64,000 nucleotides of DNA, taken from contig NW_018480077.1 of the NCBI RefSeq assembly GCF_002113885.1, positions 1,277,930 to 1,341,929 on the forward strand, in the 5' to 3' direction. The translations under genes were made by a program, and so were the position numbers. Source of the DNA: Mizuhopecten yessoensis (taxonomy: Eukaryota). The notes beneath the pieces were generated by a model. That model did no database searches and was not told the origin of the DNA. It saw nothing but the letters and a program-made list of their open reading frames with translations. Positions 1-64,000 of this stretch are shown one piece after another; positions within the stretch are counted from its first letter, which is position 1, and each line of letters begins with the position of its first letter.

Positions 1-846
1 TCTGCGTCTGTCAGAATAATAATTATCAATATGTAAAATAGTTACGTTCTAATGTCGAGTGTTGCGTGTATGAAGGGGCGTGCTGTTTGTTGTGTAACTG
101 TTTGTCTACGTGCTTACGTCCTCATATAGATATACATAATTGGTTTGTGTTGCATACAATGAGATTAAATAAACTGAAAAATACAGTTAAATACCCCCAG
201 CTTTTCCCGCAAAATGCCGATTTTCTAGTAATATTATGATTTCCGAAATACACTATTAAGATACCTTATTTTATGATAACTTTGATAATATGAATTGGTT
301 AGTAAAATGAATTTTCAATTGATTCTGTGTGTCTGCAATTTATTCAGTTAAGTCATTGTGTTTTAATTTAAAAAAAAAATGAAAACAATGTATGAAGCAT
401 TATAATGCTCGTTAGTTTAACATACTTGTAAAGGGTGTCGCATGTATCAACTACGCATATCTTTTTTCCACGATAATATAGCCATTTTAAATTAAGATAT
501 TGTTTTTTAATACAATATGTTTAAAATCTATATCTTATGGATTATTATACACTGGATTTTAGGATTTCACCAAGAACGTCAAATGTATCAGTCTGACTGT
601 GTCGCTTTAACGTGCTGTTTAGAAATTCACCTGTACGATTGTTTATGTTAATTGGTATGTAGCTGGCCCATTGTTTTCAGAAATAAACCTATTAACATTC
701 GTGAGTAACCGCAGATTTATCACCGAATGACAGGGATAGGTAAAACCACGGACTTCAGGTCGAGTTTCGTGGTAAAACCGAAATACGTAAAAAGTGAACG
801 TAAAAATGATACATCTACCATAACGTCATTTAATCTATACACAAAC

Positions 847-936
847 GGAATTTCCATACATTTTTAATAAGAAAGGTTACGCATTTTTCGTAATGATATC
901 GAAAGTAAATTTCCGGGACTATAAACTATATAAAAG
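847..936 (+). promoter_or_regulatory. Proximal promoter of the secreted precursor gene: TATA box with kB-like motifs
   Basis: TATATAAAAG at 927-936, about 90 nt before ATG 1024. GGAATTTCC at 847-855 and GTAAATTTCC at 905-914 (reverse GGAAATTTAC) resemble Rel/NF-kB sites. Motif match only. Confidence 0.55.
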
Positions 937-1023
937 GAGCCGTACGACGCTGAGGGTTAAACTGAACCACGACAGGCAAAGATCATCTTCCTGAACAAGA
1001 ACTCCGGCGACACTAAGAAGACC

Positions 1024-2842
1024 ATGTTGTTTCTACATGTAGCTCTGATCCTAGGGGTGCTGAGTCAACATGCTTCCCAGCTAACCCATGGCGCCGTTTT
1101 GGGTGCGCCCGAAGTTCCCTATACCGTTCTCGGGACAGATGCAGCAAACAATCTGGTCATAGAGGGCACTACTCGTCCCCTCGGCGGCGCCGCCGCCTCA
1201 AACAGTCTGGTCATAGAGGGCGTTGACGTAAATACCTTGTCTACCGAAAACCTGGAAAGTTTCTTGACGGCTTTGGATGAAAAGTTTTTCGGGGAGTTAG
1301 GTAAGGCGTTTTCCTTATTATTTATAAAGAATAACCATTATTTTTGTAACTCTAACGTTTTGTACTACCCTCTGCCCTACTCCAAAACAGTTTTTGTTTG
1401 GGGGTTCCTTTAATCCAAGTATGTTAACCTTTTTTTGGTATTTGATAGTAATGTTTCAATACAATTACTGTGATAAATGACATTCATCTCAGATATCTGA
1501 AAAGTCAGTGTTTTTTTTTATAAAGTTATAATGAAGGATGTTTCATATTTTGTAGATATCGAAGTTGGAAAGCATATATTGGGAAGTGTTGCTACCGGAG
1601 GTAGGGCAAAGAGATGGGTCCCACTTGTTGCGCGTGGGGCGTTCGCTTTAGGGCGTGGTCTATTCAGGGCACTGTCCCGCGCAAAGCCGTCAAGAAGTGC
1701 AGGGAAACTCACCCGCCAGTACGATAGAAAAGGCAACTTCCGAAAGGCAGTCAGTGACTTCCACAGACTGAAGCCAACAAATGTCAAAAGGTTCAAAGGA
1801 AAGGTGAGTTTTTGTACACATACTGCTACTATTCACTTACAATAAATTCATACATAAATAACGTCTTTCGTGTTAGCCTACCATCGTATGAGTGCTGTGA
1901 TTTGAAGTGTGATTGTGTTTTGTATATAACCCTTCTTTTGCTATGAATAATCTCTACACTATTTGTCCATATTTTTCAGCTTTCATGCCAACTATAAAAC
2001 AGAGAGGTGTTGGTTAATTAACTGTCAGTTTAATAACTTCTGACACTTTCATCAGTTAAAATCATTATCTCTAGAACGTGACGGTCACAATATTACAGAC
2101 ATTCATCCGCAATGTAGAATCAAACTGAATGCTTAAATTTACTAGCGGTCATCTTTACCAACACAGTCGAAAAATGCCAACTTGTTTTGAAGTGTTATAA
2201 AATTCAATGTACGCATTGTAAACAAAGAATAAATTTGTTTTTGCATATAATTAGCAAATTTTCACTTAAATCAAAATCCTACGTGGTCTGGTTGTTTGTT
2301 TGAAAACAGAGCTGTCAATTGCTCGAAAACATTATGAAATGGTAAAGAAAGATTTGTTTGATGTGGTTAACCCTCGTTAATTAATCTAAAACTTTGAGAA
2401 AAATAATGTTTTGAACATCAATATTTTGTTTTCTTTTAACGATTGAAAATCAATTAACTCGAATAAGATGAACATGGTAAACAATGGTCGCTTATTGTTA
2501 TATATAACTCGCATTATCATATCAAGGCCTTGTTCTTCAGGATCCCACATTTATATGTCAGAAGTTAGAACTTAGTTGCAGCTTCATAATTAGTGTGCCT
2601 ATGCCTTATTGGATTATTTTTATCTGATATTATCTAAGTAGCGATGTAACTCTGTCCACTTTTGACACTTTTTTTCTGATTTTCCGTAGGATGGTCTGGT
2701 TGGTTTGGAGGGACGTATGGGGAAAAACACCGTCAAAGTAAGGTCGACCAGTTCCGGGAATCGCCCTACTCTTGAGGTGTACAAGACTGACAAGGCCGCT
2801 AGAAAAATCCTCCGAAAAGTTAGATACAACAGGAACAACTAA
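1024..2842 (+). CDS. Secreted prepro-protein, 225 aa: signal peptide, anionic propeptide, RAKR furin site, cationic mature domain resembling bacterial polymorphic-toxin C-terminal domains
   Basis: join(1024..1300,1556..1803,2690..2842); all introns GT-AG with matching phases (1, 0) and no stops. Hydrophobic N-terminus MLFLHVALILGVLSQHASQLTHG. Mature part WVPLVARGAFALGRGLFRALSRAKPSRSAGKLTRQYDRKGNFRKAVSDFHRLKPTNVKRFKGKDGLVGLEGRMGKNTVKVRSTSSGNRPTLEVYKTDKAARKILRKVRYNRNN. TATA upstream, AATAAA at 2891-2896. Gene structure is well supported; function is inferred. Confidence 0.85.
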
Positions 2843-4198
2843 AGACAGTCTCACATCGGGCTGTTCCCGTTAGCTAGTAACTAACATGATAATAAAAATA
2901 GTGTTTTTGCAAAGGCAATACGTCAAAAGTAAAAGGAGGATAAAGATTACCGATCCGATATCTCATAAAAGTAGTGATATCAGCAAAAAAAAATAAACAT
3001 TTTTTTAATTTCATTTTCTTCAATGTTTAATAGAAATCCATAATCCATACTTTCAAGCTAAGAAGTACCCAATATCTCGAGCGTACCCATTCATCTTGCT
3101 GTTTCAAAATTGCTGTCTTCATTGTAAGTGATATGTTGTTATACGGTAAATATTATCTCATTATGACGTTGGAATCCTGGTTGTGTGTTATTGTATGTTA
3201 ATACAACAACGATTACTTACATTTACGACAACTACCGGTTGTATTGTTACCGGAAAGGTAATATCTGTTGCGGTGACTTTTTTTTATCTGAAGCGTCTGA
3301 GAAATTAGCCGATTATTTTCACCAGGGTTTTCTTTCAATGAATTGATTTGTGTGTTTATGCTTCTTTGTAGTGTTTTTGTCTCTCTCTCTCTCTATTTCG
3401 TATGTTTCATATGGAGCTTTCCCGAGTGATGAAATACATATTTGTATTTTTATATCATAATTCATTGTAACACCATTTAAAACATCTACTTTAAAGAGGA
3501 AGCAATAAATTTATTAAAAATATGTAATCGTGTTAGTATTGTTCTTATTTTAACGTTTCAGTTCTCGTAGAACCTGCCACTTGGTGCATGAGGAGGAGTA
3601 TGAAACATGGCACTGTTGATTTCTGTCTCTGTTTGAAAATTGCCCTAGAAAAATCGTAGAATAATGTCTTTACTTACACTCATTAATTAAAGGAAATGAT
3701 GAACATGACCAACTCATAGAAAAATGCATTGTTTGTCAAATGATTTCTACAATCGTCAAATCCCGATGTGAGAAAGAGTAAAAATGGTATTTTACAAAAC
3801 ACAGAGAGGAAAAAACATTCTGGTTTCAATACGTTTCAACCGCTAGAACAGCACTATCCTCATTTTTAGAAAGAAAAAAACCCTCTAGCGAGGAAGAAAA
3901 TTATACGAGTTTTAATCACATTATGCTTAGTAATGATCTCGAGGCGAAGAGCGTAAACAAACGATTGCTGACGTGATGAATAAAAAAGCTTTTGCCAAAT
4001 ACTAGCTTGCTTCTACTGATATACAGTAAACCCTTTTTTGATCTATTTATAAAACATTTCACTAACCCCGTAAATCTATAACACTGAACTAACGATTAAA
4101 TTTGCATTAGTTATGCACTGTAGAGTCTCGTATATATACATCTACACACAAAACTACTTTTACCTATATACTGAGCAGCCTTTTAATTAAATCCAGTC

Positions 4199-5800
4199 TC
4201 AATAGAAATTCACGATTTCTAGGAAACCATGCAAGGTATCGGGACAAATGAAGCGAAACTGTGTCATCTTTCCGAGTCTAATGACTTTCGGAGTTCCCGT
4301 CCTATCTATAAATACGCCCGCACTCTCAGTAAAACCCTGAAGAGATAACAAAATGAAAATATAGATGGACTCTCCAACTGCATTGTTAATAATCTCCCTA
4401 ACATCTTTCTCTTGGACAAGATGTACGTATATATACATTTCGTGAAATCGGACGAAAATAGCGATCATATACCGGAAAAGTTTTTTTTATTTTTATAAAT
4501 AACGTGTTTTGACATGATGCATCAATATATCAAATGCAAAAGAAATGTTCAGAAAGAATTTTCCCCCAGAGAATCAAAACCAAGTTAAACGATACACTGT
4601 ATTTTAATTCAAAACAATGACAAGCACCAGGCTTAAAGAAAACGAGGAATATAATGAAACTGATAAGACAACATCAAAACATAAACGTGATGACAACAGT
4701 GAAGAAAACCCAACAAATCACGAGAGTCTGCCGGACTAGCGGGCTAGAGTATGTTTACATAGAACAGCATACATCAGAAACTTTGCTGCACTATGTTTAT
4801 ATTGTTTACACTGGATCGTTGTAACTTGCATCGCGTTGAGAGCAGCAAGTGTCCGGCTTCTCGCTGAGGTATGGTCCGTGACTTATTTGTAGTTGGTCGA
4901 AGGTACTTTGGAAGCTTTATTGGGCACTTTGGAAGCTTTATTGGGTACTTTGACGGCTTTATTGGGTACTTTGGAAGCTTTATTGGGTACTTTGACGGCT
5001 TTATTGGGTACTTTGGAAGCTTTATTTCGTGGTTTGAAGCATGCACTTGCTTGTTTGAAACATGTGTTTGGTGTTTGAAGCCTCAAATTGGTTATTTGAA
5101 ACATGCAATTGGTTGCTCGAAGCCTGCAATTGGCTGTCGTGACAAACATTTGGATGTCTGAAACTTATATTTCGTTGTTCGTAGCCTGTACTTGATTGGC
5201 TGGAACATGTAAATGTACTTAGATCACTGAAACTGTCACTTGGCCATGGTTTGCTGTAGTTATTACATGGCTTATTACAATTGTTACTTGGCACAAAACA
5301 GTTCCAACTCGTAAAGTCCATGTTGTTTCCGACATTGTAACAGCTTGAAGCCGGCTGACTACAGATGTTGGTTCTTGGTCGATTTTGGTTGTAACAGATC
5401 TTACATTGTCGGTCATAAATACAAACTAAGACACCGTCCACGTCTTCTTCTGATTTACCTGGCTGTCTGTCTGTTGATTCTACAGCTTTTGTCACTTTCT
5501 GTTGCTCGTCCACTTCTTGTCTAATAAAAGTTAACCAGTCATTGATTATATCGCCTAGTTTTGGACCCTTCACATTTATTGGACATGGAGGTTCCTGACG
5601 TTTCTGAAATGTAAAATTGAAGTTACACGCATCTATCAATCAACGCATTAGGTCCGTCACTTTTTTCTTAGACTTTTTATCATCATCGCTTTCCCAATAT
5701 TACCATCTGCTGAGGTACTATTCATTTCCTCGAAATATTTCTGAAGAATTTTAATCGTTTACTTATTTGAACATTGAAGAGATGAAATAGCAACGCATCA
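4199..5800 (-). pseudogene. Decayed protein-coding sequence of unknown family containing a 21-nt (heptad) repeat tract
   Basis: Overlapping minus-strand ORF pieces (5022-5639, 4774-5046, 4199-4468), with in-frame stops upstream (LSRW*YWESDDDKKSKKKVTDLMR*LIDACNF). A 20-nt unit inside the 21-nt repeat array near 5070 marks a frameshift. Boundaries approximate. Confidence 0.4.
4902..5132 (-). repeat. 21-bp tandem repeat, about 11 units, graded from near-perfect to diverged
   Basis: Unit CTTTGGAAGCTTTATTGGGTA on the + strand; minus-strand translation PIKLPKY/PIKPSKY and QLHVSNN-type heptads. Confidence 0.85.
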
Positions 5801-6877
5801 TTTCCGAGAATTATTTTCGATATTTTTTAAAACTGCGTTAACATATTTAAGAGGAAGACAGATAACAAATTTACTTCAGTTGTTTGAAACAATATCAATA
5901 TAGATTTAGAACAGATAACATTAACTTGTAATGCAAAATAAAAATAAAAGTGTTTTAACTTGCCACACGGAAAACTACATTGCAGGTTATATGTTTCATA
6001 TTTACCACGAACATGTAACAATACTGGCGGCGAAATAAATAAAGCGAAAGTAATAATCCTCCTTGAGTGGTTATCGAATCAACATCCAATATTGTATCGA
6101 GTGATGTTACTGATGCGGGGTATGGTTTACAGCAGTGTTATTTTCGTGATTCGTGTGATTAATTGAATTTACGAACTCAAGTTATGCTAGAAATTGTACA
6201 AAGACTGCATTGCGTTTGATTAAAATCACTCTTGCTGACAATGGACGGTACTATTACTGTCCAGGTCTCATAACTGGCTTTAAAGATGCCCTACTACACC
6301 TACCCCTCCCCCACCCTTCTTCTGACGACCGACTGCTTGAAAGCATATACATATAATACGAGCTATATCTACCGTCCTGCCCCCTAACCGCTGGGCTATC
6401 GGTGTTGTTGGGTCTGGTCTAACCACCGTTGGTTTGGTGCCATGTAGTAACTTCCGGTTAGCTGCCTCGGCTCTTTTAGCGTCATCCATGTTATCTACAA
6501 ATATATTAACATTCTCTTTCAGGAGGCAGATTCATATTAAACCTGTACCTTCTTTCTATGTAGTTATGGATATTTTTCTTCTTTGATTGGTGAATCATAA
6601 TTTATTATTTTGGGCTAAACATAGCCTTGGGCATAATAAACGAAATGGTGACCGCTATTTTGCCCTTCTTCTGATGAGCAACAAAACGAAACAAAACACC
6701 AAAATAGCCATGAAGATTAAATACCGACAATTTTAGCCATTAATTTGCCTCAAAAAACAAGAGGGGCAAAAATAAAAACGGTACGTGTCAGCCATCAAGG
6801 TTTATCGTAACGGTATTTTCAAATAAACTTTATTTATTTTACAACAATTATGAAACAACTTATTTCAATTAATATGT

Positions 6878-6998
6878 TAGCGCACGGGGTCTTGATGTGG
6901 GAGGAAACCGCAGCACCCGGAGAAACCCTAGTTGATCGGCCAGGTGACCCATACCTTTTCACATCCAATCGGGGATTCGAACTCCTGCCGCCTTGGTG
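6878..6998 (-). mobile_element. tRNA-derived SINE fragment with V-domain-like core
   Basis: Minus strand has B-box GAGTTCGAATCCCC (6971-6984) followed by GGGTTTCTCCGGGTGCTGCGGTTTCCTCCCACA (6896-6928), typical of V-SINE central domains. Confidence 0.65.
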
Positions 6999-7574
6999 AT
7001 TATATAATGCAATTGAAAAAGATTAAACAATCAGCTTTATACCGTAACTTTGACCTCGCCCATAATTCATCAAAGAGATACCAGAAAATATACCCGAAAG
7101 ACGCGTTCCTATGTGCTTGTAAAGGACATATGTAAGAAAATTTTACAAAACGTGACCAGTGCAACAGAAAATTAGAAATGCTAGTCATTGAGAGGCACAG
7201 ACGACTCAACATATCAAAAATCTTTAATGGAGAAACATGCGTTTTTTTCTCCTCCTCGCTTTGGATTCACAAAGTTAATTAATATTAAATGTACATTGAT
7301 AACTCATATATTAATATCAATAGTCCACAAAATCCTTTAAAATGTTTTGAGAATATCCTTTAAAAGTCTTTTTCACTTTCTTACTTACTTACCTACACAA
7401 TTTTCTGTGATTTTTTGTTACCTTCCATTTGCGTAAAACCTTGGTTTTTAAAATCTATTTTGTTAGAATTAAGATTCTTTTCAAACCATGATATATGTGA
7501 ATTAGGTGATACTACATTCGAGGAGGAGGAGGACATTTTGCATGATGTCGGTGTACATTTACAGTTAACACTGC

Positions 7575-7700
7575 CCCTCCCCTACACGTCCGCCCCTCCC
7601 CTACACGTCCGCAGATTGCACGGTCAGACGTGGATTCGAACACGGGACCCTCCGATCACTAAACAGACCGCCGCTCTACCAATTGAGCTACCTGGTCGCC
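7575..7700 (-). mobile_element. tRNA-derived repeat head (SINE-like or tRNA pseudogene)
   Basis: Minus strand A-box TAGCTCAATTGGTAGAGC and B-box GTTCGAATCC. T and acceptor stems are mismatched. Adjacent ~19-nt direct repeat CCCCTCCCCTACACGTCCG. Confidence 0.55.
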
Positions 7701-8145
7701 GACGATTGACTCATTGTAGTTCCGCTACACACCGACATCACTTCCCAAATTAATATAGGAATACCCCACCCCTAACCCGCATTTCAAGATTCCAAAATCT
7801 GGTCAACCCGTATGATTTTGTTGCACAAGCTGGCGATATGAAGTAAATTGTATTACACCTGTTGGCATAAACCAAAGTTATAAGTCTAAATAAGTTTGAA
7901 ACGATTAAGAATAAGTACCAGAAGAAAACTATATTACAATCTATGCAAAGTGCATGTTCCTGTGAGTGAACCGAACCAGCTCACAACAATGGCCTCCAGT
8001 GAAACGGACAGGAGGTAGCCAAGGTTGTAGACTGTGAAACATGGCATCAATGTATCCGATACTATAGGTACACGTGTATATAACTTCGATTGCTTAACTT
8101 ACCTTAGCTCAGGCTTTCTGTGTGATTAAATACGAACTTTCTTTG

Positions 8146-8678
8146 TTGTTCCGCGGAATTGATATCAAAATGCTGTTGTACTGAAATACATTTGCTTGTG
8201 ACTTTCCTCCTGCTATGCGTGTTGCATTGCCGTTGTCATGGAGTCACGAGACATCAATTATGACGTCATTCCTCAAAGATGCGTATTTTTTCGTATGTCT
8301 AGTTCTAAGTGTTAAGTTTGAAATGATTAAATGCTGTATTGCATTTATATGATCATCCGACTAAATGTATACTATGCTAATTTATAGCATCTGTGTATCT
8401 GTCATCATATATGTAACTTAATTGTAGATTAGAGACAGTGAATTTGGGTATGATAGAGTGCAGGCTGGAGGGGGTGTCGTGTTGATTGCACGTAAACTGA
8501 CATACAGGTTGATAAGGGCTGGCCTCAGGTACACCCATGAGTAATGTGGTTTAGGGAAAAGATTGAAGGTTCCGGTGAAACAGAGGTTCCTTCAGCGGGT
8601 AAGGAGGCCGGGGCAAGTTCAGTCTCGGGGTAAGTCCGACCACACTGTATACTTTTGGTCCTGAGCAAATATTTACAA
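8146..8678. mobile_element. Possible solo LTR or other insertion
   Basis: TTGT...ACAA termini flanked by CTTTG direct repeats (8141-8145, 8679-8683); GC-richer interior. Weak evidence. Confidence 0.25.
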
Positions 8679-10036
8679 CTTTGATTATAAAATCATTTCA
8701 GTTGACTGGACGGAACATTCACACGTAAAAATGGCGAGGGTACTCAATTTTTAAATTACTAATTTAAATAAGAAGAAAGGGACCTTTGGGAGGGTAGGAA
8801 AACATCATGACCTCATTTCTTTCTAGTTTTGCGAACTTTCTGTAAACCGAATTGCTACTTTAATCATTTGTCTCTTACGTGTAATACACTGACAGCTTAC
8901 TTCACATGATGGTATACGTAAAAGCTTAAAAGCATCGACTTTCGCATTGCTGTAATATACGAATTTGTTATCAATTTGGGACAGGCTCGGCCCATGCAAC
9001 TCATTGAAAGTCATGAAATTGGCGGGGAAAATATGACGTTTCATAATTTATGACGTCAAAATTATGCTATTATAGTAGACCCCCATTTACATGTGGTTTA
9101 AGCCCGTGAATGTTTCATGCATTTATGAAACATGAACAAGAACCCAGCTTTCATTCGAGTTTATTCATTTTTTTTCAAAAGGAAATTGATAGATTTATAT
9201 GTTCTGATCGTTTATGTTTTCTTAAATCTATTTTTTCTATACGGCATTTCATTATCAATGAGTTTGTTTATGTAAATCTAAAACCCGGAGGACAGCATAT
9301 TTTTAGTTATGCTAATCACATCCAGTTTTCTGTTGTAACATATTAACATATGTAATAGAGGTCTTTATTTTGTAATGCCTCCGCATTAAACTGACGTTCT
9401 TTGTTAGAGCTAACAAATGTTGCAATAAATAACAGTGGATTGGACAAACGTTAAAATTTATCGAGACTATCACATCCTTTTTATTTGTATGTCTTATTGA
9501 AATGATATAGCTTATTGAAGTCTTAAAAACAAACTCGAAAAAGAAGAGAATTCGAAAAAAGGTTTTGGTTCTGGGGGTAATTTCTCGTTCTCATTTTGTC
9601 CTTTGCAGATATTATATAAATTTTGCCGTTTATAGAGAGTGTATCGAACGCGCCCCATGAAAGTTGTAAACACAGGTACATGTGCATTTGCGGGCTGGGG
9701 TGTAGATTTTGAAGGTTTCGAGGTTTGTATGTTTTATTTAAAGTGTACGGTGAGGTCATTTTAAAGTAGTTAGTTGATTTGTAATCATATTTATTCCAAA
9801 CATATGCAGTCGCTCCGACAGAATGAGATTGTAGCCTAGTATACTGTTTTGTATACGGTAACGGTGTAATCAGTAGTCTGTGAGTAGACAGTAGACACAG
9901 TAAGTTTCTTAACCGTACTTCGATCAGCTGATGATAGAGTAAAGCGACCAAAAGCCCTGTGTACCAGTACAAGAGTTTGTTTGTTTCAAATTCCGAGATA
10001 AACAGTATTTGTTTTTTGTTTGTTTATATTAACAGT

Positions 10037-10205
10037 CAGTGGCGGATCCAGACACCTATCTGGGGGGGTTTCCAAATTTCCTGGGGGGGGGGGTTCCATG
10101 TGGGGAAAAAATTGAGGAAAGTGGTGAAAATACATGATTTTTAAAGAAAATTCTCAGGGTGGGGGGTTTCCTGGAGCCCAAAAAACCCCTCTGGATCCGC
10201 CACTG
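10037..10205. mobile_element. MITE, hAT-like (hAT5-type 5-bp TSD)
   Basis: Perfect 16-bp TIR CAGTGGCGGATCCAGA...TCTGGATCCGCCACTG; ACAGT duplicated at 10032-10036 and 10206-10210. Confidence 0.85.
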
Positions 10206-10526
10206 ACAGTTTATTTACGTGAATTCCACCCCCCCCCGCACAAAATATCTGATGTATTAACCACTGCAAAGACAGTGTATGTAAACGCATCCGCTACAAT
10301 ATGGATTGTTATGTCGATGTCATGAATCAGTTGATGTACAAACAGATTTTTACTGACACAAGTAAAATCACCTTATGTGTGGAGAAGAAGGTGTATCAAG
10401 GATAAACGAAGGTGTTTGTTTTTTTGTTAATAATTTCAAGATCAGTGTCATTGAAGTGATTAAAATTGAAAATTAAAAGAATTGCCTACTTTTGGCAATC
10501 CGAGAACGGAACCTTCTTTAACTGAA

Positions 10527-12180
10527 CACCTGACATCTGTTTATAGAGGACCTGCCATGGGGTACCTTTTAAAAGAGGACACTTGACATAGGATACCTGT
10601 TTATAGAGGTCACTTGACATAGTGTAACATTTTATAAGGGACATCAGACGTAGTGTACCTGTTTATAGAGGTCGCCTGACATGGTGTACCTGTTTATAGA
10701 GGTCACCTGATATGGTGTACCAGTTTATAGAGGTCACCTGACATGGTGTACCAATTTATAGAGGTCACCTGACATGGTGTACCAGTATTTAGAGGTAACC
10801 TGACATTGTGTACCAGTTTATAGAGGTCACCTGACATGGTGTACCAGTTTTTAGAGGTCATCTGACATGGTGTACCAGTTTATATAGGTCACCTGACATG
10901 GTGTACCTGTATTTAGAGGTAACCTGACATTGTGTACCAGTTTATAGAGGTCACCTGACATGGTGTACCAGTTTATAGAGGTCACCTGACATGGTGTACC
11001 AGTTTATAGAGGTCACCTGACATGGTGTACCAGTTTATAGAGGTCACCTGACATGGTGTACCAGTTTATAGAGGTCACCTGACATGGTGTACCAGTTTAT
11101 AGAGGTCACCTGACATGGTGTACCAGTTTATAGAGGTCACCTGACATGGTGTACCAGTTTATAGAGGTCACCTGACATGGTGTACCTGTATTTAGAGGTA
11201 ACCTGACATTGTGTACCAGTTTATAGAGGTCACCTGACATGGTGTACCAGTTTATAGAGGTCACCTGACATGGTGTACCAGTTTATAGAGGTCACCTGAC
11301 ATGGTGTACCAGTTTATAGAGGTCACCTGACATGGTGTACCAGTTTATAGAGGTCACCTGACATGGTGTACCAGTTTATAGAGGTCACCTGACATGGTGT
11401 ACCAGTTTATAGAGGTCACCTGACATGGTGTACCAGTTTATAGAGGTCACCTGACATGGTGTACCTGTATTTAGAGGAAACCTGACATTGTGTACCTGTA
11501 CATAGAGGTCATATGACACAGTGTACCTGTTTATAAAGGTCACCTGACATACGGTACCTGTTTATAGAGGTCACCTGACATAGGGTACCTGTTTATATAG
11601 AACATATGCATAGGGTACCTGTTTATAGAGGTCACATGACATGGTGTAGCTGTTTTTAGAGATCACCTGACATGGTGTACCAGTTTATAAAGGTCACCTG
11701 ACATGGTGTTCCTGTACATAGAGGTAACCTGACATGATGTACCTGTTTATATAGGTCATCTGACATATGGTACCTGTTTATATAGGTCATCTGACATATG
11801 GTACCTGTTTATAGAGGTCACCTAACATAGGGTACCTGTTTATAGATGTCATCTGACATGGGGAACCTGTTTATAGAGGTCACCTGACATGGGGTACCTG
11901 TTAATAGAGGTCACCTGACATGGGTGCCTGTTAATAGAGGTCACCTGACATAGGGTACCTGTTTATAGATGTCACCTGACATGGGGCACCTGTTTATAGA
12001 GGTCACCTTACATAATGTACCTGTTTATAGAGGTCACCTGACATGGGTTACCTGTTTATAGAGGACATCTGATATGGGTACTTGTTTATAGAGGTCACCT
12101 GACATTGAGTACCTGTTTATAGAGGATATCTGACATAGGATATACAAAACTCTTTATAGAGGACACATAACATTGGATAA
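10527..12180. repeat. 31-bp minisatellite, about 50 copies, with 279-bp higher-order periodicity
   Basis: Unit GTTTATAGAGGTCACCTGACATGGTGTACCA; homogeneous centre, diverged edges. A variant unit recurs at 10911, 11190 and 11469. Confidence 0.95.
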
Positions 12181-12341
12181 TTCTTTATAAAGAAAATCTG
12201 ACACTAGATTACAGGCATGTTGTATACTGTGGTCTTTGTACATTTATTCATGACACTTTATATTCATTTATGACCTTTTATTCATTTAGGACATATTGAT
12301 GTGTATTTTTGTATTTAACAGGTTTATAAAATCATTTAAAG

Positions 12342-15300
12342 ATGACCAGTCCTTTACCTGACCATGTGATCAAGCATAGTGCTGAACTGGGACTTGAAGT
12401 AAGTATTTTATTAATCCTTCCTACTTTTCATGTAGTTCTATAATACCAGGGAATTCGGTGAGGAAGTACGACTTTGTTTCTTTAATCCTAGATACTATCT
12501 ATACTACTCACATTTTGCTAAGGATCACTTTTGTTTTTGGGCATATGTGAAAAATAAATATTGTATTTGGTTTATACTGAGATTATTTTTGAAAAATTGA
12601 TTGTTCTTTTAAATCATCAGCATGCAAAAATTCCAAAAATCATAATTACAGTCGGAAAATGGGCCACAGGAAAAGGGTTACCCTTAAAATTGGTAACAAC
12701 GAGGTATTCACTAAAAAACTTAGATTGAACAAAACTCATCCTAAATAAACAGAAACTGAGGAAAAGGGTTACCCTTAAAATTGGTAACAACAAGGTTTTC
12801 ACTAAAAAACTTAAATTGAACAAAAAAAGTAAACAGAAACTGTTTTAGTATCGAGTGTGACATCCATGAGCATCAATTACAGCTCACAACGTCTGTTTTT
12901 GTGGGATAGCATTCCACTCAGCTACCAATGAACATTTCTGGCAGAGAGAGCTGTCTGCAGCATGTCTCACACATGCTCGATGGGATTTAGATCCAGCAAG
13001 CGGCCTGGCCAATCCATTCTTTGAATAGTCTCTTGCTGTAGATACTGCTCAGTCACCCTTGCTCTATATATATGTGGCCTAGCATTATCGTCCATAAGGA
13101 TGAAGTCAGGGCTGATAGTGCCAGCGTAGGGTCTGACATTGGCTTCAAGGATTCCATCGTAGTAAATCTGGGCCGTAACGGTACCATTATGGAAGACATG
13201 GAGGTCAGTTTCCAACGAAGGCTTATGCCTCCCCACACCATCACTGAACCTCCGCCATATCGGTCAAGCATGTTCCACAACGTTACCTGCCTGGAACCTC
13301 CCCCCAGGTTGTCTCCATACTCTAACGCGCCTGTCGGTGAAGTCAAGACAGAATCTGGACTCGTCAATAAAAAGGAGCGGTTCCCATTCCTGAAGAGCCA
13401 AAGTGCTGTGAGCTTGGGCCCAACCTAATCGGTCCCTAACATGGCGGGCAGTTAAGGGAAGTCGTATTGCTGGTCTACGTGACCTTAAACTAGGATCATG
13501 AAGACATTTCCTAACTGTCTGAGTGGCTACCCGGGTACCAGAAGCATTTAGGAGGTCATTTTGTAAAGCTGCGGCAGTCTGGAACCTGTGACACTGTGCC
13601 TGTATGAGCAAAAATCGGGTCTTGGCGCTGCGTTGTAGGCCTAGAACGACCTCCAGCATGATGTCTGGAAGGGTTTCTGTTAGGTTGGAAATGATTCCAC
13701 ATTCCTGCCTCCACACATTGAGACACCCAAGGTCTGCTGCAACCTGACGTTGACGTTGCTAACTTGCAGCATTTCGATGCCCCTATTCATTTCACAATCT
13801 TTAACCATTGTCTGGTTGTCTTTGTGCCATATTAAAATAAAAACATGCGAAGAATATTCATCAAATTGATTTCCTTAACAATTTGAACAACCCCTTACTT
13901 AGCCTAGCTTAGCTTTTGAAAGGGGTGAACATGTGGAAAAGTGTGCACACGCTTTTACGGTTGACTGAACACACCCACACAGGATGATTTGGAAGGCTAA
14001 CATATTCGCCAAAAACAGTATGGAAGGAAAATACAATATCCTTTCTAACATTTTAATTTTGTTTTTTCAAAATATAGGTGATCCCTAGCAAAATGTGAGT
14101 AGTATATATACTATAGCGCAGGTATTGATTCCTGTGTACTGCGTAACTAATAACATTATTTAATTTTTGTGTAACTGCATCTGGGATGTGCCATAGTAAC
14201 AAAGACTTAGAAATATTAAGTCATAAATTGATTCAAAAATATCTGTTAAACAATGTTAAAGCAACAGTATGTCTTTGACTTGTAGAAAAATTGGTCTGTT
14301 AAGAAGGACTTTGTGGATGCCTTTCTTAAACGCCACCTTCCTAAAGGGAGACTACTCAAAGGTGAAGATGAAGAGATTCAGACAAAGTATCTGATGCTGG
14401 ATAATACTGGAGTTAACAAAGTAACAGGAAAAAAACGACCAAGGAAAAAGAAAACTCTTTCTACAAGGGAGTGCAGAAATCTGAAAATATTCAAAGTGGA
14501 AAAAGAAGGTCAAACGTACGTATGATTAGCATGTATAAAAATGTTGTTATATTTAGATAAAGGATATTTTCATTTTTCAAAAATGTGACTTTTTAAAATC
14601 GTTTATTTTATGCATGCAGACAAGCAAAGTTCTAAACTACATGCATTGCTTTAAAATTGTGCTGGTTTAAATGGTTAGTTCAAAGATCTAAAATTGACCA
14701 TCTTCGTTATGTATAGGAAAGAATCTCTTGTATAAGCCTTTTCTGTTTATAGATAATTTTACAACTTCGTAGTTTTATATTTCTGACTTTAATAAGAAAA
14801 GGAATAATGAGGTTCCATTGTACAAAATTTTGAGTTATTCCAGGAAGTGGACTATATTTCAAACAAGTAACCAGCTTTGGTTGGCTGTTAGGCCTAGATT
14901 GTTAAATGGTGTTTGAATCCTATATTTGTTTGCCAATGTGCTGATAGGCATGGGCAATCAACTCCTGTTGTTTGGGGTATGTTGTACTTAGTGTATAAGT
15001 TGTATGTTCTCCACAGTGTCAAGTTTTGCTATTACCCTGTTTGTGATGAGGATGATTTTATCATGACAACGACCGTTAGTTCACAACATACCCTATGTAA
15101 TTTTTACATGTGAAGAGTAAAATAAACACAGTGTGAATATGAGACAGAGACAGACAGACAGACAGACATTCTTTATTTCCTCTAATAAGAGATTACAGAG
15201 ATAGATAGATCAGACCCTGCTTACCCACATTTTGAGTGTACAAATACAAAATACAGTGTAAATGTAATGGAGCCGCGGTGGCCAAGTGGTTAAGGCGTCT

Positions 15301-17900
15301 GACATTCTGCTACCACTAGCCCTCCACCACTGGGTCGAGGCCTACGTGGGGCAGTCGCCAGGTACTGGCCATAGGTCAGTGTTTTTTCTCCGGGAACTCC
15401 GACTTTCCTCCACCACCAAAACCTGGCATGTCCTTAAATGACCATAGCTGTTAATAAGACATAAAACACAAACAAACCAAACCAAACCGAAGTATATGTA
15501 ATAATAAAATTTAATGGGAGATTGTCTATGTTTGGGAAGCTGTTAGTGATAACATATTGATCAATTGCATTAATAAGTGTGAAATGTTTTTACAAAATGA
15601 AAGTAAATGACAGTTTAAGTGATATCTGTAGAGAGTAACTGAGTTGACACTACTAACAAAGGATACAAATTGTTTCAGTGCATCAGTTAAATGTTTTTCA
15701 CAATCTTAAATAAAACATCCCAAACCAAGGAACTTGTTAAAGTGTGCTTTATACATGCTTTTGACCAATGTGTGGACTGTCTTGAATTCGAGCAGTATGT
15801 AAAAATGACAACTCTGCCAATTTGCGACACATATATAAATACGGTCAGCAGGACTTCTCACTAATTTGAACATGACTGGATATAACCAGCATTTCAATAT
15901 ATTATGAATATATAAATTTTCATTTGATTCAGTTACCAAACTGATGAATCTTAATCAGAATAGAATGTCAGTATATATACTATCATTCAAATAAAACGAT
16001 TTACAAAAGTGATCAAGTGTGTGGGGGTAATGAGTGTAACTTTGCATACCATAGAGGTGGTCATAGTAGAAATTGAGTGTAAAAGTGTGTCACAGCCAGA
16101 TCCTTTGGTTGGTCATGCCTCAATCTTTCTAAATGTTGACATAGAATGTGCTTGTTATTCTACAGGGATGGAATACACATAACTTGTATCTCCTTTTCTA
16201 ATCTCTATTATACATATTTTCAAATTTCAAAAATGATGTATCAACAAATTTGTTTTTTGTGCTTTATTACAGTTACGATTCTTATCTACCTCTCAATCAC
16301 CTATGGTTAAAGTACATGGAAGAACTCACAAACTTCAACAGGTAAGTTGTGTAGTCTGCCTGTTGAACTTTAACCGTTTCACCCCTATGTAACTTTAGTA
16401 GACTCTACCATGCATTGATATGGATGAGTCCATTATGGTCTACAGTGGTGAAAGGGTTAAAGTTTTTGCTGTATCTTTGACAGGCAGAGTTTCACATATT
16501 GAATTTGGAACTTGTGTCTACTCTAAAAAGTTATGGCCTGTTGTTAATTTTGGAAACCAATTTAAAATGTCTGTTAGATAAAGGTATTAAGATAAAAGGA
16601 AATCAAGTATGTAAATATAAATATCTTCCAATGGTTTGAATGCTTTTCCAAATGAAGTAGATTCCAATAATTTCTTCTTCCAGAAACTTTTTGTTGTCGC
16701 TTTGAACACCTGTATTATTTACACCCATTATGAATATTTGTTCAGTGAAGCTTGATATTCACGTACATCCTCTAATTTTGAAGCAATACAACGTTTCTGT
16801 TCCAGTTTCACACCCAGTAAGATGTCAAATGTACAACAAAGGTTGCTGAAGGCCGACCTGCATGGTTCTATTCTGACAGTTCAAAAGTCAAAGTGCCCAA
16901 GCTATGTAGGAGTCACTGGGATTCTTCTACAGGAAACCAGGAATACATTTCTTCTAATCACCAAGGAAAACAAAGTCAAATGTAAGTCTGTACACTTATC
17001 CTTTTCACCACTGTAGACCATAATGGACTCATCCAGATCAATGCATGGTAAGAGTCTACTAAAGTTACATAGGGGTGAAAGGGTTAAGGTATGGGAAATT
17101 TCAAGATCTGCTATGACACATTAGAAGCAGCTATATAGTTAGCTCATTATTTCCATTAGTCAGTTGGTGCAGAAGTTCGAGCTCGCCACTGAGATTGTCA
17201 ATCAAACATGGAAAGATACACTGTTACGGGGTCACCTTAGCAACCACTCCAGGTACCCCATGCATACTTCCATCTGGGCCAAAAAGAATGATCAGTAGCT
17301 TATTACTTGTTTCATGATTGTTGCAAAATAGATGGAGAATTTAATTTAGCTTGATTACTTTGATTAATTGGAGAATTTCCCTGACGACTCCAGAATTACT
17401 GGGTATATTACAAATATTTTCGATCGATTTTGGTCTAGACAAATGCTTTGCTAAAATTATGTCTTACTAGATAAGGCAAACAAATAAATAATGACTTTTT
17501 TTTTTAAATTTTGGTATTAGTCATCCTATTTAATCACAAGCAATGGAAAATTTACATTTTTTGAATTATATAGTATGTAATTGATGAAATTGCAATTCCA
17601 CGGTAATTTAACATTCATATTTATTACCAATTCCAATATTCCATTTGTCTGGATGTTGCATCAAGTATTGAGTCCTTAAATGATTACCAATAAGACTTTT
17701 GTAACACTGTTTTCAATATTTATATATAAATTGACTAAGGACATTTATTGGTTTATTTTACAGATATTCCCAAACAACAGTCAGTGTTCACCTTCACGCT
17801 GGGGTCGTACCAGTTCACCATCTACGGCAATAACTTCCGTGTTCGGTCTAGTGAGAGAGCTGTTCGCAAATTCAAATCAAAAGCCACTGTTGATTTTTGA
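12342..17900 (+). CDS. POP4: Ribonuclease P/MRP protein subunit p29 (Rpp29), 222 aa
   Basis: join(12342..12398,14286..14515,16273..16341,16806..16981,17764..17900); GT-AG with phases 0,2,2,1. Motifs YLPLNHLWLKY, LLKADLHGS, SKCPSYVGVTGILLQETRNTF, IPKQQSVFTF, IYGNNFRVRSSERAVRKFK. In-frame stop upstream of the ATG; AATAAA just after the stop. Confidence 0.93.
12502..14104 (-). mobile_element. Full-length Tc1/mariner transposon with frameshifted DD34E transposase, in a POP4 intron
   Basis: 27-bp TIRs TACTACTCACATTTTGCTA(A/G)GGATCAC flanked by TA. Transposase pieces in three frames: FIDESRFCL, GGGSVMVWGGIS, LMDDNARPH, DLNPIEHV. Confidence 0.92.
15269..15489 (+). mobile_element. Full-length tRNA-derived SINE with V-like domain
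   Basis: A-box GGTGGCCAAGTGGTTAAGGC; core TTTTCTCCGGGAACTCCGACTTTCCTCCACCA; (AAACC)n tail; near-identical GTAAATGTAAT/GTATATGTAAT flanks as a possible TSD. Confidence 0.75.
16370..16460. mobile_element. ~85-bp piggyBac-like MITE, copy 1
   Basis: TTAA flanks, CC(C/G)TTTCACC...GGTGAAAGGG termini; homologous to 16996-17087 and 20022-20112. Confidence 0.8.
16996..17087. mobile_element. ~85-bp piggyBac-like MITE, copy 2 (inverted relative to copy 1)
   Basis: Near reverse complement of 16370-16460; TTAA at 17084-17087. Confidence 0.8.
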
Positions 17901-19240
17901 AATGAAATAAAATATCAAATGTTAATCCACATTTGTTATTCATTAAACTGATATTACTCAAAATTTTACTGTTTCATACCATGGATGATATGCGGCCACA
18001 CTTTCAGTTAAACCAGATTGGAACTCGACGCTCAACTGTAAAGAAAAGTCTTCAATTAAACATGAAATAATTTTGAATAAATTTATATCGACACAAAACT
18101 TTACTTCGAAACATCCCTCATAGAATAGAATATACAATGTTTATGTTAACTATCTCAAGCATATACATTCCAAAACTTCCTCATTTTAATATCAAGGATA
18201 CATCTATTTTTAAGTACTTTTCAAGCACTGACCAACTATGCTGGATGGAATCCAGGTTGTTACATACAGGAGAGTATATTTTGTAAACATACTTACTATC
18301 ATCATTAGGCTTCCTTTTTAACACATAAACGACAATTTCCAAGTTTCAAGCATCATGATTTAGAGTTAATCCTATATTAAACAGTTGCATGTATTATATT
18401 TTACATTTTCAAATTACCCTAAAAAAGTGATAAATATGACTACTGCAAAATGTTTCAGTATCCTTGTTGGTGACAATTTTACTTTTTCATTTCTTCGGAA
18501 AATTTATAATTCTTACACAAAATGTGCATGTACTTAATTACAAAACCAACAAGTTTGACATAAAAAACAGTAGATTTCAATAGTTGTCCCCGACTCATGG
18601 TATGACATTGACAACGGTGAGTGAAAGTGAATGGAGGCTCACATTGATATTTCCCCTACCCCTGCTTTGCCCCATCCTTGATACTCACTTACGTTCTCTT
18701 CACCCCTGGAATATGTCATAGTAGAATTAAAGGCATACACCTTGCTATAATTTGATTGGTCTAGGTAAAAACAACCTTGACCAATCACTAGGCTGATTAC
18801 AGAAGCAACACCCGACTTCAAAATCAGTAAATTTAACAATTACTCGACAACGATATTCTTTGATTTACATCAAGGGATAAAACTTGTCTTCTTGTCTCGT
18901 CTTCAAGGTGGCACACTCTGAGCTTTCAATTTTGCTATGACATATTCCACGGGTGCGGAGAGCGTAATCAACGGTAACCCCGAAGTATCCTGGATGGTTT
19001 TGCCCATGACCTTTCACCCTTGACTGATAATCATCCAAATTTAATCAGGTGTAGAATGTTACTATACTTTGGTGTAAATGTAAACTAAATTTGTTGAGGG
19101 GATCATGAGATATCTTGCTTTTAACTTCAACAGAGGTCCAGTGTGATCTTTTGCTGTGACTTATGATCCTTTTAACTTGGCTGATGACAAACAAATGTAA
19201 TCGGGTGTAGAACTCAATATTTCTATACTCTGGTGTAAAT

Positions 19241-19594
19241 ATAATAATAATAATAATTGGAGGTTCTTATATACTGCTTTATCACAACCTAGTTCATAGG
19301 TCGTCTCAAAGCGGTTAACAAATTATTATCCGTGGTTATAGGGCCTTTGCAACTAGTCAGTACATTTCTCAACTCCCTGGGGAGCATACAGCCAGAGCTG
19401 CCATTTCGGCGCCAACAGCTAGCATTCAACAATTCTAGCACTGTCCAACCACATACTCATTTACAGCCGAGTAGACTGGAATGCGCGGAGTAAAGTATCT
19501 TGCTCAAGGATACAACACATTGCCGTGCCATGGCGCGAACCCGCAACCCTTTGGTCAGAAGCCCGGCGTCCTACCACTGGACTACTGTGCCTCC
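19241..19594 (-). mobile_element. tRNA-derived SINE with CORE-like domain and L2/CR1-type tail
   Basis: Minus strand: A-box TAGTCCAGTGGTAGG, B-box-like GGTTCGCGCC, core TGTATCCTTGAGCAAGATACTTTA, tail CGCTTTGAGAC...ATATAAG followed by (ATT)n. Second copy at 41944-42157. Confidence 0.8.
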
Positions 19595-20021
19595 AATAAA
19601 GAGACTGAATCCACAGAATAATGATGGAAGAAAAGGTCAGAATCAGATACATTTTTATTGCTCTAAGTATATATAATTATAATGTAAAGTTTTTGTATAA
19701 AAATATAAATAAATCATGGATATATGTAATAATTTTTAATAATGTATTTATATATATATACCACTTTAACATTGATTCAACGTTTGAAACGTCACATAGA
19801 AACAATTATCGATTGTGCTACAAGAATCTTTTCATAATCCATACTTAACAACCTGAAGAAAATGTTTTGAAATATTGATTTAAAACTTTGGTTTTAGTAC
19901 ATAATTACTTTAAATGCCACAATATTTATACTTCTGTAAAAATCAAAAGTTTAAAGTTTGACAAGTCACTAGCTGTGAAAACATCAAACAAGCTCCTCTC
20001 TAACTCTGAGCCTTAAAGCAA

Positions 20022-20112
20022 TTAACCCTTTCACCACTTTAGACCATAATGGACTCATCCAGATCAATGCATGGTAGAGTCTGCTTAAGTTACATAGGGG
20101 TGAAAGGGTTAA
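20022..20112. mobile_element. ~85-bp piggyBac-like MITE, copy 3
   Basis: TTAACCCTTTCACC...GGTGAAAGGGTTAA; same interior as copy 2. Confidence 0.82.
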
Positions 20113-21811
20113 TGCCATTTTATCTCCTATTGAAAAATTTATATCCAGGTATAGGAATTGGAAAATGTGTAAATTTTATATTAACAAATAAATTAAAAAC
20201 TGACAGATCAGCAAATTAAAGGCCCCTTATAAAATCATACTGGCTAAGGTGAGGCCACAACAATCTGCTTGGATTATGAAATATGGGTAATTGGGCATTA
20301 CACATGTATGTAATCTGACATGTACCATTTACCACAAAGTATGAACAAAATCTCAAGAACAAGTCTCAGCCAATCAGTAATGATATATAGTGACATTGAC
20401 CAGCGGTCAACTTGGACTTTTGGGATCCTGGTTATACATGTATCATGTTATTCATGAAGGATATCACCATGTACCAGTTTACACTGACAGATCAGAAGAA
20501 ACAATACACCAAATTTTTGAGAGGATGTCTCGTGTTTTGTTATTTAAGTCATGGTGACTTTGTCCTTGACCTTAGGAACTTGTGAAAACCCTATTGCACA
20601 TCTAAATATAAGGATATACCACCAGGTGAAAAATCATGGTTTTTAGGCCTCTTACTTCTGACAAAATCTCCAGAAATTTGGCAAATAAAAGCAACAGTAC
20701 TACAATACAGAGGCAGTGTGGATTGTCGTTAAAAGGAGTTTTCAAATATTTCAAATATTGATATCTAGTGGGACATCTTTACAACATTTTTTTCCTGGGA
20801 CACTAGGACTTCTTGCTACATAACAAAGGACCTCTGTTTAGCATTCACTACATATTTATTGGATTAAACCACCAAAGGTTAGGCAATTTCCATCATTATT
20901 TTCACATATTTTTTTTTTACAATATTATTTGATTTTCTTCATATCAATTAAGTATTCAGTGAGGTGTGCTTGGAACTCGGAAAGATAAGTAACTCAGCCG
21001 TGACCCTGAATAAGATGGAGAACCACAACTAACCATCTACCGTATATAATTACATATAAATACTATCCTAAGTCTGGTGATTTTCTCGGTGTTCACTGCT
21101 GGGCTTAATTTTTAGCAAGTAGTACAGTAATTTCTGTCATGCTTTCTTTCGTTCTTTCTTTTCACTCATTTACATATACCCTTATATATGAACTGATGTA
21201 GATTCACACTTATGATACCTCGCAATACATGTACTACAATCACACTCATAATAATTACATAGTTATCAAAAATCTATTAGTTATTAAAATACACATTTGT
21301 CCAAACAAGTTATTTCCCCTTGTTTCTCTCCCTGACAAAAAGTAAGTTGACAGGATAAACTTTTTTTTTTGCAAAATAATTCTACAATGATGATATGCAG
21401 AGGCTGTTTTCTCAGACTTTAGCAGTGGTTATATTAATTGGTCAAAAATTATACAGCATAAAGGCACTAAAAATTAGGGTAGAGATCTTTTTCTGACAAA
21501 AGATGACACAAACTGACAACTTTGTTGTTCGAAATTGATAATGTACCTGGTACAATGAAACAAATTTATGACGAAAACATTTATACTCTTTGATTTGATA
21601 TCCATTACATCATGAATTTCTAAGTTAAGAGAATGTTTTCCCCTGGATATCCTCTCTATCAACCCAAAAGTTAAATGCCAATATATCATAAAAACAGTTT
21701 GATTTTCATTCACAACCCGAAAGTTAAATGCCAATATATCATAAAAACAGTTTGATTTTCATTCCAGGTAAATAAATTATGTTGAGATTGTTGTTTTTGG
21801 CTTTTTCCTGA

Positions 21812-24697
21812 TCAGGATGTCTTTTTCTCCTCAGCGTCTCTGGCCTTCTTACATTTGCTGACAATGCCATCAAAGTGAGTGAGATAGAACAAGGACACCA
21901 ATCGGAAAATACTTGCAGTCCCGATCTGAAAAAAATATTATCAATTTATACTGTTATTCAACATAGAAATTGCTACCAAAATCTTACACTAATGTAATCA
22001 AGTTAGGTTTCGTTGACAGCTTATAGGGTTATTTGGTTGAAATTCAATCTAAACCATTTATGGTTACAATGGATTTCATGTACATCACACTTTTTAATAT
22101 ATTTCAGTTCATTTAATAATCTTACCAAAACATCTAAAAAAACACAAAGTTGCTCATGTTATCAGATAAACAACTGTTTCAGTTAATATCACAATTTAGC
22201 TTAATATCATCTTTTCTCCTGATAAACATTACACAACATTAAGAGGAATCCATTTATCATGTCACATGAATGTGATCAGCATCTCCTTCCAGAGTCATTT
22301 AGAAAACTGAAAAATACCTTTCATGAATAGCAATTCTGTGTTGATTAAGTGAATGTGAAACCACAAGGTACACAGTAATATAAACCAGTAAATTAATTCT
22401 AAAATCGTTAAATGATACTTATTAATTAAATTATTAATTATAAAGGGCCATAACTCTAACTTAGCTGTTTCAGAAACGGTGTTCAGTTGAGATTATTTTC
22501 TAGGTGCTTGCTTACAATACTATTATATATATCCACTGAAAGAAAATTGATAAATTATGAATCATTTTTACATGTACATTGGTGGAACAATATTTGTCAA
22601 CAACCACCTCTGAAGATAATGTTGCCAATAAATACACACTTGTGATATTGCGTCCACCACTGACGTGACCGGTGACATCCCACAGGTCATACAAGCTAAC
22701 ATGAAGCCATCGCTCCCCACCCAGCTCTGAAAACGGCCGCTCTGAATAAAAGGAAACAGTTGATTTAGCTTTTTTTTCTTCACCTGGTACACGGAGATCT
22801 TTTTTGTATACTGAGTAACATTAGAAATAACACATCTCATTAAACAGCATTAAAAGAGACATGCTTGACTGTGCCCAAATTGGTTTGAAATAGCATATTT
22901 ATAATAATTATCATACATTTTATTATCATATCATGTATTTTACAATTGCAAATGAATCGGAAGAAAGATTTTTTTTAACAAGCAGATGGAAATACAAGAT
23001 GTATTAACATTGACATACACTTGTGTTTTACAATAGCAAAAATACTTTTTAAAAAGGTGTCTGAATTTAACTGACACATTTTGAAGCCGATAGGATTGGA
23101 ACCTCAAATTTTACACCATTTATATCTGTACAAACATGGAGAAACATCACTCACCAAGCTGTCCTCTATAATAGTTTTAGCTACCACATCTGGCTGGAAT
23201 ATTCCTGAAGTCTCCGATATCAAGACAGTTTCTTTGGGCTGTATGACACAGAACCAAAGATCATATTTACATTTTATCTTATTTTTACAATTATTTCCAG
23301 AGATATTTACTTTAATAGCACTCCTCAAGCATTCAGGGTGATAGTTTGTTAAATAAAATATGCAAGAAATTAAAATAATGGAAAAGCAGAGGTGTTGATA
23401 AGCATACAAATTTATTGCCTTGAATTTTAATGTATATGTCTTAATATGCTATTCAATATGATATTTCGACCCACATAATAATAAATAAGAAAAAATGTCT
23501 ATCCTAAATAATGTTTTATTACATAATATAGACATTTTTAATAAACTTGAGTCTCTGAAGTTTTACATATGTACCTTTCCCTCAAGTTCAGCTGCATACC
23601 CAGGAGTTTCAGTGTCAGGAGGAAAGGACAAGGTCACATAGATGTTGTAGGGTTTTACCTGTAAACAGAATCATTTATTACAGGTCATGTATTAAACTTA
23701 TAGTGTTTAACAGTCTTATTGTCTAACCGATCATTTACGAAAACTAAAACCAATGTGAACAAGCTAGACATATTTGCTGAAACAGTCTCATACTTGTCCT
23801 GTATTTACAGCAGATGCCATCCAAATTTATAAAAATCCTTTATATAATTTTTTTTTTTTTTTTACTAATGAATGGTATGGTTTTCTACATTCGTTTGTTT
23901 ATTTTTACTGCTCCTAGATAGAGAAGAATTTCCTTAATTTCCATTTTCCTGCATTAGTTGTCGAATGCTGACAAGCAAACTCACAAGATCAGGTTTTGAG
24001 AGACAGGTTGATGAAGACTCTTGGAAAGTTTAATGGCTGCATATTTTCTTAAGCAAAATCATTGTCAACTTAATTGATTTTACTAATTAGCATCTTTTGT
24101 TGTTTAGTTGTCACAAACCCAGGTCTTCATTATAAACATGTGACATTGCTAAGATTTGACCTAGATAAGCAGAAGAGACGCTTACCCTTCCAAATCGCTT
24201 GTTTTTATACTCCTTTTACTTTTCCATTGATATCTGAGTAAATCTTTCGTTTTGTGAATATTTTCCGTAGTTTTTTTTTTTCAGTTCTAATTATGACTTT
24301 GTTTAACCTTTCGTATTCCTTTTTTTAATTACAACTGTTTGCGATTTCCTTGGCTGCCTTGTTGAGTTTAATAATCTGAGGTATGAATTATAACAATAGG
24401 TTAATCACTCTCAAAACTTGAGAAACCACATTAAAATGAGACAGATAGCATAGAGTGTACAATGTACAGGTGATTAATTGATTTTTTTTGTGGTGAAGGA
24501 AATGATTGAGTACAGGTAAATGCAAAAAATATCTACTTGCAAATATCCATTAATTTAATTCTTTATTTATTTTACGAGGATTACAAACAGCCTGAAGGCT
24601 ACTAGATGCTCTCCTCAACATATATCAAACATACAATATGTACAGTTACACAAAAGACGTACAAAAGTCGCACACACTTGCGCTCACACATACAAAC

Positions 24698-24745
<48 letters not shown>

Positions 24746-27700
24746 CTCTTTGAATTTACGATATATTCAACAACATGGTCAAATAATGTTTTATTCTCAA
24801 TTTCGTTTAGAGTTTCTAATCCACATAAAATTATTTTGACAAGAACATTTGGCATGAGCTCTACAATAAGGTTCGAATTGATATTTGGAGCGAATATATG
24901 ACAAACAGCACGGAGCATATTGGAACGAATTCGGTTATATTTTGGACAAAGTAAAAAGAAATGAATTTCATCTTCGGAGGAGTTCGCGCAGAAGTCACAG
25001 AATTTGTTATTAGTTAAATTGTAAGAGTATCTATGTTTGTTTAAAGCACTTAGTCCCATTCTTATTCTCGAGTGATTGATTTTTCCTTTCCCATGTCCAT
25101 ATGCTTATAAAGAGTTTGTTTGTGGAGTGGATAGATTTGACAGTGCTAGAGAGAAAGACGTTAGTGAAGAGCTATTTCTCAATGCTTCAGGTAGGTTGTT
25201 CCAGTCTCGTATTGATTTTGGAAAGAAGGATTGGTGATAGAAAGATTTTCTTGACCGGATAGAAAGAATAGTATTAGAATTTCTTAAGTTGCAGTTTTGT
25301 GTTCGATGACTCTGAATTGGACAAATAGTTTTCAAGTATGGCGGACATAGATCATGCTTAATTTTAAATAACATTTAAAGTCTGCAATTTTTTCGTCTCT
25401 CACTTAGTTTTTCCCATCCCAATTCACCCAGCAGTTTAGTATATTTGGTAACCTTATAACCGCCTGTGCATATTAATGCCGCCCTACGCTGAACACTTTC
25501 AATAAGGTCAGACTCTTGCTGACTGCAGTTATCAAATAAAATATTGCCATATTCCATAACCGATCTTACCATAGTTTTATATAGTGTTTCAAGACAAGAA
25601 CGTGGGATAATATAAGCTAATGCTTGTAAGATATTTAGTATTCTGTTTGCTTTGGCTACAATTTCTGAAATATGAGAATGCCAGCTGAGGTTACCCGATA
25701 GAATTATGCCCAGATGTTTATGGTTAATTACATGTTTAATCGGAATGTTGTTAAGCAGGAGGTTCGGTTTATTAACAAATCTTTTTTTAGAGAAAATAAC
25801 AAATTCAGTTTTTAGTGCGTTAAATGTGACAAGCCATCGCTTTGCCCACTGAGACAGAGTAGTTAAGTCGTCGTTTAGTGTATTTACCGATTCGTTGCTA
25901 TTTATGGTTGATGAGAGAGATGTGTCGTCAGCGAATAAGTTAATGTCAGATGAGATGCCTACATTTATATTGTTTACATATACTAAAAATAAGAGCGGTC
26001 CAAGGATCGTGCCCTGGGGGACACCAGAGTTAATATATTTATGACCAGAAGATTGACCGTTTAAAATTGCATACTGTTTTCTATTATAAAGATAACTTTT
26101 AAGCCAACAAAGCAAACTACCTCTAATACCTATGTTTTCTAATTTGTGAAGTAGACCTTCGTGGCACACCTTGTCAAAAGCTTTTGAGACATCTAAAAAT
26201 ACTGTACAAACATCCCCACCATTATCTATATATTTATAAATGCTGTGGATTATTTTTAACAGCTGATTAATGGTAGAATCATTTCTTTTAAATCCAGAGT
26301 TTTCTTTGATAAGAATGTTATTTGCCAAAAAGAATTCATAAATACGTTTGTATACTATTTTTTCAAGACATTTAGATATATTTGAAAGAAGTGATATTGG
26401 CCGATAATTTTGAACATCATTTTTGCTGTCTTTTTTATGAATAGGACAAACTGATAGATGATACAGATTACATACAGATTAACACTTATTGCTAACTGTG
26501 TAAAGAATCACAACTCAAAACATTTCCACATGCAAAAATGTCCAACTTTTACAGTATATGTACCAGTTTATGTTCACAAAACAAAGGACTAGAGGCGTTA
26601 AGGGTAATTTCCGGCCTCATAGGGGATTAACAATTAGTTGGTATTTTCGTTATCTGGAATAAATGGAGTACGCAAATTTCATTATGAATTTTCAAATTCA
26701 TTTGACACCTGGTTTAGGAGATATGGCATTACAAAGAGAGACATAAACCCGCATTTTCATAATAAAATGTGTAAATATCGTCTGTTGTGCTCTATAAGGT
26801 TGAACATTTGCCATTTTGAAGGAAATTAACTAAACATTTTTTCAAAGCCTGCGCATGCAACAAACAAATAAATATTTGACATGCTTAAACATTGTCAAAC
26901 CGGTGTTCACTCTTCTTTAGTAGAGGAAGTTTTGTTTATCATATGCAGAAGCTTCCATTTCTGCATACAAACTGTCCAAAAACACCATATTTTGGCTCTT
27001 TCTGCCTAGCAACCCAATCTTGTTGCTATGGTAGGGCATCTATGCATGTGAGTTGGAAAAAATCTGCACCAAGAAAGATAGCCCCAATTAACCCATAACG
27101 CCCCAAGTCCTTTTGCATACATTGTACATGAGTATCTGGAACAAATTGAAACTCCATGTAATTATGATATCTGAATCTGATCATTTTCTTACCTCCATTT
27201 GAAGAGCTTGTGCCAGTCCTGTAAGGGCAAACTTAGCAGGAGAGTAGCCAGTGTACCCGAACATCCCGATCTGTCCTGCCTGAGAGGAGAGAAAGACGAT
27301 ACGACCACACCCAAGGGTCTTCATGGAGGGCATGACTGCTTTGGTGGCATAGACAGTCCCCAAATAGTTCACATCCATCTGCCTCTGAATACGAAAAGAG
27401 ACAGTAGTATTTAACATACAATTATTGTATAAGATACATTTTCGTGGGTATTTCTTTCGTGGTTTAAAGCCCATTAAGATTGTTTCATGGTACATGTACA
27501 AAATTTCTTGGATACTTCATATAAACAAACAGAAGTGATATTAATCAAACTTATTGTATTTATTTTTGTAGTTCTATGTTTATACACAGCAAATATTTCA
27601 TATTATACAGTAACTGTTTAATTCTAACATAGAAAGTTATTTTTAGACTAGAGGGTTGGGGTATAGAAATAAAGTTTTGAACTGTACAACAACAAAAAAG

Positions 27701-30700
27701 AGTGGTTTAACATTTTGTATCCCAAGCCCCCACCTGTTGATTTTCAAACTGTAGTTATCTCTTGGTGATTTTATATAAAATAAAATCCCCCATTGGCTAT
27801 GAGCAGTGAACACTAGTATCTTCAAAATAAAACGGACTATTATATCGCTTTCAATCAGGTAAATAAGGAATATGTGACACACTTTAATCTGCAAGAACTT
27901 AATCTAACAGGATACTTACATGATAAAAACTTACCTTAAAATCATCTGGTTTCAAATCATCAAAAGTTCTGCTGATGGAAAACCCAGCACAATTGACCAA
28001 CATGTGGACAGGTCCATTTAGACTTTCAGCCTATACACACAAAAGGAAACACTATGCCATTCATGTTTAATTACTCCTTGAGCTAATTAAAGAACAGAAT
28101 ATATTATACCTCTATGTAATATAACAGTGTATCTGGTACATTGTAACAGTGTATCTGGTTAGAATTCTGATTGTTGATCACATAACTTTATATTAAAACA
28201 TTGTTTCCCTCCTTTGCTCCAGCTCCCTGAACATATTAATTTCCCTCCTTATAGGCCTCTCTTAAGACAAATGAGTTTAATTTATCATCCCTGAGTTCCA
28301 TCTGACTGAAGAAGACAACAATAGCCTGTGGGTAAGTGTGACCTTTACCGTTGTGTTATTATTCTATGATGAAAACAGGCATACTGATACGTGGTTAATG
28401 AAATGGAAACAAATATTGTACATGTATGCAATTTACCTCATGAACGCCTTTTTCCACAAGTTGAGCATCTTTTGCCACATCAGCTACAACACAGACAACA
28501 GCCTGGAGAAGAAATCATTAGAGTTTGATACAAGAATACGGGTTCAACATGTACATTACGGCATTAGGCAAAAAACAAACAAAAAACAAAAAGAGGTCCA
28601 ATGGGCCTGTATTGCTCACATGTCACTCATTTCATATTTGTAGCCTTCAAAAATAGTTAAGGTCAAATTTTATTAAACAGCATAATACAAATTGTATACG
28701 CATGACAGGTCTTAGATAGGAGATTTTATTACTTGACACATTATTGTTCTTCGTAAAGAAAATTTTATATAGATTTTAATATTTTACTGAAGTTGGTTGG
28801 TCCAGGTCATTAATCCCACACTTCATATCACTTAACATCATTAATCTACACCATTACATCATTAAGCTACATCATTAAGCTACATCATTACATCATTAAG
28901 CTACACCATTACATCATTAAGCTACACCATTACATCAAGCTACACCATTACATCATTAAGCTACATCATTACATCATTAAGCTACACCATTACATCATTA
29001 AGCTATCATGGCCTTAGTTCACTTGGTTCTTAAGAAGGAGTTATTGAAGTTTTTTACATAATTGACTCCTGTTCAGACCTTGGAAGTGGGTAAATGTCAT
29101 TCATTTGCACATATTTAATAGCCCTTTATCCCAACATGCCAAATAATAGCATTACCGGCCTAAGACCCTTAATTATTCAGAGGAAATCAGTTAAAGTGAA
29201 AAGTTGATGCTGAACAGAGAGACAGACACCACACCACAGTTTAAGCTCACCTATGTCTGTTCAGAGTTATCCTACCAAACCTTTTAAATGCATATCCTAC
29301 AGATTGTATGCCCATTTTAGACAAGCACTCATAAATTTAGGATTTGTGTCCCATAAAGCCAACGTAAAACTTCTTTCGAAAAAAAAAAACCCCAAAAAAA
29401 CAGGGAAAGTGTTTTCAGAGTTGGGTAAAAATCCAATTTGAGTGTGAAATTCATGGTATGTGTTGAAAGTTTTATGAAAATCAAAGCATTAATTCTATAA
29501 GAGTGATTCCATGGAAAGCATTTGTGTAGATGTCACTGCCAGAGTGACCCCTAAATGTCACCTTTATAGTTGTCATTTGCTCAGCTGGCAAAACAGCAAA
29601 TTTTGTTATGGCTTATAGAATTTGACAGTTTTGGGGAATAAGAATTAATAAAAAATACAGTAATTTTTGTTACCTCCAAATGTTGGGGTTTATTCATCCA
29701 GGTATAAAATTAAGACATTCAATATTTATCAAAATAATCATAATCAAATTCTTTCAATTAAGAGGGATAAATACCTACAGTTCTTTTCTGAGTAAAAAGT
29801 TGTTCAATGCAAAACAGCCAAATATTCCGTCTGAACCAGTAAAGATGCAACAATTTTACATTTTATTATAGAAAATTTGTGCAGACTCAAGATAATCCAG
29901 CCACCTTAATTACCAACAAAAGAGGCTAGATTGTAATACAGCTGGATAACTGGGACTTTTTTTCACATGAAAAGTCTAGTCTGTATCTTAAAACTGAGAC
30001 TACATGTACAGCAGAAAAATCAGGATTCATATTAGTGGTTTGTGGTTTAAATTATAAGCCTTAACTTTAAATAAAAATTGTTTACGCATCAACCAAACAA
30101 ACACTACAATTTTACGTTTTTCTATTCTGATTCAATACCATTCTTCTTATTTTCACAAGAGTGTCGAAATTTAGGGGAAAAAACCCATTGATTATCATGA
30201 GTATTTCTCTATATCTGTCATAAGAGTTTATGAATGAACATTTGCATGTATTGGCACTTACTTCAGTACAACCTGCTCTTCTGCATTTTTCAATCTCTTC
30301 CTTGGCTTCAGCCAGTCTTTGCTAATCAGAAAAAAATATGTATCAAATAAGATTTTAGACATTACTTTCTTATTGGAATATGGACTTATTATTGGACCAG
30401 TGTTCATGGGTGACTTTAACGAATTACTGCATATCAGACTTAATGTGTTTTTAAATAATCTGATCTGATATTTTACCTGATTGCGTGCCATGATGGTCAC
30501 TTTAGCACCTCGACTGATTACCAGCTTAGCTATTTCCTTCCCAATACCACTAGAACCACCAGTTATCTAGGAAAGAAAAACAAAATTAGAGTCACTGATT
30601 ATTATATAAGGATGATGCTTGTCATGTTCAACTCTCAGTGAGATAAAGGGGAATGCAGATCTATTCACCAAATGGAAACATAAAGGAGTATCTTACAGTA

Positions 30701-31330
30701 TATGGGTCGTTATAGTGCTGGATACTCAAAAGCCTACTTTAAAAAAAGAGTTTTAGTTTAACTTTAATCATTATTTCGTCGATAAATGTAAATATGCGTC
30801 TTCAAGTGACAACAATTAAGTGTTGCCAAACCGAGTCTTTAAAAAAAAAACTGAATATAGTAAGCGACATCAGAAGATAAAATTATGTTGTTAATATCGC
30901 TCTAATACACCTTGATAAGTTGATATTTGAAAAATTGACCGAGTTATGATGAATTGAATCTTTGCAATTGGCAGTGACACATGCAATGTGTTGTGTTTAT
31001 TGCCAGTACACAGGGACCAGTGGATTTGTTACTAAGGTGTTCATAGTAGTTTTACATGTTTTTAGTGTTTTACATCAACTTCATATAAAACTACTCTAAA
31101 GACCTTAGTTTAGGTCCAAATATAGCTGTAACAAATTCTCAGGTCCCTGTGAACCAGTAGTGGCAGCACAGTTGCCATGCCTTTTTTTCTTGACAGTCAT
31201 CCCTTAAAGGTATACTCACAAGAACGTGTGCGCCGTCCAACTTCATTTTCTTTGGAACTCTAATGTTCCAAATGAAAGTCAGAATAAGAACTGACACGAT
31301 AAAGAGAAAAGTAATAGTACAATATTCCAT
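21812..31330 (-). CDS. KDSR: 3-ketodihydrosphingosine reductase (FVT1), 332 aa
   Basis: complement(join(21812..21925,22640..22741,23155..23238,23575..23658,27193..27384,27935..28030,28437..28502,30262..30321,30477..30566,31220..31330)); all introns GT-AG, phase 0. N-terminal TM segment, [21 protein letters not shown], catalytic [14 protein letters not shown]-terminal KKTS ER-retrieval motif. Confidence 0.95.
24560..26455 (-). mobile_element. 5'-truncated CR1/L2-clade LINE (reverse transcriptase and 3' end) in KDSR intron 6
   Basis: RT motifs [41 protein letters not shown]; continuation ORFs 25105-25374 and 24646-25059 with [11 protein letters not shown]; A-rich tail near 24560. Confidence 0.92.
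24699..24742. repeat. (GA)n microsatellite within the LINE 3' region
   Basis: Seen directly in the sequence. Confidence 0.95.
26583..27113. mobile_element. Non-autonomous DNA transposon
   Basis: Imperfect ~27-bp TIRs AAAGGACTAGAGGCGTTAAGGGTAATT / AATTAACCCATAACGCCCCAAGTCCTTT. Confidence 0.6.
28588..29255 (+). mobile_element. HINE/Helentron-like non-autonomous element with internal short tandem repeats
   Basis: 5' AAAAGAGGTCCAATGGGCC...GCTCACATG resembles the start of the 52259 element. (CCATTACATCATTAAGCTACA)n array at ~28836-29008; AAGCTCACCT near the 3' end. Confidence 0.5.
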
Positions 31331-31787
31331 CTTGAAAACCGAACACCGGATGTTTGAAATGTAACAATAAAAATTAAAGCAACGTCCGGGAGCCGGATTA
31401 ACAAAATTAATTTAATTTAAAGAAATAGATAAATGATAATCTATATAAGCTACTCTATATATACTAAATTATCATATAGATAACCAAACTATTTTCTCTT
31501 GTTAAATAGCACAGTAAAATATAGAAACGCCCAGACGCTATTATGAGCCTGTGAAAAGTTTGCCATCGAATGCACCTCGATTTAATTCTTGGTCATCTAA
31601 ATGTTTACTTCTTTGCGCACAGTTACAAAACATTTCCTTAACATCGACCGTTCTATTTACGGTTTCGGGGTTTCGAAACAGGAAGACGATGCACTCAAGT
31701 AACAAGGGAAAACCTAAACAGAATCCAGAACGAGGAAGAAAATGTTAATCTTATGAAATCTAAACAATAACAGACAATGTGAGGCAA
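31331..31787. promoter_or_regulatory. Putative bidirectional promoter between KDSR and the TRAF7-like gene
   Basis: Divergent start codons only 457 bp apart. Confidence 0.65.
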
Positions 31788-34700
31788 ATGGCATTTCTTT
31801 CAGAGACGTACAAAGTTGTGAACGATGAAAGCCCAATCATAAAAAGTCAACTTCAACGGCTGCCTCGGGATATCGAAAAAGAAGATGAACATTCCGTACC
31901 TTTAGTACTTGTTGAAGAACCGTCTCCACATCTGAAATGTACCGTGTGTAAACGGTTGTACCATGATCCTGTAATAAGTGTTAAATGTGGTCACACGTTT
32001 TGCAGAAAGTGTGCCTTCAGAGTTACCCACTGTCCAATAGATGGCCAACTGTGTGATACATCACAGCTTGTTGTGAACAGGTAGGCTTATTATGGATATG
32101 CATCGGTAGCTTTTAGGCTATCAGGTCACCTATCAAAATTGTATGTCGGACAACTAGCTAAGGCGTTGTCGCAAGTAGTAGGGGAATAATCTGTTACACA
32201 TGCATGTGTTTTAAAATACTGTTCAAGAATTGATGTACATTATGTAGTTTGTAGAGAGATATTATCAGGTCCAGTACACTCTGCAATTGAGCTATATATA
32301 GCTGTAAAGACAGTATCGGGTTGTTTCGCCCCAAATCCCATTCGCCCTAAGTTGTTTCGCCCTAAAACAATATATTTTTTCTTTAAGTCATAAATATCAT
32401 GTTATATATCATAAAAACATGCATACACATGCACGTTCATACACACTAACATCAGCAAGTATGCATGCACTTACATACATACACATGCATGTAAATACAA
32501 ACATACATGCCCATTTTTGCATAAGCACCAAAAATACAGATAATGTTCATACACTCTGCTAACCCATGTTGTGTTTGTTTTTGGAGAGAAAAACATCTAT
32601 CAACAAAAAGGCAAATTGTAGTATACAAAAAATTCTCAAAATAAATCCATCCATCCATCTTTGATCAAACGTTTCATTGTATAATTTTTTTACTGATAAA
32701 GCTTTCTCAATATCATATCTGAATGCAAGAAACTCATTCAAACCATTTAAACTTAACTTCTGGAAACAGCATATATATATATTATAATATTTTGTATACA
32801 AAATAATATAGTAAATGGGCATAGGAACATTTTCAGTAATTCCAAAAAGTATTGTTTCCAACTTAAAATCTATGATTTTCCTTATTCTGCTATATAATCT
32901 CTCTTTTAAATCTTGCCATAGCTTTAAGGACTGTGGACATTTCCAGAATAGATGTTCTGTAGTTTCTATTTGTATTTTACACATATTACAGATATTGTCA
33001 TTTGACATCCCAATAGTATTTACATAGTTTTTAATTGGGAGGATACAATTTTGTAATCTGTATTGAAACCATTGCAGTGTTGTGTCTTTTGTAACTTTAA
33101 AGACAATACTATATGAACTTTTCCAATCTATATTTTTAAAAATTTCTTTCAATACCCATTTTCTTTCAGCTGTATTTACTAATTTAATTTTACTATTTAA
33201 TATGTCATACATGTCTTTACAACCCTTTTTTTTTCTTTATGATAATATGAATATGACTTGGTACGAAGGGCCTCTCCAAAGTTGTTTCTGCAGTTAAGTT
33301 ATAATTTAATTGTTTACAACTTTGCCTAATAGACTGGCATATACTATGATAAATCAAGAAGTTTATATTGTATTTCAGTTTAAAATTTACAAAAGTTAAA
33401 AATGTTATTTTACTCTAATAGATCACAAACATTTTTGACACCCTGATCAAACCATTTTCGGACAAAAAAATACTTTTTGCCAATACCAAAGGAGGTATAG
33501 TTGATTTGAAAGAATAGTCTGTTGAATGTTTACATGTCATATTATTATTTTTTCATATTATTCCCTACAAGTGATTGTCCAGGAGTGCATCACGTATCCA
33601 CCGTTAAAAATCGATATCGACTTGGAGCACATGATTTTTGTTGAAGGACTGTGTGTTTCTAAAATTAGAATTATGACCATCTCCAAACAATTCACCGTCC
33701 CGCTTCCGAAGCTTTTTTGTTGTGTTTTTTTTTATATTGCTTACATTACTGTTTTGTAAAATAATAAAACAATTGTAGCCTTTAACTTCGGTCAATACCT
33801 GGATTTATCTACCCGAGAAAAGATATATCAACCTCGGACTGCGTCCTCTGTCAATATATCTCGGGTCGATAAATCCAGGTATCAAACTCAGTCAAAGGCT
33901 ATAATTGAATAATGTTGACCTAATCATTTGCTGAAAAAATAGCCAGTTCAGAGTTGATGATTAGCAGCTTTTAATGAGAACACTGTCTGGATACATAGAT
34001 TTTGCCAACATTTTCAGAATACAAGGTATGTAATTATAAGTACACATGTGTAGCCTTAATTCCTTTACAGGGTTCTCCCCAGAATTTTTTTAAGCTGATA
34101 TGTTTCATCTGCAACGAAAATTCAAGATGGACACGCTAATATAATACCTTATTATACCTTATCAAACCTAAGGGGGGGGGGTAATATTATGTTTAAAAGG
34201 TTACTTTTATTAACCAAACTTCTTTTGGTGAACATTAAAACCAAGGAAATAAATAAGTGTTTTTTATGTCTGAATTTCCAGCAATATTATNNNNNNNNNN
34301 NNNNNNNNNNNNNNNNNNNNNNNNNNNNNNNNNNNNNNNNNNNNNNNNNNNNNNNNNNNNNNNNNNNNNNNNNNNNNNNNNNNNNNNNNNNNNNNNNNNN
34401 NNNNNNNNNNNNNNNNNNNNNNNNNNNNNNNNNNNNNNNNNNNNNNNNNNNNNNNNNNNNNNNNNNNNNNNNNNNNNNNNNNNNNNNNNNNNNNNNNNNN
34501 NNNNNNNNNNNNNNNNNNNNNNNNNNNNNNNNNNNNNNNNNNNNNNNNNNNNNNNNNNNNNNNNNNNNNNNNNNNNNNNNNNNNNNNNNNNNNNNNNNNN
34601 NNNNNNNNNNNNNNNNNNNNNNNNNNNNNNNNNNNNNNNNNNNNNNNNNNNNNNNNNNNNNNNNNNNNNNNCCCTTTCCGGTTTGTACTTTACACAATCC

Positions 34701-37700
34701 AAGATGGCGACCATCACTAACTCAATACACACGCTATTTCAGCGTTGTCAAATGCAATCATATGTGAGTAAATTAATTTATAATAGATGTAATAAGTGTT
34801 TGTTTTGTTAATCCAACAGTAGGTACCTCAATTAATCACCTGTTGACCATGCTAAAAGGATCCGGTGGTAATTGCTTTAGGCTCCAGTGAGCACGCTTGC
34901 CGGACACCTGTGGGCTTGTCGTCCGGTCCCCCTCCCCACTAATTACAGCCCCCCTGTGGCAATACGCCTATCGTGCAAATGATCATGACCAGTGGGGTCA
35001 TTGCTGGACTTGGGTCAGCCGTGTGATTTAATCAGTGTCAATTTCTTGCGTAAAAAGATCACCTTCAGTACAAATAACAAGGTGATACGGTTCACAGTCT
35101 AAGGTGATACGGGTCAATTAAACTGATACGGCAGGGAGGATTTCAAACTGAAGCTGATACGGAGCCGTATCAGCTAAATGGCCTGGGGAGAACCCTGCTT
35201 TAGGAACTCTATCTAAATCAGAGATTTATAGTCTATCGTTATAAATCTCTGATTCAGATCGAGTTCCTACAGGAATTAGTATAGCCTTTGGTTGTTAATG
35301 ATCTGAAACTTGTGTTTGTTCCAGAATTGTTGTTGGACAGATTGAAGACTTGCTAATCCACTGTCAGTATGGGCTGACTGAGACTGATGGTGACCATTCT
35401 CCAGACCCCAGTGGCTGTCAGGAACACATCGTTCTCGGTCAGTTACCACAGTTATAGATATTCTGCATTAAAGCTAACAGCTCAGGAACAATTTTTACAT
35501 AACCTTTTCCTTTGTGTTTGTAATGTATATGTATGGAGATGTAAAATTCTGTTCAAAGCATGACAAACTTAACAACAGGTTTGATAAAACTTTATGCGTT
35601 TGTATATACAAAATATAATGAAATTCATAACTAACATTACATATATAATTATATAGAAGTACAGTATGAAGATAAAAAATGAAAAAAAATGAATTTTGTA
35701 AATTTCCTGATATTTCCCAAAATTCACATTTTCATCTTTTATTTTAATGACATGTAAACTAATCATGCTTTAAACAATTTAATTGTACCAATAACATAAT
35801 TGTGCCCAGAAATTCATATGCAAGGAGACTTAATAGGTATATATTAAAACTATTTGATCCTTTGTACTTTAAATTCTCCATACTGTTGAATCTACTATAT
35901 TCAATGTAAGTTATATTTTTTTTTTCTGTGTATATAGGAAACCGAGAGGAACATGAGGCTAACTGTGTATATGCCCCTGTCCCGTGTCCAAACAATTCTG
36001 GCCGGTGTGGGAGGTTTAGGAAATCAGAGCTTGACCAACACTTAGAGTTGTGTCAGTTCACACCATGCGGACACTGTGAAAAAGGTAACAGACTAATCCG
36101 ACAGCCTGTCCATATATCTTCATATGTAGTTGACAGTGGAGTACCATAACAAAGTTATTAATTTCTCAGCATCATTTCAACAATGAGGCACTGTTTTCAG
36201 TTATTCCAAAAAATATTGACTAATACATTTTGATGTCAGCCTAGTATATGACCTTGTATTATTCAATAACATGTTTGGTTCTGCAGGATGTGAGTTTATG
36301 AGCACTGCTGAGGAAGTTCGCAGCCATGAGGACACCACCTGTGGATACAGGGGTCTTCAGAAGAGTGTCAGCTTCAAAGATTTCAATCAACAAGTAAATA
36401 GCTCATACTTATCATCATTAAGTGTTTCTTAATTAAGCTGGACAGTTACTGGAAAATTATCTCATAAACCATAATAATGCATATTAGAAGGTTGTCTGAT
36501 AAACTGTAATGAAATCATGCTGGAAGGAATAGATAATGGAAAACGCTTTCTTTGAGGGAAACACACACATAGCAGACCTATGTATTTTATATTTCTGGTA
36601 ATTATAGGTGAAGATTTAATCACAGCTCACATAATGGTTTTAACTGATTACTTAATATCGTTGACATATGTTGTTTATGTGTGACATTTTAATTTTTTTC
36701 ACAGAACCGTGTTTTGGAAGAGAATAACAAAGAGCTGAGGGAGGAAGTAGGTTTGTTGACACAGCGAGTAGAGCTACTGGAGGGAGGGAGAGAGTACTTT
36801 CAAAAGCAACTCACATCCTGCACAAGGTATTAATATGTGTTTTAGCTAATCTGGCCTAAGTTGCCAAGTGAACTTATGCAATGTATAGCATCTGTCTTTC
36901 CAATGTCAATTTTTCCCTTTATGCTTCAACCAATTTTGTTCAAATTGATGACGTTGACCCACTTTATGTTTGCAAGGGTTAAATCCTGTTAAAATCTTTC
37001 GACAATTTCTTTTGAATAGCCAAGAAATCTGTTTTTGTTATGCTATTTTACCAGTAGAGTGCTTGGTTGAAGAACTGTAAATTTTGATCAAATGAATGAC
37101 CTTAACCTAATTTCAGGGTCACAGGAAATGTGTTAAAAACATTTATATGACTTTTTCTGGGTAACCAATGGGCCTAGAATGGTGCAGGGCTGTTTGGCGT
37201 CTTGTTATTTATTAAAATATATTATTTCTGTTGTATGACATGGTTTGAAAATTTGAAAGTCAGTTGGTAGATTGAAAAGATATTACTCTGATGCTCAAAT
37301 AATCTAACAGTTGGAATAATAGGGTAAGGTGTTCTATAGCCTCATCCTATTTTCCTTTAAAATTGAATCTAATACATGGTTACTATGCAATTATAAATGA
37401 AGTGATCCGGAGAATGTGGAGTAAATTACCAATTGAGCAAAACTTGGAAATGAGATAAGACTATGTAATATAGCAAAACTATGATATAATTTATTATACA
37501 GTAGCCTACTGGCCCTACAGCAGAAGTACGAAAATATCCAAGGATTGGTGGAACAGTTACTGAGTGGTGGACGAAATAGGCGATCGTCAGGGTCTCCAGG
37601 CAACTCCCAGGATGTGGTCAGGCACCGCTCAAGTAGCTCAAGTATGTAATCATGTCACACTGAGGTACAGGACGTGGTGATCAGGTTTTATTGTAGGATA

Positions 37701-40700
37701 GTTTCATTTGTCATCATTTCTGAAAGGAGACAACAATATTATACTAGGCTACATTCGCTTATCCCAGTTGAAACGGTACGTGTGGCGCAGAAATATTCCA
37801 TGATAAACGAACGCACTTGGACCATTTTATAAGCAGAGCTAAAAATGCACAGTTTCAGAGAATAAAAACAATGTATCAAGAATAATATGCCCTTCTTTCA
37901 TCCGTTCACTTAACTACATAACGTATCTTAAAAACTACATGTGACTTGACATTGTTTTAGAAAGAAATAACGCATTTTAGTTTCGGTCAGGTACGTCTGG
38001 ACCCCTCAATCTACACGTGCCAAATTTTCCTGAGGTCAGCCTCGGTTCAGATCTGTGTCTGTCGTTTTCTTCTCAAGTTCAACCGGTTCAACCGTTTCAA
38101 CCAGATACGCGAATGTACCCCTACTGTAAAACACCATGCTGTTGCATGTACAAATGAGTAAGACCTAGAAGATTGTCAATGAGTTACTGAGTAGGACAAA
38201 GAAAATCATGTAATTGATGATGTGTTAAGGAATCCAATGTTTTTTTATGAAATGGGGAACATGAAATACATAAAAGATTGTTAGATTAATTTTTTTCTGA
38301 ATATTTTGCACACATGGTTAAACGTTACAAAAATTGAGTGGTTACATGTATAAGTGTGTTTAAACCTCTGATGCGATTGTTCCTTGTATACCAACTCAAG
38401 AAACATTTCAGCAACAATTAAGTAGAACCAGGGCACCATTTCGTTTACATGTAACAACCGCAAAGTATATTTTCCAAATTGTTTGTTGCCTATATTAAAT
38501 TAACCAGTTATGTCATTCAACTAAACAAGTGCACCATCCATATGAATCACCTGCTATCCAACTGTTGGTGCTCATTAAGTAAATTGAATAAAAAAATCTA
38601 TTTGCTGTATAGTGATCATATCTGGTTGGGTGTGAGGTCTAAAGCTTTTGACAACATTTACTCAGGGTAGACATTATTACTGCCTGCTGTTTTTGTAGGA
38701 GGGGTTTGACTTTTGGCCTTAAATCAACTTTTGGCATTAAATCAACTTTTGTCGGGCCCAGGAGTAACATCTTATAAATAACTGTTTATTGTTCATTTTA
38801 GGAAAAACCCTTGGTAAAAGCATTGATTTTCAGCGTCCAATCTAGTGTTGTATATTCATATTACTATAAATTAGAATAAGGAACAGTTGAAGAGGTACCT
38901 TTGGGAAGTTGCCACTTTTCTTACATAAATAACAAGAGTATACTGAGATGTATTGTATACTCTATGTTCAGGTACAGCATTGGTGATTAGGTCCCGTCCA
39001 GGATCCCCAGCCAAGGGCGAGGATTGGCAGATGCCTTTCCAGTTCAAGTGTATAGGGACATTAAGGTAAGAGTCGGCATAAAATCTAAATTTTGTTATAT
39101 ATAAAAGCACACAGTCAATTAAATGATATTTCCATTGTGGCAGGGAAAATGAACAAATGTTAAATTAAAGTATTGAGAAATACATGTAGGTAGGAAGTAG
39201 ATGTGAACCTCATCTCTGACTGGGATTTAATCAGTAACAACACTGAATGGTGATGTCATTGTATTTCTAATGTTGTATAGCCAGAAATGTTTTAAAATAT
39301 ATGAGTACTTACGTTTCATTATATTTTTACAACTTCGGTATTATGCCACAGAATACAAATTCTGTGAAATGGTTGAATAGAACATGGAAGTTTCATACAT
39401 CGATTAAGTGCTGTAGATGTTAATGGAAGAAAAATATTAATTAAGTGTTGTACATGTTAATGGGAGAAAAATATTAATTAAGTGTTGTACATGTTAATGG
39501 GAGAAAAACATTAATTAAGTGTTGTACATGTTAATGGGAGAAAAACATTAATTAAGTGTTGTACATGTTAATGGGAGAAAAACATTAATTAAGTGTTGTA
39601 CATGTTAATGGGAGAAAAACATTAATTAAGTGTTGTACATGTTAATGGGAGAAAAACATTAATTAAGTGTTGTACATGTTAATGGGAGAAAAACATTAAT
39701 TAAGTGTTGTACATGTTAATGGGAGAAAAACATTAATTAAGTGTTGTACATGTTAATGGGAGAAAAACATTAATTAAGTGTTGTACATGTTAATGGGAGA
39801 AAAACATTAATTAAGTGTTGTACATGTTAATGGGAGAAAAACATTAATTAAGTGTTGTACATGTTAATGGGAGAAAAACATTAATTAAGTGTTGTACATG
39901 TTAATGGGAGAAAAACATTAATTAAGTGTTGTACATGTTAATGGGAGAAAAACATTAATTAAGTGTTGTACATGTTAATGGGAGAAAAACATTAATTAAG
40001 TGTTGTACATGGTAATGGGAGAAAAACATTAATTAAGTGCTGTACATGTTAATGGGAGAAAAACATTAATTAAGTGTTGTAGATGTTAATGGGAGAAAAA
40101 TATTAATTAAGTGTTGTACATGTTAATGGGAGAAAAACATTAATTAAGTGTTGTACATGTTAATGTGAGAAAAACATTAATAAAGTGTTGTACATGTTAA
40201 TGAGAGAAAAACATTAATTAAGTGTTGTACATGTTAAACGAAGAAAAGCTGCATTTTTTCTGTAAAATTGATTGTATTCGTTTTTCTCTGATCTGTAGGG
40301 GACACAAGGACATTGTGTGGTGCCTTGCCACTCAGCGACAGAAGTTGTGCAGCTCTGGAGCAGATGGTTTGGTGAAGGTTTGGGACATGGAGACCCTGGC
40401 CAAGGGCTGTATCAAGACACTGGAGGGCCACAGTAAAGTGGTACGACATGTTTTACCTGAAATAAGCAGATGGAAAATGTTAAAATGAAAAATAATCCTT
40501 TATACTGATTTTCTCTGTATGATCTGTCATTAAGTGTTTCATGTTTTTGTACTAAGTTCTGTAAAACCAGGTCATTTTGAAATTTTACTCTATGGAGTAT
40601 TCAATGGCATCATTGCTAGGCAAAGTTAATATCAGTATTATGATGACAGGTCCACACGATGGTTGCCAGTGGGGACATTTTATACACGGGAGGCGGTGAC

Positions 40701-43700
40701 ATGTCCATCAGGGCGTGGAACATGGAGACACTCACACAGCATTCAAGCGTTGAGGTAAGAAGAAATCACACAAGCAGTTGTTTAATTGTTTTATAATTAT
40801 ACCTGTTGGGTTTCTGACACTCTTATCGGGGGCAAGTGTTTTTCATGATCAGACGCACCGCTGCTTCAATCATATCATAAAAGATATAAATAAAACCTGA
40901 AAAGATCAGAAAAACTTAAAACATTAGAAATCAAATCATTATCTCTCCTTTAGTAAATGAAAACTGAAGTAAGGTTATGGTTAAAATGCATGGGGGTAAT
41001 CAGTTGGTTTACACTATTTGTTGTAATACATATTTCTAGTTTTGCCACTTTGCTAAGTCAAGTGTGAAACGCATGTAAAAATGGGTGAAAGATTTTAATT
41101 GACATGTACATTTGAATGGGATATGGATCGTTAGTGAGGGATATTATTATCATATAACAATAAATCATTGTGTTGATGGGTACCTTTAGATGTTACACGA
41201 CATCATGTTGCGATATATTTACTGGTAGGTGTTTACCTCCTATTTTCAGAATGCGCATGACAACATTATTACAGCCATGGTGTTGGTTGGTGACTACCTC
41301 TTCTCTGCATCACATTCCCTCATCAAGGTTTGTTGCAATTCCTATAGACCTTGTTAAGATTGTTGATTATTTACAGTGTTTCACAAAATTTAAATTCACA
41401 AAATTTAAATTCACCTATTTAATAGCTATTTGTTGCAAAAAAAAGTTTTCTCCATTAAATTTAAAAATTGTACTGTAACTGGTAGAATCTGTACAAATTA
41501 CAAAAAAATCCCAATGATATTAAAATGCTATAAAGAAGCTAGTAGAATCTTATAAGATCACAAGAAAGTTAAAATGAACATTCCAATTAGCATTCTCAAT
41601 TGTCATTGAAGCCAACTTTTGAATACTGAAGATTTGTTACAGAACCTCTTTAAATTGCATATCTTAAGCAATACTATGTGAATCTGCTATTTAGAAAACA
41701 TGTCCACTTCTCTGACAACCAGTTAATTAATTAGAGAAAGCTCAAACATTTGAGAGATCTGCTGATTAAAAAAATTGTGAGGACAGAACATTCTCAGAGA
41801 GAAATTGGGGAAATATTTCATAGCTTATGAGACAAATTGTGATAACAAAATGAAATTTCTGTTCGGTTATTTTGTTTTAAATTTGAATGTTATTCTTTCA
41901 AGGTAACAAAACCAATTCTTTACTTAATTTTGCATTGAGATGAAACACTCTAGTCTAGTGGTAGGACGCCGGGCTCATGACCGAAGGGTTGCAGGTTCGA
42001 GTCACATCACAGCACTTTGTTGTATCTTTGAGCAAGATACTTTACTCCGCTTGTTCCAGTCTACTCAGCTGTAAATGAGTACTTGGTTGGGAAGTGCTAG
42101 AATTAATGAATGCTAGATGTGAGCACCGAAATGGCAGCACAAGCTGTATGCTCCCCATAATTTCTACGAAAATCACTGATTTTGTTTTACTCTTGTTTCT
42201 GATTTGTTTATGTTGCTTGTTTAGGTCTGGGAAGCGAAGACACTGACACATAAACACACTATATCAGGATTGCACCATTGGGTGAGGGCGCTGTGTCTAA
42301 ACAAGGCAAAGGTCAGTATTACTCAGGTTTTAAATGTTGCTTCCTGATCAGTCTTTGCACCAATGAATTGCACTTTGTCAAACTATACAAATCTTATATA
42401 CGGGTATATAACCTTTTAACTGTTACAATCAGTGGAATTTTACATCACCTTTTCCCAGATCTAACAAAGCTATACGATGACATGGTTACCAGGTATCCTA
42501 TTTTACTATTGTAGACATCACTGTACCCAGTTTGTTGTCATCTGTTGGAAGAGCAATACATTTCCTACCTTATAATTACTTATGTTTGAAAATCTGAATG
42601 TTGTCATGACGACAGCTCAGCTAGTGGGACGAAACATGTAAACTTGGATTTAAGTTGCTTATACACTGCAGTAAATGTTGCCATTGACGTCTCTTCCATT
42701 TAATTTATATTTCATTTAAATTTCATAATTAGTTTTATGGAGACAGTCCTGACAACACCATATAACACCATATTCTGTAATTTGTGTGGTTACAGGATCG
42801 CCTGTACAGCGGATCCCACAACACAATAGATATTTGGGACACGACAGGGACCTTTGACCTAAAGGGGAAGATTGACCACGCCTTCGGGTCAGTGTACTCT
42901 CTGGCCATCACACATCAGTATGTTATAGCAGGTACGGTCAGCATACAGTGGACATCATTGTTCAAATGTAGATACATGTGTCAGTCCCTGCTCTATTTGT
43001 AGGATAATTCAGCCGCAGTAAGCAGTGTGAGGTTTAGAGTGTTCAAACCCTGGTGTCCTGGTAAGTGCAGGTTTGACTTCCTTTATCAGGGGCAACTTAC
43101 ATTGGCCTCTGAAGAGAGTCTTAAAATAACTGTATAGAAATATTCATCATAGAGTTTGGGTAAAACATGTGTGTATGTAAGTAAGATGTAATGAAATATA
43201 GAGTTTCTGAGACAGACTTTCTTGCTATACATATATTGGTATACCTCCTACTTTTCTTTTGCATAAGAAATATACAAGTCAGTGTACTATTTGTTTTTTG
43301 GTAATTTAATTACTACATGCAGTTTTTACATACATTGTATATTCTGTGGCATTTAAATTTCAAAGAGGTTTTATACTTTTGGCATGAAATGATATGCAAT
43401 ATTTAAACATAGTGAATTCATTGCACTTTAGAGAGCTTGTTAAGACACTATTAGGTCATGGTGTTTTACAAAATTCAAACCTCTTGAATGGAATTGAAGC
43501 ACAGCTATATATAGTTATGTGAAGACCAAAGCTCTTAGTCTTGTTTCTTATTTTTAAAGCCAGTTACAATTTAAGGATGTTCTCTAATGGGACAGAAAAA
43601 TGGTATCAATTGATCAGGTTCATAATTGAAGCACCTGTAAATTGAATGTTTCGATTACCATATTTGGAGTTTGCATTAACGAGATTGTCGTTATGTTAAC

Positions 43701-45844
43701 ATTTGTTTAGGTACCTACAACCGACTCATACAGCTGTTTAACATCGAGTCACATGATCACATTGGGTCATTCAAAGGACACATCGGGACGATATGCAGTC
43801 TTGTAGCAGCGCCCTCCGGGAGATTTTTGTTTTCTTGTTCCACAGACCAATCCATAATGGTGAGGGATGTCCTGCATGAATTAGCCGATCAGAATCACTT
43901 TTACAGCATGTCAGTGGCTTTCTTTAGATTCCTGTTAGACTGCAATTCTTCAAATCTAGCAGACGGCTGAGTAATTGATAAATTATTGTATATTTGCCCC
44001 CGCACTAGGATTTGGACCTGTGTCCTCCGCACTAGGATTTGGACTTGCGGTATAAAAATACATCAGAAACTTTTGATAAAATTTGATGTATCTGTTTTAA
44101 TCTTTGGTAGGGACTTACAACCAGAACATTCAGGTGTTTGATGTAGAAACCAAGCAGCATACCAGGTCTTTCCAGGGCCACATCGGGACAATCAACAGTC
44201 TGATTACCTCCCATTCTGGCCGATTTCTCTTCTCCTCCTCTATTGACAAAGCCATACAGGTGATTCTGATGCGCTAGTAAAATATCACTTTTCCATTAGA
44301 ATATTACATTGCTAGGTAGTTTATACGGTAATAAATTTGTATGAATGTTCTTCTATTTAAAAGTATGTTGTACATGTATTTTGTAAAATACGTTGGGAGT
44401 TGTATAAGTTTTCATGGTAGGCTAGTCAATTCAGTATGATTTTGACCTGTGAGTAAAATGTTTACTTGTTTTATATTTTTCGGTTTTGAACTAGTTTCAT
44501 TTTAGTTTTATTTCCTTCAGTTATTACACCATTAACTGTGAGATGAGAATGTAATACTTCTGGTCTAGAAAATGTTTGTTCTAGCATTTCACTAGCTATT
44601 CTGATAAATTGCTTATGCAGTCATTGAAACTAAATATTTTATGTTGTAGATATGGAGCCTTGAGCTGATGCTTCCGATCCAGAACCTGAAGCGTCACGAA
44701 GGCAGCGTCAACACCCTCATACTGCTGGGAGACTATCTCATATCAGGCTCGGAGGACCATGAGATCAAGGTAGGAAAAATGGAATTGATTAAATATCCAA
44801 CATAATTACAGAAAGGAAACCAAATAAAAATTATATTTTAGGTCATGTTCATTTTCGTAGGAATAATGTGAGATTGATACAGGTTTAAAGTCGGGTACCA
44901 TGGTACCTTTCATTAAGTATCGTATTAAGGTACATGTGATATAAGTATCACGCCTCTGTACTTTCTGACTTTAATGCATTACATTCGGCCATTTACTACT
45001 CCCTAAGTAAAAACTTCTGAGTCAAATATAATGCCTCATTCAAACTAGGTTAGTGTGCGGTATACCATAGTAAAAGTTAATAATTGTCTAGAAACCCTTA
45101 CTGGGTAATTTGTTTCACAAAAACATGTATTGTATATGTCTGAGTTTTGTTATATCAAAAGGCATTAGGATCCAAGAGAAAAAAGGAACAGAAACAAACT
45201 TTTATAAAAAAAAATAGCCAAAAAAAATATTTCACTAAGGATACTGTAAAAGTGGAAATGTTCGAGGTGTGGAAATGTTTGCATTTTTCGTGTTGAGTAA
45301 ATTAGCGCTAAAATAACGACATGGAAATTGATGGAAAATTGATAGATTTCAGAACTATTTCCAACGTAGCAAAAATTTCCCACTTTTACAGTACATATAT
45401 TAGCATAGTAAGGGAGGTAACTTTGCTAAAATATTTTTGAAAAATAATAAAATGAAAATAAAATGAAGTTCATAACATTTTTGAATGATATTTGAACAGA
45501 TGATTGCAAAAATAAAATTCAGGAGTTTTCTTCATTTCAATATCAAATCCCCTTCAAATCAAGACTCTTTGAAAATCTCCCACAATGTGATCAGTGCAAA
45601 TCAGTTATTGTAACAGTATTGTCCCCTGTTGATGTGAGGTCATTTCTATTGTCGATTGCATGAGCAAGTAGAACAAGTAATATTTAGTAGTTTTGTCAAG
45701 TAGAAATGAAAATGTTGCGAAACAACCGCTGATGGGACTGAAAACTGATTTTCAGATAAACAGGGTTTATTCTGATTTTTCTGCTCTTTTTTTCAGGTTT
45801 TCAAATACTTTCAGATGCAGATGGGTTTTGCACTGCAGACATAG
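31788..45844 (+). CDS. TRAF7: TRAF7-like E3 ubiquitin ligase (RING, TRAF-type zinc fingers, coiled coil, 7 WD40), 626 aa, two isoforms
   Basis: join(31788..32080,35325..35437,35938..36084,36287..36393,36705..36826,37502..37641,38972..39065,40299..40440,40650..40754,41250..41327,42225..42311,42796..42931,[43711..43859 or 44111..44259],44650..44769,45797..45844); GT-AG, phases consistent. Motifs CTVC...CGHTFCRKC...CPID, LIHCQYG, FKCIGTLRGHKDIVWCL, GLHHWVRAL, GSVYSLA, RHEGSV. May be a paralogue rather than the strict orthologue. Confidence 0.88.
32560..33560 (-). mobile_element. L1/Tx1-like LINE ORF2 C-terminal fragment (zf-RVT region)
   Basis: ORF 32559-33212: LQWFQYRLQNCILPIK...CNMCKIQIETTEHLFWKCP...LW. 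Degenerate continuation upstream. Confidence 0.7.
33770..33907. mobile_element. Palindromic foldback MITE
   Basis: Arms CAATTGTAGCCTTT...ATACCTGGATTTATCTACCCGAGA / TCTCGGGTCGATAAATCCAGGTAT...AAAGGCTATAATTG. Confidence 0.7.
34068..35197. mobile_element. hAT5-like non-autonomous transposon spanning the assembly gap, nested in a hairpin MITE
   Basis: Perfect 15-bp TIR CAGGGTTCTCCCCAG / CTGGGGAGAACCCTG; CTTTA duplicated at 34063-34067 and 35198-35202. Confidence 0.75.
34291..34671. other. Assembly gap (N run)
   Basis: 381 N bases. Confidence 1.
37747..38120. mobile_element. PIF/Harbinger-like MITE
   Basis: ~30-bp imperfect TIRs GGCTACATTCGCTTATC..GTTGAAACGGT / ACCGTTTCAAC..GATACGCGAATGTACCC; CTA on both flanks. 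Confidence 0.65.
39403..40240. repeat. 37-bp minisatellite, about 22 copies, in TRAF7-like intron 7
   Basis: Unit ATTAATTAAGTGTTGTACATGTTAATGGGAGAAAAAC; near-perfect centre. Confidence 0.97.
41944..42157 (+). mobile_element. 3'-truncated copy of the CORE-like SINE family seen at 19241-19594
   Basis: Alignable A-box, B-box GGTTCGAGTC, core TGTATCTTTGAGCAAGATACTTTACTCCGC, and CTGTATGCTCCCCA. Confidence 0.8.
43711..43859 (+). CDS. TRAF7-like mutually exclusive exon 13a (WD40 repeats 5/6)
   Basis: 149 nt, phase 1 to 0, AG/GT; GTYNRLIQLFNIESHDHIGSFKGHIGTICSLVAAPSGRFLFSCSTDQSIM. Confidence 0.85.
44111..44259 (+). CDS. TRAF7-like mutually exclusive exon 13b (paralogue of 13a)
   Basis: 149 nt, phase 1 to 0, AG/GT; GTYNQNIQVFDVETKQHTRSFQGHIGTINSLITSHSGRFLFSSSIDKAIQ. 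Confidence 0.85.
45242..45393. mobile_element. Tc1/mariner-type MITE
   Basis: TIRs TACTGTAAAAGTGGAAAT / ATTTCCCACTTTTACAGTA. Confidence 0.7.
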
Positions 45845-48800
45845 AAAAAGGAAAACCTTTGGTGCATAGCCTTAACAGGCTCTACAGAGATCGAGGTCAA
45901 CACAGATTCCTCAAAGGTCAAGGTCAACGTAGTTGATAGTGACTTTATGTGTATTGCTGAACAATGAGTTTATCATAGCAATAAACATGGTAAAACTTTG
46001 TCTTCCACGGTCAGGAACGTTTTTTCAAAATGTCCTGGAATTTGTTTTTTGTGAGAAATATTGTCATTTTACTGTGTCAGTACAGAAGTAATCCAAAATA
46101 GGAGAGGTATGTGATTGACTCGGTTGTGCTTGAGAAAGCCAAGTTCAGCTTGGCTTATAAGCTTTTCATTTGTCACTGTGCTCAGCGACACTAGGATAAG
46201 GTCAGAATAATAAGTTACTGTTGTTTGGTAACTGAAACAGATGTAAACTTGAGGGCTAACACATGTGAAGGACTTATTTTCATATTTGATGGCCCCCCCC
46301 TGAAAAGCTTTTTAGTTTTCTATAGCACAATTTTATCATGTACAGCAGGACTGTATTTTGTATCAAGTACTTGCTACAAAAGTCTACATATTCTATGTTC
46401 AGGTTTATAATATATATTAATACATATATGCTTGTTAACATGTTACAGTTAATGTTTCGATAGCAAATCTAATGTGATATGTAAGATTCTGTTTAAGTAT
46501 TAAAAGTTTTCCTTTCTGTGTCCTAGTACAATAAATCAACATTTTCTGTACGATTCCATTAACAGTTCATATATATACAGCTAATTGAGTTATAGGTAAA
46601 TGAGAGTATGATCCCTCATGTTCCCTTCATTCATACACCACTTCACAGTTTCCTTTTAATGTTGAATAAGTAATTAGTGTCACTGTAAGCGTTCTTATTT
46701 CAGCACACTCAAAGTTAAGCGTGTTGTCAAATTTTAACTGATTAGTGCATTGTTGAATTGATGCATCCACAAAAAACAGGAACCACTATTGGCGCAATCA
46801 TAATTGTCTAACCACCACAAAGTGGAAGCAAGACTAAGGTGCTGCTTTTCCGGCTGAGTCAACATTAATTTTTTGCGTTGAAGTTAGTTTCACTGAAAGT
46901 ATAAGTGCTAGACCAACCAAACTTAGACCCTAGATGTGTCTTAGGTAGTACATCTCAACCCATGCATACAATGCTGAATGCAGCCTTCCTTTCATGGCCC
47001 ATTGACTTTGTCAGCATCTCCATCAACATTAAGTTTTGCATTTAAGTTAGTTTCTCTGATATGTGTATTGATGGTCAAAGTGGGGTATAGGCGAGACATA
47101 TCCATCTGAATGGCTTGTTTTGAATTTTAGCTCCATAGTTTAAATGTGAAAAGCTCTAAATTAAGACTAATGCTTAAAGAATGCTAATCTACAAATGCTC
47201 CTTTTCATTTGAATAATATCAACTTTGTGAAAAATTTGACATCAGAGTCAGTTTTCTAGTTTTCACATATTACATGGAACATGTAAGTATACGATTGTTG
47301 ACAGATGATGGATGTTGCCTCAACTTGCCTTTGTTCCATCTCTGATTTATTTAACTGTCTAAACCTATATAACAGTTTATTTACAGTTATGTCCTAAACA
47401 GAAACATTGTTTTTGTCACCATCAACTCCCATCTCCTACATATCCAACTATAAATATGCAATATTGTTTTGTGACATAATTGTTTCACGACATCTGATTA
47501 TGAGATTATAATGACAATGTGATCTGCATCTGTTTGATAGTATTGTGTTGTAGAGGGGGCCACACTGCATGATTGGTCAGTGTTCCGGCAAGGTCATAGT
47601 TTAGAACACACAGACGGTGGGATATGACTGTGCGAGCAAAATTCTAAAACTATGTAGGTATAGACAACTCCACCAGCATTAGATATTATGGGTTCTGTGT
47701 TGTGTTCAAGTGATAATGACTCCATGAATGATCCATTGAAAATACTGAACCATAACAAGCAGAGCATCCAACCATAGATAGTATAGACCATGTTGATTCT
47801 AAATGGTGACCACCAGACAATTAACACTCCAAAAATCCTATTTTGCTCTGGTTTTGAAAAAAATCCAAAATAAACCATTTTGCATATATGTGTACATGTA
47901 TCATCAATCTATTGTGATGTTAATGAAATACCAATGTTTGATACAACCAGGGTGTTGCCATAAACTTTTGGATTTAAGCCTCAAAGCAAAACGTATTTAT
48001 ATTAGGCAGAATGGTTACTTTGAATATAACATTTTCTTGAGTAAAGCCACTCAGGCGAATCATGATTAATACCGTGAAAGTCTTTGTTGAGCCTAAAGCT
48101 TACCAGAAAACAATATCAGGGGATCCATCACTAGTTCTGTCCTTATTAATAAATGACCAATCAGGGTTCAAATGGACAAATTATTTTGAATGTGATATAT
48201 TGAAAGAAGCATTGATCATATCAACAGATGTATGATAAAGAAGGTTGTTGCTATGAGCGACATATAGGTTGATATTAAATTATTTAATTTGAACCAATGT
48301 TTGTTGAAGATGGTCACCATGGATCTATTGACACTGGTTAATAGGATCTTTGATAAACAATTATTACATTTTAATCACCTGTCTAACTTTGTTTTATTTA
48401 TATGTATTATTAAGTAAATACCTCAGGGTCTTTATCTGAATTAATTAAGGTTAAAATGTGATTGTATGTTTTACTGAAATAAAATTAATCCCAAGCGCTT
48501 TCTACAAATATTCTTCATGAATCTGCTTTTTAATTTTTATGCTTTTTTAAATAGATTGTTATAATAGCCATTTACATTATGTTTGTCCAGTGTTAAAGGC
48601 CCGAAATCACAAAACTTGTCTATATTCAGAACTTTACTGCAAGGATCTATTTCCTCAAATGTTAGCTGAATTAGAAAAAAATATTATGTTAGGAAAACAC
48701 TGATCTTGACTTGAAACAGTGGAAGAGTTGCCAGAAATATAACTGTCAGCAATTAGAGGAAGTGCATCGTCAGAAACCCACATTCGATTGTACAGTACTA

Positions 48801-49056
48801 GCATTTATAGCAGTACATGTATTAGCAATAATATTAAAGTTCAGAAGTTTTGTGATGCCGAGGCCATATATGACTGGCTTACAATCTCTGTATTGATTTA
48901 TTAAAATCTAAATTGGTACAGCATTATAATACATGTAAATAAACAATTTTGTACTGTTTATTTTGTTGGAGAAAATATAACATTTATTTTTGAACTTTTC
49001 TTTGGTTGTATTAATTACTGTACTTCACATCATTTACTGCCATTGATGATTCATCT

Positions 49057-49294
49057 GGCCTCGGTTGTTCAAAGATTGGTGAACCTTAACCAGTGGTTAT
49101 TGAAAAATTCAAATTGTTTCCAATAAAAGTATGGTGTCTCGAAGCATAATCTACTCAAAACACATCAATCTGATCTGTGTAAACATATCCATAGCAGTGA
49201 AATGATGACGGATGATTTTGATTTTGTTGTATTTGTATTTAAAATTCCCCCTAACCATTGGTTAACTCTACCCAACCTTTGAGTAACTGAGGCC
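49057..49294. mobile_element. MITE
   Basis: Imperfect TIRs TGGCCTCGGTTGTTCAAAG...TAACCAGTGGTTA / TAACCATTGGTTA...CTTTGAGTAACTGAGGCC. Confidence 0.65.
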
Positions 49295-51269
49295 AAGTGA
49301 ATAAAGCCTTTTACATCTTGTGTTTAACGGTCATGTATCAATGTGTTCATTCATATAAACTCATCTTTAGTTAATCTATTAAAAGGATTTTAAACAGAGA
49401 TAAATGTAAAGGTTGATCTTAGTGATCTGCTCAATTAGTTATTGTTTAAGGATTGAATGTGTATTTGGTGGCTTGCATGGCCTTATAAAGGGATTCCAAA
49501 GTGACTTGCGGGTAAATTTAGTGAGCATATCATTACCACTTGTTTTGTCATTTGTTTAAACATCCGAAATATACAAGCTGTTTTCATCGGTCAGAGTCAA
49601 CTGAAAATGAAAATATATTTAAAAAAAAAAGACACTAAAAATCGATGTATTTCCTTTGCTATTCACGGTCCATTGGTGACTCCTGAGGACTTCTAGGTTA
49701 TGCTTCAATGACATTTACATGTAATAGTTCTGTGGAATGTTAACGAGGAGATTTGTATCTATATGTAGATGCTGTTATAGACTGATGTGACACGGTTACC
49801 ATATAAAATGCAATAGATCTGATATTAAATATACGTACGTATTCAGCAGAGTGAATTAGATGTCAATATGAACATCAAACAATACTCATTGTTAAGTTGA
49901 ACATTGTATATATTTTTGTTGGCCATGATAGGGTTTCCTCAACCTGTTGTAAAAACATTGGAGCTGTTAATTTAGTCAACATTCTAACATTAAAAGGCTC
50001 ACATTATTAGGGTCAGCATTTCTGAATTTATATGATTATTTATTTGAGTATTTACTTCATTATCAACCTTTTCTTTCAATGTTAAATTGGTCTTTTATTT
50101 ATGCTTTAAATGCCAGTTATTGCACCGTTTTGACTAATTTGATCCTCCCAGACAATTAAATCCAACACAAAGTTTAATTCAAACGTATTTGTCATGAAGT
50201 TAATATATCACAATAATTAGACACACCACCATGGTATTGTACTGTTATTCTTGTTTATCTTTACCTGGTAAAGCATGACCATCCACACCTCAGCTTGACA
50301 CAAACAAATCCACTGAAATGTCATTAATTTTGTGACTGAGAGAAAGACAAAGAGACATTAAGATTTGTGACCAAGAGGGAGATATAGATTTATGATGGAG
50401 AGAGAGGCATACAGATTTGAGACCGAGAGACATACGGAAATGTGACTGAGAGAAAGACAAAGAAAGATTGGGGATTGCAATAGAGAAAAGGGGAGGAGAG
50501 AGAGAGAAATTAGAGAGAGACTAAAAGATAGAGGTATTAGGACAGTATAAATCAAAATGCGAAAATTAATCTTATATATACATTAGATCATAATAATCCT
50601 CACATTTTCCAGAGATGTCATAGTAACATTAGTAGTCAAGCTGGTGGTTCTTATTTTGTTTCATCTGCTTTAATGAGTTTACTTGTAAGCATACATTTTG
50701 TTGTAGTTTATCATTCCAAATCGTTTAGAAATGCTATTTAATTTTTCATGTCTGGTCACATGTATGAGAGTATATTCATGTCAGGTACTAACAGTTTATG
50801 TCAGATAATGATTATCTGCCTCGAGTGATACTGCTTTAATGAAGATATTTTTTATATAATAAATCTTATAAGACAAATACATGTTTCTTCTGTTATTATT
50901 GTAGTTTACAAAAATATTGTTTCCCATTGAACAAATAGATTACTAGTAAATGTTGACACACTTAAGGACATGTTAAAACTACATAAACGGTACAAGTGTT
51001 GAGAGTAGAGAAACACTACGCACACAAAGAAGCATAGTGAAAAACATTGACCATCATATCAAACAAAGAAATATAGCTAATTTCCCAATGAGATAATGAT
51101 ATACAACATTTGATATAGCACCCCATCTAGCTACCATAAGCCACTCTAAAGCGCTTTACAGTACATAGATATACAATTAATACAATTAGCATATACGCGT
51201 TAACTACTAGTCCTATGCCACCTGGCTAATATCTCTCTTTGTGTGTATGCCTGCGTGTGTGCTGGAGAT

Positions 51270-51520
51270 GTAATGTGTTCTGTTTGTAGTGGGACCATGC
51301 TTCCAATGGCATCATTTATAGTGCCACCTCACTTGAATGCTACAGCACAGATACCGCAACATCCACCCCAGACCATGTTATACTCCACTTAGGTTGTTGG
51401 AGTTGTGTGGGCAGGAGAAAAACACTTTCTCTACATATCCATGCGTACGACGACTTCAGGGATCAACCCCAGCCTCCTGCGTGGAAGGCCTGAGTGTTAA
51501 CCACTCAACCAATCCGCCCG
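51270..51520 (-). mobile_element. tRNA-derived SINE, Meta-domain-like
   Basis: Minus strand head GGGCGGATTGGTTGAGTGGTTAACAC, degenerate B-box GGGTTGATCCC, body CAAGTGAGGTGGCACTATAAA...CCCACTACAAACAGAACAC. Confidence 0.5.
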
Positions 51521-51524
51521 AATC

Positions 51525-51975
51525 ATGATGACGACCATAGAACTTGTGCATCTTAATCTGCATCTTTGGAAACCCTGTGTTGCAAGTTTGTTCGTCAGCA
51601 GTTGAGATCTATCGTGAATATCATATTTGGAGCAAGTTACATAATCACCTGTAACAGTATATGTGAAAATCAGAGGTTGGGGAAGCCGCGATGCTACCAT
51701 CAGTAGGGAAAGTTTTTGATTGGGAGATCAAAATTGTCCTTGATTCCAAGCTCAGTAGGGTATATATCAACATGATCCATTAACGAATTCCTCATTATTT
51801 AAAAACAGCACAGTCGATACATTTGAATGTGAAGGACTTAATTGGCTAGATTTTTGTTACCAGTTCTCTTAAGCTCATAAATAAATTTAAACCTCATATG
51901 AAAACAAAAACAAATCAGCCAGAAGATAGAGGGGGCACAGTTTGTTCCCATAGGAAAACCCAGTCTGCTTGAAAA
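51525..51975 (-). mobile_element. Degenerate Penelope-like retroelement RT fragment
   Basis: Broken motifs GFPMGTNCAP, FKCID (for FRYIDD), PTELGIKD, CSKY..DRSQLLTNKLATQGF. Confidence 0.7.
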
Positions 51976-52258
51976 TGTTGGCACTAAACTTAATTCTCCT
52001 AACCCTATATTTATATCCCCGCTCTGATGATCATAAGAGGAGGGGATGTTCAAGAGTGATCTATAGATCTTCTAATTTTTCAAATTCCACTGCTGTTTCC
52101 AATATGACAGTAACCCTAGCCTGATCAATGGTACTTAAAACGGTGCAAATAGCATTAAGATCGATGTAAACTCCTGAGATGACCATTTGCTAAATTTGCA
52201 CTATTGTTTAACATTTAACAAACTTTTTTGCTTTAACTACACCTTAACCTATAATTTA

Positions 52259-53722
52259 ACAAGAGGCCCATGGGCCTTAACGGTCACCCGAGTTCTGATA
52301 TATTTATACAAAGAGTTGATTTTTGTTTTTAAAACATGAACAGAGATATTATTCAAAGTGACAAAAAAAACCCAATAAAACCACCTTATTCAATATCTAG
52401 CATACAGATTTAAGACTGAAAAGTATTTGAAACTAGCACCTCTGATTCTAAACAAGGAAAATGAAGAAATTTTAGCACACCGACTCCTTTGGCCCCTAGG
52501 GGAGATCTGGCTCAAAATGTTCAAAGTATCAAACTGTCAACTCAGGGTTATAATTCCAATCAAGTTATCAACATGTAATATCCAAAGTATCATTTGCCAA
52601 TATAAACCATAAAAAAAAAAACCCAGTCAATTCAACCCTTTTTGGCCCCACCCATTAGCCCCTGGGGGTCAGTCAGGGATGATATGTGCATACCATCAAA
52701 CTGCACTCCAATACAGATAATGATAACCTAAATTGAATTACTTCCAATGGAAATTAAACAAATGTTGGTCCAAAATGTGATTTCCCTATATAAACTATAG
52801 TAAAATTTACCCCCTCCCCAGGGGGAACATGAGACCCCATAACAACGCAGTCATGAAATTCACAATTTTGGTAGAGCACCTTAAAACCCTTCCATCTATT
52901 TTTAAGAGTATTTGATTCTACCATTCTACAATATCTGGGTCTGGAGAAGATTTTGAAATTTCAGTGAATTTAACCAGTTATGGCCCAACCCATCAGCCCC
53001 GGTGGATCAGTCAGGGCTGATAAGTGCATACCATCAAACTGCTTTCCAATACTGATAATGCTAACCCAAATTGAATTACTTCCAATGGAAATTAATCAAA
53101 TGTTGGTCCAAAATGTGATTTTCCCTATATAATCTACAGTAAAGTTTACCCCCTCCCCAGGGTCATGAAATTCACAATTTTGGTTAAGCACCTTAAGACC
53201 CTTCCATCTATGAAGAGTATTTGATTCTACCATATCAGGGTCTTGAGAAGAAGATTTTGAAATTTCAGTCAATTCAACCCTTTTTGGCCCCACCCATTAG
53301 CCCCTAGGGGTCAGTCAGGGCTGATTTGTGCATACCATCAAACTGCTTTCTAATACAGATAATGCTAACCCAAATTGAATTACTTCCAATGGAAATTAAT
53401 CAAATGTTGGTCCAAAATGTGATTTTCCCTATATAAACGACAGTAAAGTTTACCCCCTCCCCAGGGTCATGAAATTCACAATTTTGGTAGAGCACCTTAA
53501 AACCCTTCCATCTATTAAGAGTATTTGATTCTACCATATCTGGATCTTGAGAAGAAGATTTTTGAAATTTTTGTCAATTTGACCCTTTTTGGCCCCACCC
53601 TTAGGCCCCTGGGGGCTGAGGACCATATAATTCACAATTTTTGTTGACCTTTGGCCATGGAAGGTTTCTGCAAAATTTCATTGAAATTGGTTCAGGGGTT
53701 TTGGAGAAGAAGTCGAAAATGT
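52259..53722 (+). mobile_element. HINE/Helentron-like element carrying ~305-bp tandem repeats
   Basis: 5' ACAAGAGGCCCATGGGCCTTAACGGTCACC. Repeat units start near 52625, 52963, 53268 and 53573 (GTCAATTCAACCCTTTTTGGCCCCACCC...GAAGAAGATTTTGAAATTT). Ends TTTTGGAGAAGAAGTCGAAAATGT. Confidence 0.7.
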
Positions 53723-53921
53723 TACTTATGCAGGACCAAGAAACACTCAAACACACCATTAGTAACCGCTATTTTTTATTTCATTTTTGTTGAGATCAAA
53801 TTCTTGAATCTCTCAAGCATTTTGTTAACTCCCTCCCAACCTGATGTATGTCAAATGTACATTGTCACAGACACAATGTTCTGACATGCTGTGTAACATA
53901 AATATATTTACAATAGAATAT

Positions 53922-54012
53922 ATAACTCATTCACCCCTGATATTTCATAATGAACTATTCCAACCTTTGAATTGGAAGAGTTCAAATGTGTCTTCAGGGG
54001 TGAATGAGTTAA
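53922..54012. mobile_element. Diverged member of the ~85-bp piggyBac-like MITE group
   Basis: TAACTCATTCACCCCTGA...TCAGGGGTGAATGAGTTAA; same length and layout as the other copies. Confidence 0.6.
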
Positions 54013-55742
54013 ACTGTTCAGGATATCTGAACAGAAAACAGCAAGCTTTAAAAACATGCACGATATATTGATCATCTGATGCTGTATATACAATCAAATA
54101 TTACACAGTACAATTTTACAAGCAGGAAAAGACCAGTCTATTAACTTACTTCTGATAAGAATATAATGCAATGCAGTTGATTGATTTCTGAGAAATGAAA
54201 CAAAAAACCCATTTGCAGCTTTGGCATCAGAATTGTAAGAAACTAACATTTATTATTTACAGTGAAGCTGTCCTGAAACCAGATCTGGATTGTTTTATAT
54301 TAAGCTTTATCTAAAATCATATATTCGGCTCCTTTTTTTCTTTCAAATATTTGCAGATTTATTATTTGAAAACAGTCATGATGATCCAAAGACTAAACTT
54401 TTTTTTCTGATATAAATAGTTATATCAGTGTAAAAATTAACCTTCAATTGTCAAGATATGTAAATGAAGTTTGATAAGACTCCATCCTGAACAGTACCAC
54501 AATGACAAAATTCTACAGTTTGTAAGCGGAATCAAAAGAACACTGAACTGTACACAAAACTGTTATTCAAACTCGTAATTCATTAAACTAGTGTAAAATA
54601 GGAACCAAGGAAAGATTTACATGGCGACTCGTGGAAAAGTACAAGGACAATATTCCTTCAGCTTCATTGACACCAACACCGTAGCAACCTCTACAAAATT
54701 ACCTTCCCCATCACTGGCAGCTGGACCTCACTTTGATCCTCAATATTATATGCTTTATGCAACTGAACAGAGCGGGATTCAAATGTTGGATACTTTTAAA
54801 TGTGACACGGACACTACCAGCTAAGGGCTGCATGAATTTGGTTACCCGAGTGTATTCCTATTTGGTATTTTTTTGTTAAAGAATGGACAGGTTAAATCTA
54901 CCTCAATTGTGAAAAGGTGATAATAACTGTATCAATTGTCACGACTTGCTGTATGAAACAGCAATTGTATGTTTAAATTCTAGTAAAATATAAACAAATC
55001 CTTTCCCATTGAAGAGATACAAATTGGCTGCCTATAGAAGTCATGCATAAATTTCATTTTATACAAATTCTACAACAGATGATGGAGACAAGAAATTGTC
55101 TGTGAGTCAATGAGACTTTCTGTAAATAAATATAATCTCAATAAAACATAGATAGACACTAAAACCCATTTGCCATGAAACAATATCTCAAGTGTATGGT
55201 AAAATTATATCATAGCACATTTGTTGTTTATAACAAGCAGGAGTACAGCGACTTTTGTTTTGTTTTTTGTTATCTTAATTAAGTGCTTTCAAATACATAG
55301 GGCAAAAAGCGCTAAAACTAGGTTTGATAATAGAGTACGTTATAAAACAGTTATTGAAATAACGTTGTTTCAATAAAAAAACTTGCAATAAATGACAAAA
55401 TTGCTTTGCAAATTGGTTGGATTAATAGTCAAACAGTTCGCATGAAATATTACAATATTTTACAAAACATTAAAAATTAATAACTTATTCCTTAAATTAA
55501 TTAAATAAATACATGTTTGCTAAAAATGTGTATGATTTCTAATATGATTTATCTTATTAAAAAATGTATTGGCAGCTAAAATAGGTCAATTCTTATTGAC
55601 TTGTTAGGAAATAAACTGTGTCTTTAGCCAACATTAAATAATGATAACCTCTCACATGTAAGTTACAATACAATGTTGTTGTGTGAAACACATTTTTGAA
55701 ATTACACCTGTGCAATAATCTGTGACAGGGACTAGTCAGAAA

Positions 55743-55846
55743 CAATCCGATTAAAACCAGATCTTTGATTCCACTCTCGATCCTCTACTTTCCAGTCAAC
55801 GTAGAGTATCGGAATCGGAATCAAAGATCTGGTTTTAAACAGATTG
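55743..55846. mobile_element. Hairpin MITE with 9-bp TSD (MULE-like)
   Basis: Arms CAATC..TTAAAACCAGATCTTTGATTCC / GGAATCAAAGATCTGGTTTTAA..GATTG; AGTCAGAAA duplicated at 55734-55742 and 55847-55855. Confidence 0.8.
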
Positions 55847-57788
55847 AGTCAGAAATTTTATAATACATGTATGTGCAATATGAATTTTGATTGATTGGTG
55901 GGCTACAGAAACGCCAAACCATACTAAAGTCCTTTATGGAAATAATGAAATATATGCCAATAATAATTTTGCAATGACTGACTATGCAAAGAAATCTACA
56001 ATGTCAAAAAGTCACAAACAAAAGCAGCTATTTTTTAAAGCATTGCTGCAAACAGAAATATATCGAAAAATGAGTGCATCATCATGAGGTCCTACTTCTA
56101 AATGCTTAGTATACATACAAATCTGACAGTTGATTATATACATTCTATCACATTCATGTCTTAATACAATATTTAACTGTAAAATTAAAAGATGAATAAA
56201 AAGCAAATCCAACAAACCTTTTAATAGCTAAAAAACGAAATATGTAGAATGTACATTTTATATGTGGCAGATATTGAACTTGACATTAGGTAAATGAAAT
56301 TAAGTAAATTAAATGACTATTATAAATAAAATAATTTACATTAAATGCTTATATTGCACAAACCAGTATATTTGTAATTTTTACCTGTTGTAATTTTCTG
56401 CTTGAACACAATTCAGTTCATCTCACTTACTGTGGTTTTACATCAACTTTTGAGTTTTTTAACAAAGTATCCAACTGATTTTTTCCAATTGTTACCTCCT
56501 TCTTATCAAGTACAATTTATAGAGAAATACATTCAAATGTACCTTTCTGTTACCCAACTTTGTCTGGACAACTTAGTGATAAAAAAAAGTGATGCAACAA
56601 CTGAAAATTTGTAATGTATTACGTTTACAGTCTCCTAAATTGTGATACCAAAGTAGGTTTAATTGACTGTATGTTAAAGATAAATGACGAACTACAACAG
56701 TTTTTCCTCTTAATAATGTTGAAATTTTTCATCTATGTTTCAATTATCTTTTAAACATTCTATTTATCATTATGTTGAAGAATACAAAATATTAGCTTGA
56801 TAAACATATTTTGCCACAAGATTTACATAAAAACAGTTTATTCGAGAGATGATTTGCAAAACCGGTATGGGATTGAATCTGTCATATTTATAATAACCAA
56901 TACAGTAAAATCATATTTGTTTCTGCTATCTTTACATGCAGCAAATAAAGAAACCTCTTTTTCTACTAGAATTAGTCAATGATCTGATTAAACAATGAGA
57001 CATGCCATATCAACTTCATTTTGTGATTGAATATTTTTTTCAGATATCATACAACATTAAACCATCCACTGCAATATCGGGAAGGAGAAAATACATCCAT
57101 ACCACTACAGAAAATATCTTTTTATAATATACAAACGCCTATTTTTAAAAGTTTGAAAAATAAATAAAATGTATGCCAGAAACTTAAAATATAAAAGCAT
57201 TTCTTTTTCAAACTTTACAGCAGATGTGATATACACAAATAACAGTAAGTATTTATAAAATTCTGAAAAAAATATTCTAAAGTATAGATATTTTCTTTAA
57301 CAATGTAAGTCTATCTAATGATTCATTTGTAGATGGCTTCTGCTGCATACAAATGTTTGTTGTATAATCGTATAAATAAATTTCTGTGTAAATTCAGCTG
57401 CTAGTACCAACAGGTACTGAGGTATAACAAAGGTCTCCCTGAAATCAGACAATACTTTATCTAGTGATTGGCTTTTGATGAAGGAAGCCAACCAACAGCA
57501 ACCCAATCCTTTCTCCATTCTGTCTAAATTTTACAGATGCCCATTTCGCTAAGAAATTTAGGCATACTTTCATTGCTAAATGATCTAGCTTCTCAAAAAA
57601 CAGTGCTTTTCCATTGTTTAAAAAAAACAAACAAAAAAACTAGAGTTGTTTGATGCATTAGTTATAAGGCATCATTTATAGAATTTAATTAAAATATTCT
57701 CGTTCACTTCAATTCCAAAAACATTTCCATTATAAGCATACACAATAATATCAGTCTATTCTTTTAAACACTACGACAAAGTCTGCCA

Positions 57789-60700
57789 TCACGTTGTGAT
57801 GAAGTTTTTCTCATTACTGAGGTAACTTTCAATAGCCTTCTGTGTTTCAAACGACGGCCATCTTTCCAGGAGGAGATTACTCTCAGACTCATTTGTCAGC
57901 TCTAACTTGGTTCGCTGATGGCTGCGAATCAGAAGCTTTGTTGTTTCAAGGGCCTGTGCAAAAAAAAATTGATATGTTAATACCACAGATGAAACACTGG
58001 TTTCAATTATACACAACTTATAGTAGTCTAATAATCCGTACAGACATTTTTAGACTATCTGTTTCATTTAATTTTTCTCAATTTAAAACATTGTACATTT
58101 CATTGTAAGATCATCCATATTGAAATTTTACAAACTGAAACTTCTTTGATTATTTAAACACCAAACTCTCACATAATAGTATCATTTATATCACACTTTA
58201 ATTGACATGATCTCTATTGCTTCACAGGCAATCTCCAAAATCAGTATCTGTAATAATGATGATTGTCAGACACAAAATCAGTATGTGTAATAATGATGAT
58301 TGTCAGACACAAAATCAGTATCTGTAATAATGATGATTGTCAGACACAAAATGGTCAAAGTACCTTGCCCGACATGCTCGCCATGTTTTGGATTCGCGGA
58401 ATGACCTCTTGCATAATACTTGTCGGCCAAAACACCTGAGATACCAAACCCAGCTGACATGCTTCAATGGCTGTGATTTTACGTCCTGCAATCAGCAACT
58501 CGTTGGCCTACAAGGTATATCATTTCATCAATATATACAATGCAATTCAAAAGCATAAATTATTCGCTTAATCTACCGTGTAAAAAAAATAAAAAATCAA
58601 ATAAAAAAAAAGTCTTAACATCACAGCGGTGTGCCTGATAATATATACATCTGTAATTATTTTTCCTACAAACGTTCAACATGCATATCTTACAATAAGT
58701 TATTAAATTTTCAGAACAGGTCTTCTTCACAATTCAGAATGATATTTTTTTCTTTATTAAAGATGCCAGAATATAAAGTGTAAAATTATGTATGAGAAAC
58801 AGAAACAAAGTGAGTGGAGCTCACATTACCACCCTTCCCCCAACCCCGCTTTGCTATGACCTTTGACCCTTTAACCTCGACCAATGACCACCAAAATCTA
58901 GCCAGGTGTAGAACTTAATTTTACCATTACCATACTATATTTATGTAAATATACCGGTAAGATAAATTTATTTAAGACTCATACACACACTGACGAATGC
59001 ATTGACAAAGTGATTAATACATATATACCCTCCTCAATAGTTGGAGGGGTATCATAATGTTAATCTCGCTACCAAAATTAAACTAAACATGACAACATAA
59101 ATGCCACACTTTTTAACTGTTTTGTCAAATAATATGAGAAGGAAAACTCAGTGTTTGTTAAACTTTCTTTTTTTTGTAATGACTATATTAAACACCAAAA
59201 ACATAGTTATATAATGTCGATTGTTTTCATATTAGGCCTTTGGTTCTGATTGAAGATCAGGCCAATGTGCAGTTGGTAAGTATAGCATAGCAGTGGTGGG
59301 AGACAACCCAACAGATATCAATTTGTAAAACTAAAGTGCAATATTGGCCTGACCTCTCCTAAACAATTATTTTCTTAATTAATATATATATGACACCTAC
59401 CATTGCCATGCCTATTGCTGATGGAATTGAGAATGTGGCACCCCCTTCAGGAGTTTGTGCAAGCTGAGCATAAGGCAGATGGAATGTGGCCTTGTCACTA
59501 GCATAAACCACATCACAGAGTGGCAACATGGTCATGCCAAGGCCCACCGCTGGTCCTGTTACGACGGCAACAATCGGCTTTGGAAACGTGATCAGGGATT
59601 TGGTAAAATCTCTATCAATATAAAAAGAACAGCAGATATAGCAGGGTGCTTGTTTAATAGTATTCAAAATCTTGAATATTATACAGAAAACAAACAACCT
59701 TCTATTAAGCATGTAAAAAGCTTACTTAAGTGCAAAATGTGTGGAAATATTGTAGTTTGTTAATCTTTATTTTTTCGAAAATTTTCATACTCGATATTGT
59801 GAAAGACTATATTTTACGATTACTTTAAGAAAATAAGACAAATAAGCTTAAAATGAATTCAAAATATTTTAATTACGATGCATTTAGAAATAATTGTTCC
59901 TTACATTTTAACAACATACACATACATGTATATGCCCTCCATCCTTTCATTTCTAATGACTCTTTGCCTTAGTTGTAAATTCAAGTATACCAGCATTATT
60001 ATACATATTAAGAAAAGATATAAAGGTTGAGTGAAACTCAAATTATGTCTTAAAAAAATTAGAATAGAAATGTTGGTTAGCGAAATGAAGTATGCATGAA
60101 ATATATTCTGAGCAATCTTGTCGTTTTATACATTTTATGTGCCACCTACCTCAAGGCGTCAACCATCTGGCGTGATGCGACACGTTTGTCTCCTCTGACG
60201 AGGTAATGGAGGTCAAGGCCCTGACAGAAAACATTGCCAAGCCCACTAAACATGACTAGGTTACTGTCATCGTACTTGGCCGAGTTCAGTGCAGAGCAGA
60301 TCTCCTGTATGACCTATGAGCATAACACAAGTTGAAAGAATATACTATGTATTTCACTAGCACTGTAAAGATCTACTGGTCAAAACTAAATACACTTAAT
60401 GGAACTACACTGGAATACCTCCCTTCCGTAATTTAAACATGCAATATTATGATTTTATATGATTCAAAATACAAAATGTATGTAATGTTGCCACTGTGAT
60501 GAGTTTGATTCAGTTATTTTGTATATATGTATCTCTCATTTAAAACTATTGATGAAACAATGTACCTCATGGCCCTTTCATTTCAAAATTTTATTTAAAC
60601 AAAATTGGTTCAGAAATCAATTCGCTAGAAATTGAGATATGAAGAAGAATCCGACAGGATGGAATTGTTATGGGCCACATTTATGCATGCCAGCCTCCTT

Positions 60701-63700
60701 TATTTTAATCCTCCCCCGCCCATAAATAAAAATTCTGGTTGCATAAAAATGAAGTTACAATGTATGAAATTTATATAATTTGGAATACATTCTAGTTTGT
60801 TATGTGTTGGCTTATTCATTGTCAAATATCTCTCCAGAAAGAGTTTACACAGTACCTGTGGATTGAGAGCATTCTTTATCTTGGTGTGAGTGTTCATCCA
60901 GATCTGTGTGTATTTGGAGCACTTCTTAACCACAATATCCTTGTAGCGAAATGCGCATTCACTTTGTCTTACACTGATCCTCCTTTCCATCTCCTCTGGG
61001 GGCGAGTCACCATTCTCAACACGCTTACCTCCCTTTGGTTTTAACTGTTGGGGTAGTCTATCGAGGAACATACGGTATGACATCGACGACGGACTGACGG
61101 GGATCACCGCAGGGAAATACTGGTAGGCGGGTACATCACCACACAGTGACTCCATGTTGGCAGAGGAAGAGGCAGCAGATGGGGACGTCTTTATAACACT
61201 TGCCTTGCTCATAGGTTTTACCGTGGTGAACAGGGGTGTTGGTGACACAGGCCTTGCTACTGAGGAAATAATGAGGATCAAAATGTCTTAAAATTGTCTC
61301 CCTAGCTACTAGTGATGACTGAAAGGATCTTATATTTATGTAATCGTAAAAAGACCTGCCTTAAATAATTTTAAACCTTTTAAGAAGGGAACATTATATA
61401 TTCAAGTTTATATCATAATGTTCAAAATGTTGCCCAAATCTCAAAAGGTTAGTTTTTGCTCTTTGTACTTTTGGATATTTTTCTATCAATCATGTACAAT
61501 TTTTCTGTATAAAATCTTCCGAAAATTAGGAAAATATGTATTTTTATAGAAAACAAAAATGTATAAATAGCTGAGCAATGAAACATGTCTAATTATAAGT
61601 CATTTATCTATCATATCAATCCTGTTGGTGTGTAATACCACTGTATATACATGTATGTATAGACATCTAGATAAAATTGGTTTAAGAATAATATAACTTT
61701 GAACTATTCAGTTGTGAACTTTTAATATTGCAAGAGGCCTAAATACACACACAAAAATAATGATACACGAATACGTACCTTGTTAATCAATATTGCATTA
61801 ATTTAAATTGAGTAAGGATGGAAGAAATATGGTTATTATTGTGCTTACACAATAAATTTGCTTGATATAATTTAACCACACTTGTATCTTGAACAGGTCT
61901 GTGGAAATCCTTGACTGAAATTGCCCTCCAAAAATTGAATTATAAAATCTACATAAATTCATTTTAATCTTTACAGCTGAAACGACTCATCAAATAATAT
62001 TACCAGGTATACATGTACATTTTCTTGTGTACATACCAAACTATTTAGTTTGCCTAGCTGTATCGTGATCATGATACACCAACAATTACTGCTATCATCT
62101 CATCAAGTAAAAAATATATATATAAAAAAATTGTACACACTTGGTAAATTAGATTTGGGTTTAAATATAAATATAAATAAACTCACATGGCAACATCACT
62201 TTCTTGGATTTTATACTGTCTATCAAGTGCAGCTTCTTCCTTGGAACATCCGTAGTCCTGAGGGGGCTGATCTTGACTTGCAGGATGCGCTTGCCACCAG
62301 GTGTCGTCGGTGAACTTTCCTTAGAACCCTGAACCTTGGCCCCGACGGCCTTAACACTGACACTGCTGTCATTCTTATTACCGAGGACAGATTTATTAGC
62401 TACAACTTTCCATGAAATGTCTTTGGATTTAGGACACACTTTTTTAGAGGACAAACATTGTTCATCTCCTGAAGAATCTGACTTTTCATCAGAGTCCATA
62501 TCTATCACTTCAATATCATTCGGACTATCTTTTACATTTTTCTGCTGTTTTTTCTTTGCTCTTATTTTTTTCAGGCATTCCTCCAACTCGTATGTACCTG
62601 TCCCTTTATCATTTTGACAATCTTTTGAATGTTCAGACTTTTTTGTTTCTTTCTGTCTTGAAACCTGAGATTTACTCTTCGGACTCGAGTTTAAAGATTT
62701 TAATTTTATTTTCATTGAAAAATGTTTTGACTGTGACTGTTTCGAATCAAAACCTTTCGTTTTAATCAAACTTGGCATCTTCTTCAAAGCTACACATTCT
62801 TCTTTGCCGAGAGTTTTATTTTCTTTCTTTTTCACATTTTCCGTTTTTGTTGGTTTAGGAGATCCTTTTGTCTTTATATTCTTCACAGTCTTTTTAGTTT
62901 TCACTTTTTCTTGAGCAATTTTCTTACTTTTTTTAAGCACTTTTTTAGCTGCATTGGAAGAATCCTTCTTTTTTCCAGTTGACTTGCTAATTCCCTTCAC
63001 AGAGGTAACTGTCTTGCGCTTTTTTGTACCTTTATTATCTGTTGTGGAAAGAGAGGTACTTGGTCTCTTGGTGGCTTTCTTCTCAGAACTCTTTTTCAAG
63101 CTTACAGATTTTTTCTTTTCCTTATCCGATCTCTCTTTTTTCAAAGATGGCGATTCTGTCTTTTTCAAAATCTTTTTCTTTGAAGGTACAGGTGAATTTC
63201 CTTTTCCTTCAATAGAAACTTTAGAAGCTTTGGTTTTTCCAGAGTTTGGGGAAATTGCTTTTCCATTAACCTTTTTTTTTGCCGATCCTTGTGACATAAT
63301 TTTTCCTTCTATAGAAACTTTCTTCTTTTTAGTAGCAGGCTGTCGGGGACTTGAATCTGTGTCTTCAGCCTTTCTTTTCACTGAATAGTTTTTCACAATT
63401 TTCTTACTAGGAGACGGGCTGAGCTTACCATCTTTTGCAACATGCACATTTTTACCTTTTTCTGGAGACTTTGTAGATTTTGGAGACTGTACATGTTTGC
63501 TAGCTTGTTTAGGAGATGTGCTTTTAGATTTTGCTTCAAACTTTTTGTGTTGAATGTTTTTGCTGATTAGCTCCATAGCAAAATCATGGGCTTCATCTTT
63601 CAGTTTTGCAGATGAAGATTTTTGAGCTTTTCCACCATTTTTCTCTTCAAAGTCTTTGAGAAGATGGAGACAATCGAGTAGGTTTTCTAGAGGTTCCCAT

Positions 63701-63786
63701 GTGTCCCATTCTTCGTTGAAACCTTTCCATCGAATTAGATATTCCAGTGTGGTATCATTCACTCGTCTATCTAAAGCATGCTCAAC
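57789..63786 (-). CDS. CDYL: Chromodomain Y-like protein (chromodomain, Lys-rich linker, crotonase/enoyl-CoA hydratase domain); first exon lies outside the window
   Basis: complement(join(57789..57953,58364..58507,59401..59611,60150..60313,60856..61259,62187..63786)), with a possible extra exon 61849..61914. Motifs VEHALDRR..EYLIRWKGFNEEWDTWEPLENL, FRYKDIVVKK, NVFCQGLDL, FPKPIVAVVTGPAVGLG..LPLCDVV, QTPEG, ANELLIAGRKITA.EAC.LGLVSQVFWP. Confidence 0.92.
58237..58351. repeat. 37-bp tandem triplication in the last CDYL intron
   Basis: AAAATCAGTATCTGTAATAATGATGATTGTCAGACAC x3. Confidence 0.9.
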
Positions 63787-64000
63787 CTAAAACAAATTAG
63801 CATGTAAAATTTAAACTCAAGCTTAGCTACCTCGGCCAAAAAAATTTATTGTCTGTTTAGGGTTCCCGACCGACCCTAGCTTTTTACCCCCGACCCAAAA
63901 CTTTTTGATGAAAAAATCCAAAAACCCGCTGATTTTCGAATTTTAAAAGGTTCCCTGCCTTCCAAAATGGCTTCCAGCTCCATGTTGGCACTAAATGTCA

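Follow-up and report, generated by a model that had tools for sequence, protein, structure and literature searches.

A bacterial polymorphic-toxin tip behind a mollusc prepro-sequence, probably domesticated as a secreted defence effector

The gene LOC110443815 of the scallop Mizuhopecten yessoensis raises the question of how a small secreted animal protein comes to end in what resembles the tip of a bacterial toxin, and of what a mollusc might do with it. To our knowledge, few interbacterial weapons have been taken over by animals, the Dae amidases being the main example. The parent toxins considered here must be injected into the cytoplasm of a rival cell, and therefore their use as freely secreted proteins needs new delivery and new self-protection. 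The locus almost certainly goes back to an old transfer of a toxin module from bacteria to molluscs. The best overall explanation, and a likely one, is that of a domesticated polymorphic-toxin module which serves as a secreted defence effector.

The gene lies on the forward strand at positions 1024–2842 of the window, the stretch of 64,000 nucleotides of M. yessoensis DNA that was analysed. Its three exons (1024–1300, 1556–1803 and 2690–2842) have a coding length of 678 nt, i.e. 225 codons and a stop, and the splice borders (AG/GTAAGG, TTGTAG/, AAG/GTGAGT and CCGTAG/) are canonical GT/AG. A protein search shows that this model agrees letter for letter with the NCBI entry 'uncharacterized protein LOC110443815 [Mizuhopecten yessoensis]', and the clean three-exon, 225-aa gene of the original prediction is thus an NCBI protein. 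It is present as a single copy in the 988-Mb genome searched, on a scaffold of 2.38 Mb with AT-rich animal surroundings. The features of the locus are as follows.

920..934, + strand: two overlapping TATAAA boxes (920, 929), 90–104 nt 5′ of the ATG; likely core promoter (pattern scan)
1024..1092, + strand: putative signal peptide, aa 1–23, exon 1; hydrophobic N-terminus, kept in scallop orthologues and most animal homologues
1093..1300, + strand: acidic pro-region, exon 1 part, aa 24–92 and the first base of the D93 codon
1301..1555, + strand: intron 1, phase 1, which splits the Asp codon of the EL/DI motif (locus comparison)
1556..1602, + strand: end of the pro-region, aa 93–108, exon 2
1603..1614, + strand: RAKR, predicted dibasic furin-type cleavage site
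1615..1668, + strand: N-terminal amphipathic cationic helix of the mature chain, aa 113–130 (model, helical moment)
1669..1803, + strand: toxin-domain core, first half, aa 131–175, with beta-hairpin, helix with A..DF, and strand (bacteria-only profile, E 1.1e-7)
1804..2689, + strand: intron 2, phase 0, within the toxin domain
2690..2842, + strand: exon 3, toxin-domain second half, aa 176–225 (V.VR, SS, PTLE, K.RY) and stop (bacteria-only profile, E 2e-3)
2891..2896, + strand: AATAAA, candidate polyadenylation signal, 49 nt after the stop (pattern scan)

The orthologue of the bay scallop, Argopecten irradians, is found as an uninterrupted open reading frame on transcript-like contigs from three independent runs. 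These contigs map to the Argopecten genome as three blocks, and when aligned with the window they break at 1300/1556 and at 1803, within an alignment overlap of 2–3 nt. There are spliced transcripts of the orthologue, then, and they indirectly support the exon junctions of M. yessoensis.

The encoded precursor has the layout of a processed secretory protein. Behind the putative signal peptide, the pro-region has 12 D/E vs 3 K/R (net charge −9, pI 4.05), and its exon 1 part carries a species-specific duplication (aa 41–52 and 59–70) and the start of a conserved pro-motif. Cleavage at RAKR is predicted to leave a mature chain of 113 aa with 31 K/R, 6 D/E and no Cys (pI 11.9). The first 18 residues of this chain are amphipathic, with a helical moment of 0.71 vs 0.54 for the 95th percentile of shuffled sequences. 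Signal peptide, acidic pro-region, position of RAKR, Cys-free basic chain and N-terminal amphipathic segment had all been read from the letters beforehand, and the figures hold on recomputation.

The mature chain was compared by phmmer with 1.84 billion representative proteins, and 135 matches were obtained at E up to 1e-3, many of which are the extreme C-terminus of a long protein. They include the tips of a 1331-aa DUF637 (CdiA-type) protein on a 3.7-Mb contig (E 3e-7), of an RHS protein of Alicyclobacillus suci (E 1e-5) and of a PT-HINT protein. Two matches, P0075 and P0111, were set aside as the same one-helix artefact that produced PDB profile matches to TPR/PPR repeats. Profile comparison gives a much stronger signal: with hhalign, a profile of 34 mollusc domains and one of 64 bacterial domains, both with the N-terminal helix trimmed off, align over 76 columns with a probability of 99.8%, an E of 9.6e-28 and a consensus identity of 45%. 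When the bacteria-only profile is run against the whole scallop genome it finds two matches only, one in exon 2 of LOC110443815 (E 1.1e-7) and the other in its exon 3 (E 2e-3). The consensus of 129 aligned homologue domains is almost exactly the motif string that the original prediction had given for CdiA, Rhs and MafB toxin domains.

The structural comparison points the same way. An AlphaFold2 model of the mature chain, built with the family alignment, has a mean pLDDT of 84.5 and a core above 90. It superposes on C-termini of MafB, CdiA, PT-VENN and Fil_haemagg proteins of the ESM Atlas with TM 0.57–0.75 and rmsd 1.8–2.8 Å over 82–102 residues, both sides of this comparison being predictions. 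The proposed resemblance to bacterial toxin domains is thus borne out both in sequence and in predicted fold. Homology links the mature chain to the C-terminal tips of polymorphic toxins that are carried on DUF637/CdiA, RHS, PT-HINT, MafB and PT-VENN scaffolds.

The likeness to the bacterial CdiA, Rhs and MafB tips extends over the whole module of about 95–110 aa, in sequence and in model-to-model structure, and the scallop mature chain is of about the same length. T.QY, G, A..DF, P.NV, V.VR, SS, PTLE and K.RY are common to both. Several properties set the scallop gene apart, however. It has no repeat or delivery scaffold, and one query found no immunity gene; in their place stand introns, a signal peptide of eukaryotic type, a furin site and the acidic pro-domain. 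The animal domain also has about twice the net positive charge (median +14 in molluscs vs +6 in bacteria). Models of bacterial homologues show a helix at the position of the N-terminal helix, but there it is neutral or acidic (median charge −1), whereas in animals it is cationic (median +4).

The domain has no entry in the family databases. No match to Pfam was found for the whole protein, the mature part, the single exons or any of the 129 family members; NCBIfam gave no match for LOC110443815, and PDB sequence searches with the exons, the whole protein and the mature part gave none. An alignment search with the full-length precursor was swamped by signal-peptide matches and yielded no further named homologues. 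Since no family member matches any Pfam model, the toxin domain is uncatalogued. Among the published PT1–PT9 domains, the family is set apart from PT7.

Bacterial members occur in at least four phyla, among them Bacillota, Pseudomonadota, Campylobacterota and Spirochaetota, and on five kinds of delivery scaffold. In three unrelated bacterial loci an open reading frame of 130–144 aa directly follows the toxin domain. It overlaps the toxin gene by 8 nt in a CdiA-type locus (L004), follows after a 14-nt gap and is duplicated behind an 800-aa protein (L005), and again overlaps by 8 nt behind an RHS-repeat protein on the Brucepastera parasyntrophica chromosome (L009). The downstream proteins make up one set of homologues (E 3e-8, 5e-28 and 4e-6), have pI values of 4.5–4.8 and are without signal peptides; Pfam has no family for them. 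A single-protein query for related loci returned two spirochaete loci. In the scallop genome no relative of these immunity-like proteins was found with one query, run without a positive control. On this genomic evidence, the bacterial domain appears to be a toxin in the classical toxin and immunity gene arrangement. The immunity-like proteins are acidic and cytoplasmic, and the basic toxin would therefore act in the cytoplasm; the target of the toxin family is probably cytoplasmic.

What the domain does to its target can be approached from its conserved residues. In the bacterial and the mollusc clades alike, D160, R193, S196, T202, E204, K218, R220 and Y221 reach a conservation of at least 85%, and the mollusc clade keeps every polar residue that is conserved among the bacterial toxins. 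The family alignment has no conserved His and no conserved metal-binding motif. The catalytic set of BECR-fold RNases has been given as D/E/N, H and R/K (preprint). In the present family Glu, Arg, Lys and Tyr are conserved, and His is not. Some BECR members, e.g. RelE, lack His as well. Matches to BECR-fold RNases (CdiA-CT, PDB 5T86; RelE/YoeB) lie within background and have no sequence-profile link, and the reading of the domain as a BECR RNase has weak structural support from the models.

Foldseek with the toxin model found nothing in the PDB at E below 1e-3. The best solved structural match is the teneurin ABD, which is non-catalytic and not a nuclease; sequence comparison gave no support for homology. 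A model of the immunity-like family (pLDDT 71, four sequences) has a fold that resembles PIM7 of the Bacillus cereus PT7/PIM7 pair (PDB 8OWU), and here too no sequence support for homology was found. The PT7 DNase family itself was rejected for the toxin, as the PT7 chain is absent from both the profile and the fold matches of the toxin, and of the PT7 catalytic set D37/H47 the His has no conserved counterpart. An R-S-E ADP-ribosyltransferase was likewise rejected, the residues being far too close together in the alignment. It is quite possible that the target is a nucleic acid, RNA being somewhat likelier than DNA.

Homologues were found in a range of molluscs: four scallops, Haliotis, Sinanodonta, Batillaria, Gigantopelta, Bradybaena and Pomacea, nearly all of them on contigs of 2–131 Mb. 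Haliotis has three loci and Sinanodonta three or more, in tandem. Many further animal-type homologues are transcript contigs, and the taxonomic range of the family is therefore uncertain. The animal proteins have a common chassis of signal peptide, acidic pro-region, R/K-x-K/R-R, amphipathic helix and domain, with almost no Cys, and the basic motif stands at the RAKR position in most of them. A pro-region motif, which ends at intron 1, is kept between bivalves and gastropods. The position and phase of intron 1 are identical in scallop, abalone and the freshwater (unionid) mussel; intron 2 of the mussel is displaced downstream by two codons relative to the scallop, and abalone has this intron elsewhere. 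The exon for signal peptide and pro-region was joined to the toxin exon before the bivalve–gastropod split, because intron 1 and the pro-motif are common to both.

Maximum-likelihood analysis groups the named molluscs with similar sequences in one clade (SH-aLRT 96), and a block with all long and bacterial proteins is separate from it (support 92). There is also a third animal-type group of 23 transcript-like sequences, which have the prepro chassis of the molluscs and have lost V.VR/SS as well as K.RY. When all 61 animal-type sequences are kept in a single clade, the resulting tree beats the free quick-search tree (p-AU 0.87). Such a single clade is not rejected, and therefore one acquisition suffices. 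The family tree is unrooted and poorly resolved (89 columns), and for this reason the donor lineage and a nesting within bacterial diversity are not shown. The proposal of a horizontal acquisition with later gain of introns fares well, and is supported by the profile homology, an intron 1 common to three molluscs and the animal clade.

Between M. yessoensis and A. irradians the mature chain has a pN of 0.13 vs a near-saturated pS of 0.65, and exon by exon pS is 0.56–0.78, i.e. near saturation; pN of the pro-region is 0.22. The mature chain is under purifying selection.

The following sequence of events may be envisaged. An ancestor of bivalves and gastropods would have acquired the C-terminal toxin module of a CdiA/Rhs/MafB/PT-HINT-type protein, and the module would have been placed behind an exon for a signal peptide and the now conserved acidic pro-domain. 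Introns would then have been gained and the family would have diversified in molluscs, remaining single copy in scallops. In the secretory pathway the acidic pro-domain (pI 4) might mask the basic toxin (pI 11.9), and in this way replace the acidic immunity protein of bacteria. A complex prediction for the pro-segment (aa 59–108) and the mature chain has a score of 0.00, which is evidence neither way. A furin-type convertase would cut at RAKR and free the 113-aa chain, which would correspond to the whole bacterial module; because the furin site is at the ancestral module boundary, cleavage would release approximately the unit that bacteria deliver. The cationised amphipathic helix and the high positive charge may then aid binding to and crossing of microbial envelopes, after which the enzyme core would attack a cytoplasmic target.

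On balance, the product of LOC110443815 is probably a secreted defence effector. More tentatively, it may be proposed that an injected toxin has given rise to a self-delivering secreted antimicrobial enzyme, in which an exon-captured pro-domain replaces the immunity protein, and a cationised helix and surface replace the injection machinery. If true, the self-delivering enzyme would mark the first time that animals put a CdiA/Rhs/MafB-type toxin tip to use, before the bivalve–gastropod split, and would also define a new bacterial toxin and immunity family.

The bacterial origin can be kept and the toxin supposed to be aimed at eukaryotic cells, i.e. at predators, parasites, competitors or prey, or at the mollusc's own cells in programmed death. 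This is considered unlikely, although there are points in its favour. Polymorphic toxins that act in the cytoplasm often harm eukaryotes as well. Of the toxin domains discovered in the same manner, several killed both yeast and bacteria (preprint 10.1101/2021.10.19.465003), nothing in the present data specifies the target organism, and tandem expansion such as that of the loci in Haliotis and Sinanodonta is often seen in venom or defence genes. However, the extreme charge and the amphipathic helix are closer to antimicrobial peptides than to known mollusc venom components, filter-feeding scallops conserve the gene and have one copy of it, and no targeting or receptor-binding module is present.

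Could the domain have been co-opted for a non-toxic role in secreted signalling or binding, with prohormone-like processing? Neuropeptide precursors, too, typically have a dibasic convertase site and a prepro layout. The teneurin C-terminus carries inactive toxin relics, and it is the non-catalytic teneurin ABD that is the best solved match to the present domain. The third animal-type group has lost V.VR/SS and K.RY, and therefore loss of the ancestral activity does occur in the family. The scallop clade, however, keeps every conserved polar residue of the bacterial toxins, which relics that serve for binding only rarely do, and purifying selection acts on the whole 113-aa chain; a non-toxic role is thus regarded as improbable.

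That no transfer into animals took place is scarcely credible: it has the general caveat of an unrooted tree in its favour, but contamination is refuted by spliceosomal introns (as the original prediction had argued), one of them conserved across molluscs, by the AT-rich animal surroundings on a scaffold of 2.38 Mb and by orthologues on 23–131 Mb contigs of seven other molluscs, convergence is excluded and refuted because of the profile–profile E of 1e-27, and a passage from animals to bacteria has to contend with bacteria being the native setting of the domain, since its bacterial carriers span at least four phyla, its delivery scaffolds are of five kinds and a cognate immunity gene accompanies it.

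A domesticated toxin module that probably acts in defence invites comparison with Dae. The Dae proteins are reportedly domesticated amidase effectors derived from T6SS Tae toxins (Chou et al. 2015). Tae and Dae cut peptidoglycan from outside the membrane. As with Dae, animals here carry an interbacterial toxin gene that has received introns and a signal peptide and that selection maintains. The toxin family is a different one, however, and its predicted target is probably cytoplasmic, so that entry into the target cell would be required; also unlike Dae, the scallop protein has an anionic propiece that is predicted to be processed by furin. Neither an amidase nor any other Pfam family was found in LOC110443815, which places it outside the Dae sequence family. 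The analogy with Dae that had been drawn is therefore a partial one: it is apt as to bacterial ancestry, introns, signal peptide and vertical inheritance, but there is no Tae-type amidase domain.

Precursors of cationic antimicrobial peptides are similar in another respect, as they have a signal peptide, an acidic propiece, a dibasic site and a strongly basic product with an amphipathic helix at its N-terminus. The product of LOC110443815 is neither a short peptide nor a disulphide-rich fold, however, but a Cys-free, folded, enzyme-like domain of 113 aa and of bacterial origin.

The gene is a new example of a known phenomenon, the takeover of an interbacterial toxin by an animal, as with Dae. 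It departs from Dae in its toxin class, in where it probably acts and in a prepro design that is undescribed for such genes. No publication on these loci, or on molluscs with a CdiA/Rhs/MafB-type toxin domain, came up in a full-text literature search. Other domains shared with animals appear in the 2012 census of polymorphic toxins; the census families are in Pfam, and none of them matches the toxin domain. The gene is old and widespread in molluscs, farmed scallops and abalone included, and is everywhere unannotated. It thus offers a candidate immune effector family for species in which disease matters economically. On the bacterial side, uncatalogued toxin and immunity families are flagged on CdiA, Rhs, MafB and PT-HINT scaffolds.

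As to the surroundings of the gene, no Rfam families were found at positions 1–8000 of the window, and no convincing gene was seen on the opposite strand around LOC110443815. A decayed Tc1/mariner transposase, some 10 kb downstream, is the closest element that can be recognised.

Directly 3′ of the toxin domain, three bacterial loci carry acidic open reading frames of 130–144 aa:

L004 (CdiA-type, DUF637), 9989–10378, one acidic ORF
L005 (locus of an 800-aa protein), 8418–8822 and 8841–9251, two acidic ORFs
L009 (Brucepastera parasyntrophica, RHS), 4251–4682, one acidic ORF

The encoded proteins have no signal peptide and form an uncatalogued family, which is probably an immunity family. Its predicted model is similar to PIM7 (PDB 8OWU) and also to an uncharacterised protein of Neisseria gonorrhoeae (5V77).

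The 1331-aa DUF637 toxin gene at L004 is surrounded by mobile-element genes, among them those for transposases, an integrase and Mrr-type restriction. It begins directly after a DDE transposase fragment, and for this reason may represent a displaced or truncated cdiA.

A second animal-type subfamily comprises 21 transcript-like proteins (alignment A7), e.g. P0121, encoded at positions 50–649 of contig L011. The layout is identical to that of the main animal group, i.e. signal peptide, pro-region, dibasic site and helix. The V.VR/SS and K.RY motifs are missing from this subfamily, whose members may have an altered activity or none.

The toxin-domain family is multiplied in tandem in some molluscs, whereas scallops have a single copy. 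The freshwater mussel Sinanodonta woodiana has at least three family genes (see L015:13309–13446), and Haliotis rufescens has three family loci (NCBI-named homologues). The pro-region of the Mizuhopecten yessoensis gene contains a 12-aa duplication:

window 1144–1179, first copy, ANNLVIEGTTRP
window 1198–1233, second copy, SNSLVIEGVDVN

The duplication is specific to M. yessoensis; three other scallops show a gap at that place (alignment A1).

Two other elements are present in the window:

4774–5161, both strands, short tandem repeat with ORFs
12967–13716, minus strand, decayed Tc1/mariner-type transposase (HTH_Tnp_Tc3_2, E 1e-14; DDE_3, weak)

The tandem repeat has proline/lysine-rich ORFs on one strand (KYPIKPS-like units) and glycine/phenylalanine-rich ORFs on the other, and looks like non-coding repeat DNA. 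The transposase is broken across frames.

What the first reader, a model, noticed from the sequence alone, without database searches (positions are those of the whole stretch)
43711..44259. Tandem duplicated, mutually exclusive WD40 exons in the TRAF7-like gene
Seen: two 149-nt exons with the same phases (1 to 0), intact splice sites, open frames and about half their residues identical (GTYN..IQ.F..E......SF.GHIGTI.SL....SGRFLFS.S.D..I), while many third positions differ. Including both or neither shifts the frame, so exactly one must be used. Inference: two isoforms swap part of the beta-propeller, the partner-binding surface in TRAF7, and both are under purifying selection. I know of no such MXE in vertebrate TRAF7.
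Basis: partly seen in the sequence, partly recalled or inferred. Interest (0 to 1): 0.72.

Follow-up and report, generated by a model that had tools for sequence, protein, structure and literature searches.

The report
Duplicated alternative WD40 exon in TRAF7
A scallop gene for the signalling ubiquitin ligase TRAF7 carries two ancient tandem copies of one 149-base exon, wired so that an mRNA can keep its reading frame only with exactly one of them; this is a familiar kind of splicing switch in a new gene, and I could not get RNA evidence that both copies are used.

Summary
Exons 13a (43711-43859) and 13b (44111-44259) are both 149 nt, with AG/GT splice sites, phase 1 to 0 and open frames. They share 29/50 residues and 62% of bases. 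They are true duplicates: 57% identity, E 3e-16, against 40% or less over 20 residues between any other WD40 exons of the gene.

Using both exons or neither gives a premature stop 113 or 106 nt before the next exon junction.

The duplication is ancient. Synonymous sites are saturated (pS 0.85) and the flanking introns no longer align. Protein-level change stayed low (dN 0.29), and unconstrained divergence is rejected (P about 1e-5). So both copies were kept as coding sequence, which together with the frame argues for mutually exclusive use.

The gene has RING, TRAF zinc-finger, coiled-coil and seven WD40 parts in 15 coding exons (620 aa) and is single-copy.

Not shown:
- conservation in other species, because length limits kept the protein searches from reaching TRAF7 relatives.

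A complement to the 13b donor site lies in the 13a-13b intron. It is stronger than chance, but its predicted pairing depends on context.

The scan had already noted the same kind of exon pair elsewhere in this genome (ARF6, ferlin, quaking, COQ2, CSTPP1). Verdict: a new member of a known kind, of moderate interest.

The parts
31788..32080 (+). Coding exon 1 of the TRAF7-like gene: start codon and RING finger
   Evidence: Pfam zf-C3HC4_2 1.1e-7 and zf-RING_UBOX 2.9e-7; donor CAG|gtaggc in phase 2
35325..36393 (+). Coding exons 2-4 (35325-35437, 35938-36084, 36287-36393): linker and TRAF-type zinc finger
   Evidence: zf-TRAF 5.4e-4, 21 bits, below the 27-bit cut-off for the single exon; frame-consistent GT/AG junctions
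36705..39065 (+). Coding exons 5-7 (36705-36826, 37502-37641 tentative donor, 38972-39065): coiled-coil region and linker ending ...FKCIGTL
   Evidence: Stop-free segments and junctions
40299..42311 (+). Coding exons 8-11 (40299-40440, 40650-40754, 41250-41327, 42225-42311): WD40 repeats 1-4
   Evidence: Pfam WD40 4.9e-8 on exon 8; junctions
42796..42931 (+). Constitutive exon 12, ends in phase 1 (...HQYVIA + G)
43711..43859 (+). Alternative exon 13a (149 nt, phase 1 to 0): strands c-d of blade 5 and a-b of blade 6 of the WD40 propeller
   Evidence: Pfam WD40 7.5e-6
43882..43903 (+). Intronic element complementary to the 13b donor; the 11-nt core 43888-43898 pairs perfectly with +1..+11 of that donor
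   Evidence: Inverted repeat I1; in the minimum-energy fold; duplex -27.3 kcal/mol against a null of -21.2 +/- 2.0, 0 of 100 shuffles; pairing probability about 1 in the 13a-to-intron-14 context but 0 when intron 12 is added
44111..44259 (+). Alternative exon 13b (149 nt, phase 1 to 0), paralogue of 13a
   Evidence: Pfam WD40 7.5e-5 and Beta-prop_WDR36-Utp21_2nd 7.7e-9
44255..44276 (+). Donor splice site of 13b, second arm of the complementarity
44650..44769 (+). Constitutive exon 14 (WD40 repeat 7), phase 0 to 0
45267..45296 (+). Tentative last coding exon (VWKCLHFSC, stop); weak acceptor without a pyrimidine tract
   Evidence: with it the coding sequence sums to 1863 nt, 620 codons plus stop, with all phases consistent

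Best explanation
Exons 13a and 13b are an ancient tandem duplicate of one exon of a single-copy scallop TRAF7-like gene, and they are used as mutually exclusive alternatives. Each encodes the same 50 residues of the WD40 propeller, from the end of blade 5 through the first two strands of blade 6. The two proteins have the same length and fold. They differ at 21 positions, mostly in loops and exposed strands. Exclusivity is enforced at least by the reading frame: 13a+13b or neither gives a premature stop more than 100 nt upstream of an exon junction, so such mRNAs should be removed by nonsense-mediated decay. A second layer is possible but unproven. An element 23-44 nt downstream of 13a pairs with the 13b donor. 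It would mask that donor whenever 13a has been joined to exon 12, and it would be removed with the intron when exon 12 is joined directly to 13b. Shown: the anatomy, the frame logic, homology of the pair, and long-term coding constraint. Inferred: present-day use of both exons, decay of the out-of-frame forms, the role of the RNA pairing, and any difference in partner binding.
For: Anatomy and frames. True duplication rather than ordinary repeat similarity. Only these two copies in the 988-Mb assembly, with no paralogue, retrocopy or second haplotype. Ancient origin with constraint: pS 0.85 (saturated), dN 0.285, 9/10 shared fourfold sites differ, intron flanks at chance (z -1.5 and 0.7) against exon z 4.6. 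Random substitution to the same DNA divergence gives protein identity of at least 28/49 in 1e-5 of trials and third-position excess in 1e-4. All WD40 signature residues (GH, S-x-S-x-D, hydrophobic strand positions) are kept in both copies. Both score as WD40. No U12-type sites, and the intron between them is 251 nt, so neither spliceosome incompatibility nor steric hindrance applies. Frame-shift exclusivity is a recognised mechanism for such pairs (PMC5740500). Complement to the 13b donor.
Against: There is no orthologous locus or protein: searches did not reach any TRAF7 relative, and the blank for 13a is matched by a blank for the 13b control. The paralogue comparison measures the two lineages together, so a recent loss of use of one copy cannot be excluded. 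The RNA pairing disappears from the predicted ensemble when intron 12 is included, where a second complement at 43628-43639 competes. No covariation test was possible.
Confidence: 0.7

Rival explanations
1. Only one of the two exons is spliced in today, and the other is a relic that stopped being used recently enough to show no damage yet.
For: No expression or cross-species evidence was obtained. The pairwise dN/dS cannot be split between the two lineages.
Against: Both copies keep AG/GT sites, pyrimidine tracts, open frames, equal length and every WD40 signature residue, although neutral sites are saturated and the introns are unalignable. A copy unused for more than a small part of that time would have decayed: only 22-25% of randomised copies stay stop-free, and 1e-5 reach the observed protein identity.
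Confidence: 0.17
2. The second copy acts mainly as a poison exon. Its inclusion together with the first gives a premature stop and tunes TRAF7 mRNA level by nonsense-mediated decay, rather than making a second protein.
For: Joint inclusion gives a stop at 44144-44146, 113 nt before the next junction. The 251-nt intron between the copies is long enough to be spliced.
Against: A poison exon needs no protein-level conservation. Yet the differences between the copies fall mostly on third codon positions and are conservative, and the fold signature is intact.
Confidence: 0.08
3. Both exons are constitutive and add an extra blade, as the scan found for duplicated CLASP exons in this genome.
For: Each exon is about one WD40 repeat long.
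Against: 149 + 149 nt shifts the frame and gives a stop 12 codons into 13b. No nearby alternative GT or AG restores the frame.
Confidence: 0.02

Closest known systems
Mutually exclusive exon clusters born by tandem exon duplication (human atlas of 1,399 such exons, PMC5740500)
   Same: Neighbouring homologous exons of equal length and phase, with GT-AG sites and no in-frame stops. Joint inclusion shifts the frame, the mechanism that paper lists beside splice-site incompatibility and branch-point proximity. The swapped part sits inside a folded domain and modulates the protein rather than rebuilding it.
   Different: The gene: TRAF7 does not occur in that atlas's held supplementary files. Here the splice-junction criteria that the atlas requires for validation could not be tested.
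Other duplicated alternative exons in bivalves: oyster alternative oxidase (PMC5589949), and this scan's notes on ARF6, ferlin, quaking, COQ2 and CSTPP1 in the same scallop genome
   Same: Tandem duplicated exon in a bivalve gene, one copy per mRNA.
   Different: A different gene and domain (WD40 propeller of a RING ligase). Those cases had RNA or cross-species support according to their reports, which I did not check; this one has neither yet.
Vertebrate TRAF7 (RING, TRAF zinc finger, coiled coil, seven WD40 repeats)
   Same: Same order of domains, found exon by exon. The C-terminal ...IKVWKC resembles the vertebrate C-terminus as I recall it; that recollection was not tested.
   Different: No duplicated exon is reported for vertebrate TRAF7 in the papers searched. 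Orthology was not tested by reciprocal search.
Competing RNA structures that control mutually exclusive splicing (docking and selector sites, as in insect Dscam1 exon 6 and 14-3-3 xi; from general knowledge)
   Same: An intronic element base-pairs over a long distance with a site next to an alternative exon.
   Different: Here the target is the donor site of 13b itself. There is one strong pair rather than one selector per exon. The prediction depends on context, and conservation is untested.

Membership tests
Mutually exclusive exon pair (criteria of PMC5740500) | Neighbouring exons of one gene with significant sequence similarity | tested here: met
   57% identity over 49 residues, E 3e-16; other WD40 exon pairs reach at most 40% over 20 residues
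Mutually exclusive exon pair (criteria of PMC5740500) | Same reading frame and similar length, no in-frame stop, GT-AG sites | tested here: met
   Both 149 nt, phase 1 to 0, open, AG/GT
Mutually exclusive exon pair (criteria of PMC5740500) | Joint inclusion absent, or leading to a frame shift and premature stop | tested here: met
   Stop at 44144-44146 if both are used; stop ending at 44663 if neither is used
Mutually exclusive exon pair (criteria of PMC5740500) | Splice-junction reads from each exon to the flanking exons, bridging the other copy | not testable with these tools
Mutually exclusive exon pair (criteria of PMC5740500) | Both copies kept in related species | not testable with these tools
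   No TRAF7 relative was reached; the own genome has no relatives in the genome search
TRAF7 | N-terminal RING finger | tested here: met
   zf-C3HC4_2 31.9 bits against a cut-off of 27
TRAF7 | TRAF-type zinc finger after the RING | tested here: inconclusive
   zf-TRAF 21.1 bits, E 5.4e-4, below the 27-bit cut-off when one exon is scored alone
TRAF7 | C-terminal seven WD40 repeats instead of a MATH/TRAF-C domain | tested here: met
   WD40 hits on exons 8, 13a, 13b and 14. Seven GH...WD units can be read along exons 8-15. No MATH hit on any exon scored; exons 2, 5-7 and 9-11 were not scanned.
TRAF7 | Orthology by reciprocal best match to named TRAF7 proteins | not tested
Docking/selector RNA control of mutually exclusive splicing | One docking site and a competing selector for each alternative exon, conserved with covariation | tested here: not met
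   Only the 13b donor has a partner stronger than chance (0/100 shuffles). The 13a donor and the three acceptors do not. Pairing is lost in the larger context. Covariation is untestable.

The most novel reading that the evidence does not exclude
The pair is an old switch, possibly shared across molluscs or wider. It would give TRAF7 two propellers with different surfaces on blades 5-6, and so different partners or substrates, chosen by tissue or immune challenge. The choice would be locked by an RNA helix that hides the 13b donor once 13a has been joined. This would be the first natural isoform switch in the TRAF7 WD40 domain, the domain that I recall, from general knowledge not checked here, carrying most human disease mutations.
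Probability: 0.25. Interest if true: 0.6.

Novelty: new member of a known kind. Interest (0 to 1): 0.4.

Why it matters
TRAF7 signals through its WD40 propeller. In the papers seen here, human TRAF7 variants in meningioma and in a developmental syndrome usually lie in the WD40 domains (abstracts). A natural two-version propeller in an invertebrate would point to residues on blades 5-6 that tune partner choice without breaking the fold. It would also add a signalling ligase to the list of bivalve genes diversified by duplicated exons. As a mechanism it is ordinary: tandem exon duplication with frame-enforced exclusivity is well described, and the scan has already noted several such pairs in this genome.

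Tried and rejected

2. The search of protein representatives with a profile of 13a and 13b: the ranking sums all WD40 repeats, so the 150 listed proteins are multi-repeat giants. None matches the RING or zinc-finger exons, and none exceeds 47% identity to 13a or 13b.

3. The search for homologous proteins with 13a, and with the stop-free frame around 13b as a control: both were blank. The tool sees only proteins of 0.55-1.75 times the query length, so the blanks say nothing.

4. An alignment with a long carrier row, to move that length window: candidates were flooded by low-complexity words of the carrier. The two hits are unrelated WD40 proteins.

5. Metagenome scan: only a bacterial-type WD40 at 37% identity.

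6. PDB sequence search: no TRAF7 chain among the best 60 matches listed, so no template mapping.

7. Protein atlas with the RING exon: generic RING clusters only.

8. Own-genome DNA search for a second haplotype, to read polymorphism: none found.

9. Rfam over 30-48 kb: nothing.

10. All searches were exon by exon, by reference. The gene's length was obtained by adding exon lengths only.

11. Rejected readings: assembly or haplotype duplicate (only 62% identical); U12/U2 incompatibility (all donors are GT[AG]-type U2 sites); steric hindrance (the intron is 251 nt).

Full report
**What is there.** The window is AT-rich animal DNA. It lies in a 988-Mb assembly of 82,659 contigs. Earlier notes of this scan call the organism a scallop.

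On the + strand between 31.8 and 45.3 kb lies one gene. I rebuilt it exon by exon from stop-free segments and frame-consistent GT/AG junctions. It has 15 coding exons whose lengths add to 1863 nt, that is 620 codons plus a stop, and every phase agrees.

Scored one exon at a time against Pfam:
- exon 1 is a RING finger (31.9 bits);
- exon 3 is a weak TRAF-type zinc finger (21 bits, below the cut-off for a lone exon);
- exons 8, 13a, 13b and 14 are WD40.

Exons 5-6 read as coiled coil. This is the TRAF7 architecture. Orthology was not tested by reciprocal search. The 381-N gap (34291-34671) lies in intron 1 and was left alone; exon 1 joins exon 2 in frame without it.

**The observation.**
- 13a is 43711-43859 and 13b is 44111-44259. 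Both are 149 nt, preceded by a pyrimidine-rich tract and AG, and followed by GTGAGG or GTGATT.
- Both run from phase 1 to phase 0 and are open.
- They share 29 of 50 residues and 93 of 149 bases. Differences fall 18/8/30 on codon positions 1/2/3.

WD40 repeats resemble each other anyway, so I compared every exon peptide with the whole window. 13a against 13b gives 57% over all 49 residues (E 3e-16). No other pair of WD40 exons exceeds 40% over 20 residues. The pair is therefore a real exon duplication.

The peptide of 13a finds only 13a and 13b in the whole assembly, and the 2.2-kb region has no second copy. So there is no paralogue, retrocopy or haplotype duplicate. At 62% identity the two cannot be an assembly artefact.

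**Frame logic.** With both exons the frame shifts, and a stop appears at 44144-44146, 113 nt before the 13b donor. With neither, a stop ends at 44663, 106 nt before the exon 14 donor. Both stops lie far enough upstream of a junction to expect nonsense-mediated decay. For the double skip, this depends on the tentative last intron (44770-45266). No nearby GT or AG restores the frame for joint inclusion. This excludes the reading that both exons are constitutive, which this scan reached for duplicated CLASP exons in the same genome.

**Age and constraint.** Nei-Gojobori counts give pS 0.85, above the saturation level, and pN 0.24 (dN 0.285). Nine of ten shared fourfold sites differ. The 150 nt of intron on either side of the two exons align no better than shuffled sequence (z -1.5 and 0.7), while the exons give z 4.6. 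The duplication is therefore old enough to have erased all neutral similarity.

I scattered the observed 55 base differences at random over either exon, 100,000 times each:
- a stop-free frame was kept in 22-25% of trials;
- the observed protein identity was reached in 1e-5 of trials;
- the observed BLOSUM score was never reached;
- the third-position excess was reached in about 1e-4 of trials.

Both copies also keep every WD40 signature residue. Coding constraint on an internal exon can act only if it is translated. Given the frame, translation of one copy needs exclusion of the other. This is the main argument for mutually exclusive use. It is an inference. It covers most of the time since duplication, but not necessarily the present.

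**What the swap changes (inference from the canonical WD40 repeat, not modelled).** The exon runs from the b-c turn of blade 5, through strands c and d, to strands a and b and the b-c turn of blade 6. Of the 21 differing positions:
- about six lie in turns on the top face (5, 6, 22, 45, 47, 48 of the 50);
- seven lie in bottom-face loops (12, 14-16, 33-35);
- two lie on the exposed outer strand;
- six are conservative changes in core strands.

So the two isoforms should share the fold and differ on both faces and the rim of blades 5-6.

**How exclusivity may work.** All donors are U2-type and the intron between the copies is 251 nt. That removes spliceosome incompatibility and steric hindrance, and leaves the frame. 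There may be an RNA structure as well.

The strongest inverted repeat in the three introns pairs 43882-43903 with 44255-44276. The first arm starts 23 nt downstream of the 13a donor; the second is the 13b donor. The 11-nt core 43888-43898 is perfectly complementary to +1..+11 of that donor.
- The helix appears in the minimum-energy fold.
- Its duplex energy is -27.3 kcal/mol against -21.2 +/- 2.0 for dinucleotide shuffles (0 of 100).
- The other five splice sites tested have no unusual partner.
- In the context from 13a to intron 14 it forms with probability near 1 and leaves the 13b donor 11% unpaired, against 41% once the arm is removed.

This fits a model in which joining exon 12 to 13a keeps the arm and silences 13b, while joining exon 12 to 13b removes it. 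But when intron 12 is included the helix vanishes from the ensemble, and a second complement at 43628-43639 competes. No orthologue was available for a covariation test. I give this layer about 0.3.

**What could not be done.**
- No TRAF7 relative was reached. The single whole-library search ranked multi-repeat WD40 giants first.
- The word-indexed search cannot see proteins longer than 1.75 times a 49-58-residue query. It was blank for 13a and for the 13b control alike.
- A carrier-row alignment was swamped by low-complexity words.
- The metagenome scan found only a bacterial-type WD40.
- No search, exact look-up or structure prediction of the spliced protein was made.

**Comparison with what is known.** The pair meets every sequence criterion that the human mutually-exclusive-exon atlas uses for candidates. 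It falls in that atlas's frame-shift class (PMC5740500), but it lacks the junction reads needed for validation.

TRAF7 has no occurrence in the atlas's held supplements. No paper in the library links TRAF7 to such splicing, and the mouse Traf7 event is a skipped exon. I found no mollusc TRAF7 splicing report.

Duplicated alternative exons are known in bivalves, for example oyster alternative oxidase (PMC5589949). This scan has already noted the same kind of pair in ARF6, ferlin, quaking, COQ2 and CSTPP1 of this genome.

**Verdict.**
- Probability that this is a real alternative pair used one at a time: about 0.7.
- It is a new member of a known kind.
- Interest is moderate (0.4), pending RNA and cross-species evidence.

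Noticed in passing
window 43628-43639 and 43882-43903, both against 44255-44276: Two separate intronic elements are complementary to the 13b donor site: one 72-83 nt upstream of 13a, the other 23-44 nt downstream of it. They would compete for the same target. Which one wins changes with the folding context.
   Followed up: partly
window 43894-43905 and 44284-44295: The motif ATCACTTTT(A/C)CA occurs 35 nt after the 13a donor and 25 nt after the 13b donor, in introns that are otherwise unalignable. It could be a retained splicing element or chance (family D6).
   Followed up: no
window 43997-44047: A 24-nt unit (CC[CT]CCGCACTAGGATTTGGAC[CT]TG) occurs twice, 27 nt apart, inside the 13a-13b intron. 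The intron as a whole is unique in the genome.
   Followed up: partly
window 45267: The acceptor of the presumed last coding exon (VWKCLHFSC, stop) has an A-rich upstream region and no pyrimidine tract. The exon is accepted only because the peptide continues the last WD40 repeat and closes the frame.
   Followed up: partly
window 57792-63786, minus strand: The neighbouring gene, tail to tail with TRAF7, has a chromodomain followed by a long Lys/Ser-rich exon and enoyl-CoA hydratase exons. This is the architecture of chromodomain Y-like (CDYL) proteins.
   Followed up: partly
window 32562-33212, minus strand: A 217-residue open frame in TRAF7 intron 1 carries the zinc-binding domain found in reverse transcriptases (zf-RVT, 5.5e-7). 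It is probably a retrotransposon remnant.
   Followed up: partly
window 52757-53573, minus strand: Three similar open-frame units (...WKGFKVLYQNCEFHDPGEGVNFTV.YIGK...) lie about 300 bp apart between the two genes. This is a local tandem repeat of unknown nature.
   Followed up: no
window 34291-34671: A run of 381 N lies in intron 1 of the gene. It was not filled. Exons 1 and 2 join in frame across it.
   Followed up: yes
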